Notes: a model not told the origin generated them from the letters alone. 64,000 bases of DNA from Callorhinchus milii (GCF_018977255.1 NW_024704742.1:35032001-35096000); one strand, 5' to 3'. Shown: positions 1-64,000, counted from the stretch's first letter. Translations and numbers: made by a program.

Positions 1-247
1 TGCAAAACATCTTTTTTGTAGCACTTTTACCAAATATTCTAATTTAAATTCAGCATTAGATCACTGTCATACAGAACGAACATATCATATTGAAACTTTA
101 TCATACAGATACAATGACATAATTAACATGCGCGTGCCATCATAATACTGACATATCTTACTGATGTATTTCAGGAGAGAGTGTGTATGGTGAGGGTTAT
201 TAATTCCTGTAACTGTTTTGTGCTTATTTTACTTTTGTTAAATTAAG

Positions 248-437
248 AATGTGGCTGCAAGTTTCAGCTGGGTACCTGAAAGTGATTTTGTTTTGACCTT
301 CTCAGTCTCTGATGGTGAACATGCTTCACCGGAAATGGAGTTCACCATTCATCTGCTGTCCACAAATCAGCAACCTCCTGTTTTCCAAGAAGCACATCCT
401 TTCATAAAGGTCAGCCAGGGAGGAAGTGCTGCTGTCG
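248..437 (+). CDS. FRAS1: FRAS1 window exon 1 (CSPG repeat; FSVSDGEHASPEMEFTIHLL...GGSAAV)
   Basis: Donor G|GTAAGC at 438. Acceptor is either TTAAG|248 or TTCAG|268, so the 5' edge is uncertain. Confidence 0.85.
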
Positions 438-1725
438 GTAAGCCATGATATTAAATTGCCCTTAGTTTTGAGTTCGTATTTCAAATCTTCAGTATCCAAG
501 TGCAGGCAGGCTCTCACGGTGAATAAGGTGATGCTACCCTGCGTGAGGAGTGCTATATATAAAGGCCTCATCCTGGAAAGGCTAAATTGGTCAAAATCTT
601 CCCAGTGTTTCTGAGAGAAGAGATGAAAGCCACCTAGGCTCCTGCTCCCAGTTCGTCTAAAGAAAGCACTGTCTACTGTTTGTGCATGTGTGGCAGCCAG
701 GTGGGGAGAGGTCAGGCTCAGATCAACGTCCCCATACAATCAATTGGACTGCTGATTCTCACTGCGAAAGCTCACACATGAGCAATGACTTATTGAGTGG
801 GTATCAAAAGGAAACCAGCATGTGTGAAACTTGATCCTGCAAGAGGGGGGCCAGAGCAGGAGCAGAAAAGCGTATGGCAATGGGGAAAATTAGAAAAAAA
901 AACTGAACACATTAAATTAATTTGCTAAAAATAATAAAGAACATCCAACTCAAGCACCTATTCATAGGAAAATGTGCATTAATGTGCAATAGAATAGATA
1001 TTATAAAACACAAGATGGTATAGATTAGTGCAATCACCTCAATCCAAGAATTTTATATTGTTGTAGATACAATACAATTATACAGTACCCTTCATCTTGG
1101 GAGATATCTCAAAGTGCTTCACACTGCGGGCTGGCCACCTGAGCTGGGGGGGTGGGAGCCAAAGAGGGGAAAGATGGGGGGGAACGATGACAGAAAGCCC
1201 AGTCACAAAGAACAACATACATCGTCTGATATTCTTTATACTCTGTCCGTAAATGGAATTTAGAATGGAGGATTTATGTGGCACTATATTTTTCAGTGAT
1301 GTCTTTGTGGGTTGGTTTAACTGCACACGTATAAAGAAGGAAGTTCATTACAAAAAACACCCTCCATATACATGTATACATGCATATGCACATGGTTAAC
1401 TCTTCCCATGTTTTGAACATGGGTTGCTAACCCAACGCACAAATGAGACCCCAACAACTTGCATTTGTGTAGTGCTCTTTTGTTCGATAACGTGGGGCAG
1501 GTGGAGCAATTCACAAAGGTGAACGGGATGGGAGAGTTGAGGTGACCCCAATGAGTGTTGTTGATCAATTCATGTGATTTGAATTCCAGGAATAGTATTT
1601 ATTTCATTATATATTATGAATAAGATGACACTCATTTAAGCTGTGCAGAGTAAAATTCCTCACGTGCCTTCCTTGAATTAAATGCTGACATTATGTAAAG
1701 GAGCGTTGCTTTGTTTCTGTTCCAG

Positions 1726-1854
1726 GTTTGAGCCAGCTCGCAGTCAGTGATGTAGATACATACCCAGATGACCTTCTGTTTGAGCTGGTGGAGCCCCCTC
1801 AGTTTGGTGATCTGATGATAGCTGACTATGGACTCCAGAAAAAGATGAGGAAAG
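1726..1854 (+). CDS. FRAS1: FRAS1 window exon 2 (GLSQLAVSDVDTYPDDLLFELVEPPQFG...)
   Basis: TTCCAG| acceptor, G|GTGAGT donor, CSPG-repeat peptide. Not in the ORF track. Confidence 0.92.
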
Positions 1855-2140
1855 GTGAGTGCTTCCCACAAACAGTGGTGCATTAAAGTGACAAGCTTGA
1901 AACTTGGATCATGAGAAAGGCATGTAACTGAGAAGAACAAAAATGCCTGCTGAATCTTCTTAGTAATGTAGCCTTGTGAGCCCATCAGTCTTGCTGCATG
2001 TGATCCCTTTGAAGGCTTTGGTAATAGCAGCATTCCTCCATTCCTGGTTCTGTAGAGGATAGGACTGTATCTTTTGGCAAAACATTTATTTGAAAAATAG
2101 CGTACTGTTCCAATGTCGACATTACCCCTTTAGACACAGA

Positions 2141-2330
2141 TAATAATAATCCTTGCATTTGATATAGCGCTTTTCACGTCTTCTCGACATCTCAAAGCGC
2201 TTCACAGAATATGCTGTAAAGTGAATTGACTGTATATTTGTGGGCGAAACGCGTCAGCCAAGTGTCCCACAAACAGTCGTGGATTGAAAATGACCAATTT
2301 ATTATAGTTTTTTGTTTTGGAGGGATTATT
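2141..2330 (-). mobile_element. SINE 3' half (similar tails at 21221-21388, 23925-24030 and 59192-59305)
   Basis: ATAATAATAATCCTTGCATTTGATATAGCGCTTTTCACGTC... shared tail. Confidence 0.8.
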
Positions 2331-2739
2331 ATTATGCGACACACTAAGCTACAGAACAATGCCATGTTGCAGGTTTCCTTAAACCATTTGCTTCCAGCAG
2401 GCTTAAAAGCTTGTTCATTTAGATGGACAGTTTTTTTTTGTTAAACCGCCCTGCATGGTGAAAGGACGCACTGTATTATACTGGTGGGCAAATCTTAAGC
2501 TTTCCTTCCTGAAACGATCATGTTGCTGATATTATGAAGCGTTTGCATTCATGTAAACAAAGTACGTGCTGAGATTTGGAGATCATCCAAGTCAGAAGCT
2601 GGACTGGATTATTTGCATTGCCTACACAGTGAGGACTTGATGTTGTCTGTCCAGGCAGCAATACTTCAGCAATCAATTCATATCCTTGAGTGAATAGATT
2701 TGGCGATGGCTTTCATAATCTCTGCTTTCCTGTCAGGGC

Positions 2740-3107
2740 TTCTTCATTGCTGCCCTACCCCGCCTACCTCTACAACCTCCTCCAACCTCACAAACTCGGC
2801 CACTCCATTCGCTCAGTAGGCTTTGGCCTGCTTCAAGTACCCTGCCCCACCCGCCCACCCTACCAGCACTGATCAGGCTTTCAACATATCTGTCCCCACT
2901 GTTTGAAATGGCATCCCAGAGTCCCTTTGACTCGCCCCTTCCTTCGGCTACTTCAAGGTCTGCCTCAAGACTTTCCTCTTTGACCTCGCTTTCGGACATC
3001 TTTCCCCGCCCCACATGACTCAACTCCCCTGGCTCCCAGCCCCAGATCTGGTGCAAGAGCTGGACTGTTCAGCGCCTTGTGACTGATATAAAAGGCGCTA
3101 TATTAAT
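2740..3107 (+). mobile_element. L2 LINE 3' fragment
   Basis: Homologous to the 3' end of the 53825-56148 element; AAAGGCGCTATATT tail. Confidence 0.8.
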
Positions 3108-3128
3108 GGGCCTTCTCGCTTTCTGCAG

Positions 3129-3370
3129 GAGATGCCTTCACACAGGACAATGTGGAACGGAACACCCTTCAGTATCTTCATCATGGCAGTCAGACAACGG
3201 AAGACAGTATGAGAATCCTGGTCACTGATGGAGTTACATCAGTAACAGTGCTGCTGAAAGTGTGGGTGACAGTCAACGATGGACCACAGCTTGCACCTGG
3301 TTCCCTGCTGTCCATTTCAGTGCCAGAGAAGAACTCTGGGGCAGTAACAAGATCTCACCTGGCATACATT
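3129..3370 (+). CDS. FRAS1: FRAS1 window exon 3 (GDAFTQDNVERNTLQYLHHGS...TRSHLAYI)
   Basis: TGCAG| acceptor, |GTACGC donor, FRAS1-like peptide. Confidence 0.93.
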
Positions 3371-3530
3371 GTACGCACAGTATACTACCTGCAACTTGGG
3401 CATTCAGGCTTTTCTTTAATTTGGTGACTCCCACATTATTATTTCTTTTTTTCTAATATTCTCCCTGCTTATTTTATACTTATTTTCATTTCCATGATTC
3501 AGTGTTGTTCCTTCCTGTGTAAACCCACTA

Positions 3531-3680
3531 ATATCCCTCGCTCCCTGTTCTCCTACATATCCTCACAAAGATATCCCTTACTCCCCGCTCTAGTACATAC
3601 ACTTAGATATCCCTTGCTCCCTGCTATAGTTACAAACCCTCACAGATATCTCTGATCTCCTACATACCCTCACAAAATTC
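3531..3680 (+). repeat. Degenerate minisatellite, roughly 35-40 bp unit, about 4 copies
   Basis: Recurring ATATCCCTYRCTCCC...TACA..CCTCACA. Confidence 0.6.
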
Positions 3681-3781
3681 CCTCCTTTTCCGTGATTAAG
3701 TAAGTTGAGCAAAAATGTACATAAAGATGCTAAAAAGAACAAAAGGGATCTGTATTTAACCACTTGTCCTTTCTCCTCTAG

Positions 3782-3933
3782 GATAATAATTCTCCTGACG
3801 CTGCAATCCGAATTCAGCTAATATCTCCCCCCATGTACGGCATTCTCACCAGGACTAAATCTGGGAACAACCGCGAAGAACTCTCAGCACTGGCAACTTT
3901 TACAATGGAAGATATTAACAACCAGAAGATCAG
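3782..3933 (+). CDS. FRAS1: FRAS1 window exon 4 (DNNSPDAAIRIQL...FTMEDINNQKIR)
   Basis: CTAG| acceptor, AG|GTAAGG donor. Confidence 0.93.
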
Positions 3934-4559
3934 GTAAGGGTTAAAACTACTAATAATACTCCTTACATTTTGATAGGATCTTTTCACTTTCACAGCACCT
4001 GTGAAGAGTGTCTCTGGCCGATATCCAAGAGCAGTACCAAAATAAAGAGCAATTGATAAAGAAACGTTAAAGATTTTAATTGTGGACACAAAGAAAAACC
4101 TTCTATTTTTGAGCTTTGCGCAAAGGATTTTCCATCTGTTTTGACACATTTTGGTTCTTACATGGACTAATGACCACGTTACCATGTTAACCATTCTTCA
4201 CAAGTCCGTTAAGTGCTTCATGACGCCTTTTGCTGATTGTATAGTTGTACTGTTTGACCCTCAGGAATTATTGAGTCGCTCTGAGTAAAGTTAAAATTTA
4301 TTCCACATACTAATAATGCCAATTTTCTGCTCGAGCGCTTTCTAATGGCCATAAGGAGTGACAGGAGCAAAATTATTTTATTCCCTCAATGTTCTTAAAT
4401 AAATCCCATTATACTTAATTTTATGATAATGTAGACTGTCTATTAACATTTTGAATTCACAGAGGTCATTAAGTCAAGTCATCATCATGCTTAGACTTCA
4501 TATGGACAGAGTCGCAACATCACATCAATGAAATGCCTAGGAATATGTCCATCTGATAC

Positions 4560-5120
4560 AGCAACAAATAACAAATTGCATTTATATAGCGCCTTTCACA
4601 TCAAGAGGGCATCCCAAGGTGCTGGACAGTCGAGAGTTTGCACTCGAGCTGGAGATTGGATTCGGGAGGGGTGAGGGTCAAGGGGACTGGGGGTGAGAGG
4701 GGGGAAGATAACCGAAGGTGGTCAAAGAGTAAAGGCTTGAGACTGACCTTGAAAGCAAGAAGGGGCAAGGCAAAGAGTCTCCGGAATGAAGTTTCAGAGA
4801 TTAGGGACAGATAGGTTGAATGGTGGGGCAAGCAGGCCAGTGCCTGCTGAGCGGAGGGAGCGGGCAAGTTGGTAGGGTTTAAAAAGGTCACAAAAATAGG
4901 GTGGGACCAAACTGTAGATGTATTCAAAAGTGAGGATGAGGATGTTGAACTCAATCTTCTGGAGGATGGGGAGCCAGTGGAGCCAGTGAGAATGGGGTAA
5001 TAGGCTCACGGAGCCTAGTGCCGGAGAAGGCATGAGCTGCAGAATTCCTGATGGACTGCAGCTTGTGAAAGTAAAAGTTGGTAATCCGACAAGCAGACAT
5101 TTGGCATAGTCTTGCCTGTA
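4560..5120 (-). mobile_element. L2 LINE 3' fragment
   Basis: LHWLPILQKIEFNILIL on the minus strand; L2 tail. Confidence 0.87.
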
Positions 5121-5381
5121 ACAAAGTGCTTTGCCCTAAAATCCTGCACAAGACCTCAGTAAAAAGGCTATAAAGCTACCTCTTTGACTGTGCCTTTCCT
5201 CACCTCCCTATCCTCCAATGCTTAGCATCTGCCTCATGCTTATGAAACTCTGAGACTTTATCCGATTCGAAGAGCACTATATAAATGTGAGTTGTTATTA
5301 TTTGCAATAATTAAATGAAATGAATGAAGTAATGAAACATTGTCTACATTATGCAACTAATTTGCTCCGCTGCCTAAACAG

Positions 5382-5544
5382 ATATGTCACAGACTATGAC
5401 ACTGGCAATCAACCAGTCACGGATATTTTCTACTTTAATGTCTTCGATGCTGATAACAATCAACTCAATGACCAAATGTTTACCATCACCATCACTGCTG
5501 TTGAGAACCAGCCACCAATGGTTACCATCAGAGATGAAGTCACT
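5382..5544 (+). CDS. FRAS1: FRAS1 window exon 5 (YVTDYDTGNQPVTDIFYFNV...DEVT)
   Basis: ACAG| acceptor, |GTAAGT donor. Confidence 0.93.
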
Positions 5545-6428
5545 GTAAGTTTTGAAAAAGTTAGCCAGTGTTGTAAGGAGACCAGGGCAATAATTCAATG
5601 CAGGACATGAGTGCGTCATCTGTTAACTCTATGTAGGTTAATTTGTGATATTCGCAAACTAAATTCATTCAAATATACACAAACTGAAAGTCCCAATTAA
5701 TGCAACAAAGCTACTTTGCGAACAGCTGAAAAGTAGACCCTCACATAAATGTCATTGAATCTATCCCTGTTGTATTCCACTTCTGTTGAATTGTTGAGAA
5801 GATGTTCTTAAGAAATCAATTTGGCACAAGATACTCAGGCACACACAAGAGAAATCACATGTTAGTTTGTTAGTTTATGAATCAGTGTTTAAATCTGTAT
5901 ATATTTATTGTCATCTACATGTAACTATAGTAGGTACATCTTTTTCAAAACTGTTTAAAAAAAATCAAGAAGAGGCAAATATCTTGATGATGATTTCTTT
6001 CTATTTTGTTTTGGAATAAATACTTTTGAGGAGCGATTGAGGAGAAATTCCACCTGGGTCTAAATTTACTCTATTTATGTTGCATTTTGGAGCTTTTTGG
6101 TGTTTGGTGTTTTTCTTCCTTTTATTGGTACTTTGTCCATATGGCCTCATTTGTGAGTCTTAATAGTGAATCAACAGTTAAGGTATCACATGAGGGGTAC
6201 CACAGTTCAGCCTGATCCAACTCAACATCCACGCATGTGCACCTCTGTATCAGGAGCAGGTAGCTTACCTTGGAATCTGGGACCTTCCCAGTCCTTGTGG
6301 GTCAACTACTCACTGGTTAATTGTGCAGATATATTGGGGGTTAGGGGAGAAAGGAGCATATATATATATAGAGTATATATAATATATATACACACATAAC
6401 TATTGATATATATTTGTACTGGATGTAG

Positions 6429-6561
6429 GTGGAAGAGGGAGGCCGAGTCCTGTTGTCATCACACAGTATTCTAGCCACGGACTTTGACACCCCTCAGAGA
6501 GACCTGTTGGTGAGGATAACCACTGCACCGACCTTTGGCTACATTGAAAATCTCAATAGAG
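6429..6561 (+). CDS. FRAS1: FRAS1 window exon 6 (VEEGGRVLLSSHSILATD...)
   Basis: GTAG| acceptor, G|GTACAG donor. Confidence 0.92.
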
Positions 6562-6739
6562 GTACAGTATCTGCACTTCTAATATATTATGTGACACATT
6601 TCTCAACTTACTGCCAGATACACTTCCACTGTATTTTATTATTAATAATAATAATCCTTACATTTGAGGTATAAGGCATTATTGACTAAGTTATTCAAGT
6701 TATAATACATTTCACATTGGGAGGAAGTCCCAAAATGAT

Positions 6740-6975
6740 TCACAGAATACATTGGAATGAATGTGCACTTTCTATGCGAATACGGCAGCCAATTTGTTCA
6801 CAGCAATGTCCCATTATCATCCACGAAGTGAATGACTGATGTTTTATTTGTGGGATTGTTGCCAAGTTGCCCGGAGAAACTCCCTGCTCTTTTAGAGCAG
6901 TGCCATGGGATCTTTGACATCCATCCAAACATGCAGGCGGGACCTTGGGTTAAAGTCTCATCCGAAGGACGGCAA
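6740..6975 (-). mobile_element. Deu-like SINE fragment
   Basis: Reverse complement of the core in the 24282 copy. Confidence 0.7.
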
Positions 6976-7099
6976 TGAGTCACAAGCACTTAGACAGGCC
7001 CCATGTTGCCTTGTCTCTGGACACTGCCACATTGGCACCACTTTAGATGATGTTCATAATGCAGGATTTAAATTTTTTTGTTGTTGATTTTATTGACAG

Positions 7100-7290
7100 A
7101 AGGAAGAATTGACAGAGCAGTTATTATCAGCCCGGGCATTCCCTTCTCTATTCAGGACATTCTTGATAACAGTATTTACTATGTGCAAAGCGTCCATCGA
7201 AATATTGAGCCAATATCAGATGGCTTCGACTTCTATGTAACTGACAGCACAACTCGGTCTCCATCGTACCACTTCAACATCACTATTCTG
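7100..7290 (+). CDS. FRAS1: FRAS1 window exon 7 (PFSIQDILDNSIYYVQSVHRNIEP...NITIL)
   Basis: CAG|AAG tandem acceptor (start 7100 or 7103), |GTATGG donor. Confidence 0.92.
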
Positions 7291-7802
7291 GTATGGTCAG
7301 CTGTCACTTCACCTTTTACAATAATATATAATAATATAAATTATTCATGCATTTAATGAATGGTTACTGCACTGAAATGTTTCTGTCAGGTGTAAAGATA
7401 TACTTCCTGGTGTCTATTCTGCAATTGGCTTTCACCTGAACTTTTGCTTTTTGTTGTTGCATCAGTGCAAGCATTCTCTTGAGTTTACTTTTTCAATCCT
7501 ATTTGATATTGTCATATAGTCGATCCTTATTGTAACAGTGTTTTGGGATCCATAGAGTAGAATCTTGATAACCTGGAAGTCAGCAATTTGTGCATACACG
7601 GAGCACAGGAAGTTATATCGACAGCAATCTTGTGACCCAAATGCCAGCCATTTTGCCAGCGCAGGGACCGAGCCAGTCAGCTGGTGAAACCAGCAATCAC
7701 AGCCTTGTTATAAAATGGGTTGGGCTTTTATAGATTACAATGAGGCTGCAACTGTATTATGGAAAGGACAGCTTTGAACACAGCTTCCCTCTTTGTTTCC
7801 AG

Positions 7803-7956
7803 CGGAAGAACGATGAACCTCCCAGAATGACTGTCCAAACTGTCCATGTGAAGGAAGGAGCTGGCGTGGTGATCACAAACACCTCCCTGAGCCTGCAGGA
7901 CCTGGACACACCAGAGAATGAATTGGTTTTCAGAGTGACCAAGAAACCAAACCATG
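7803..7956 (+). CDS. FRAS1: FRAS1 window exon 8 (RKNDEPPRMT...SLQDLDTPENEL...KKPNH)
   Basis: TTCCAG| acceptor, G|GTATAA donor. Confidence 0.94.
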
Positions 7957-7958
7957 GT

Positions 7959-8260
7959 ATAATAATAATAATCTCTGCATTTAATATAGTGTATTATCAT
8001 GTCTTTGAGACGTCTCAAAGCACTTCACTATAAAATGAGTTGACTGTATATTTTGTGGGCAAATTGTCCCACAAACACTCTTGGATTGAGTGACCAAATT
8101 GTTATTTTTTGAGAGGGATTATTACCCCCGGAAAAGCCATCCACCAATCGACTAACAACTGGGTTCCTACTTACAAAGTAAACCTGCTAGGCGTGTGGAG
8201 TAAGATCAACAAAATTACATTTAAGGAAACTTGCCTAATGTTATCCCTACCGGGAACCTG
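7959..8260 (-). mobile_element. tRNA-SINE copy abutting the exon 8 donor
   Basis: Collinear with the 52049 and 56202 copies. Confidence 0.78.
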
Positions 8261-8886
8261 CAACACAAAAGAAATCAGTGATTTTGCTTTTTTAAATTAC
8301 AATAATTATAGAATTTTATTTAGAGATTGAAGGAGCCAGGATTCAGCGTACAAATTTGACATTCAATGTAGATTTTTATCCTAACTTGCACTGGATAGCA
8401 CTGTTTTTAAGTAGCATTATAAAGTATAAGGTAGAATGTGCTCTGATTTGTAGCATATTTTTAAGTCAGTTTCATTCAGTAAAACATTTTGGGATTACAT
8501 GGTAGGTAGCACACTGCATAGAAGAATTATGCCTGTTTTATGCATTTTCTCCAGCAGTAGAGTAAGTAATAACAATAATTCTCTTACGTTTGGTAAAGCC
8601 CCTTTCTCAGAGCACTTCACAGGATATGAAGATTCGCTAAACCCTCAATAGTCTTTTAATGTTATTTTGTTGAAAGATTCACTCATATAGCTGGTCTTAA
8701 GGTACAAGGTGACTGAACCACTGGGAAAGCTATCAGTCTTTTTGAAGGGAGGGGTTAGGTGGGGAGAGTGGATTGAATATTCCAACAACTCAAATATTTT
8801 ATAGTTGATTTTTTTTTCTAAAGATAAAGAGAACCCAGAACAGTTTCTCTGACAAATGATCCATTTCTTTTTTGTTTCAACTTAAG

Positions 8887-9150
8887 GCAAACTTCGGAGA
8901 AGGCAGTTTTATTCAGAGCCACTGGAAAATGGCCGTGTGCTGACTCAAGGCTCGTCCTTCACATACCAGGATGTGCTGGACGCTCTGATAGTTTACACCC
9001 ACGATGGGCCCATAATCCAGTCTGACGAATTTCGATTTGCCTTCACGGACGGGCTGTATACAGAGAATGGGAAAATGGAGTTTCAAGTGGAAAAGCAAAA
9101 GAATGAGGCGCCAAGATTAACTATTAACCGAGGTCTACAGTTCGCAGCAG
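8887..9150 (+). CDS. FRAS1: FRAS1 window exon 9 (SEPLENGRVLTQGSSFTYQD...INRGLQFAA)
   Basis: TAAG| acceptor, AG|GTAAGA donor. Confidence 0.94.
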
Positions 9151-9367
9151 GTAAGAGCAAGCGTTCAGACAGGATTGAAAACCTGGACAGAAAACAGTCA
9201 GTATGCAGGACACTTATTCGAAATATCTTTGTCAAAATTGTTTTGTCATTTTCCCCTAAGTGGTTCCAGGACTCTGAGATGCTTATCCTGTGTGAAGGAT
9301 GCTACATAAATACAAGTTGTTGTTAAGGTTTTGTGTGGTGGTTGTCATCCAGTAATGCCCCAAGCCT

Positions 9368-9601
9368 GAAATTCCATCTAGCCTTAGGCTATAAAATCAT
9401 TTTATGTCTTAAAATGAAAGACCCCCACAAGAATTGTGGAAAGTTCTTAAATTCAATTGTAACTCAAAAGCTGCTTTTCTACAGGTCTCAAAATGAATTG
9501 ATTTCCAAATCGGGACTGATTTTAAGAAGTTTCAACAATTCTGCACAAACTTAACTTTTCAGGAAAAACAAATCTTACAGGCTAAGACTAGGTGGAATTT
9601 C
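9368..9601. repeat. MITE-like element with about 30-bp terminal inverted repeats
   Basis: GAAATTCCATCTAGCCTTAGGCTATAAAAT versus the reverse complement GAAATTCCACCTAGTCTTAGCCTGTAAGAT; related sequence near 47860-48120. Confidence 0.6.
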
Positions 9602-10077
9602 TGGCCTCTAGAGTGTTCTGCAAGATAATACCAGGTTGAGAGACTGGGGTAACATAAATCAGGAGAGTGAAATCGAAACAGTTGATCAACATCATGTCAG
9701 GCTTGAGATACATTACTGCCTTCAACTCTAGAAGCTTATTCTCCATTTTCTATATTTACCAAACTCAACACAAGGGTCTCTTCATCACCATTTGTGAGTA
9801 AATGTACTGACAACTGAAGATTCCCCACCCCCATGTTAATTCTTAGTATTATATAGAAATGTTAGGGTTAGAATGAACCAGTTAGTCACTAACTGACCTG
9901 TTATTCATGTAATTAGGGGTGTGGGCATCAGGAGAGGGTCTAATTTAAATTGCACAAAAGAGATTATACTCGGTTAAATATCTGAACTCCTTTTTAGTTA
10001 CAAAGCGGAACCACAAAAAGTGGTTTGTCATTACACCAGTACATACTCATTCATTTTTTTCTTCTAATGGCATTTAG

Positions 10078-10266
10078 GCTCCGTATCAGTAATTACTGAG
10101 CAGCACCTAAAAGCTACAGATATCGATTCTGACAATGAGAAGCTCAAGTTTGTTATAACCAAAGACCCAACTGTGGGACGTCTGCAGATGTCCAAAAATG
10201 ACAATTTGGTTCAGATTTCCATCAGGGGACCTATTAAAAGCTTCACCCAAACGGACATCAAGAAAG
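10078..10266 (+). CDS. FRAS1: FRAS1 window exon 10 (SVSVITEQHLKATDIDSD...GPIKSFTQTDIKK)
   Basis: TTTAG| acceptor, G|GTGAAT donor. Confidence 0.94.
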
Positions 10267-10475
10267 GTGAATGAATCCTACCTACTTTATCTTCAGACCC
10301 TAAAAAAGACGTCTGCCAAAATATATTCAATCATTTGTTTAACTTTTGACTTTGAATTCTTAATAAACATAAGTTAGAACATTCGCAAAGTAAAAGAGCA
10401 ACCATAATGTTATGACACAACAATACTCAACAAGATTTTCTTTTAACCGCTCACCACTTTCTGCTGCGTTGCTAG

Positions 10476-10595
10476 GGTACGTGGAGTACCGGCATGAGAA
10501 GGGCGAGCCTGGTGGGAGTTTCGCTTTCAAGTTTGATGTGGTCGATACAGATGGAAATAAACTGATTGATCAGTCTTTCTTCATTAGCGTGCTGG
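10476..10595 (+). CDS. FRAS1: FRAS1 window exon 11 (YVEYRHEKGEPGGSFAFKFDVVD...)
   Basis: CTAG| acceptor, G|GTGAGT donor. Confidence 0.95.
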
Positions 10596-10679
10596 GTGAG
10601 TGTTTTCTAATTCCTGTTAGTGATAGAGGTTGTTTCATTTATCTTTTATTGTGTCCAATACTTTGTTCTCATTTCAAAT

Positions 10680-10990
10680 AAGAACAAATTGCATTTATAT
10701 ATTGCCTTTCACGTCAGGGGGACGTTCCAAGGTGCTGGACAGTCGAAGGAGATGAGGGAAGGTGTAAGGCAAAGGGACTCCAGGATGCAGTTCCAAAGAG
10801 TGGGGACAAAAAGGCTGAAAGCCTATTCGCTGATGGTGGGGCAGGCAGGACAGGGGACATGAAGCAGGCCAGTGCTTGCCAAGCAGAGGGAATGGGCAGG
10901 TTTGTAGGATTTAAGAAGGTCACAGAGGTAGGGTGGGTCAAGACCGTGGAGGGATTTTAAAGGGAGAACAAGGATCTTGAACTCAATCCA
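10680..10990 (-). mobile_element. L2 LINE 3' fragment
   Basis: Tail TTGCATTTATATTGCCTTTCACGTC...CAAGGTGCTGGACAG; similar to other copies. Confidence 0.8.
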
Positions 10991-11342
10991 CTGGTGTTTG
11001 ATGTGCGGTTAGAGGAGGCTAGAGGGGGTGCACGGAGGAGGTGATGGACAGTGGAAAACAGTGTCTTTGGGTTAGTTTGGCCTCCAGGATGACTTTGGAG
11101 TAAAAATCAGTTTTGGCTTGTGAAAGGGAGAGGCAGTTGGTGCTTGAGCCACAGATGGCGGTGAATCATGAGGCTGGATTTCTGCCATCTGAGTTGAGCA
11201 TCCAGGTTTAGATTTCAAGTGAGCGGAGATGACTGTTGTACCAGGGGGAGCAGGTGGATTTGGAAACAGCCCTGGATTTCAGGGGAGCCAGCGAATTAAA
11301 GGTTACTAAGCTATTAATGTGTACTTGCCTCTTGTTTTGCAG

Positions 11343-11522
11343 AAGATAAGCTTCCACCATCTATTGTAATTAATAAAGGCCTTGTACTGGACGAGAACAC
11401 AGTGAAAAAAATCACCACCCTCCAGCTCTCAGCCACTGACCAAGACAGTGAGCCTGGTGAGTTGGTTTACAGGATTACCAAACAACCCCAGCTGGGCCAC
11501 ATTGAACACGCTGCTTCCCCAG
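11343..11522 (+). CDS. FRAS1: FRAS1 window exon 12 (EDKLPPSIVINKGLVLDEN...EHAASP)
   Basis: TGCAG| acceptor, AG|GTAAAT donor. Confidence 0.95.
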
Positions 11523-11859
11523 GTAAATAAAAGCAAAGAGTTTCCAGAGAAATGACTGTCTCCTTTGGATCATCTATTGTTTAAGGTTTTGTCTCACGTA
11601 CTGTGAAGTAAGCAATAATATTTCAGTGAAACGATGCTGAAATGTCAGGCACTTTTATCAATGTAATATTACTCTGAGAGGTTGTAGTACTCGAGACTCG
11701 AGGCATTAAAAAATCAAGACAAACTCTTACCAGATAAATTAATAAAACCAATACAAACAACCCACACTAACTGCAGAGTACCTTTCTTTGTATCTTGGAT
11801 GTGTTAGCTCCCCTCCCTCGCACACACTAATGCGCACCTCTCCTCTATTCACTTCTCTG

Positions 11860-12765
11860 CAACAACAACAAAATTACATTTGTATAGTGCCTTTCATGTC
11901 GGGAAGACTTTCCAAGGCCCTGGACAGATGGAATTACAGGGTCGGGGTGGGGGAGGGTGGAGGGCATGGGGGGGAAGCAGGGAGATCGAAAGCACGGTCG
12001 AAGAGGAAGGTCTTGAGGTGGATCTTGGAGGGGGCAAGATGGAGGAACTGCAGGATGGAGTTCCAGAGGGTGGGGGCAGAGTGGCTGAGGGCCCGCCCGC
12101 CAATAATGGGGCAAGCAAGGTAGGGGATGTGAAGCAGGCCGAAGCTTGCTGAGTGGCGGGAGCGAACAGGATGGTAGGGGGTTAGGAGGTCGGAGAGGTA
12201 GGACGGAGCAAGACCATGGAGGGCTTTGAAGGTGAGGACCAGGATCTTGAACTGTGTCCTCTGTGTGATAGGAAGCCAGTGGAGTTGGGTAAGGATGGGG
12301 GTGATAGGGTCGAGCAGCCTAGTGCAGGAGAGGACAAGGGCTGCAGAGTTCTGGATGATCTGCAACCTGTGGAGGGAGGAATTGGGGAGGCCGACAAGCA
12401 ATGAGTTTGCATAGTCAAGCCTCGATGTAATGAAGGCGTGCGTGAGGGTTTCGGCGGCCTGCGGTGTGAGACAGTGTTGGAGCCGGGCGACTTTGCAGAA
12501 GTGGGGGAAGGCAGAGCTGCGCAGTGGGGGAAGGCATGGCGCAGATGTGGGGTAGAAACGATAGTTGAGGGTCAAACAAGACCCCAAGATTCCAGACTGG
12601 CTCAGTAAGGTGGAGTGTGCAACCATGGATAGTGATGCTGTCAGCGCCTGAGGTGAGGAGGCGCTGATGTCTGACAGACATTATGTCAGGGCAGCAGTGG
12701 TCCTGGAGTCAAAGGTGGAGGCAGAGAGGTACAATTGGGTGTCATCCCCATACATGTGGAAGCTG
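11860..12765 (-). mobile_element. L2 LINE 3' fragment
   Basis: Minus ORF HAFITSRLDYANSLL...LHWLPITQRTQFKILVL, plus (CAA)n tail. Confidence 0.92.
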
Positions 12766-12874
12766 CACATTACATCCCATTATTTCAAATGTGTTATTGA
12801 TGATTTGGATGTCATTCCCTTACATCTTAATGAAGTTTGCGCACTGTTATATTCTCACTTTGTTTTTTTTATAG

Positions 12875-12999
12875 GGACAAAGGTCAGCCACTTCTCGCAG
12901 GCTGACCTTGCGGCTCGCAGCATCCAGTACGTGCACACCAGTGATGAAGAAAAGCATTCAGACGATTTCACCTTTTCAGTGTCTGATGGTGCCAATGAG
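12875..12999 (+). CDS. FRAS1: FRAS1 window exon 13 (TKVSHFSQADLAARSIQYVH...SDGANE)
   Basis: ATAG| acceptor, AG|GTACGG donor. Confidence 0.95.
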
Positions 13000-13634
13000 G
13001 TACGGTGAAATTACTATTTAAGCGGTGAAAATAAAATCATACAAAGCACACTGTATCAAATTCCAATACTGAATAGTGCTTAGCAAATGTGATTCCTCAA
13101 CTACTGTAAACATCAGTCAAACCAGGCTCCAATGTCAATTACCAGGTACTCAAATAGTACAGAAATCTTTTTAACTAACATGATTTAACCTTATTTTTAT
13201 AATTGCACGGATGCAAATGTTCATTTGTCAAAAACAAGAACAAGTACGATGAGAATATTGGTAAATGCTGAGCCTGTTATTGTTACCTTGTGTCATCCAT
13301 TTAACCTGCAAGTTCATCGAACGGTATATTAATTTTAGTGCAGCATAGTAGTTCTACTATTTGGCATGTGTAACCATATGTCAATTATGTGTTAAACAAT
13401 TAAGGGAATTACCTTAATAATGATATTATGTAATTAACAACCTGTTTTGTTTTAATTAATTAGGTAATTACCTCTGTACACACGTTTACATATGCATGAC
13501 TCGCATAACAGACCCAATGATTTTACTGTTGGAAATAAGAGTTCAGTGCTTAAAGATTTTTTGTATTTTGTACTGCCTCAGTTCCTGTAGGCTCCCATTA
13601 AAGGCAGTGTTGTGTCCTCTTTTTGTGACCATAG

Positions 13635-13775
13635 GTGGCCCAAACCTTTTATATTACTATTCGGCCTGTGGATGACTCCCTGCCTGTGGTTCAGATTCCT
13701 GGAATGCGAGTGCAAGAGGGAGTGAGGAAGACTATCACAGAATTTGAGCTGAAGGCCACAGATGCAGACACTGAG
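13635..13775 (+). CDS. FRAS1: FRAS1 window exon 14 (VAQTFYITIRPVDDSLPVV...DADTE)
   Basis: ATAG| acceptor, AG|GTAAGT donor. Confidence 0.95.
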
Positions 13776-13870
13776 GTAAGTCTTTTTTTGAAACTGCACC
13801 CTGCCTTTGTCTCAGTGTGATGAGATATAGTCTGGATGTGTCTCCAGTATAAAGTTATTGACAGAGTGTT

Positions 13871-14165
13871 ACAACAACAACAACTTGGATTTATATAGTG
13901 CCCTCCACTCCGGACGGCGTCTCAGAGCGCTTCACAATAACGGATCCTGGGGCCGAGCCATGGGGAGGGGGAAGAAGGTGATCAAAGGCACGGTCGAAAA
14001 GAAAGGTCTTTAGCCGAGACCTGAAAGTAGGAAGAGAGTAGGGGCCCCTGAAAGTAGGGGCGAAGGGAGTGAGGAAGGGAGTTCCCGAGCCTCGGGTGTA
14101 GTGGCTAAAGGCACGGCTGCCAAGGGTGGACCGGAGAATTCGGGGGACAAGGAGGAGGCCAGACC
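13871..14165 (-). mobile_element. L2 LINE 3' fragment
   Basis: (CAA)n tail; RLKTFLFDRAF; close to the 62719-62870 copy. Confidence 0.85.
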
Positions 14166-14574
14166 CGATTACAGTTTCCAACACTCAGCTCAGAGCAACC
14201 ACACTTAACAACGCCAAATAAAACTAACAAAAAACATTTTAAAGTGAAATATTCCCCCCCCCTCCCCCATTCACAGTTGGTAAGGGAAACTTCTTTCCCT
14301 AATACCTTATTTTATTTGCAAGTTGGTCATATTATTAAAGCCCTATTGAAGCCTCTTCAATAAAGAGGACAGTGATGTTCTTGTGATCTGAGTTTATTTA
14401 TTTTTGAATGCTTAAGGTTACTGTAAGACCTTGTGACTTTTCTGTTTTAATATATTTCTCCAGCCTCTCTCCAATTACAGTGTTTTTCTTTAGGGCGATC
14501 TTTCAAGAGTTTTATATATTAAAATGTGAATTTGTTTTATTATTATATGATGGATTCAGGAGATTTTATATTAC

Positions 14575-14970
14575 AGCAACAACAATAAAATTACATTTGT
14601 AAAGCGCTTTTCACATCGGGAGGACGTCCCAAGGTACTGTACAGACCGAGTTACGGACGCAAGCTGGGGGTCGGGGTCGTGGAGGGCAGGGTGGTGAAGC
14701 AGGGAGATTGAAAGCACGGTCGAAGAGGAGGGTCTTGAGATGGGTCTTGAAGGCGGCAAGGGAGGGGCAAGGTGGAGGGACTGCGGGATGGAGATCCAGA
14801 GAGTGAGGCCAGAATGGCAGAAGGCCCGCCCGCCAATAGTGGGGTGGGCGAGACGGGGGACGTGAAGCAGGCCAGAGCCCGCTGAGTGGAGGAAGTTAGT
14901 AGGATGGTAGGCGGTTAGGAGATTGCAGAGGTAGGGGGGAGCAAGACCATGGAGGGGTTTGAAGGTGAGA
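14575..14970 (-). mobile_element. L2 LINE 3' fragment
   Basis: Close to 11860-12240. Confidence 0.85.
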
Positions 14971-15053
14971 CACTATTACTGGAATATTGTGAATTTCTCC
15001 ATCTGTATTGTAGTTTTATTTGCCTGGTAATTCTATAATCTCTAACATTACAG

Positions 15054-15281
15054 GCTGAATCAGTGACCTTTACCATTGTGCAACCCCCTCGCCATGGAAC
15101 CATTGAACGAACCAACAGTGGCCACCACTATCGTCAGACTAACACCTTCACTATGGATGACATTTACCAGAACCATATCAGCTACAACCACGATGGCAGC
15201 AATTCTCTGAAAGACCGCTTCTCTTTCACAGTATCTGACGGGACTAATCCGTTTTTCATTGTTGAAGAAGGAGGCAAGGAG
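15054..15281 (+). CDS. FRAS1: FRAS1 window exon 15 (AESVTFTIVQPPRHGTIER...EEGGKE)
   Basis: ACAG| acceptor, AG|GTGAGC donor. Confidence 0.96.
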
Positions 15282-15889
15282 GTGAGCTGTTATGTATCCT
15301 TAATAAAGGACTGAAATCTACATTTTAATCAATCGGAAAATCAAATTTCCTTTTTAGCTTTCAGTTCTTTTAGAAGCTTTCTTTCCATTCCAAAACCCAG
15401 TGGAAGGTACACCCACGTTTTCGAGCCACCTTTGAGAAAGGTATTTGTGGGAGAGGGAGAGAGTCGTGGTTTCAGGCAACAAGAGACTGTATTAAATATC
15501 ATGAAGTCCTTGAACTGACTATATCACTCAGCACTAGAGTTGTTAATTAAGAATCAAAACTTCACAATTTTCATCCCAATATTTCAAGGAAATATTCAGG
15601 AATTTGTTATTCTCAATAAGTTCAAGATTCAAATATCCTTTGTAGCACTCAGGCTATCTCTAACTCATTGAAGTTCATGGACAGAATAAAATTAATAATA
15701 ATAATATCTTATATTTAATATAGCGTCTCATCATGTTAAAACATCTCATGAGTGAAGTGTGGTGATTTTGAAAACTTGCATCATCTGCCTCTTTACTTAT
15801 CCTACCTGTACAGTGATTTAAGGGAACATTTGTAAGAGGTTTGTTTTTACTACCTGTGTCTTATTTTATTTTTAATTGTGTGGCCCCAG

Positions 15890-16003
15890 ATTGTGACTGC
15901 TGCTTCCCAGAAGTTTAAGATTGACATCCTCCCTGTGGATGACGGGACACCCAGAATTGTTACCAACCTGGGACTGCAATGGCTGGAGTACATCGATGGC
16001 AAA
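15890..16003 (+). CDS. FRAS1: FRAS1 window exon 16 (IVTAASQKFKIDILPVDDGTPRIVTNLGLQWLEYIDGK)
   Basis: CCAG| acceptor, |GTAATA donor. Confidence 0.95.
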
Positions 16004-16829
16004 GTAATATTGACCACTTTCTTTATTCTCAGCTGAAAGTGACATGTAATTACACAGGGAGCAAAAGAGCTACATTGGGTGCAGGTTAATAACATCTGTG
16101 CTATGAGCCCTTCATTGTAATCGATATTAGTTTATGAGGCAAAGTTCAAATATTAAAATGATCATCTAGTCTGACTTCTGGTGGAATATTTGTCATGAAA
16201 TTCTAGAGGGTTCTTTTTTTATCTGGAGCTTTGAATTGTCTTCCAGGACTCCTGTACCATTTGGGGCAAACCGGAGAGCTGTCTTTTTGCTGCAGAATTC
16301 ATAGAAGTTATTCTCTAATAGTCATTAAATGTACTGAATTTGGATGTGGGGATTCTTACTCTATCCTAGTTGGTAAAATTAAGAGCCTTGGGATTGAGCT
16401 ATAGTAGAGTTATCGATCCAACGCTGATAAAATGCCTTTAGTGTGACTTACAGTTTGTTGAATGCATTGCCAAAGTCAATGCAAAGTTACACTTTGATGC
16501 TAAATTATGATCTTGTAAAGAAACGTAAAAGTATTTTAAATTTAAGCTCATGTCAGGTAATCGGATCTCCTTATTTTCAGTAGTCAAGCCTAAAGTAGAA
16601 TTGACGCAAGAAGTTTTTTTGTATTGCCAATTTACATAATGCGTATGGAAACAAACAAAATGCAGAATATATTGCACTTGTGGAAAGGACTTAGACAATT
16701 CTTCCCTAGTTTCTTTCTCCCATTTATTTGCATAGGGATGAATTTGTTATTCAGCACTTTGCCATCACGTGCGTTTTATCTATTGAACTATTATGGGCAT
16801 AACACATTTTGAGCATAGCAATATTCTAC

Positions 16830-17112
16830 TAACAGCCATAAAGTGAATGACTAATTTTATTTGGGGATTGTTAACCAGGACACCCGTAGAAACACTTTTC
16901 AAATAATCTCATGGGATTTTTAACGTTTACCATTACCAGGCAGATGTGATGTTAGGTTAAAGTCTCAACCCAATGACAACACTTCTGACAGTGCAGTACT
17001 CCCCTGCACTGGAGTCTCAGCCTAGCTTTGAGCTCAAAGTCCCAAAGTAGGACTTGAACCCATAAACTTCGAAATCAGAGGTCAGAGTGCTATCAACTGA
17101 GCCAGGCTGACA
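16830..17112 (-). mobile_element. Deu-like SINE fragment with tRNA head
   Basis: ...CTTGAACCC...GAGTGCTATCAACTGAGCCA on the + strand. Confidence 0.7.
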
Positions 17113-17311
17113 CCTGCTCATACTTAAAATGTCACAGGTTGTTTAATTTGTAAACATGCATATTCATACCTGTCAGTAGAAATTCGTTACTCCCAGATTT
17201 ATGCACATTATTGTAATATAATTCTTAACCTCCTGTTGTATTCTGATTCATCTAATTGCATTATTCACAGAATATTATTATTGTTGGTAATTGATGCTCC
17301 TTTGAATGTAG

Positions 17312-17462
17312 GCGATCAATTTGATTACAAAGAAGGAGTTATTGACCATGGATCCTGACACTGAAGACAAGCAACTGGTTTATCAGATAACTACAGAACC
17401 AAAACATGGGCATCTGGAGAGTAAGCTGAAGCCTGGATCCCCTCTAACAACATTCACACAAG
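17312..17462 (+). CDS. FRAS1: FRAS1 window exon 17 (AINLITKKELLTMDPDTED...TFTQ)
   Basis: GTAG| acceptor, AG|GTGAGA donor. Confidence 0.95.
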
Positions 17463-17494
17463 GTGAGATTTGATGCATCAGTTCTATTGGTGTC

Positions 17495-17810
17495 CAACAA
17501 CAACTTGGGTTTATATAGCGGCCTGCACGTAGGGTAACGTCTCAGAGCACTGTACAGTGGTAGAGTTTGACCCTGAGCAAGGAAGAATGAGAGGTGACCA
17601 TAGGCACATTTGAAGAGGTAGGTTTTCATGTGGGATTTAAAAATAGATAAAGTGAGAGGGAGGCGCCAAGTCAGGGAGCTCCAGAGATTGGGGGCGTAGT
17701 GACTGAAGGCATTAGTGGTGGAATGGAGGTGTCGGGGAAAGTGCAGCAGGCTTTTGTTAGCTGAGCGAAGAGAATGGGCAGAAGAGGAGGATATGAGCAG
17801 GTTAGATACC
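17495..17810 (-). mobile_element. L2 LINE 3' fragment (diverged)
   Basis: (CAA)n tail; KTYLFKCAY. Confidence 0.7.
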
Positions 17811-18488
17811 GACAGCAGAGGCTGTTAAGAAAGCAATCTCAGCATGACCGCCAAAGTTCACCACTACAAAATATGTTTGGTTTGCCAATTGATCATTGTA
17901 TTGCCTCTATTAATGTGTCATTCATATATGTCTCATGGCTACAACAGGTTAACAGTCAATTATACTGAGGGGAGGCTGCAGTCTTCCTATCATAACCCAG
18001 GTTTGGAACTATACAATAGTGAATAAATTACCAAGGATAGATCATAAATGCCTGTTCATCATGTGAGCCAACTACTGTCCGGACATCTGTAATTGCAGAA
18101 TAGGATATAGATTCTTTGGAAATTAGTTGTGATCATCTGAAGAGCATTATGCTGCATGAGAAATTGTTTTGAAATCATTTTGAAATCACTGTCCTGCCTG
18201 AGTATGATGTTTAGGGATCTAAACTCAACTGATGTAATAATGTAGCCTACCGTCCTGATTGCTTTGTTTATTGCTGCCCCATATTGTTTTGACATAGCGA
18301 GCAATGAGTCAACTAACACCCTAGATCTCTTTCAGCTTCCCCTTTGGCAAGTTCAATCCTATTCATGGAGTACTTGTGTTTCCTATTTTTGGATCCTGTA
18401 TCTAGTGCCTTGCATTTATCAGTATTAAACTTAATTCGTCAAATGTCCATTCTGTGTAAAACCTCTGCATCTGTTTGTTTCCTTGCAG

Positions 18489-18648
18489 AGGAAGTTAACC
18501 TGGGTTTGATCCACTACGTGTTGAACGAAGACAAGATCCAGGAGACAATGGACACTTTTAAGTTTTCAGTGAAAGATAGCAAACCTAATATTGTCAGTGA
18601 CAATGTTTTCCACATCCAGTGGTCTCTCATCAGCTTTGAGTATACCAG
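18489..18648 (+). CDS. FRAS1: FRAS1 window exon 18 (EVNLGLIHYVL...KDSKPNIVSDNVFHIQWSLISFEYT)
   Basis: TGCAG| acceptor, AG|GTAGAT donor. Confidence 0.95.
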
Positions 18649-19401
18649 GTAGATCTCCTTCACACTCTATTCTGAGTCAAATATACTAACTGCCAGGGGT
18701 TTCATGGCCTTGCCTGGCCTCAGGAGGTCAATAGGGACAAGTGTATTTCTGATTCCTGGAAATTGCAGCACTTGTGGGCAGTTAAAAGCATGTTTTATGA
18801 AATGTAATGCAAAGCTACTGTAGGCAGGACTTTAAGGCAAAGCAGTAGGAAATAGGTTAATTACCACATTTGTACATATAATAATAATACTTGCATTTGT
18901 TATAGTGCTTTTCACATCAGGAGGACTTCTCATAGTGCGTTAGAGATTTAGTATAGTCAGTGACTGTGTATTTTGTAGGAGAACAAACGAGTGCTCTATC
19001 TTGGCTAGTCCTATTCAAGGAAAGCATCGCACAGAGCCTAAAGTACCACTCCACAAAGCAGAAAGACCAAAGATCCACCTCAGGGCACTCTCACACATCA
19101 TCTCCCAACATGAAAGGCACTAAATATGTAAATTTGTATTCTATTGTATCTAGCACATGCTTATAGAGGGGCCAGGTCACCTGTCCTTTTAGCCAGATGT
19201 AGTGACGGCATGGGTTACCAAAGAGGGGAAACTTAGATCAAGGATTGATAATATTTCCAATAACACTGTTCCATAGTCAGATAAATCTTATCTAAAGTAG
19301 CAAAATTTTCTGTGATCTGCTGAAGACCAATTTGCTTAACATGTCAGGAAAACAATGCTTTAGATACCAATCCCTCACACAGCCACTGTGTCTGTCTGCA
19401 G

Positions 19402-19570
19402 TTACAATGTGAGTGAGAAGGCCGGTTCTATCAGTGTCACAGTGAAGAGGAGCGGCAATCTCAATCAGTATGCTATTGTGCTCTGTCGCACTGAACAGGG
19501 TACAGCAACCTCTACCTCTGGTGCTGGCTCAAAGCTGGGGCAACAGGACTATGTGGAGTACGCAGGGCAG
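19402..19570 (+). CDS. FRAS1: FRAS1 window exon 19 (Calx-beta 1: YNVSEKAGSISVTV...DYVEYAGQ)
   Basis: TGCAG| acceptor, AG|GTATGT donor. Confidence 0.96.
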
Positions 19571-20678
19571 GTATGTACATGATTGAGATACGTAGGGCAA
19601 AACAAATAACAGAAACCTTTAATTAAGAAATGTAACCTGGGAGTCAGTTGTCTGAACCTTTTACTGTAAACGTTTAAAGTGGATATTTCATTTTGACTCT
19701 TTTGAAAGGGCATCAGTTCCACTAAACATTTAGTGACTAACAATGTAAGGCAATATGAAATCTTACCTTGATCCTAATTTCTTTAATGGAATTTTTATGC
19801 TTTGACAATTGATCTGTATGTTTTCCACTTAATGAGAAGTTATCAGTTTTCCTCTCCAATGATTTACCAGCAAGCACATAAATGCACAGTGGAATGCATA
19901 CACATGTTTTCAAGGCTTTCAGGCTTTGTCTCAATGACGACAAACTGTTCAGTCGTATATTTGTCTTGTGTGCCTATGGTAATTAGTGACTCTATAGGTT
20001 GGCGTGATTGGACTGGGCTGGAGTTGTGGTATGTAAAGAATGTTTAAAACATTAGAAAGATTATTTTATTGGCTACAAATCTAGCCACATTTAATGGGAT
20101 AGAGGTAAGAGTCTAATTTGGAATGATTGAATGCAGGGTTGACCTACTTCCAAATGAATGCAAGTTCACAGCTCAAATCTCCCCATGATTCAACACACGT
20201 TTTAAACTAAGCTAGAGAGACCATAGGGTGGGTGAAATGAAAGTTCTCAACCGATTTCAGTAGAGCTGTGCTTGATCTGAAGATAGATTTAAGATGCATT
20301 GTGAATGCAGAATGGAGAGAGCTTTTCTCTCGCTAAACGTTACCTATGATTGACTACTCAATGTTGATGCAGTATGCAAAGTGTAACAGTGTGCCTTTTT
20401 TCCAATATTAACATGTTTCATCTTCATAGCCACAAAGCTTTACAAACAAAAAATTATCGAAAATAAACGGATCAAAACGTTTCAGTTGTGTAATAACTTG
20501 CCCGTCTATCACCATTTCATGTAGTTAAATGTTTCAAAGCACTTAGGAGGAACCAAATTCAAAAGGTATCAAAGGGCCTGATTAATAATGGTTGGTATAA
20601 AATGCAAGATTGTCCATTTATCTTTGTACAGTGCAGACAAAATAAAATTGCCTTCATATGATTTGCTTCCTCAAACAG

Positions 20679-20925
20679 GTTCAATTTGATGAGAGGGAAG
20701 ATATGAAAGCATGCACCATAATCATAAATGATGACCAGGTGTTTGAAAACATTGAAAGCTTTAACGTGGAGTTGAGCATGCCTGCATATGCCTTGCTAGG
20801 TCAGACAACAAGAGCCAAAGTGAACATCAACGACACGGAAGACGAGCCCACCCTTCAGTTTGATAAGAAAATGTACCGAGTTAACGAAAGTGCTGGATTT
20901 CTGCTTGCACCGATGGAGCGCAAAG
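20679..20925 (+). CDS. FRAS1: FRAS1 window exon 20 (VQFDERED...INDTEDEPTLQF...MERK)
   Basis: ACAG| acceptor, G|GTCAGA donor. Confidence 0.96.
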
Positions 20926-21388
20926 GTCAGACATGCTCTCGTTTGTTTACAACTGTGTTTAAAGTGCAGCATTTGCAAATCAGAAGTCAGGATTGTGGAT
21001 TGTTTTCAGGTCCTATTATAGGTTGAGAAAGGCTTTCCTAGTTGGATTGTAAAGTACTGATTGCAAAACTGGCTTTGCCAGCCTTAGGGAGCATAGATTT
21101 TTAAGTGAAGGTAATTAATTACTAATACAGCAAAGGGAGTAATTAGGAGGATTTGTTTTACACAGAGGGATTTTAGGATGCGGTTGTTCTACATAGAATT
21201 GTGGTTGATACATAATCCATATAATAATAATAATTCTTGTATTTGATATTATAATAATCCTTACATTTGATATAGAGCCTTATCATTTCTTCAAGACTTG
21301 TCAAAGCGCTTCACAGAATATACAATAAAGTAAATTGACTGTATATTTTGTGGGCAAAACGCAGCAGCCAATTGTGCATAGCAGTGTT

Positions 21389-23240
21389 TGTAAGAGATTC
21401 GGACGGAGACGATCAATATGATTGTGTAATAATGCAAGGTTTATTAACTAATACAAATAGCTTAACTTATTCTTAAAACTGAGACCACAGATACCTTAAA
21501 ATCGATATTGATTCCACTGGGAAGTGTGCTGACCCTCCACACAACTTGACCGACATCTGTAGGCATGATGCTCAGGTTTCCCAAAATTATAACACATTCG
21601 TGGTCTTTTCCTGGGACCTTAACTTCCTCTTCTCTTTCCTTGTCCCATTCTATGAAGGTGTCTCTTTACTGCTGTCACTTCTCCTGCCTCAGACCCCTTC
21701 TGCTGTTTTATCATTCTCTGAGGTGTAATCATGTCCCAACCCTGGGAAACAGTCTCTATTACAATCCAGCCATAATGTAATCTTGTTTACAGATGCCCCT
21801 AGATACACCCTCAATTCTGGCAATAACTGTTTTAAGAAAGTTAATTTAAATTGAGGATCTGCCATTGCAGGGACAGGCCTGACAATAACACCCAGAACAG
21901 CATTTGCTCCTGCAGCCACAGATGCTGGTGATGAAGCTTGGGTTGCCTGCATGGCTAGTTCGTGCACATTGAATAGACATGCTGAAAAAGCCCTTGGGTG
22001 TTCTATTGGTCCCTGCTTCATTTCACTGGTCTTTCACATTAAAACTTCCTAATCCCATCCCAAGACAGTTAAAGTACCTCATTGCTATTGCTGTTTAGTA
22101 GTTGCCGGAGCATGTAAATCACCTGGGACAGTGCTCCTGACATCTCCCGAACATGCAGCCTTGATTACTTCCCCATGCTCTTCATTGTTTAATTCTGGGT
22201 GTTGAGCCCCGAAGGTTACCATATGGTGCATAGCATCAGCTGGGTCAGTAGTCATATTTATGGCTCATAACTCGGAAGCCAATGCTTTTACCTCCGTATT
22301 TGTGATTTACAATGGTGTGACCCTGCAGTACTCCAGCATGATCAAACTTGTTAGTTCTTACTATGACGGCTACTGGCAAGGGCTCCTCGTCGAGGGGTGG
22401 CCTACTTCCCCAAACGGGAGCAGGAGGCGGTGATGGTGATTCTATTGATGGATTATAGTACAGGCGTTCCTTATCTTCCAGATCATCCCAATTAATATCA
22501 TCCCCATCATTCCCGTTCTGGGTCATAAGACTCTCTGCAACTTTTCTGGCATAAATTGTTCTTGCTTTTTCTTGTTCTAACTCCCTCTTACAAGCCTTAT
22601 GATTTTCTTGATTTGGAGGGCGGTTTCTGTAAAGCCGCTCTCAAAGCTGCTCTAGTTTCATACGAATTATCTTTTAGTTTTGCCAATTCGCCTTTCAATT
22701 CTGCATTTTCTTGGCTAGTAATGGTTGAAGCAATGCACTGCACAGCTGTTGTGGCAAGATAATGCTTTAATTCAGATACTCTGGCGCGCAAGAGTTTCTC
22801 ACTCTCTCTCATGCCCTTCTCTGCTCTTTCCTTTTAATGTCTCTTGCCATTCTCTATTCTTTTGTTTTAATTCCTGTAATTTCCCTTGCTCTTTTCTGTG
22901 AGTAACTCCAGCTCCCACACACTGTGCCATATTAGTGACTAGCTGAGACAGTAACTCAGATACTTTGCCCAATAAATTTATTTTCTCCTGTTTTATCTCT
23001 GACAGTTCTTGCTGCACACACTCTAGTTATTGCTGCGTGTATTTTACTTTCTCTTCACTTCTCTCCATACAACAAAGCGCCACACATCACCAACAACTAT
23101 TTGGCCCGCTTCACTTTAATCTGACCTTCATAAACTTCTTTATCAAAGTGATTTCTTATCTCCTTATAGACTGGACTCTTTTTGGTTATCAGCAGAAGTA
23201 ATCCCTCGTTGCCCGCAATCCCGGACAACTTTTTCTCCAT
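21389..23240 (-). mobile_element. Intronic LTR-element relic: decayed gag-like frames plus putative 3' LTR (21389-21763)
   Basis: Collinear broken minus-strand frames (coiled coil, acidic/Pro-rich segment, MHR-like KQGPIEHPRAF). LTR-like 375 bp with TGTAAGAG...CTCTATTACA termini and a minus-strand AATAAA. Confidence 0.65.
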
Positions 23241-24281
23241 CTATTTGTGCTATACAGTCAGCTTTTAAGAAAGAATTGGATAAAAATCTTAAAAAGAAGC
23301 ATTTAACAGGATGTGGGGGGAAATGCAAGAATGGGACTAAACAAATAGCTCTTTCAGAAAGCCTGCCCAGGCACCTTCTGTGCTGGAAATGCCTCTGGTT
23401 CTATAATTTAAGATTTACTTCTTTGATCTCTTTTGGTCATCTCTATACCCACTCCCACCCCCCTTCAGGTTGCAAATCTATTGTCAATCCACATGTGACC
23501 AATATTACTAATTCCCATTCCACCGGAAGCAAAACTTAGATTGTTGACCATTTATAAAGTGCTGACACTGCCCGTTTCTGGCAACAGACTGGGTTTTCAG
23601 CCTGATCATAAAATCTAACCAGAACAATGAGCTAGAGATAGATGATAGGAGATCTAGAGCCAGTGCTAAGATTAGATAACCTTGGGGAAATCCTTGGGGA
23701 TTTTCCAGTATTAGCTCATATCCCAAGTGTGGTAAACTTACCTTTACGCAGAGCATCGGGGTCCCTTATTCTTCCCCCAAACCTTGCCTGTGCTATTTTG
23801 GGGGGACGGAGATACAGAGTGACCAAAAAGTCGTTGCAATGTCTTAAAGAAATGATTTTTTTTGCATAATAGGGTAGATATCATGACGTTTTGGTCAGCT
23901 ATATAAGACTCCTGAGTAGGATCTAACAAAACACACAGTCATTACACTTTACAGTATATCCTGTGAAGTGCTTTGAGACGTATCAACGACATGATAAGGC
24001 TCTGTATCAAATGCAAGGATTATTATTATTTTCAGCAGTCAACATAAGTTGGTACCCACCATCCTACAGTCTATCTAAAGAAGACAGCAAATAAGCATTC
24101 TTGCAATGTACATCCCCGAAGCCATTCATGAAGAAATTTGGCTGTTAGTTTACAAATTCAAGCAAAGCTGGCGGAAGTGCTGTAATAGTAGGTACTGAAA
24201 GAGGAGTGTTCAAAACACCACCCAGTTTCTTATCAAACACTCCTTACTTTATGTAACACTTTTAATTCTGAGTTAGAGTGT

Positions 24282-24724
24282 CATCCTGGCTCATTGGTAG
24301 CAATCTCAACTCGGTGAGTCAGAAGGTTGTGGGTTCAAGACCCACATCTTAATTGGAATCACATAGTCTAAGCTGATACTCCAGTGCAGTAATGGGGGGG
24401 TGTTGCATTGTCAGAGGTGCCATCCTTCGGATGAAACATTAAACCAAGATCTCATTTGTTTGTTCAAGCGGACGTTAAAGATTCCACGATACTGTTCGAA
24501 AAGAGAAGGGAGTTTGTCCTGGTGTCCTAGCCCCTACATTCCCCAAATAATGTTGGTCACTCACTCCATGGCTGTGTATGGGACATAGCTGTGCACAAAC
24601 TGGTTGCCTCATTTTGCCCACAAAATGCACAATGCTGACACTGCCCACCTCTGGCACAGTACATCCTGCGAAGCACTCTCGACAAGGTGATAAGGCGCTC
24701 TATCAAATGCAAGGATTATTTATT
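24282..24724 (+). mobile_element. tRNA-headed SINE with Deu-like central domain and L2-like tail (SacSINE1/AmnSINE-like)
   Basis: A/B-box head TGGCTCATTGGTAG...GGTTCAAGACCC; core TGCATTGTCAGAGGTGCC...GGATGAAACATTAAACC...GGTGTCCT; tail ATCAAATGCAAGGATTATT. Confidence 0.75.
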
Positions 24725-25275
24725 GGTTTGAAGCGCAGCAGGTAATTGGTAAGGACCTATTGTCAGGCTGAATGGCATGTTGGACGTATACCAAGGAATT
24801 TAACATCCCTCAGATGATTTAACATGAGCTGAAGCCAAGTGGTAAAATAACAAGCAGTATGTTCAAGCATTAGTTGTTAGCACACACTTTGCAGTTCATT
24901 ACTGCTATTGGATCACTACACGTCTTAGCGGTTTTGTTTTACCACTTGTAATAAAGTAAATAACCACAATTTAAAATGATAGTCACACACAAGAGTTGTG
25001 TGAAAAAATTAACTAGAATTCAAAATGAAGCTTTGTAGAGTGAGTCTTCTGGTTGTTTTACAACAGTGTAAGAGCCAGCCTTCGCTTTTATTCTAGCAGA
25101 ACTCAAATTGTTATTTTCGGCTACAAACCAGCTGTTTTCTCACAGATTGCTACTGGACTGTATCAGGCAAACAGACAGGGCGCTGCAGTCTCTTGACGAC
25201 AATTCCATATAATTCTGATTAACCTGTAAATAAACCAGAATGCACATAAATCTCTGAATTGTCATCGCTCCGTAG

Positions 25276-25620
25276 GAGATACCAGCAGTACCGTCTCTGC
25301 AATCTGTTACACTGTCCCCAAAACGGCCAAGGGTAGCAGCCTGCACGCCTTGGAGTCTGGCTCAGATTTCAAGTCCAGGGGAATGACAAATGAAAATCGT
25401 GTGGTCTTTGGCCCTGGTGTAAGCATGTCAACGTGCGACATCAAGCTGATTGATGACAGTGAATACGAGGAGGAAGAAGACTTTGAGATCGCCCTGGCTG
25501 ATGCATCCCACAATGCACGCCTCGGGGAAGTTGCAGTTGCCAAAGTTATGATAAATGGTCCCAACGATGCCTCGCTTGTATTTCTCGGAAACTCTTCTTT
25601 CACTGTTAGTGAAGATGCAG
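25276..25620 (+). CDS. FRAS1: FRAS1 window exon 21 (Calx-beta 2: DTSSTVSAICYTVPK...SEDA)
   Basis: GTAG| acceptor, AG|GTATGT donor. Confidence 0.96.
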
Positions 25621-26688
25621 GTATGTGTGCAATTACCCAGCGCAGTTATCATCAATCATCTAACCTCAGTCAAAAGTCAGTAACAAATAATAATTCAAGA
25701 GTTGAAGAAAACAGAACAATCTTATTTACTTTACTTTTTAAAGAACCGCACACCGTAATTGGGTAAAATATTCAAATGCTTTGAACGCAGCAAAAGAGTT
25801 CAGTATATGACAGTATATAAGGTGATTAATCAGTGCCAGACAATGTTTGCATAATACACAAAACTAATCCAACTCCCAGGGGCTGCCTCAGTTCTGGCCT
25901 GTATGGAGACCTGGAAGTAGGATCTCCTGCTCACTATCTCACATGAAGACAGCTTTATGGCTTCAAAGGAGAGAGGGAGACATTTAATGTCAAAATGGGA
26001 GTTTTGTCAAGAACACCAATGGGGAACCCCAAAATTTGGTGGTTGGAAAATATCATCTGTGATAATTATCGCATAACATCACACTTTTCATTCCATTCTT
26101 TCATTCAGCTCCCTACGCTACCGTTACGTTAAATAACAACATTCATTAGCCAACGATCAGAGCTATGGCACATAATAGTTTGTGCGATATGCACCTGCGT
26201 ACATGCACATGCACCACTTGCACGCACATAACACACAGATCCTGATGTGAGCCTCACTCGCGCAGAATATTTATTTCGGATCAGTAAAAGGCCAATAATG
26301 TATTTCATTGATCACTCCCAACAACCTCCAGAAACATTACTCAATCACTGTCTCTAGAAATGTGTCTGATTGTCTCGAGGATCTGTTTTCTGCTTCAACG
26401 GCCTACTGTTGTAACTGACTTCCCTCCTCCCTTCTGGTTTTCCAGTTTTGTTTTTAAGTTCTATTCCCCCTTTTATCTGAACTCTTTGCAAAAATGAAAA
26501 TCTTTATCAATCTTCATAATCTTAAACTAGGTTGAATACCTGGATTCTGACCTGAGATTACCTTAAAATGTGATTGTAGTGTCGGCCCCTAAAGTTTAAA
26601 GCATGTAAAGTCGTGTATTTTGTAAACTGTGCAATCTCTCTCCAGTCTGTGCACATTCCTTATACAGAGGTGTGTGTTCATTGTACAG

Positions 26689-26849
26689 GTACCATCGAAA
26701 TACCAGTTATTAGACAGGGGAGTGATTTATCCACATCAACCTCAGTGTGGTGTGCTGCCCGGCCTTCAGATCCTCCGTCTGCTACTCCAGGCATTGACTA
26801 CATCCCCAGCTCCAAGAAGATTGATTTTGCACCAGGCAAGACAGAAGAG
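26689..26849 (+). CDS. FRAS1: FRAS1 window exon 22 (Calx-beta 3: TIEIPVIRQGSDLS...GKTEE)
   Basis: ACAG| acceptor, AG|GTAAGT donor. Confidence 0.96.
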
Positions 26850-27160
26850 GTAAGTTGCTCCCGTTCACAATTAGCATTGCATTCTGTGTTTAAAAGATGC
26901 CGATAACAGCAATTTACACTTAAAGAGCACCTTTTGCTTTGGGAAAATGTCTCAATGCTCAGGTGCCCCAATCAGCTGAGTCAAACGAAAGCCACCATAT
27001 GAATGATATTTGTATTGTATAAAGTGCTTTAGGAAGGCTAACTGGGAACCCAAGCAAGGAGGCAGCTTGTGATTCATGGGAAGGTGGGTGAAAGCACAAT
27101 TAAAGAGGTTGCTTTTCAGGCATTATTTGAAATTTCACCTGGGCCAAGATTTACTATGTT

Positions 27161-27285
27161 TATGTAGCATTTCAGAGCATCCAGAATTTGACAAATTGTT
27201 GAATTCAGTCTGAATTTTGAAGCCATTAAAATTAAGGCAATATTTAAGAATTTGCCAAATTCTGGATGCACTGAAATGCTATATA
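27161..27285. repeat. 125-bp imperfect palindrome (MITE-like, TA ends)
   Basis: About 44-bp arms TATGTAGCATTTCAGAGCATCCAGAATTTGACAAATT / AATTTGCCAAATTCTGGATGCACTGAAATGCTATATA. Confidence 0.75.
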
Positions 27286-27747
27286 TTTAAAAGTAAACCT
27301 AGACCATGGTGGAATTTCTATTCCAATGTGTGTGTTGCCTTGAGAAGATGAGACAATAGAAAGCAAAAGATGGAAACAGTATCTTAAAAGTATGTTTACT
27401 GTACTCCATCAACTGTGAGGATTCTGACTGCTCAATGATGCTGCAGTTTCGTTCATCGTCAGACTCCAATAGAATATAAACATTCAGATTTATTAAGTTT
27501 TTCAGGTGAGCATCTTGGCAAATCAAAGGAGACTTGAAGTTAATCTAAGGGTTCTGCTGTCCAATGCAGAGTATGGGATGTAGGAGGAGATAGCAACATT
27601 AGCAAGGGGCAATGGAAAAAGTATTTTATATTTAAACTGATTCTAGACATAATTTTCTACTTTCAAAAAAAAGAGAAAAAAAGTTGTACTGATAGAAACA
27701 GCTATTTGGTGGCTGACGTTACTCACTCTTGGTTTTATTTCTTGCAG

Positions 27748-27895
27748 ATTTGTACTTTAACTATCCTAGATGATGTGCAGAATCCAATTATTGAAGGGAA
27801 TGAAACTTTTATTATATTCCTGAGCTCAGCACAGGGAGCAGAGCTGGTTAAACCCTACCAGGCCATTGTTGTTATCAATGACACCTATCAGGATG
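27748..27895 (+). CDS. FRAS1: FRAS1 window exon 23 (ICTLTILDDVQNPIIEG...NDTYQD)
   Basis: TGCAG| acceptor, G|GTAAGT donor. Confidence 0.96.
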
Positions 27896-28461
27896 GTAAG
27901 TTGCTTCAGTAACAGCTTAAAACAACAATAGGCATTATTCGGTATCTCCAACCCTTTAATCCTGTAGTCCTGCAAGTAAGCTAGATTTATCTGTTGTGAA
28001 TGAGATCTTATATAACTTAAAACCAAGTTCAGTCACATCTGCCTGTTCAGGTGGACACTAAATAAGCCATGACGCTGTTCAAAAAGTGAAGGGAGTTTCT
28101 CCTGTTGTCCTTGTCAACAGTCTTTCTGTGCACCCCTAGCCCTGTACTGAAATGTCAGTGTGGACAGTGAACTCCGTCACAATATAGTGCTTGAACCCAC
28201 ATATATCGTGCTTGAACCTTCTGACTCTGAGGCGAGAGTGCTACCAGACTGACACCCTACTCTTTTTCCAAATGGCGAATTGGGAATTTCTGGCTTGTTA
28301 GCCAAAGCATTTTGAATTTCAAAACATGGTAACGTTATCTCGGTAAAGTTCCATCAATAAGGATAAAGATCACGAATGAGCGAGATAAATTTACACAAGA
28401 TTAGCTTCGGCATATTTGTAAATAAGGCAACTATGGATTCTAATCTATGTTAATATTTCAG

Positions 28462-28667
28462 TCCCTAGCATGCAATTTGGGAAAGATATCTACATTGTGA
28501 AGGAGAAGGAAAGGGAATTGCACGTTCCTATTATCCGGACTGGTGATCTCAGCTACGAGTCCTCGGTGAGGTGTTATACTCGACAACTGACAGCACAGGT
28601 CATGGAAGACTTTGAGGAAAGAAGGAATTCTGATGATTCCCGCATTACATTCCTGAAGGGGGAAAAG
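28462..28667 (+). CDS. FRAS1: FRAS1 window exon 24 (Calx-beta 4: PSMQFGKD...RITFLKGEK)
   Basis: TTCAG| acceptor, AG|GTAAAG donor. Confidence 0.96.
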
Positions 28668-30296
28668 GTAAAGCCTCTTCGTTTTAAGGAGTATAAGGAG
28701 AAATCTTGCTAATCTAGAAATACTCTAGATGGAAGGGAGTGTGAGTAGTGATACCTTATGGTAATATTGATGCGTCATCTTGCAAGGAGAGAGTCTGGGA
28801 TAGACCAACGATGTGGGATAGGAACATTGAACAGGAGTAGGCCAGGCACCTCAACTCCAATTCCCCGTCTTTGCCTCATACCCAAATTTAGGGTAACAAT
28901 CTAGACCAGCCTGAGAGCAGGGTGGCAAAAATCAACATTGGGTTGCCTTTTTATGATAAATATGAATTCCAACAATTGGTAACCTCTTCATTTTCATCTG
29001 AAAGCTTTTCCATGCTGAGCGGGCGATTCAGCAGGCAGTGGAGAAGAGTATCAGGAGTATGAAGTGCTTATCTCTTTGTGTGTCTCAATACTGAATTAAA
29101 GAGCCTTACAGAAGAGCACTTCAGCCAGTCAGAATGCATCACGTGTGGTGCTATGCAACATAGGGAAGCCTTGTGTATGCCAACTGCTGTGATTTGCTAC
29201 ATAATTGATCCTTTTACAGAATGATCACAGTTGCCTTTCGTCTGAACACAGCCAGCGCCAAGTTTTGCTTCAAATGCCAACAATTTTCCCTTTTCTCTCT
29301 GCCCAATTTCAAGTATTCTGTCCCACATGTCTCATTTCTCCTCGACTTGAAATCAAAACCGATCACCATTGTCTCCCATTCTAACCCTTGCTTTCCCAGG
29401 ACTTCAGAACTGTAGATCTCCTTGTCTTCATCGACCAGTGGGAAGCTTACTAGTGTGCGCATTGGCAAACTCTGTAGTTTTAGCTTGTTAAATTACAGCA
29501 GTACCCCAACAAGCATGGCAAGAGCCAAAGTGTAGGGGATTCTCTATACTTTGGCTCTTGCCGCACTTCCCCTAAACTCTGGGATAAGTAAGCAGATTGT
29601 GTCCCTCTGGTGCTCAGAATGTACACTACACACCAAACAAACAGAATCCACATGTGAAACTCTGAGTAGGTTGGTTTGGAGACTCTTCAATTTTAAAACA
29701 ATTGTCCTAAAGCTAAGACCATGAAGATCTTGGCCGCTGATGTCCACCCAGGAAGAGGAAGGCATCACTGAATAGCAGTCCTCATTGATGTTATCTGATG
29801 TTACCTCATTGATGTTATACCCGATCCGATTGACTTTGTCACTCCAAGATCTCCGCTTTCCTCTATTTGTCTACCTAACGAACTGAAAAGATGTATTATT
29901 GTTCCTCTTCTTCCTGCATCAGTGAAACACTGCAGCGAGTCTCAGTCAGTTTAACAAGTTGCAGAACGCCCAGCTCATTCACCAGAAACCTTCAGTCTTT
30001 ATCTGATGGTTCATCAAGAAGTCAGAAATAACACAGGAAATATTCCTCTGCTTGAATCATCACATGACCCAGAAAATGACAGCTTATGTTGGGTTCTTTT
30101 GCAGAGGCAGCCTGTTATTTTGACGCCTGAGGTTCACAAATAGGGCTGGAACTTCAGCGTGTGGTCAGTTGTTCTGTCGATGGCTCTAGCAGAAGTTTGT
30201 TTTTGAAATTAAAGATTAGAGCTGAAACTGCTCCGCGCTCACAATTCTGAGGAGCATGATCCTCCTATTGTCTAATGTTTATCTTTGAATGAGCAG

Positions 30297-30453
30297 GTGA
30301 AGAATTGCACTGTGTTAATAAATGACGACACCGTCTTTGAGCCAGAGGAAAGGTTTCAGCTACAACTTGGTAACCCACTGGGCAGCCACTGGAGTGGAGC
30401 CAAACTTGGAAACAACGACATCGCCATCGTGACTATCTCAAATGATGAAGATG
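30297..30453 (+). CDS. FRAS1: FRAS1 window exon 25 (VKNCTVLINDD...ISNDED)
   Basis: GCAG| acceptor, G|GTATGC donor. Confidence 0.96.
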
Positions 30454-30514
30454 GTATGCTGCTGCTTTTTGCAGGGGAAATTTTCTTTTGTAAAATTATA
30501 ATAACTGACGTAGT

Positions 30515-30890
30515 CTCGGCTGACACTCCTGTGCAGTGGTTGGCAGGCGGGGGCGGGGCGGGGGCGGAGTTGGCGGGAGGTGTTGCATTGTCAGAGATGC
30601 TGTCCTTCAGATGAGACATTCAATCCAAGGTCTCATCTGCCTTGTTAGGTGGATGTTAAATATTCTCATGACACTATTTGGAGAGAGAAGGGAGTTTCTC
30701 CTGGTGTTCTGGCCAACAATCCCCCAATAAAATTGGTCATTCACTTCATAGACATTGCTGTGCTCAAATAGATTGCCGTGTTTGACGACAAATACACACC
30801 ATCACTGTATTTTACAGTATATCCTATGAAGCACTTTGAGCCATCCTGACATAAAAGGGGCTATATGCATGGATTATTATTTATTATTAT
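30515..30890 (+). mobile_element. Deu-like SINE
   Basis: Core and tail homologous to the 24282 copy. Confidence 0.72.
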
Positions 30891-31026
30891 TGTAAATAAT
30901 TATTGTAAAGTATTTTGATACTTTACTTTTCTACTTGAAAAGCTGTAGAAATGCAATTTATATATATTTCCTCTTAGTTGTTTTTATTATTTTGCTTATT
31001 TTCTTTCCTTTGTGAAAATGTTTCAG

Positions 31027-31227
31027 CTCCAATAATTGAATTTGAGGAAGCGATTTACCAAGTGCACGAACCCCCAGGGCCAGATGGCATTGCTATACTA
31101 AATGTCAAGGTCATCAGGAAAGGAGACCAGGACAGGACCTCAAAGGTTCGCTGTAGCACTCGGGATGGATCCGCCCAGTCAGGTGTAGACTACAACCCCA
31201 AGAGCAGGGTCCTTAAGTTTATTCCTG
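31027..31227 (+). CDS. FRAS1: FRAS1 window exon 26 (Calx-beta 5: PIIEFEEA...SRVLKFIP)
   Basis: TTCAG| acceptor, G|GTAAGT donor. Confidence 0.96.
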
Positions 31228-32258
31228 GTAAGTATTTTGGTGTTAGAAAGTCTAAAGCAGTTTGAAACCAGAATGCTCTTTCTATCAGAGGGTGATTTGG
31301 TGAATTTCTATGCAATCTCTCAATCAGTTCTATTGTCTATATTTTAAAGAAGCAGCAGTGGATAAATATATTCTTGTCAGAAATAACTTTACATGTTACA
31401 GTGTTGTGATGTCTGGAGCTGTGTGTAATAGCACCAGTTTAACTAACACTGCTATAGTCCAGACAAAGCATTAGGTCACCAGAATAGTTAGGTTGCATAG
31501 GTTCCCATCTAACATAATAATTCACAGGTACAGAACAAACCAAGGAACCAAACCATTAGATGCAGGATTAGAATAACCAAATAAAGCAATAAAACTAAAG
31601 GCTTATAATATACAATCGGCAGATGGGCTTTCAGACTTTCTGCTCCCCAAACTCTGGAACTCCATCCCGGAACCCCTCCGCCTCGACTCTTCCCTTGCCT
31701 CCTTCAAGGCCCAACTCAAGATCTTCCTCTTCGACCGTGCCTCCTTTCACTCTTCTTGTGATTGTCTTTTAACTCCGAGGCACTGCCTCCCCTGCTAGTG
31801 GAAATTCTGTCATGCGAAGAACACGTGCAAATAGAAAGTTGGAGGTCCACGCACTACATTTTGGATTTAAATTTAACTTCTTGGAGAGTTATTGGGAAAT
31901 CACAGTTATTGGTGACCGTGAACTTGTTGGAAGGGCTGAGCCCTTTTGTAACTTTAAACTACGTTGTGTCTATTTACCAGACATGGGATCCCTTACTATG
32001 GGTCGCGACATTTTGTTTGCTTAAAAAAATTTGGATAAAAAACTGCTGCAACTAAGTCTGTTTTATTTTCTATAATAAATGTAAGATAATATGTAAATGA
32101 ATTTAATAAACATACAGAGTGTCCATGTCTACTTGTGCTTCTGAACAGAGGAAGAGGATCCGAACAGTCTCTAACTGTTATCAATCTTATAATAATAATA
32201 ATAATAATAATATTCTCTTCCCCTCCTCCCCTGACATCTCCTCACTCCGCCTACCCAG

Positions 32259-32446
32259 GTATTGACCATATAATATTCAAAGTGGAAATCCTATCCAATG
32301 AGGACCGAGAGTGGCATGAGTCGTTCTCTCTGGTCCTGGGACCAGACGATCCGGTCGAGGCAATACTTGGCGATGTCATCACAGCCACAGTGACCATCAT
32401 TGACCAGGAGGCAGCAGGGAGTCTGATTTTGCCAGCCCCACCTATA
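32259..32446 (+). CDS. FRAS1: FRAS1 window exon 27 (IDHIIFKVEILSNEDREWHES...LPAPPI)
   Basis: CCAG| acceptor, |GTAAGT donor. Confidence 0.96.
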
Positions 32447-33294
32447 GTAAGTGTGTGCGTGATTTGACAGTTGACTAATTTTTACTGAATCTTCACTGGG
32501 TCATTACTTCAGGTTCTGTGGGATGATCCATCCCATTTATATTCTCTGAGTCGTTCTGCGGTCATGCTATTTGTATGTATTTGTGTCTGTGCATTCTCCA
32601 GTCGTTGCACATGCATACATCAAACGCTGACTGTGAACACAGACAACCTTTGTTTTTTAAGTTTTTTTTGTTTATTTTTATTTCCTGAGAAGAAGGCCCA
32701 GGGAGATCCAAGTTGGTACAGCAAGGTTGGACATGGCAGAAAATCTGACCATTATTTACAAGAGCTACTCTATGTCTCCATATCAAAAAGCTAGCACCAA
32801 ATTAGGCTACAATACTCTGGGATCAATTTAGATTGTAGAAACGAGTGACTTTACATGAACAGCTGTAGTTCATATGCAAATAGATGTTGACATCTGTTAC
32901 AGTGTAAGTAGAGCTTGCGTCCAATTTCAGTTGCCACATTCCAAGCAAGTCTTGAGAGAAAGTGACTTAATGAGGACCCCATAAAGGTGTTTAATATTTT
33001 AAATGGGATTGAAAGAATAAACCTGGATGTGCCATGTTAGTAGAACAAGAGAACATAGGTTTAGAGTTACAAAGGACAGATACCAACAAATTTAATTGAT
33101 GACTCTAATAGGTTGCCAGGAAGTGTGGTTGGGGCCCGGACACTGGACTCATTTAAAAAGCAACTTATGTTGTTATGAAAGGAATGTCGAGTGATATTCG
33201 GTGAGATCAGATGGGCCGAAGGGCTTTCTTCATCCAAACCAGTCTTGTAATTTTCTGATTACCTGACTTGTGCTGATAGTTACTGATGTTAAAT

Positions 33295-33860
33295 CTCCAG
33301 TCTTCCCAAATGTTCCCTCCACAAGCTGCAGTCCATCAAGAACTCTGCAGCTCGTGTTCTCTCCTGCACTAGGCTCCGCAAACCCATCACCCTCGTCCTC
33401 GCCCGGCTCTACTGAACCCCATCCCCCAGAGGATCGCGTTCAAGATCCTCGTCCTCAATTTTTAAAGTCCTCCACAGTCTTGACTCGCCTACCTCTGTTA
33501 CCTTCTAAACCCCTACCTACCCACCCACTCCCTCCACTCAGTAGGCACCGACCTTCTTTAATGTCTCCTGCCCTGCCCACCCCACAATCAGCAGTCAGGC
33601 ATTAAACCTATCTGCCACACTGTCTGGAACTCCACCACAGAATCCCTCCTACTCACCCCTTGTCTCGCCTCCTTCAAGGTCTGGCTCAAGATCTTCCTCT
33701 TTGACTACAACTTTGGTCATCTGCCCTTCCCACCACCACACCTTGGCCTCCATCCCTCCCGAATCCAACCTGCAGCTCAGGTGGAAACCCTCGACTGTCC
33801 AGTGCCTTGGGACATCTTCCTAAAGTGGAAGGTGCTATATAAATACGTTGTTGTTGCTGT
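33295..33860 (+). mobile_element. L2 LINE 3' fragment
   Basis: Homologous to 55600-56140; (TTG)n tail. Confidence 0.85.
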
Positions 33861-34303
33861 AGTGGAGACATTCAAACTTTATAAAAGAATATCCTGTGGC
33901 TTGTGAAAATGGGGTCTAAAATACACTTGTGATACTGGCTGGCATTTTACTTTCAATCTATTTCTCAACTGAGAAAAAGCCCCCAAAAGAACGATGAGAA
34001 TGTCAAATATCCTTTGCCAGTGTTCAAGATTGTTATTTTTTTTAAGCTCAATTTCAGGCAGAATTTGTCACGATTAGCGCAAGATGTCTGGTTTGCAAAT
34101 GCCATATTTTAGATTCCCAATTTAAAGTTGAACATATTTGATACGTACACAATCAATAGAATCCTTTCAGGTTGAAAGCGAGAGGTGGATATTTGTATTC
34201 AAACATAAAAATTGCTATTAATGTAAATTCAAAAATGGAAGTATTACATTGAAACGTGATTTTGTGTCTTACCCCAAACCTTTCTTTGCTTATTTTGCTC
34301 TAG

Positions 34304-34579
34304 GTTGTATCTTTAGCTGACTACGAGCATGTTGAAGAGGTGACAAAAGAAGGGAGCAAGAAGACACCATCTCCCGGCTATCCACTGGTGTGCGTGACAC
34401 CATGTGACCCACACTTTCCTAAGTTCGCTGTTATGAAAGAACGCTGTGTTGAAGCAGGAATTAATCAATCTTCTGTCCGCTTCAGCTGGGAGGTGGCAGC
34501 ACCCACAGACACAAGTGGTGCCAGATCTCCCTTTGAGACAGTGACAGATAACACCCCTTTCACCAGTGTCAATCATATG
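34304..34579 (+). CDS. FRAS1: FRAS1 window exon 28 (VVSLADYEH...PGYPLVCVTPCDPH...TSVNHM)
   Basis: CTAG| acceptor, TG|GTAAGT donor. Confidence 0.96.
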
Positions 34580-35844
34580 GTAAGTACAACCACACGTGGC
34601 TGTTGAAGGGCAGTGTTTCAACAGGAATTTCTTACCTCAAGTCCCACATCCCTATTAAACCAGTGAAATCAGATTTTATCACTCTCGAGGCAGCCCAAAA
34701 CTGCATGTTCATCACAGGCCTTACATAGCAATTGGTAACTTGCACATAAGAGAGGAGCACAGGGCAATGATGCATTTTGCAGAAGTAAGAGCACTTTATT
34801 TAAGTTCCTGTTACCCAATCTGACTGTAAGGCCAAGGGTTCCCAGCTCCAAGCATACCTTTACATACTTGTATCTTAACTTCAGCCAGTTTATGGGATTA
34901 TAAACCCCAGTTAAGGATTCCACACACACTAAAGTCACATTTGCATACTGTTGATTTCTATTAGTGAATGGATTACTCTACTTTTACTGATTATACCTCA
35001 CTTTTCTTCAGACTATCTTACTTGATATTCTCTGGTTATTTGTTTCATGAATCTACTTGTACTATTTGCTTAGGTGACTTTCCATGATAATTTATATCTG
35101 TTACACTTTGTATGAAATGGATTTTACTGTTGAAGTGAAAATGTTCACGCTAGTATTTTAGGGCGAGGGTGTGTGATTATCTGACCAAAGCAACCATGAA
35201 AAAAACAAATTTGATAATTGGGTAACCTGTTTAAGAAAACAACCACTGCAGTTTGAAAGACTTGTTTACATGTAAATTCTGTACGGCTATTGTAAAACTG
35301 CATGTAAATTGTACTTCTCAGAGTTGACCAACAGGCGTCACCGTTTCATAAATTCTCTTAGAAACGAAGATTGAACCCTATTTTAAGCCAGATCTGTAGT
35401 CGATAAAAGGAATGAATTTGTCTTACAAAAGCAAACTATTCTCAGTCATTCTAATGTGAAAGTTTTCAATAAAACAAAAGCAAATGCTGAAAACTGTGCA
35501 GTGAGAATAATAGTTACAACCAAATCTTCCACTGGTACATGTGTTATCACTCATATTTAAAGTCATTTTTTTATCCATATACTGAAATGCTGGATGTTTT
35601 GGGGGTGTTATTTTTTCTAATATTTTCTTTGTGAAGTGCATTTGGGTAGTCTCAGCTCAGATCTTATTAGGCATGGGTGTGTACCATAAAACTGGCCAAA
35701 GTTTATCATAATTGTACACTAAACAGGGGATCTCCTGCAGAGGTGGTTGGGTTAGGAGAACACTACTCAATACGATCTGTTACTTTCTATTACTAAAACT
35801 TCAAAAAAAGTAATGATTCTATTTTTCACTTCTCCCCCACCAAG

Positions 35845-36077
35845 GTCCTAGACAGTATCTACTTCAGCCGTCGTTTCCACGTGCGTTGTGTTGCAAAAGC
35901 AGTTGACAAAGCTGGTCACGTTGGGACACCACTAAGGAGCAATATAGTCACCATAGGAACAGATAGCAGTATCTGCCACACGCCTGTAGTGGCAGGGACA
36001 GCCAGAGGGTTCCAGGCTCAATCGTTTATTGCAACTCTGAAGTACTTAGATGTGAAGCACAAGGAACATCCCAATAG
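35845..36077 (+). CDS. FRAS1: FRAS1 window exon 29 (VLDSIYFSRRFHVRC...HKEHPN)
   Basis: CAAG| acceptor, AG|GTACTG donor. Confidence 0.96.
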
Positions 36078-36250
36078 GTACTGTAACGTTACGATGTAAC
36101 AACCTGTGGAGTCTAAAATGCGACCTTCTCAAGCCTTAAGTCTTTGCTTTAAATAGAAAAATGCCAGCAACCAAAATACTGTGAAAGACACAGCATTTTG
36201 CTCATTGACTATTTTTGCGGACTTTGCCAGCTTTGAGTTTCGCTGGTTTA

Positions 36251-36548
36251 AGGAGTCCTGTGATAGAGTGGTTAAAGCACTCGCCTCACAAGTGAGAGAC
36301 CTGGGTTTGATTCCCGGCAGGGCGAAACCTTGGGCACGTTTCCTGATAATAACCCTTTGAGAAAAAAACAATAATAAAATTGTCACTTCAATCCACGACT
36401 GTTTGTGGGACACTGATGTGCGCAATTGGCTGCCGCGTTTCGCCCACACATATACAGTCAATTCATTTTACAGTCTATTCTGTGAAGAGCTTTGAGACGT
36501 CTAGAAGACGTGAAAAACGCTATATCAAATGCAAGGATTATCATTATT
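36251..36548 (+). mobile_element. Second tRNA-derived SINE family with L2-like tail
   Basis: GGAGTCCTGT...AGTGGTTAAAGCACTCGCC...CTGGGTTTGATTCCC head; tail GCTATATCAAATGCAAGGATTA. Confidence 0.8.
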
Positions 36549-37161
36549 ACCAATCTTGCAAACTGGATATTGCAATCTGTAACTCCTAATATCACAGTTT
36601 ATACCCCGTGAGAGCATCATCTTCCACTGGGCCAATTTCAGGCAGCAGCGAACCATCCAGCCTGTCATCCAGTTTCCCACAAGGTTTTCTTCATTGTATC
36701 TATCTCACTACCTGCCGGTGCTTATATAGTAGCGCAGCCTTTCCAGATAGAAATGTAGAATGTTACTTGTCCACTGAGTGCATATGTCCTTCAGCACATT
36801 ATTGGTAACTAAATTCGAGTACTGAAGCAATGTCTTTCATTACCTCAGTCTCTTTGCTCTTCTTTTAATTACTATGAGTATCACTCGGCTTTCATAGTAA
36901 TTAAAGAGAGGGAAAGCAGCCGTGTAATGAAACAAATGGCATCACCGCTGGCACTGTGGTGTCCTTTGATTAGAGTCAGTTTATCTTTGTGGTGAGGGGA
37001 TGTTCTTTTCTGATATACAGCACACAAGAAAGATCAGAGCAGCTGCACATCCTGTTCTAAAAGAACTAAGGTCAGAATACTCTATTGGAGACTGGTAATT
37101 TCAGTACTGATGTACCTTAAATAGTAAGCTAATATTGGGCTTTAAAAAGCACTGTAAGGAA

Positions 37162-37310
37162 CACAGGGTTCCAGGCTTAGTTGTTTGTTGCAACACTAAA
37201 GTACTGAAGCACAATGAACATCTCCATAGGTACAGAAAGGAATTGGATCAGCAATATAACGATATAATAAAGGCCTAAAATCTGACATCCTCAAGCTTGA
37301 TGTTGTTTTA
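37162..37310 (+). pseudogene. Decayed duplicate of the 3' part of FRAS1 window exon 29 plus adjacent intron
   Basis: 37162-37233 aligns to 36003-36081 with a 7-nt deletion and an in-frame TAG; weaker similarity continues into the intron. Confidence 0.8.
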
Positions 37311-37855
37311 ATTGAGACTTTTACTTTGTAAATATTCTATTATGAGATTACAAAACAGCAAATCGCAAATACCAAGCCGGCAAAGTAAAAAAAATGTGAT
37401 ATGGCACTATATCAAATTTAAGGATTATTAGCTCAGGATGTAAAATGAGTGAAACCCAGAGAAGCCCACATTCACACTGTCCCACATGATCTCAGCTATA
37501 ATGAGATCTCTGGTTGGACTTGAGTATTTGTCGATCTGAATTGTCATAACAATCATGGGTTCTTAGCACGAGATGTACTTGATATCCCAAGGTGCAGTTT
37601 CCACCATGAGATACCATTTACACAGTTGTTTTCCCGACTAACATATGGAAAACTGCTGTGCTTCATCAGCTGTTAAAGTGATCCATGTTTGTGGCATAGT
37701 TTACCTGGATATGTAAATTGCCTAAAGCATCGATATACCAATTGCCTGTGTTGACTACTGTACTCTGAATATTATGGATTGTTTTTTTTCCCCCATTCAA
37801 ACAAGCAGAGTGGATAAACAGGCCTATGGATTTATTTTTCATTTATTTTGCACAG

Positions 37856-38016
37856 AATCCATATTTCGGTGCAGATCCCTCACCAGGATGGGATGCTGCC
37901 TCTCGTCTCCACCATGCCCCTGCATAACCTGCATTTCCTCCTGTCGGAGTCCATCTACAGACACCAGCACATCTGCTCCAATCTGGTGACACTCAAAGAC
38001 CTCAAGAGTATCACAG
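37856..38016 (+). CDS. FRAS1: FRAS1 window exon 30 (IHISVQIPHQDGMLPL...DLKSIT)
   Basis: ACAG| acceptor, AG|GTAGGG donor. Confidence 0.96.
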
Positions 38017-38434
38017 GTAGGGTGCAAAAGCCAGCAACAAAATCAACTTGCATTTATAGAGCGCCCCTTATGCAGGGTAGAGTCCCAGAACGCTTTAGGA
38101 AATGCAATGTAAGGCTAGTTTTTTGCTGCTATGTTTCTTCTGTATGAACATAACATTAAAACCTTTTCAACAAACTGTTCGCCTTCCGGATGTGATGCTA
38201 CATTGATGTTTGCCTGTTCAGGTAGATGTTAAAGATTCCATTACACTATTGGAAAAAAAAACTGTTCTCAGTGTCCTGGCCAACAGTCCTCCAGATCAAT
38301 TTTTTTAACCTCATGGCTATAAGACCTTATTGGCTCAAATCACTGCTGCTTTTATTTACAAAGACAGTCACTGGGAAGAGCTTTGACAGGTTTTGACACA
38401 ATGTTCTCTAAAAATCCACTTTATTTTCTCATGG

Positions 38435-39352
38435 CAATTTTCGGGGTCAAAATTTTAAAGTTTGCAGATGAAAGAAACTTGAGAATGTAGTAAATAGTGA
38501 GTAGGGTGGTAGGAGAATACAGTAGGATGTAGCCAAAGTGGTGAAATGGGAAGACACCTGGCAGATGAAGTTTAATGCAGAGAAGTGTGAGGTAATGCAT
38601 TTTGGGAGGAAGAATGAGGAGCGGCAATACACACTAAATGGTAAAGTATTAAAGCGGTACAGGAGCAAAGTATTTGAAGGTGACAGGACAGGTTGATCGA
38701 GCTGTTAAAAAATCGTATGGGATCCTTGGCTTTATAAATAGAAGTATAGAGTACAAAACCAAGGAAGTTCTGCTAAACCTTTATAAGTCACTGGTTAGAC
38801 CTCAGCTGGAGTATTGTGTCCAATTCGGGGCACCACACTTTAGGAAGGATATCACGGCCTTAGAGGAGAAGAGATTTACCAGAATGGTACCAGGGATGAG
38901 GAACTTTAGTTATGTGAAGAGACTAGTGAAGTTGAGATTGTTCTCCTTAGAGCAGAGAGGTTAAAAGGAGATTTAATAGAGGTGTTCAAAATTATGAGGG
39001 ATTTTGATAGAATAGATAAGGGGAAACTGTTTCCACTGGCAGGTGAGTCGGTAACCAGGGGACATAGTTTTTAAGATAATTGGCAAATGAACCAGAGGGA
39101 AGATGAAGAGATTTTTTTTTACAGAAAGTTGTTACGGTCTGGAATGCATTGTCTGAAAGGGTGGTGGAAACAGATTCAATAACGACTTTCAAAAGGGAAT
39201 GAGATAGGTACTTGAAGAAGAAAAATTTGCAAGCATATGGGGAAGGAGCAGGGGGATGGGACTGATTGGATAGCTCTTCCAAAGAGCTGGCACAGGCTCG
39301 ATGGGCTGAATGGGCTCCTTCTGTGCTGTAATATTCTGATTCTATGATTCTA
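38435..39352 (+). mobile_element. CR1-clade LINE 3' fragment
   Basis: KFAD, WQMKFNAEKCEVMHFG, LYKSLVRPQLEYCVQF; (ATTCTATG)-type tail. Shorter CR1 tails near 23258-23408, 32965-33250, 39800-39945 and 40305-40452. Confidence 0.92.
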
Positions 39353-39428
39353 AAAGTAATGAAATCACACCACTGCCAGTTCAGTAATTACACTATTTTT
39401 TAGTAAAAACCTGGGCTCTCTTTTGCAG

Positions 39429-39643
39429 AATCTGGATTTCTGGACGATGTTAACTATGACAGGATCACTCTTGGCCCTGGTTATGATCGACCGTTCCAGT
39501 TTGACCCAAATGTGAGAGAATCTAAAACCATCCAGTTGTACAAACACCTGAACCTGAAGAGCTGTATCTGGACGTTCAATGCTTACTACGACATGACTGA
39601 GCTGATTGACGTGTGCGGTGGCTCTGTGACAGCTGACTTCCAG
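39429..39643 (+). CDS. FRAS1: FRAS1 window exon 31 (SGFLDDVNYD...VCGGSVTADFQ)
   Basis: TGCAG| acceptor, AG|GTGAGA donor. Confidence 0.96.
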
Positions 39644-40609
39644 GTGAGATATTTTCTAAACATTGAAGCGTCAGAAGAGGAGTTAGTCCTTGCATCAATA
39701 TTATGCACTTTTTTTTACAGCCTCCTTCTCCCCAACCTGTCTTTTATATAAAAAGTAATACAGTAATAGTTATCACATTGAAAAATCCATATTAGCATTC
39801 AAAAAGGAACTACATAGATCTCTAAAAAGAAGCAAACTACAGGGTGTGGGGAAAATATAGGGAAATGGGACTGAAATGGTTGCTCTTTAAAAGAACCAGC
39901 ACAGACACGATGAGCTTCTTCTGTGCTGTCAATTTCTATAGTTTGATAAAAAGTTTCAAAGTGCTTCACACATTGTGTTACTGTCCCCAAGCCTTGGCTC
40001 TTTCCAACCTGGTCCCAATACTCGTTGGATTTATGTAGGCTGTCCCTCTAGGGAGAGATTGTGCATTCCATTCCTAAAAATAGCGGGGGAATTTCCATGT
40101 GTTAGTGAGATCCATGGGATTTTCATTTTGGATTGGATGCTCTGACCAAAACAAATTATTGTTTTAAAGTGTTATGTGGGGGGAAAATGTAGCAGCTGAT
40201 CCATTTAAATAAAATCCCACAAACAGAATGAGGTGAATGTCTAGTTAATCTACTTTGGTGAATTTGGATAGGAAGAAAATGTGGATCTTTGCAACTCTGT
40301 ATCAGGAACATAAAATTTTGGGAGGACAAGTTTGTAGGGCTATGGAGAGAAAGCGGGGGAGTGGGATTGATTTGGATAGCTTTTCAAAGAGCGGACAAGG
40401 AAACAATGGGCCAAATGGCCTCCTTCTGTGCTGTATAATCCTATGATTCTATGAAATGAATTGGATAGAGTCCACAGTGAAGCAGGATGGACATGGTCTA
40501 CATACCGAAGGATCAGGGTTTATGTCTATCAAAAAGTTTGTTCTGTTCGCCCATCTCCCCCAAATACTATGCGTATGCTGTATACATTGTATATTGCTTT
40601 GATTGACAG

Positions 40610-40760
40610 GTGCGTGACTCGGCTCAGTCATTCCTGACCGTGTCGGTGCCATTGTACGTGTCTTACATTTACGTGACAGCACCACGAGGCTGGGCTTCAT
40701 TGGAGCATCACACTGAGATGGAGTTCTCCTTCTTTTATGACACGGTTCTTTGGAGAACAG
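40610..40760 (+). CDS. FRAS1: FRAS1 window exon 32 (VRDSAQSFLTV...DTVLWRT)
   Basis: ACAG| acceptor, AG|GTATGT donor. Confidence 0.96.
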
Positions 40761-40878
40761 GTATGTCAAATGAGAGCTACGAAATAAAGCTTTTCTTTCC
40801 ATCCTGTTCCTATTATTTTAATATATGCATGTTTTTAAAAAAAATACCATTTAATTGTGTTCCCGTTACTTGACGTAG

Positions 40879-40986
40879 GCATTCAGACTGACAGTGTGCT
40901 GTCAGCACGACTTCAAATCATACGCATCTACATCAGGGAAGATGGACGACTTGTCATTGAATTCAAGACCCACGCAAAGTTCAGAG
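40879..40986 (+). CDS. FRAS1: FRAS1 window exon 33 (IQTDSVLSARLQIIRIYIREDGRLVIEFKTHAKFR), GC donor
   Basis: GTAG| acceptor; donor AG|GCAAGT is needed to join KFR-G-QFV. Confidence 0.94.
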
Positions 40987-41096
40987 GCAAGTCATTTCCT
41001 TATATGATGAAGAAAGCTCAAAAGGGGGAAGGGTTGGAGTACACTGAATAACAATCTTTGCAAATGATTTTTACAAACACTGTCATGCCTGTGGAT

Positions 41097-41580
41097 CAAC
41101 AACAACAATAAATTGCTTTTATATAGCGCCTTTCATGTTGGAAGGATGTCCCAAGGCACGGGACAGTTAAGGGTTGTTGAAAGCTGGGGGTTGAAATCGA
41201 AGTTAGTGGAGGTGGAGATGGGAGGGTGGCCGGAGATGGGAGGGTGGCTAAAGGTATGGTCAGAGGCAGGAGGCAAGGGAGGGGACGAGGCAAAGGGACT
41301 CCAGGATGGAGTTCCAGAGGGTGGGCACAGAAATGCTCAAGGCCTGACCAACAATGGCACAGTGGGCAAGGTGAGGGACATGGGGCAGACCAGTGCCTTC
41401 TGAGCAGAGGGAGCAGGTATGGTGTTAATAGGTTGCAGAGGTAGGAGGAGCACAACCGTGGAGGGCTTTAAAAGTGAGGATGAGGATTTTAAACTCAACC
41501 CACTAATGCATGGGGAGCCAGTGGAGCCGGACGAGGATGGGTGGTCGGGTCACGGAGCTTGGTACATGAGAGGACATGAG
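41097..41580 (-). mobile_element. L2 LINE 3' fragment
   Basis: L2 tail and ORF2 C-terminal remnants. Confidence 0.85.
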
Positions 41581-42030
41581 TTTTGACTGTTCATCATCCA
41601 ATGTTGTACATACAAGACTGCTCTACGTTACCATCAATGTAAAAAGCGTATGACAACTTTATTATAAAACGAGAAAGAACAAAGTAGAACCAAATTATAG
41701 GACATTAATCTTGTTACAATTATAATTTACATTCATATAGCATCTTTCAGATCAGGAGGGTATCTCAAAGCCTTCGCACAGCTAACTGGGAGCTAGGGAT
41801 TAAAAAAAATAGGTTTGAAGTTTGAAATCAGATGGTCACTGGACAGTCACTAGACTACAGTAAATCCTGTGCTTTGAGATGTCATCCTGATGTGAAAGGC
41901 TGTATGCCACATTATTATTAGTATTAAATAGTTTTAAATCTATTTTTAAATAAAGAGCTTTCCAAATGTATCCAAATGCCGGTTTGGTTGCATCATAAGA
42001 GTCCTCAATCACGTGCTTTTCCCTCCACAG

Positions 42031-42190
42031 GTCAATTTGTGATGGACCACCACACGCTACCCAGTCAAAAATCTGAAATCGTAGCTCCCGGTCACCTGGG
42101 AGGTATAGAATTTGACCTGCAGTTGCTCTGGAGCGCTCAGACATTTGACTCCCCTTATCAGCTGTGGCGAGCAACTAGTTCATACAACAG
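42031..42190 (+). CDS. FRAS1: FRAS1 window exon 34 (QFVMDHHTLP...WRATSSYN)
   Basis: ACAG| acceptor, AG|GTAGAG donor. Confidence 0.96.
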
Positions 42191-43788
42191 GTAGAGGACA
42201 TTAAACCTTTCTTTTGGAGAACTTTGTCTAAAGAAAACTACCAGCGCTTTGGGACGTGCTCCCGACATGAAAGGCGCTCTATAAATGTAATTTTGTTGTA
42301 CTGTTTTTTTTAAACCATTGTCATTAACTTACACAGAAGCAGAATATTATTTTGTTCTAAACCAATATGCTGTTATATAGTCCTGAACTATAGATTGTAA
42401 ATATTTTATGTTTTCACCGCATTAGAAAGGGGGAGAGGAGAAATACCTTTATTTCTACTTCTTATTGTCTTTCTGGTAAACCTAGTGTTATTGTGCAGTG
42501 ATTTCGCTCATATAAAACTGTTAGCTGTACAAAATTTCAAATGGAAATCTTGTCATCAAAAATAATGATTCTTTTATTTCTGATTCATTCTAGTCTGAGA
42601 GTAAACCGTGTCTGTAGCTCATGTCCCACTCACAATCTATTGCATAGAGGAAAATTGATGACCTTGCACAGATGGTGAAATGTTGCCTGATCTGATGAAG
42701 TGGAGAGCACACTTGATGGATCAAATAGTCCACACGGAACCTATAGTTTAATTTTGATCAGAACACTCAATGGGGGTAAATCATTGTAGCTTATTTTTTT
42801 TAACAGTTTCTCTTTAAATAATGTTAAGGGTTGTTTTGGAGTTCATTTCTAAAACTTAAATTCTTGCCAGAAAAATACCACCCCAATCCTATTTACATTA
42901 AAGTGCCAGCGAATCATTAATCCACTTTGGGCCTCAATACAAAATAATGTAATGCAATGGCACAGGTTGTATGGTTACTTAGGCAATAGTCATACAATAT
43001 TAGGTAGGACAGCAAACCTCCAGCCAACAAGCTAGGCAACATGAGGAGATACTAGAAACCATTGGAGTTACGAATGATGAAAGCCATTCCTGTACAGTAT
43101 TGTCAGCAGAAGCTATGTCTCTGACCTCAGGCAGAAACAGTTCCTGTTAAATAATTGTATTGACAAACGTGAAAAAACAGACAGTGCATTTTTTTATGTG
43201 AAATTTTTGAAGAAGCAAATAAATATGGAAGTGAGACTGATTGCAATCTAATATGAACAAAAATGAGTCTGTTTCAGATGATGTTATGAGCCAGACTGGA
43301 TGAATTTTGTCACTAAGTTAACCTTTGTTTATCTAGCAGCATAAAACATTTTGTTTACAGAATAATGCATTTTTTGTTCAGTCTACTCTAAAGTTGAAAT
43401 GCAAAAACTGCTTTTAACTGAATTCTGTTTAATTAAAGATTACATGACTGAAATAGTTCTTTGTAGTTACTGACTATTTCTATGTGATTTTTTAAGCCTG
43501 TCAGATTTTGAAAATGAGTAAGTATACTTCTCACCACACTATCATGTGTAATATTCCATTCAATAGCTCTGGCAGAGCCAGGAAAATGTTTATAATTGCA
43601 TCCTTTTTAAAAACTTGCAGAACAATTATTGTATTCTGTAAAATGTATACAGTGTTATGCATAGCACTAGATTAAATGGTTAAATATTTGCAGAACTGCA
43701 ATGTTGAGATGAATTGTCAGTAGTTTTATTTAAGGTCCATTGTTTGCTCTGTATGGTAAATAATTTTTCTTTATGCATTTGTCCACAG

Positions 43789-43905
43789 AAAAGATTATTC
43801 AGGAGAGTACACTATTCTTCTGATTCCTTGTACTGTGCAACCCACACAACCTTGGATCGACCCTGGAGACAAGCCCCTGGCCTGTACCGCACATGCTGTT
43901 GAGAA
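43789..43905 (+). CDS. FRAS1: FRAS1 window exon 35 (KDYSGEYTILLIPCTVQPTQPWIDPGDKPLACTAHAVE)
   Basis: ACAG| acceptor, AA|GTATGT donor. Confidence 0.95.
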
Positions 43906-44499
43906 GTATGTTCATCCTGATTTGACTGTACAAATTGCTAATCCGTTTTAGAACATTTTTGCACCAAACATCTGAAATCTAGTTTTTGCTTAATTCATGG
44001 TGAGCGAACGTTTAACATTGAATGTTTGTGGTGGCGAGCTGATTGTTCAATAAACCATGAGAGCGGATCTTGAGATTAAATTACGGCTTCAAACTGTACC
44101 TCTTGTGTCCGGTCTACCAGCTGTATATTTTTAATAATATATACTGTGGTCTCAATAAAATGAAAAGAATAGTAATGATAGCTGATTGAAGGCCAGCAGT
44201 ACATTATTGTGGCTTTGTGAGGAACTGCTGTGTTGTCAGCAGTGCAGAACAATATTGTCACATCTTTCATGGGATAAGATAGAGGGAAATCATTTACTGC
44301 AGCAATTCTTGTTGCTTAAAGAACGTCATTTAAGCATATATAGTTTATCTCAGGATCTAGCAATCTTTCTAGCACCCTTCCTAATATAAGTCGGGCCCTA
44401 CCTAAGACACAGATATTTTTCCTGTGATTCAAAGTCAATGCATCATTTGCTACAGATGCAAAAATTGGTTCACTAGTGAAAAATCTAACAGGTATGAAT

Positions 44500-44805
44500 G
44501 TCAGCCTAGCTCAGTCAGCATTTGTGCCTATGGTTCAGAAGGTTGCAGGTTCAAGGACCATGTTAGGAGTTCATCGTCCAGGGTGATATTCCAGTGCAGT
44601 ACTGAGGGGGCACTGCACTGTCCAACTTACCATGTTTTCAATAAGATATGAAATCAAACCCAGATCTACTTGATTTAGATAGATGTTCAAGATCCCATGA
44701 CATTATTTCAAAATAGAGGGACCTTATCCTTCTGTGTTCTGGACAACAGTTCTCTAGATGAAATGGTATTCACCCTATTGCTGTTTGTGGGACCTTGCTG
44801 GTGTA
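44500..44805 (+). mobile_element. Deu-like SINE (interrupted by an L2 tail)
   Basis: Head and core homologous to the 24282 copy. Confidence 0.7.
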
Positions 44806-44807
44806 AG

Positions 44808-45030
44808 AAGTTTCTCTTTGACCGAGTCTTCAGCTCCCCTCTCGACTCTCTTCCCCCTTCTCGCTCCCTCCCATCCCTCCCCTCACCCTGACCATTTCCC
44901 CCCTCCTCGCTCCCTCCCCTCCCCCTGACCATTTCCCCCCTGCTCGGGTCATGACCCAACTGTGCAGCGCCTTGGGACGTCCTCCTGACGTGAAAGGCGC
45001 TTTATAAATAGAATCTTGTTGTTGTTGTTG
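44808..45030 (+). mobile_element. L2 LINE 3' end nested in a Deu-SINE
   Basis: Nearly identical to 61980-62168; (TTG)n tail. Confidence 0.85.
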
Positions 45031-45596
45031 TAAAGGAATGTTGAGGTTGCCTGCAAAACAGTCAGCACTTGACAGTACTCACTATGAACATCATTAGGAA
45101 GTTCAACATCTGACAATGCTGCATTCCCCCATCAGTGTATTGGATAGTCACTGACCAATGCAAAATCACCTGGAATTGTTTTCACTTGTTATTAATTGCA
45201 TAATGAAGAGCAATTGCACAAGGTTTACACAACTCACAAATTAGACCCAAAGAGTGAAAGATCTGAACGGTCAAACACATTTTTTTTACTCTGATGTACC
45301 CCAAAGTATACATTAAGCTGTAGCCAAAGAGTAAATGGTAGGGAGAGGTAGACCACATTCAAAAGCTGGTAGTTTCAATATGTTTTAAACTCTAAATGTA
45401 GCAGTACTGCATTGTACCAGTGCAAAAAACAGAGACAAAGTTTTAATTATTATAAAGAATTGTAGTTTCAAAAGCATTTGTTGTATGTAATCTCTTATTG
45501 CTGCATTTATTTATAACTTCTGATTCTGCAGAAATAAATGTTTTTTGAAAGAAACTGTGAGATGTACATTTAAATTGTGTTTCTTTTTCTGTCAAG

Positions 45597-45763
45597 GTTC
45601 CTTGTCCCCATTGCATTCCAACAGACCAATCGTCCCGTTCCAGTGGTCTATTCCCTCAACACAGAGTTTCATCTTTGTAATAATGATAAAGTTTTTATGA
45701 TGGATCCCTCCGAAACTGAGATGTCCTTAGCTGAAATGGATTATAAAGGAGCCTTCTCTATGG
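45597..45763 (+). CDS. FRAS1: FRAS1 window exon 36 (FLVPIAFQQTNRPVPVVYSLNTEF...GAFSM)
   Basis: CAAG| acceptor, G|GTCTGC donor (weak consensus). Confidence 0.95.
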
Positions 45764-47465
45764 GTCTGCATCTTTTTTATTAAATTATTTGAAATGAAAG
45801 AAAGCTTCTGCAAAGTAGAATCTATTGCAAACTTCTTTTTGAAAAAGTGTTTTTGTGGTCCCAGGAGAATTTATAACGGCATAGTCCCACAGTTGACTGT
45901 CATAATAATAATAATAATAATCCTTCATGTGATATTGTGCCTTCTCATGTGGTCAAAACATCTCAAAGCACTTCATGGGATTTTACTATAAAGTGTAGTG
46001 CCTGTGTTTGTAGCCGAACGGGGCAGCCAATTTGTACACAACAGCAATAAATTACATTTGTACAGCACCTTTCACTTCGGAAGGATGTCCCTAGGTGCTG
46101 GACAGTCAGTGCAATGTCCTGCAAACATCTGTGTATTAAATTATGAATTTAAGTTGGAAGTTTGTTAGCACCGCTCAGTATTACTCAGTGCATATATTTT
46201 ATATGGGGAAAACTGCAACTTTTGATTTACATCATATTTATTTTTGCTAAATTGTCATGTATGCAATTTTATTGGGCTGGATTTCATCCATTTTTGTCAT
46301 TCGCTTAATCTTGTTCTGCACTGTTATTCAAATGGTGTTATAACTTTAGTAAGTAGTCTTCAAATAAAAGTGCAGGTAGGAGTCAAAGTAATTTCCTCTA
46401 TTCATAGAGCAGGAGCTAAAACTATGTTTAAAAAAAAACAAACGTTCAAATAGTGGTATTGATTTCTCATCAAAGTAGTAATTTACACTTCTCAAAAATG
46501 GATAGGGTTCACTTGCTGAATGCTCTAACTGGAAGTGATGATTACACCAAACAAGATAACGGGTTTTCCAGGAATTCTGTTTTGACAAACTCTTAAGTCT
46601 AAGATGTCTCTTGTTTCTGGCATAACTTTTTTATCTAGTATCCCAGTCAAGACCTCCCTTTCTCTACCCCTGCCCCCCCAACCTCCCAATTCAAGTGAGT
46701 AGGGGGCTGGCTCTGTCACTTGGCAGTATGATTATAGTTATCTAAACTGTCCAGGGCACATACATCCATATTGCTAAGAATTTAGAAGAAAAAAACACAG
46801 CATATTGGAAATATCTTTTACTATAAAGAGCACAAATAAAAGGGTGAACCAGAGGCGTTTTCAGTTTCAGCAACCAACCAATTCACTGTAGTCTTTCATT
46901 AGCTTTCATTCCTTCTGCCCACCAACACAACAGCATTTGAGGAGCATCTCTAAACCACGTTATTTCAAAGGTTATACTTAAATGTGGGTCACGGAGTCTG
47001 TAATTGGAGCTCTGTGCAATAGATTGTGTTGTGTTGGCCCTGATGCAGATATCTGTAATGCCTACAAATACAGTCACTACACTTTAAAGTAAATCCTGTG
47101 AAGAAGCACTGTGAGATGTTCAAATACATCAAAAGGTCCTATATCAAATCCAAGCATTATTGTATTATTATTATGTTAAAACATTACCAGTTCAGGCTCA
47201 GACCTATTGAAAACATTTCCTTGTCATATCTGACAACAAATTCATTGAACGTGCACCAGCCAAGTAAGTGGGAGATGTAAGTGGCTACCGGCCCCTACAG
47301 AAAGGACAACCTTGCATTTCCAAAGTTTCTAGTCCTTCAGAATACTGAAACATATGATAATTGCAGAGTGTGTTTATATATAGCAAGGAATGTCCAATTG
47401 CATGTGCCATAACCACATCATGAACCATTGCCCAAGAGATTCATTCACTTCTCTTGTTTTAATAG

Positions 47466-47671
47466 GTCAGACATTATATGGACGTGTTCTCTGGAACCCA
47501 GAACAGAACCTCAACTCTGCATACAGGCTACAACTAGAGAAGGTGTACCTCTGCACTGGGAAAGATGGTTATGTCCCTTTCTTTGATCCCACTGGGACTA
47601 TTTATAACGAGGGTCCCCAGTATGGTTGTATCCAGCCCAACAAACACTTGAAACATAGATTCCTGCTTTTG
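47466..47671 (+). CDS. FRAS1: FRAS1 window exon 37 (QTLYGRVLWNPEQNLNSAY...HRFLLL)
   Basis: ATAG| acceptor, TG|GTAGGT donor. Confidence 0.96.
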
Positions 47672-48227
47672 GTAGGTTTAAGATATATTTATCCGTGGGC
47701 TGGGGAGGGAGGGAGGAAGTTAAGCCATATTTAATGTTGTTATTCTTACAACATGTCTAAATGTCCTGCAACCTAAAGAATAATTGGAGATTTGTTGAAG
47801 GAATATTACATCTATATTCTACCTTGAAGATAATTTGCCTTAAATACAACCTAGCATGTACGAACATTTCAGCTGAAAGTTCAAGATTGCATAGAATTGT
47901 GGCAAATTGCTAAACTCCATCTTAATTTAAGCACTGAGACACGCTTCCCTGCGTGAGAGGGGCTGTAAGAATGCGAGTTGTTGTAATTTGGAAACTGAAT
48001 CTTTTCAAGAACTGCAGAAAAGGAGCTTCCAAATTAAGGCTTAAATGAACAATTTTCCACAATTCTGCATGATCTTGAATGTTAAAACAGACAATCTTAG
48101 AGCCGAAGACTAGGAGGATTTTTGGGTGTTGTCTTAAATATGCTGCTATTTTGGGTATATTTGAGCAGAATCAGTATATACTGCTGATGGTTGAATATTT
48201 CTATTTATTCTTTCCACTTTATTAAAG

Positions 48228-48374
48228 GATCGGAACCAACCAGAGGTAACGGACCAGTATTTTCATGATGTTCCATTTGATGCTAACTTTGCATCGGATG
48301 CACCTGAGTTTCACGTCATGAGGCACATGCCTGGAGTGGATGGCTTTACCATGAAGGTGGATGCCCTTTACAAG
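48228..48374 (+). CDS. FRAS1: FRAS1 window exon 38 (DRNQPEVTDQYFHDVPF...VDALYK)
   Basis: AAAG| acceptor, AG|GTTTGT donor. Confidence 0.95.
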
Positions 48375-48764
48375 GTTTGTCTGTTTCCTTCCCATTGCCA
48401 TGCCAAAATAGCAGTCAGGCTTCCTGCAACACAATGTTCGAAGCAGCATCCTCAATCATTGCACAGCCAGAAGTTAGTGGTGCAGTCAATTTTTATGGCT
48501 TGTTCAGGGAGATTAAACAGAACAAAATGCTCTCAAAGAGGCTTGAATTGCACAATTTTAATTCGATTTGCAAATTCTAGAAATTTACCCTTTTGTGATA
48601 GTAATTTGTTCTGCCCCTTTTTTAAAAAAACAATGATTGCAAAACCAATATAAAACTTCTCCACTCACATGCTGCTTTGTTTCTTAAGTATATGTTTTTG
48701 TGCTTTTATTCCAGGAAAATAGTTACCTCCAGTGGTAGGAATATGGTGACATTTTACATGTTTA

Positions 48765-49145
48765 CAATACAATACAAAATTTCATTTCTATAGCGCCTTT
48801 CATGTCGAGTGGACATCCCAAGGTGCTGGACAGCTGGCGGGGGTGGGTTGGGATCAGGTAGGGTAAGGAGGGTGCCCAATGATGGTGTGTTCGAAAAGGA
48901 GGGTGTTGAAATGTACCTTGAAGGAGGCAAGGGAGGGAGCAAGGTGAAGGGAATGTGGGATAGAATTCCAGAGGGTGGAGGCAGAGAGGCTGAAGGCCTG
49001 ACTATTGATAGTGGGGTGGACCGGGCGGGGGACATGAAGCAGGCCAGAGCCTGCAGAGCGGAGGGAGCAGACAGGTTGATAAGGGGTTAACAGGTCACAG
49101 AGGTAGGAAGAGGCAAGGCTGTGGAGGGCTTTGAAGGTGAGGACG
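48765..49145 (-). mobile_element. L2 LINE 3' fragment
   Basis: VLTFKALHSLASSYLCDLL on the minus strand; L2 tail. Confidence 0.87.
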
Positions 49146-49260
49146 GGGTTTACATTCAGAGGCGAGCATAACTGCCAGTTGAGGCAGGCTGAACAATTTT
49201 TTTTTGATCCATCCATTGGCAAGAAGTTTTTGTTGACTAAGCTCTTTGCTTTGTTGCCAG

Positions 49261-49839
49261 GTGGAAGCTGGGCATCAATGGTACTTACAAGTCATCTACA
49301 TCATTGGTCCAGAGTCACTTTCTGGACCACGTGTCCAGCGCTCACTCAGCTCCCGTCTGCCACGGACAAAGCGGGATCTGGTGGACAAGGATGGCAAACT
49401 AACACTGGACGACTCATTGATTTATGACAATGAGAACGACAAGGTTAAGAATGGTACCAATATGAAGAACTTAAGATTGGAGTCCGAAGCCTTGGCATCA
49501 ACCTTGCACAAAGATGCATCAATTGGAGGTGCAGTCGCTGCTGTAATGCTCCTCTTCCTCTTCCTCCTTGCTGCTTGCATTTTGGCAAGAAAATGTAAGC
49601 AAAAGAAGAAGCTGCCCAAAGAGATCCCAGAGGAGTATCCACTGAACACAAAAGTGGAAATCTGCAGCAAAACACTGAACAGGCTTGAGAAAAACTTAAA
49701 CAGCAAGCAGTGCACAGTAAAGAATATCAACATTTTAAATAAAAATGATGACATGGTTCGGGTAAAGGGTGTCAAAGTTAAGCAGGTGAACCTAAACGTT
49801 AAGCTCCAAAATAATCTACACGATGGAACAGAGGTTTGA
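49261..49839 (+). CDS. FRAS1: FRAS1 terminal coding exon: furin-type sites (RVQR, RTKR), TM helix, cytoplasmic tail ending DGTEV*
   Basis: CCAG| acceptor; hydrophobic stretch IGGAVAAVMLLFLFLLAACILA; TGA at 49837-49839. Confidence 0.97.
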   Translation: MEAGHQWYLQVIYIIGPESLSGPRVQRSLSSRLPRTKRDLVDKDGKLTLDDSLIYDNENDKVKNGTNMKNLRLESEALASTLHKDASIGGAVAAVMLLFLFLLAACILARKCKQKKKLPKEIPEEYPLNTKVEICSKTLNRLEKNLNSKQCTVKNINILNKNDDMVRVKGVKVKQVNLNVKLQNNLHDGTEV

Positions 49840-51559
49840 TGGCAGACAAATGTTGTTATAAGATATGTAATTCTGGGAGACGGGGTCTGTAAAATCTCGA
49901 GGAAAAAAGGGAAACGATTTCCGTGGTGGTCAGTTATGCAGTGTAATACATTTGGTAATTGAGCTACCTCATTCTATGCAAGCATGTAACACATTATAAT
50001 ACAGCACTCATCCATTTTAGCTGGTGCAGATCCATTCAGGAGTTTAATCATGGTGCAGTATTCCCTCTCCTCCTCATCCCCCCATCTCTATCTCTATTTT
50101 TCTACTGGTAGCTCAAGCCTTGTGTGTGCTTTTAAATATCCAGCATTTTCACCATCTTCTGGCTGGGCTAATGAATTGTTTGAACTGTGTAAATGTAAAC
50201 ACACCAGTGAAAGATCAAACCACTTTAAATTACACATGAGTATTATTGCCTTGTTTCCAGCCAAGCACTCAAATGTGTTCAGTCATGTAAAAGTTTGTTT
50301 ATAACTGGATGAGTTATGTAAATATCCTTTTAAGTGCAATTCCTGTTTGGAGGCAAGGTTCATCCAGGTTGACTTGTGAAACAATCAGGTTGTGTGTTTG
50401 AGAATGCTTGTTCTCTTTATTGGCTTTATTTCGGCCGAAAGGCTTTCAGTTATTATTTTTATACTTACTCATGGTAAAACTTTGGACAAACTGAAATGAG
50501 ACCATTATTGTTGTCTGTTTGGACATCATTTTAAAAAAAACTCCTCTCCTGGCGATGTAATCTTGATTTTAGTGCTTATTTGAAAACAAATATAAATTTA
50601 CAGTGTATTACGTACCATTGCTTTTATATACTGTGTAGTGAAGTAGAAGTGAACTTTATGGTTAAACTGTGTAACGGAGCTCTGTGACAAATCATATTTG
50701 ATTGTTATATTGTTGTATCTATCAATCAACAAGAGGACCTCAGCAGTTTCTGTTGATGAAAGACCATAGCACCCGGGCATACCACTGTTTTCAGTAATTC
50801 CATTCTCTTAAGATAAACACCACCAACATCTCATATTCAGTATGGATCAACCCACTTTCCCACTAGTGCTCGTGCTGTTATTAAGTGACTTAAATTGTGG
50901 TGCTGTAGTTTAATCTTTACATTTGTGTATTTAAAACTTTAGTATGTGGGCTTATGATACGAGTAAACTGACTGCTACATGACATAACCTGAGGTGTTTT
51001 TTTTACTAATAAAGAACATTTTGTTAAATGTGGACAAATTCTATTTTTCTTACTTTGTAGCTCTTTCATAGTTACAACGATGTGCTTTTGTCTTCTTTTA
51101 GTGCTTGAAAAAAAGAAAATAATTTTCACTCGGATACTAAAGCTGTCAATTCAGTCTGGAAAATGCCAGTTTGGGATTTGTTGAATGAATCCTGTTTTCA
51201 CCACGGTTTCTGATATTCTGCTTACACTTTACATTTTGTGGCAAATCATAGAGGGTACAGCTGCAAAACATGCATATTGTGGAGATGCAGACAGCCTGAA
51301 GCCAGGAGGCAGGCTCCTTTCATTGCCTGGAGGAGTTGGTTTCCAGAGCAGTGCAATTCAAGTCAGCGCAACATAATTGTGTCAGGTGCAGAGCGCACTG
51401 GACCCATTCCCAAGTTTGATTCAAAGCTTGAAAGGAGCATTTTTGAACATTATTAAAGAGCCATGTCATGTGACCAGCTCTTTAATAATGTTTAAAAAAA
51501 AACTTGAGTTTGGTGTTCTGCCATGTGCAAAATGCCATTCTCCAGGGCACTGCTGCTGA

Positions 51560-51890
51560 CAGCTCAGCCAGCCTCATTGATAGAACCTGGAAAGGCAGCC
51601 CAGTCACTGGGCTCGGGACTCTTCCCACTCAGCTCCTGTTACCCTGCAAGCCAAAGTTCTAAAGGGTAGGGTGGTCCTAGCTGGACAAGCTTGTCAGGCA
51701 GTGCTTTTAATGGGAAGCTATGCAGTTTAGCTGGTAAGAACTCCAGCAGGACCTCAATGACCACTGTGGGGTCCCCAAGCCTTGGCTCTTGCCAATTTAT
51801 ACCTAATAATCTCCAGAAATAGGTAAGCAAGATATGTTCTTCAGGGACAGAATGCACATTATATTTCAAAGTATAGGTGGGATGCATGGG
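51560..51890. repeat. Unclassified interspersed repeat (copy at about 58550-58912, remote copy at about 29440-29630)
   Basis: Shared CCCACTCAGCTCCTGTTA, GGGTAGGGTGGTCC, GGGGTCCCCAAGCCTTGGCTCTTGCCAAT, TAGGTGGGATGCATG. Confidence 0.7.
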
Positions 51891-52048
51891 GCTCTGCTTG
51901 GTTTCGATAATCTTAAGCATGGTGATGGTTTTCCACTTGTATCAGACATCCAGCTGATCAAAAAAATCTCCATTGCAGACACTTGCAATTCAGTACTAGA
52001 AAAATGTTATTGTTTTATTTGAACTGTCAAATACATTCTGGATATTTT

Positions 52049-52391
52049 AATAATAATAATCCTTGCATTTGATATAGAGCCTTTATCACATTTTTGAGTT
52101 GTCTCAAAGTGCTTCACAGAATATACTGTAAAGAATTATTTTGTGGGTGAAACGCAGCAGCCAATTGCGCACAGCAGTTTCCCACAAACAGTCATGGAAT
52201 GAGTGACCAATTTATTATTTTTTTTGGAAGGAATTATTACCCCCGGAAAAACGATCCGCCATTCTACTAACAGCCAGGGTCCCACTTACTACTAGGTGAG
52301 GAAACTTGCCCAACGTTTCACCCTACCAGGAATCAAATCCAGGTCTCTCGCTTGCAAGGGGAGTGCTCTAACCACTGAGCCACAGGACTCC
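52049..52391 (-). mobile_element. tRNA-derived SINE (same family as 36251), near full length
   Basis: (TAA)n tail through to ...CCACTGAGCCACAGGACTCC head. Confidence 0.82.
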
Positions 52392-53824
52392 AAAACAAAA
52401 TCTTGATAGGATCCTCAACGAAGATTAATTGGCAAGTGAAACATATTGAATATTCAAGTGGAAATGCTCCTAGCTTTCCTAATGTCCAATCCCCATTTTA
52501 GGAATTGTGCCAATCCTTTTGTCGCCTTTTTCAGGTACACAATACAATGAGGCCTCACAAACTAATACGCTACTGTATCTGCCTACCCCAGACCATGGGG
52601 CATTGAGATATAATAGACAGATGGTGGATCACAGTCACCGCTAATTGGCTATTTGTAACAATTAGAGCTCAATTAGATAGATACCTGATGCTCTGTGTAT
52701 TTAGTTGTTTCTCTTTGTGAAATTCAGTACCTCAATTGTAAATTGGTGGATTTTATAGTTGAATAAACGGTTAAAGTGTATTCATTGTTAATAAATCTTG
52801 CCGATATTGGGGTCTATTGTGCAAATTATGTAAACCATGTGTAAATGCATGACTGCAGAGAGAATAAAATGTGCTCTTAATTAAGTATTTAACATGCAAT
52901 AAAAGGATCATAGGTGAATGTGAAATCCTTTGCATTGGTTGTTAATTTACTGAATTGAAGACACTTGTAATTCCCTCTGTTAAATGCCCATTCATTAGGT
53001 GCTATATCAAATGCAAGGATTATTACGATTATAAAAACAACAGTAGGCTTGAATGTAGACTATTTTTTAGGCTACAGTGCTAAAGACACTTACAATTTTC
53101 AAAACTTAAACACAGCCATTTTAATGTTTTTAAATAGTTTTCCATTTATAACTATAAATCAGACTTGTATAAATCAACCACAATATCGGATGTTCTTGAC
53201 TAATTTAGTCTGTCTTTTTCCCTGATCAGCGCAGTTTCTTTTCATGATATAATAACCCTCCTTCACTTAGCCTCTTTTAAATTTAAAAGCTAATTAAACT
53301 GTACTGTCTGGCTTTTTAAAAATAAATGTTCACTTATTTCCAACTACAAACATTCAGCGCATTCAAGACCCAGAGTATATTATTATTAACCAATAAGTTC
53401 AGTTTCATTCCTGCAGAGCCTTCTAATTACTTGTGATACTTTAAGCCTTATTGATGTACTATCTTATGAATTTATCTTGAATGAATGCAATCAGGGTGTC
53501 TTACTGACATTGCTCCATTCTTCAACAAGTCACAAACATTTTAGCATTACATTGTGTAAATGCATTGATAAGATAGTTATTTGACGTTTGCCATAACATC
53601 ACTTTTGTCCAGAAAATAGCCAGTAGAGAGCTCAGAAGAACTGCAGGATACAGGAACACTTCAGATGACAGACTATAAAACTTAGCATCCTAAACCTTCT
53701 AGTTATATGTAATTTCCCACAATGGTAAGCTATTGTTACTATCAAGGGGAAATGCTGACTTTTGTAGGTGAATGAGGCAGCCAATTTGTCCACAGCAATT
53801 TGCCACAGACAGCCATGAAGTGTT

Positions 53825-56148
53825 TAACTGGGGATCCTACCTTCCCTCTCCTTCTGCTCTAAACGCCTCTAATCTTAGGTGACTTCAACATCCACTTCAT
53901 CCCCTCCTGCTCTACTCTGCTCTACCTCTGCCAACTTCTCCCTCCTCTCTTCCCTTAACCTCTCCCTCCTCATCCATTTCCCCACTCTTGACCATGGCCA
54001 CTCCCTTAACCTGGTGATCACCCGGGGCCTCACCGTCTCGGACATCATCATCATCGATAAAGCCATCTCAGATCACCACTTCATCTCCCTCAACACCTCC
54101 GTACCCCTTCCCATTTCTCAACCCTCCACGATCACTTACCGTCCATGGAAAAAAAATTCCTCCCCCTCCACTGCCCTGGAGTCATTTGAACTCCTACACC
54201 TCTGGCCCTCACTGACCGATCTCCCCTCCTCACTCTCTTTTCTCCACAACTCCTTCTCCTCCATTCTGGACTCCCTTGCCCCCCTCACCTCCCGAACTGC
54301 CTCATACTCCCATAAATCCCCCTAGTACACCAGCCATCTCCATTCCTTCAAGGCACAAGTGTGAGCTATCAAACTCACGTGGACCAAATCCAAACTAATG
54401 GTTCATCAGTAGATCTGGCTTCACCACACCAAGACCTACTGCTGCCCTCTTGCCTCCGCCAAATCCTCCTTCTACTCCAAGGTTATCTTGGAGGCAAAGG
54501 ACAACCCCAGGTTTCTCTTTTCCACCACAAACCGTTTCCTCCGTCCACCTTCCCATACCTTGCCCATCCTCTCCTCAATCGCCAACTGTGAGGAGATGCT
54601 GGACTTCCTCGAATCTAAAATCGAGGGGATACGTTCAGCCAACTCTGCCCTGTCCCCAGACACCCACGTCACCTCTCCCGCATGACCCACCCATCCTCCC
54701 CACACTCCTTCGACCCTATCTCTCCAAGGTCCTGGAACAAGTCATCATGTCCCAGCTCCACTCCTTTCTTTCTCGCCATTCCCTCTTTGAACCCCTCCAA
54801 TCCGACTTCCACGCTGCCCACAGCACGGAAACAGCCCTGGTCAAAGTCACTAATGACATTCTGAACATCTGTGATCAGGACTCCCTCTGCCTCCTTGTCC
54901 TTCTCGACCTCTCTGCCGCCTTCGACACTGTCGACCACGCCATCCTCATACACTACCTCTCCGCTTTACTAAATCTTCACAAACATGCCCTTGCCTGGTT
55001 CGATTACTATCCCTATCACCGTCTCCACTGTGTTGCCTCCAATGGTTTCTCCTCCAGCCCCCACACTGTCACATCTGGCGTCCCCCAGGGCTCTGTCCTT
55101 GGCCCTCTCCTCTTTAATATCTACATGCTCCCCCTTGGTGACATCATCCGCAGACATGGGGTCAACTTCCATATGTATGCGGATGACACCCAACTCTATC
55201 TTTCTGCTTCCACCGTCAACTCCAGGACCACTGCTGTCCTGACAGACTGTCTGTCGGACATCAAGACCTGGATGAGGGCAAGTTTCTTACAGTTGAATGT
55301 GAACAAGACTGAGGCCCTCCTGATTGGCTCGCGCCAGCGCCTCAGCACCTCAGGCTCTGGCAGCATCAACCTCCATGGTTGCACACTTCAACTCACCATA
55401 TGCAGTCAGGAACCTGGTGTCTTGTTCGACACTCAACTTTCTTTTCTTCCCCACATCCAAGCCTTGACCCACTCTGCCTTCCCTCACCTCCGTAACATTG
55501 CCCGATTCCGCCACTACCTCACCCCTCAGGCCCCTGAAACTCTTGTTTCGTCCTTCATCACCTCCAGACTCAACTATGCAAATGCTCTGCTTGTTGGCCT
55601 TCCCAACTCCTCCCTCCACAGGCTGCAGATAATCCAGAACTCTGGAGCCCGTGTCCTCTCCCGGACCAAACTCCGTGACCCCATCTCCCCCATTCTCGCC
55701 TGACTCCATTGGCTCCCTATCCTTCAGAGGATCCAGTTCAAGATCCTGGTCCTCACCTACAAAGCCCTCCATGGCCTCGCCCCGCCCTACCTCTGCGACC
55801 TCCTAACCCCCTACCAACCTGCCCGCTCCCTCCACTCAGCCGGCTCTGACCTGCTCAACATCCCCCGACCCACCCGCCCCACTATTGGCGGGAGAGCCTT
55901 CAGCCACTCTGCCCCCAACCTCTGGAATTCCATCCCCCAATCACTCCGTCTCGCCCCCTCTTTAGCCTCCTTCAAGTCTTGCCTCAAGACCCTCCTCTTC
56001 GACCATGCCATCGGCCACCCCCCTTCCCCTCCCCTCCCTTCTCCTCCCCTGACCCTAGCTCAGGTCTGAAATGCTGTACACTGTCCAGCGCTTTGGGACG
56101 TCCTCCCAACATGAAAGGTGCTATAGAAATGTAATTTTGTTACTGTTA
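53825..56148 (+). mobile_element. L2-clade LINE, 5'-truncated and deleted ORF2 (endonuclease C-end, RT with GVPQGSVLGP and YADD) plus 3' tail
   Basis: ORFs 53879-54325 and 54450-55703; L2-type HWLP...FKILVL; tail AGCGCTTTGGGACGTCC...AGGTGCTATAGAAATG. Confidence 0.93.
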
Positions 56149-56201
56149 ACAGCAGACTGGTAGAAACTCCCTTCTGCTTTCATATTGTGCTATGGGATCT
56201 T

Positions 56202-56568
56202 AATAATAATCCTTGCCTTTGATATAGCACCTTATCACATCTTCGAGATGTCTCAAAGCGCTTTACAAAATATACTGATAAGTAAATTGACTATATTTTG
56301 TGGGTGAAACACAGCAGCCAATTGCACACAGCATTGCCCACAAACAGTCGTGAATGAGTGACCAATTTACTCTTATTTTTTTTGAAGGAATCATTAACCT
56401 TGGAAAAGCGATCCACCAATCGATTAACAACTGGGTTCCTACTTACTGCTAGGTAAACAGAGGCACGTGGAGTAAGGAAACTTGCCCAACATTTCGCTCT
56501 GCCTGGGAATCAAACCCAGGTCTTTCGCTTGCAAGGTGAGTGCTCCAACCACTACGGTACAGGACTCC
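56202..56568 (-). mobile_element. tRNA-derived SINE (same family), near full length
   Basis: Collinear with the 52049 copy. Confidence 0.82.
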
Positions 56569-57184
56569 ACAACCATCTGCTCAAAGTAATGAAATTTGAT
56601 TCTGTATTAAACAAACAAAATACTTTCACATTCTACTGTAAATAGATTAATAAGTGGCTCAGAGCGCGTCATAAAACAAATTAAGTGGTTCAGATGATAT
56701 AAACAGATGATGAAAGATGCAGTGTAGGTTTATTTATTATTATTTAAAACAAAATAAAATTTAATTTGGGACTGGTCAGATGAACTGCCACTGTCTTTTC
56801 CTATTCAATAATTTCCTGTGCTCCTATGAAAGCAGTTTATAAAAATCAACTCCAGAAGCTCCACATAGTCAATTCATTAATTGAAATAAATATTATGCTG
56901 TTCTATTTGGACAGGTTTATAAATTTCTCCCTTGTTTTTGGAAACCACTGGTGGAATATGCTGTTCCCAGTACAGTACAATATATATTTAACATTCATGG
57001 CAATTCAATGAATGTGCACATTCTTCAAGGAAGAAATGTAGCATATTTGTGGATTGGACTGGTGAGATTGTAAGTTGATTCAGTCAATGATAACACAAAT
57101 AAAAAGCCACACATATATACATCAGTAAAGGACAGAGCAAAATATAGTATGAATTAAGAGGTGCATAGATAGGATAACAGAAAA

Positions 57185-57620
57185 CAGAAGTGTCTTGAAA
57201 TAGGGGAGGGAGGGAACGAGTCAGAAGGGACTCTGGGACAAATTTCCAGAATGTGGGGGCAAAATGGCTGAAAGCACACCTGCCTGACTGCCAATGGTGA
57301 GGTGGATGGGGCAAGGGACATGAAACAAAGTTGAGCAGCCAGGTCAATAGGGAGATCGCAGAGTTAGGATGGGGTGAGACCCGTGGAAGGATATCTCAGT
57401 GCGAACAAGGATCTTGACCTTGATCTCCTGGAGGAATGGGGAATCATTGAAGCTGATCGAGGATGGGGGTAAGAGGCTCATGGAGCCTGGTGTGGGAGAG
57501 GACACAGGCTGCATGCAGAGATCTGAATAGAAGGCAGCTTGTGCAGACTGGAGCTGTGGAGTCCGGTGAACAGAGCATTAGTGTAGTCAAGCCTGGACAT
57601 GATGAAAGCATGGATGAAGA
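57185..57620 (-). mobile_element. L2 LINE fragment (diverged)
   Basis: IHAFIMSRLDYTNAL on the minus strand. Confidence 0.8.
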
Positions 57621-57957
57621 TCTTGACCGAAATTCTCATGTAAAAGTATGTTGTTGATTTAACTTTGCATATACACAAACAACAAAATACTAGATCTTCA
57701 GTTTCATGATTTCCTTCTTACTATATACATTTCTAGTCATGCATACATAGAAAAATATGCAGGATATCCATCAAATAACATGAACATTTTTGAATATTTA
57801 TCTGAAAATTCTCAACAAAACAAAAACAACATGTACTTTTATAGCAACTTTCAGATAAAAATAAATATCTCAAAGTGCTTTGAAATATATAAAAATGAAT
57901 TGATTTCTTATATAGGCAAATATGACAGGTATTCTGCACCAGCAACAGTAATAGGTA

Positions 57958-58340
57958 TCAGGCTGGTTCAGTTAGTAGCACTCTCGCCTCTGAATCAGAA
58001 GATTGTGGATTTAAGTCTCAAGTCAGGTCGATGAACTCATAGTCTAGGCTGACACACCAAGGCAGTGTTGGAGGAGCGCTATATTGTCGGAAGTCCCATC
58101 TGCCTCTTCAGGAGGATGTGAAAGGTCCATGGCACTACTCCGAAAGAGAAAGGAGTTCCTCCCTATGTCCTGGCCAACAATCCCCCAGATAAAACAAGCC
58201 ATTCACTTGATAATTTGTAGGATGGGTCTGCTTTCAGATTGGCTGTTGAGTTTGCCGACAAATACATAGTCACTACACTTCATAGTAAAATCCTATAAAG
58301 TGCTTGCATTTGGTATAACTCCTTATCACATCATCTTGAC
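57958..58340 (+). mobile_element. Deu-like SINE
   Basis: GGTTCAGTTAGTAGCACTCTCGCCTCTGAATCAGAAG head plus core. Confidence 0.72.
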
Positions 58341-61300
58341 AATTGTTTATGTAGTAATCTATCCTCCTGGGGGTGGGGGGTGTGGGGGGTGTGGGGGTAA
58401 GTGGGGTTTCTCTGGAGCTGAACTGGCTCCAAGGTGACATGCCTGGTAAAAAGAATGTCAGAATAGAGCCAGTCCACTGTGGCAGCCTCGGTAGTCCAGT
58501 TCTTGAGCCAGGCAGGTCTGGAGTATTCCCGATCACTGCTAGTGACAGCACAGTCAGCTTGGCTCATCGGCAGTACCTGGAAGGACAGACCAGTTACCGG
58601 GGCAGAGAGTCATCCCACTCAGCTCCTGTTAACTCTACAAGCCAAAGCCCTAATGGGTAGGGTGGTCCAAGCCGGACAAGCAGCGGGAAAGTTTGCCAGA
58701 CAGCAATATCAATGGCAGCTATGCAGGTTTAGATAATGAGACTCCAGCAGTAACCCAATTGTACACTCTGGGGTCCCCAAGCCTTGGCTCTTGCCAATCT
58801 GCGCCTAATACTTTCCAGAATTAGGTAAACAGGATGGGTCCCTGCAGGAAGAGAGGGCACATTCCATTCCAACAATCTATCTCTGGGATTTCCATGTGTA
58901 GGTGGGATGCATGAAAATCAGCATATAAATAATACAATTGTATATGTAGTAATAATATACTGTAAGATGCTGATATAGAAGTAAAAACTGGAAATATTCA
59001 TAAACTGGAAATACTGTAACAGTAAGACAGAAGAAACAGGACAAAATAGATAAGTTAAATATTTTAAATAGCCTTTGCATTAGATGAGGCGTCTTTCATG
59101 GCGGGAGGACATTTCGAAGCACTGAACAAGATATAAACTGAAGCATAGTGACTTTGTGTAGTGTTTTATGAATGTCTTTTATAACACATATGAATAATAA
59201 TAATAATCCTTGCATTTGATATAGCGCTTTTCATGTCTTCTAGACATCGCAAAGCGCTTCACAGAATATGCTGTAAAGTGAATTGACTGTATATTTGTGG
59301 GTGAAATGCTAACGCAACAGATGATGTAACTCACCGCTCTCGGTTTCCAGTAAGTCTTTAAACAGCTTGTCAAAGCTGTTGCAAGATCAAAAAGGACAGA
59401 TTATAATGAAAATTATTAACTTGTATTGCTCTCCCTACCTTGGTATCAAATAAATCTTTGACCAAGATTCTAGACTATTGTCACCATATACAACATACAG
59501 TGTAATATCTAAGTGCTGAATGGACTTTAGTCTAAGTTTAGAATTAATTTTATGATAGGCAAAATGGCACTAAATAAAGCAAACTTTAATAAACCACAAC
59601 AATGTGTTTGCCCTGTATGATTTTGTGCAGTCTCCAGACTTGGAGCCTGTGGGAAAGATGCCCTCTCTTTGCTGTGGCTATGAAATCAAGCTGTAATTCT
59701 AGATAAGCCCAGCAATTGAGTAACTCCTCACACAAAACCACAAAAGGTTGGTTGTAATGTTTCATTTGCATCATATCCGTCGAAATTTGTATAAAAAGTG
59801 AGGGCTCAAAGGCAACTGGACTATTCGGTTGCAAAGCGGGTTTGCAGAGTGAGGATCCCACTCAAGTTCAAGGTAAATAAATACAAAAGTTCCTATTTCT
59901 ACAATTTAGAAGGTACTGACCTTAATATTTGTGTATGTGCCTGCTAATAATTAATTGCCCCATCTCCAGCTGTTGAAGTGAGTTCTGTTTTTTCCCCACA
60001 AACTGAGGGGCAATTGGAAGTGAGTTTGTAAACTGTTTGCAGAGAGTGAAATCCTTCCTTTTACCCCCAAATCAACTTTAACAGGAGGGAGAGAGACCAA
60101 AGAGTAGTCTTGAGAGTGTTATTGTAGTTTGCCTTTAAATGTTTTGAAATTTTGTTTTTAAAAAAGTGAATTGGGAACTAGCTAAGTTATTTTAAAAAAA
60201 GTATTCATGTAACAATAATGAGTACATTTTATCTGTGTGAAATGGTTGCAATGTTTTATAGGTGGTTTGAAGTGTCTAATTGTCATAGTTTAAATGTGTT
60301 CCATGTGTGTCCTGAAGTTCTGAGGATATAATGCTATGGTTTTCATGTGTCAAACCAGTGTGTAACTGTAACATGCTGTAATATTGCAGTGGACACTCTT
60401 AGAGGATGTGTGTATTATGATATGAATTGAAAAGCTATGTGAAGGTGACGTGTGAATGTACTATTCGTTTTAAAACCCAGTGTGTATACTGAGATTGTTT
60501 GGTGACAACGAAAGCCTAAGTTAATGTCATTTTAGTGTAAGTTTTAATAAAAATTAAAGTGGCAAGGAGAGTGCTTCCTCCTGTCAATCATTAAAGCTGT
60601 TAAGAATTAAAATCGGGCATTTAAGTAGCCTGGTGCTATATGTGAAGAGGGGATGGAGAGTTGCAAATTTCTTACATGGAGTGTTGTACTGATTGAGGTT
60701 TGCTTATTTAAAGGATGTAAATCTCAAAAGGCAGTGGGAAACACTTAATGGGCACATAATAAACAAGTCAGCAAGCTTGTTAGTTCATAAGAACAAACAA
60801 ATTGTGCCCAGACAGAAGGAAAACTGCAGAAATGGCCAGCAAACAAATATCCAAGGTTTTACAAGCAAGGTTTATTTTGTTGCTGCTATTATATTTACTT
60901 TTGTTTTGGTAGCATTTTTGTTTTGTTCAATCTATAATTGATTAAAATGTAATATTACGAGACTCAGGGATGGGCATTTAAACTGTAAGTTCTGGAAAGA
61001 GGCTGAGGATGGATAGAGAAAGCTTTTGTCAATTAGCATCTTAATTAGACTATAAATGTCACTGAGCTAATTTTGTAGAGTCCAACTTTATTATGTATTG
61101 CTACAATGCAAAGGTAGATGTGAATTTCTGAAGTGCTGCTAAATTTAGAAAGTTCCCTAGCCAATAGCTCTTTCCCCAGTCCCAACAATTTCAGATTTTC
61201 TAGTTCCCAAAGAAAATATGCTGAAGATCCTGCAGCTGTGAAGGTTATGATGAACAAACTAAATTTATTCATAAGGGTGGATTTTCCCTGCACTTTATCT

Positions 61301-61640
61301 ATCTCACATCTAACAATGTGACTGGGTGAAATTTTCCTGAGTTAAATTTCAAGTGATCTTCGGGTTGGGTTGTGGTTGATTATATTGTTTTATCTTTGTC
61401 TGCAATTTACTCCATCGTGTATACAAATTGCAGTGTAGAAAAGTGCCGGGTGCTCTAATGTTAAGCCTCTGAATAGTATTTTAGTCTAAATAAGAGTTTG
61501 ATCTTGGAATGCAAAATCTTAGTACAGTATGGGCTAAAACAGAGTCTCCCTGAGAATGAAGGGGTGGGGTGGGTGGGTGGATGAGGGGGATGATCACTTG
61601 CTGAAGCAATGGGTTTAAATCTCTTTATTCAAATTGGACA

Positions 61641-61831
61641 TGTTAGAAACATTTGCAACTATCTCCAACAACTTTGGAATGATCCGATTCCAGTATACCA
61701 ATTGGTTGAGTTAAGTCACTTTATTCAGGTCAAAACAGCAGTATTGGCCTGAATATGGGCCATCATGATCTTAAGCCAGTTCTCGGTTACCGTTCCCTGT
61801 AATTTAGCATTCCCTTCTCCACTTCCTAACA
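61641..61831 (-). repeat. 3' LTR (internally deleted) with termini TGTTAG...CTAACA
   Basis: Inverted termini TGTTAGAA (61641) and TTCCTAACA (ends 61831); minus-strand AATAAA; matches 63675-63771. Confidence 0.75.
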
Positions 61832-62168
61832 CTGGCTCCGGTCTGCTCCACGTCCCCCGCCCCAATCGTCCTACCATCGGTGGTCGGGCTTTCAGCCTCT
61901 CAGCCCCTAGGCTCTGGAACTCCATCCCCCAGTGCCTTCGCCGCCTCCTCCCTTTCCTCCTTCAAGGCCGGTCTCAAAACCTTTCTCTTTGACCGAGCCT
62001 TCAGCTCCCCTATCGACTCTCTTCCCCCTCCTCGCTCCCTCCCTTCCCTCCCCTCACCCTGACCATTTCCCCCCTGCTCGGGTCATGACCCAACTGTGCA
62101 GCACCTTGGGACGTCCTCCTGACGTGAAAGGCGCTTTATAAATGGAATCTTGTTGTTGTTGTTGTTGT
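61832..62168 (+). mobile_element. L2 LINE 3' fragment inside the LTR element
   Basis: IGGRAFSLSAPRLWNSIP; (TTG)n tail. Confidence 0.88.
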
Positions 62169-62169
62169 T

Positions 62170-62670
62170 CTTTAGTGGTTACCAGCATATGTCCAGGTAA
62201 CTTCATCAGCCTTCCTGCCATTGCCTAATAAGGTGTTATTCCTGCAGTAGAGTGAGGGGTAGGTCTAATAGCCATTAAGCACATGGGTGTAGCCACAGGC
62301 CAGTGTTTGGAGTGATCTGCACAAAATTTCTTTAACATCGTTTTGAGCGTTCAGTTCCCTCTTTCAACTATCCCAGATGACTGAGGGTGGAAATGAGATA
62401 TTCAATTTATGTTTTATTTCCATTAATTTCATTAAATCAGTAAAAACTTCCCCTGTGAAATGGGACCCCTGATCATTGTCCAAGGTTACAGGTATTCCCC
62501 ACCTGCAGATCACCTCACAAAACAAAATACGAGCCGCAGTTAAAGCTGAACAATTCTTAACCAGAAAGGCCTCCATCCACTTAGTAAATTTATCAATGAT
62601 GACTAACCCATACTTATATCCACCTTGAGCCGTGGTAAGTGGCTCAACAAAGTCAATCTGAATACTGGTT
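62170..62670 (-). pseudogene. pol: pol fragment: DDE integrase core
   Basis: IQIDFVEPL...GYKYGLVIIDKFTKWMEAF...RWGIPVTLDNDQGSHFTG, frameshift, then HPQSSGIVERGN*TLK...ITPY. Confidence 0.92.
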
Positions 62671-62718
62671 CACCATCACACAACAGCATCTGTGGAATCA
62701 AGGTGGTGAGTCCGGAGA

Positions 62719-62870
62719 TACAACAACAACAACAACTTGGATTTATTTAGCACCTTCCACACTGGACGGGGTCTCAGAGCGCTTCACAATAACGGATCCC
62801 GGGGCCAAGCCAGGGGGAGGGGGAGGAAGGTGACCAAAGGCGCGGTCGAAAAGAAAGGTCTTCAGCCAAG
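62719..62870 (-). mobile_element. L2 LINE 3' tail between the tether and integrase fragments
   Basis: Close to 13871-14015. Confidence 0.85.
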
Positions 62871-63650
62871 ATAATCTCAATGTCCCTCCCTGTCAAGCAC
62901 AGGATCCAATTGCTGAGTCTTTGAGATGACACCATTGTATCCCCTGGTTTCAGTAACAAATTTAAAGGTGTATGGGGCGAATGTAAGATGAGCTTCTGCA
63001 GTCCAGTGATGTAAGTGAAATGTTTTACAGCCCATAGGTGACCAACAAATGTCTCTCACATGGGTCGTATTGTTGTTCCACTCCCGTCAAAATGCGTGAA
63101 GCATAGGCAATGGAACAGTACCGACCTCCAACATGTTGGGTTAGCACAGCAGCAAGACTGTCATTTGTCCCAGCCACCTCCAGGTGGGAGGGTTACGATA
63201 GGGACGGTGCAACCAGTGTAGTAGCTTGCATCACTGCTTGTTTAAGAGAGGTGACTGCTTCACTATGTTTGACATTCCACCTGACACCAAAGGGTTGGTC
63301 ATCAGGTCCTTTTAGCAATTCATAAAGTGGTTTTCCATACTCCGAAAATTGGGGAAAGAAACTTCGCTGATACCCTACCAAACCCAAAAATGATCTTAAA
63401 GCAGTTTTGGTTCGGGATAATGGCAGTCGTTTAATTATTTCCACTTTGTGTTCATCTGGTTTCATGCCCGTGGGTGTCAACTGTAATCCCAAAAAGGTTA
63501 CCTGTTTCTGCATCAATTGGACCTTTAATCCTGCTACATGTAGTTTAGCCAATATTTGTTCCAGGAGGTGTTTATGTTGTTCTTCTGTAGTGGTGGCAAT
63601 CAAAATATCATCCACATATTGTAACACTGTCCCTGACTCATCCCGAGTGC
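62871..63650 (-). pseudogene. pol: pol fragment: RT C-half (LQYVDDILIA...FLGLVGY) plus degenerate RNase H/tether
   Basis: ORF 63193-63627. After a stop it continues as HLEVAGTNDSLAAVLTQ...IAYASRIL...CERHLL, then frameshifts to WAVKHFTYITG...SSQRLSNWIL. Confidence 0.9.
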
Positions 63651-63653
63651 ATC

Positions 63654-63665
63654 CCGACTACGCCA
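63654..63665 (-). promoter_or_regulatory. Primer-binding site complementary to the 3' end of tRNA-Ser
   Basis: Minus strand TGGCGTAGTCGG is the complement of CCGACTACGCCA, the recalled 3' end of vertebrate tRNA-Ser(AGA/TGA). Confidence 0.8.
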
Positions 63666-63669
63666 ATTT

Positions 63670-64000
63670 TTTTTGAAACATTTGCAACTATCTCCAACAA
63701 CTTTAAAATGATCTGATTCCAGTATACCAATTGGTTGTGTTAAGTCACTTTATTCAGGTCAAAACAGCAGGTAATACACAAATAAATGAAACAATAATAC
63801 ACAAGACACAAAACGGTACTACCGGATTTCTGTTACAGCACTGGTCGTCTCTCACACTGCTCCGATACAGTTCTGGAGATATATCTAACACACCTTTTTT
63901 AATGACAACTTAAATACTCCCAACAAAGCTGACTTATTAAGAAAAACAACTTCTTATATGATTATCTTCTACAAGCTTGCATAGCAACAGTCTCTACTTT
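63670..64000 (-). repeat. 5' LTR (truncated by the window edge)
   Basis: Near-identical to 61646-61741 and lies next to the PBS. Confidence 0.75.

Follow-up and report, generated by a model that had tools for sequence, protein, structure and literature searches.

Endogenous retroviruses (ERVs) related to the locus reported here have been found in a chimaera and in frogs. CmiERV_Scaffold 2 of the chimaera is listed, in a section of Han 2015 (PMC4422223), as a complete 9.6-kb provirus belonging to lineage I and clustering with snakehead retrovirus. A frog FLERV was placed among shark FLERVs, within which it was nested, and in both only pol was recognisable as foamy-like, with no such gag or env, according to a passage of Aiewsakun & Katzourakis 2017 (PMC5512871). 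Lokiretroviruses, the proposed sister lineage of all sampled retroviruses, are pictured in part of Wang & Han 2020 (PMC7947760) with an LTR-PBS-gag-pol-env layout in which a tether and then a second RNase H come after reverse transcriptase (RT). This layout also applies to the relatives of the element considered below.

The window analysed here is a 64,000-nt stretch of Callorhinchus milii DNA (GCF_018977255.1 NW_024704742.1:35032001-35096000), and the element lies at its far end. It is very probably a dead and heavily deleted ERV remnant of a kind already known from the chimaera and frog genomes. Its parts, in window coordinates, are as follows.

61637..61640, minus strand: target-site duplication on the 3' side, TGTC in the sense orientation, with its twin outside the window at about 64134-64137
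61641..61741, minus strand: 3' LTR remnant, the last ~100 nt only, with AATAAA and the AACA terminus
61742..62170, plus strand: 5'-truncated LINE tail ending in (GTT)n, in place of the integrase end, any env and polypurine tract (PPT), and the U3 of the 3' LTR
62168..62666, minus strand: integrase catalytic core and following stretch (rve, E=2e-11), ending about 120 aa short of relatives
62667..62721, minus strand: tether end GLTTLIPQMLLCDGEP fused to the integrase core, with the deletion junction at about 62667-62672
62722..62872, minus strand: LINE-tail insertion inside the tether, forming inverted repeat I1 with the tail at 61742..62170
62873..63192, minus strand: tether, an RNase H-fold domain without catalytic Asp, with one stop and one frameshift
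63193..63639, minus strand: RT, C-terminal half, from shortly upstream of LQYVDD to the thumb FLGLVGYQR (RVT_1, E=8.9e-8)
63640..63653, minus strand: deletion junction between primer site and mid-RT, with leader, gag, protease and the N-terminal half of RT missing
63654..63665, minus strand: tRNA-Ser primer-binding site (PBS), first 12 of 18 nt retained, a few bases after the 5' LTR
63667..64000, minus strand: 5' LTR, ~462 bp in all, extending beyond the window to about 64133

All of these features form one unit on the minus strand, running from 61641 to about 64133. The provirus measures ~2.5 kb, compared with at least 8.4 kb between the LTR ends of relatives. What survives is the full 5' LTR, the primer site for tRNA-Ser, RT in its C-terminal half, the tether and the integrase core. 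The rest of RT is missing, together with gag, protease, env, the second RNase H, the N-terminus of integrase and the greater part of the 3' LTR. The absence of gag, env and a second RNase H from this copy had been noted in an earlier reading made from the sequence alone and was confirmed.

The two LTR copies reported in that sequence-only reading are direct repeats (61643-61741 and 63672-63770) identical at 94 of 99 positions; set beside further genomic copies, the one on the RT side proved to be whole (~462 bp), and the other retains its last ~100 nt. The five differences in the 99 shared bases (three transitions and two transversions) correspond to a K2P distance of ~0.052 by our own arithmetic, which translates into an age of roughly 120 My if the slow rate of Han 2015 is applied and of about 12 My with a mammalian one. 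The LTR termini read TGTT...AACA, and the 4-bp TGTC (sense) is present outside both ends and therefore indicates a single integration event. The LTR family is abundant, with 157 candidates at first look; all 40 of the candidates that were scored matched and, the window copy itself aside, were 83-91% identical. Contig C30 carries a solo LTR of this family that is flanked by a 4-bp duplication of its own (CTCT).

A different reading of the 460-bp repeat is that it is part of a tandem repeat family lying beside a chance ERV fragment and not the LTR of the element. Most of the scored copies do sit in tandem arrays of 3.5-3.65 kb on small contigs, where no primer site follows the repeat and no ERV coding similarity was detected, and an exact-pattern search recovered no second copy in which the window LTR end is joined to the PBS. 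Against this, in the window there is a copy of the repeat on either side of the internal region, both in one orientation with TGTT...AACA termini, the PBS is only a few bases away from the 5' copy, and beyond both copies lies a matching 4-bp duplication. The solo copy on C30 has a separate 4-bp duplication. The terminal bases of the repeat also resemble those of the relatives' LTRs, and the array copies end about 10 nt before the LTR end, as would be expected of an LTR caught in a duplicated block. The tandem-repeat reading was rejected as very unlikely on the flanking orientation, termini, primer site and 4-bp duplications, and the repeat is treated as the LTR of the element.

The sequence TGGCGTAGTCGG at 63665->63654 is the reverse complement of the 3' end of tRNA-Ser(AGA) plus CCA, based on a tRNA gene from the same genome. 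The match covers 12 of 18 nt in the window provirus and 18 of 18 in three relatives, whose LTRs are followed by the full 18-mer TGGCGTAGTCGGCAGGAT. The reverse complement of the last 15 nt of TGGCGTAGTCGGCAGGAT occurs 77 times in the genome, versus a single occurrence of a control pattern. At the first six of these tRNA-end pattern places that were checked a tRNA gene was absent, and these are probably ERV primer sites; the seventh, on contig C1552, is a tRNA-Ser(AGA) gene ending in exactly the sequence complementary to the PBS, which shows that the serine primer proposed from the sequence alone was the right call.

Pfam was run on five frame pieces of the internal region, of which four matched and the fifth had no match. 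The RT piece, with the LQYVDD and FLGLVGY motifs pointed out earlier, is present as described (RVT_1, E=8.9e-8). The tether gave RT_RNaseH (E=2.2e-7) and RT_RNaseH_2 (E=4.5e-7) matches along with a second RT_RNaseH piece (0.0016), and its reported motifs HLEVAGT (without DAS), IAYASR, CERHLL and WAVKHF were all found, with the E of CERH kept. The end of the tether, GLTTLIPQMLLCDGEP, directly adjoins IQIDF of the integrase core, and the second RNase H and the N-terminal zinc domain of integrase are gone from between them; relatives have about 450-465 aa from the RT thumb to the integrase core. The integrase had been read as a full DDE core. The D, D and E are indeed all encoded, but a frameshift separates the second D from the E and two stops follow, so that the description is correct in part. 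By tblastn this region is 72% and 60% identical in two frames to the integrase of C33, a relative in the same genome. Translation of the LINE tail at 61742..62170 matches the C-terminus and tail of a LINE located at window positions 54399-56139. At the other end of the internal region, relatives run on from the PBS into leader and gag.

In the history that these remains suggest, a tRNA-Ser-primed retrovirus integrated, leaving the 4-bp target duplication, and about three quarters of the provirus later disappeared. The primer site is fused to mid-RT by one deletion, and the tether end to the integrase core by another. In place of everything between mid-integrase and the final 100 nt of the 3' LTR there is a LINE tail, and a further LINE tail lies within the tether; the order of the deletions is one that we infer. 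It is plausible that the RNase H and env lost from this copy resembled those of its relatives.

Fuller copies of the element itself were sought in the genome. The coding part proved nearly unique. For the RT/tether DNA no further close copy was recovered, the next best of 13 matches being 78% identical over 97 nt, and the integrase DNA has one copy at 89%, on C6, which is itself a rearranged fragment. The exact pattern of window LTR end plus PBS had no second site in the genome. Compared as proteins, the nearest relatives are 58% identical in RT and 72-73% in integrase. C13 has an 801-aa ORF with RVT_1, RT_RNaseH_2, RNase_H (PF00075, E=1e-15), Integrase_H2C2 and rve. The canonical second RNase H that follows the tether in relatives (PF00075, E=1e-15 and 1.9e-14) is the one deleted in the window copy. 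The C33 provirus has paired LTRs 96% alike, the serine PBS, a gag with one CCHC knuckle, pol and env, and the transmembrane (TM) half of its env matches TLV_coat (E=5.4e-11) and contains LQNRMALDFL...CX6CC. Both parts that the sequence-only reading had wanted looked for in fuller copies, a second RNase H and an env, are present in the relatives, as PF00075 and a TLV_coat env.

In PDB, the RT-tether-RNase H region of the relatives matched XMRV/MLV RT best (2e-50), then PFV (5e-37) and Ty3 (4e-36), and RT-RNase H scored 175 bits with MLV versus 131 bits with PFV. RNase H alone was also nearer MLV/XMRV (9e-9) than PFV (5e-5), by score and not by tree. The nearest PDB entry to integrase was the PFV integrase (3.6e-26). 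The TM part of the C33 env matched filovirus GP2 and syncytins. There was no Gag_p30 match among the relatives and the MLVIN_C match was weak, below cut-off. Outside the chimaera, the nearest protein was P0001 of Xenopus tropicalis (50-52%), and the nearest outside proteins as a group came from Xenopus, Rana/Aquarana and Latimeria and are automatically named 'NYNRIN-like'.

Phylogenies were constructed for the two regions that the window copy retains. The RT plus tether tree (IQ-TREE, 49 rows, 301 columns) used 11 Gypsy rows as the outgroup. Gypsy (100/99) and the three Loki rows (100/99) each formed a clade, and the remaining 35 retroviral rows, including the window, grouped together (99/97). 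Within these, the window joined C33 and C4 (99/90), then C13 (100/98) and then Xenopus P0001 (100/99). The branches of the window group form an open grade at the base of the non-Loki side, outside the clade of gamma/epsilon-like elements (98/97). The integrase tree (42 rows, 166 columns) was built after P0118 was dropped as a poor match and had no true NYNRIN among its rows; it united the window with C33, C15 and C5 (100/97) and then with P0001 (99/96), set it apart from two Loki integrases, and left the deep nodes without resolution. Named exogenous retroviruses (MLV, WDSV, SnRV, foamy virus, lentivirus) and class II/III references were not among the rows of either tree, and for want of the former the window clade is not placed among classes I to III.

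C15 is letter-identical to CmiERV_Scaffold 2 in LTR end, PBS and leader over the passage of Han 2015 Additional file 1 (PMC4422223) that was inspected. Lineage I is accordingly represented by this published locus in the integrase tree and by its close kin C33 and C4 in the RT tree. The window element shares with CmiERV lineage I a clade in both trees, the tRNA-Ser PBS, the tether substitutions and similar LTR terminal bases. It differs in belonging to another LTR family, in being 59% (RT plus tether) and 69% (integrase) identical, and in having no gag, protease, RNase H or env in the window copy. Judged from these sequences, the element forms a separate and divergent branch within the ERV group to which CmiERV_Scaffold 2 and the Xenopus tropicalis relative belong.

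This ERV group appears to correspond to the published 'CmiFLERV/XtrFLERV' clade. Xenopus P0001 is sister to the in-genome clade (100/99), the gag and env of the relatives are not foamy-like and their integrase is nearest to the PFV integrase in PDB, all of which agree with that clade as portrayed in the part of Aiewsakun & Katzourakis 2017 (PMC5512871) drawn on here; their RT-RNase H, however, is nearer to MLV than to PFV, and the likeness as a whole is to the paper's description and not to its sequences. Likenesses to gammaretrovirus-type ERVs include XMRV/MLV RT as the best PDB match of the relatives, the TLV_coat/CX6CC env, the single CCHC and the 4-bp target duplication of the window provirus, which is the length duplicated by MLV. 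They differ in that the window falls outside the gamma/epsilon-like clade (98/97) and that the relatives have no Gag_p30 and only a weak MLVIN_C match.

It is conceivable, but doubtful, that the frog-chimaera-coelacanth group represents a deep retroviral lineage of its own that is neither class I nor foamy-like class III. If so, it would combine a mosaic pol, in which RT and RNase H are MLV-like and integrase is PFV-like, with a gamma-type env. As a member of the described chimaera/Xenopus ERV group, the window element is one more degraded and divergent sublineage and matters little in itself.

The sequence-only reading had put the element tentatively in a basal, lokiretrovirus-like lineage, and membership in the lokiretroviruses, or a branch beside them, was considered. 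The tether is present as it is in lokiretroviruses, and Xenopus, Rana/Aquarana and Latimeria, the hosts of the nearest outside proteins, are marked Loki-positive in the portion of Wang & Han 2020 (PMC7947760) consulted, where the Loki integrase is also said to be nearest to CGIN1, the nearest outside proteins here having the automatic name 'NYNRIN-like'. Identity to the C33 pol is 35% for the lamprey Loki protein and about the same (30-34%) for gamma-like ERVs. The three Loki references were P0125 (lamprey), P0012 (Silurus) and P0130. P0125 carries YLETAYSD, which is found in the published Loki-Pma Gag-Pol consensus, with the surrounding stretch agreeing by eye, and P0012 shares FLGICNYSRQF with another Loki consensus. 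The standing of P0130 as Loki rests on its clustering in the tree and likeness by eye, and its own motif had 0 matches in the Loki supplement.

The trees do not bear this placement out. In the RT plus tether tree the Loki rows (100/99) and the window are on opposite sides, the latter at 99/97, and the AU test rejected a union of the five-row window clade with the three Loki rows (p=0.005, at a cost of 37 log-likelihood units), the tested group having been named after the tree was seen. In the integrase tree, with its open deep nodes, the window was not joined to Loki integrase. The env of the relatives is of the gamma type (TLV_coat/CX6CC), with no PF00523 match in their env ORFs at E<=1, whereas that of Loki is paramyxovirus F-like. 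Genome-wide searches for PF00523 (F-like env) and PF03408 (foamy env) were likewise empty, but the controls were silent in every genome and neither empty search therefore shows absence. The RNase H of the relatives is nearest to MLV/XMRV, while the Loki RNase H groups with foamy viruses according to a passage of Wang & Han 2020 (PMC7947760). Where lokiretroviruses have the hallmark FLGICNY, the window provirus has FLGLVGY. The window-lineage motifs HSPHTPL, FHLEVA, HFTYITG, FHLEIMAT, HFTYIAG and FCLEIAFSE had 0 matches in the portion of the line-wrapped Loki supplement searched, in which two Loki-type motifs were found. In the species table of the same paper (PMC7947760), the chimaera genome has no Loki-positive mark in the part covered, and the Chondrichthyes row shown there (Orectolobiformes) has 0 of 3 positive. 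Taken with the published CmiERV kin, these differences make a lokiretroviral affiliation extremely unlikely, and as a useful negative the window element gives no evidence for lokiretroviruses in cartilaginous fishes.

In the tether alignment the Gypsy rows read TDAS at the position of the first catalytic Asp and TDH at that of the last, and both Asp positions were replaced in all seven window-lineage rows shown. These are, with the first and last positions in turn, as follows.

Window: VAGT, SPH
C13: VAST, TPH
C33: VAGD, SPH
C4: VAGG, SPH
Xenopus P0001: VAAT, SPH
Latimeria P0117: IMAT, ASH
P0121: LDST, TSH

Because it is common to every relative, the loss of the Asp residues is a lineage trait and not decay, and the earlier suggestion that decay alone might have erased DAS was not upheld. 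The gamma-like and Loki rows of the alignment are likewise without the tether Asp residues, so that the missing DAS cannot separate Loki from other retroviruses. The RNase H-fold domain that follows RT is a true retroviral tether, once a Gypsy-type RNase H and now lacking the catalytic aspartates.

An alternative is an ordinary Ty3/Gypsy LTR retrotransposon in which decay of the window copy removed the catalytic residues of its only RNase H. This would be in keeping with the Pfam assignment of the domain to RT_RNaseH/RT_RNaseH_2, the Gypsy-type fold, and with the many stops and frameshifts of this copy, but its chances are practically nil. It is refuted by the same Asp-position losses in relatives whose frames are open over long stretches and in proteins from other species, by PF00075 after the tether together with env in relatives, and by the RT plus tether and integrase trees, in which the Gypsy rows are a clade of their own (100/99). 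The reading of the element as retrovirus-type and not ordinary Gypsy is thus supported by the tether substitutions that it has in common with its relatives; its RT and integrase did not fall inside Gypsy, and the relatives have a second RNase H where a Gypsy element would have a single catalytic one. The replacement of the last catalytic Asp, with SPH in the window where Gypsy has TDH, had been overlooked when the missing DAS was first pointed out.

Three fuller proviruses of a family related to the endogenous retrovirus (ERV) in the window were located elsewhere in the C. milii genome (G000):

Contig C33 (L036): fuller provirus of the related family
Contig C15 (L037): fuller provirus of the related family
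Contig C5 (L038): fuller provirus of the related family

The LTR pairs of these proviruses were 96.1-96.8% identical, and each provirus carried an 18-nt tRNA-Ser primer binding site (PBS) and a gamma-type env, with frame breaks in all three. The C15 provirus matched the published element CmiERV_Scaffold 2 (Han 2015, PMC4422223) over the stretch compared. In the RT and tether tree, the sister of the clade of chimaera in-genome elements was the Xenopus tropicalis protein P0001 (support 100/99), which was nearer to the chimaera elements than were the coelacanth, other frog and bird proteins. A pattern of frog ERVs grouping with those of chimaera or shark is discussed as possible cross-class transmission in an earlier study (Aiewsakun & Katzourakis 2017, PMC5512871).

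A LINE within the window has a C-terminal coding tail and 3' end of the sequence type seen in both insertions of the window provirus, and copies of this LINE likewise interrupted the relative on contig C13. A second rearranged fragment of the window-copy sublineage was found on contig C6:

Window 54399-56139, + strand: LINE carrying a long RT reading frame of 434 aa
G000:C6:1648000-1657999, about 6912-8082 (L056): second rearranged fragment, integrase (IN) part 89% identical

The C6 fragment retained a piece of the U3 end of the LTR, with both RT and tether missing, and its junction between LINE tail and IN was apparently common to the window copy. A junction common to both loci suggests that the LINE inserted first and that copying of the rearranged form, or duplication of the locus, followed.

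The LTR of the window ERV family was also one component of tandem arrays with units of 3.45-3.65 kb:

G000:C272:74000-83999 (L041): LTR-bearing array, units approximately 88% alike
G000:C110:35000-44999 (L042): LTR-bearing array, units approximately 76% alike

A genome search with the LTR placed further such arrays on contigs C353, C504, C61, C116 and C78. The array units were built from the LTR, the tail of a LINE and long stretches of low-complexity DNA rich in AC. Within the units the LTR stopped approximately 10 nt before its terminus, was followed by no PBS and was accompanied by no ERV protein similarity. The arrays look like a macrosatellite that took in an LTR.

Inside 10 kb of contig C1552 (about 461-10382), sequence matching the 3' end of tRNA-Ser occurred eight times, on alternating strands. 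One of these sites was checked and was tRNA-Ser(AGA), and the stretch is probably a tRNA gene cluster.
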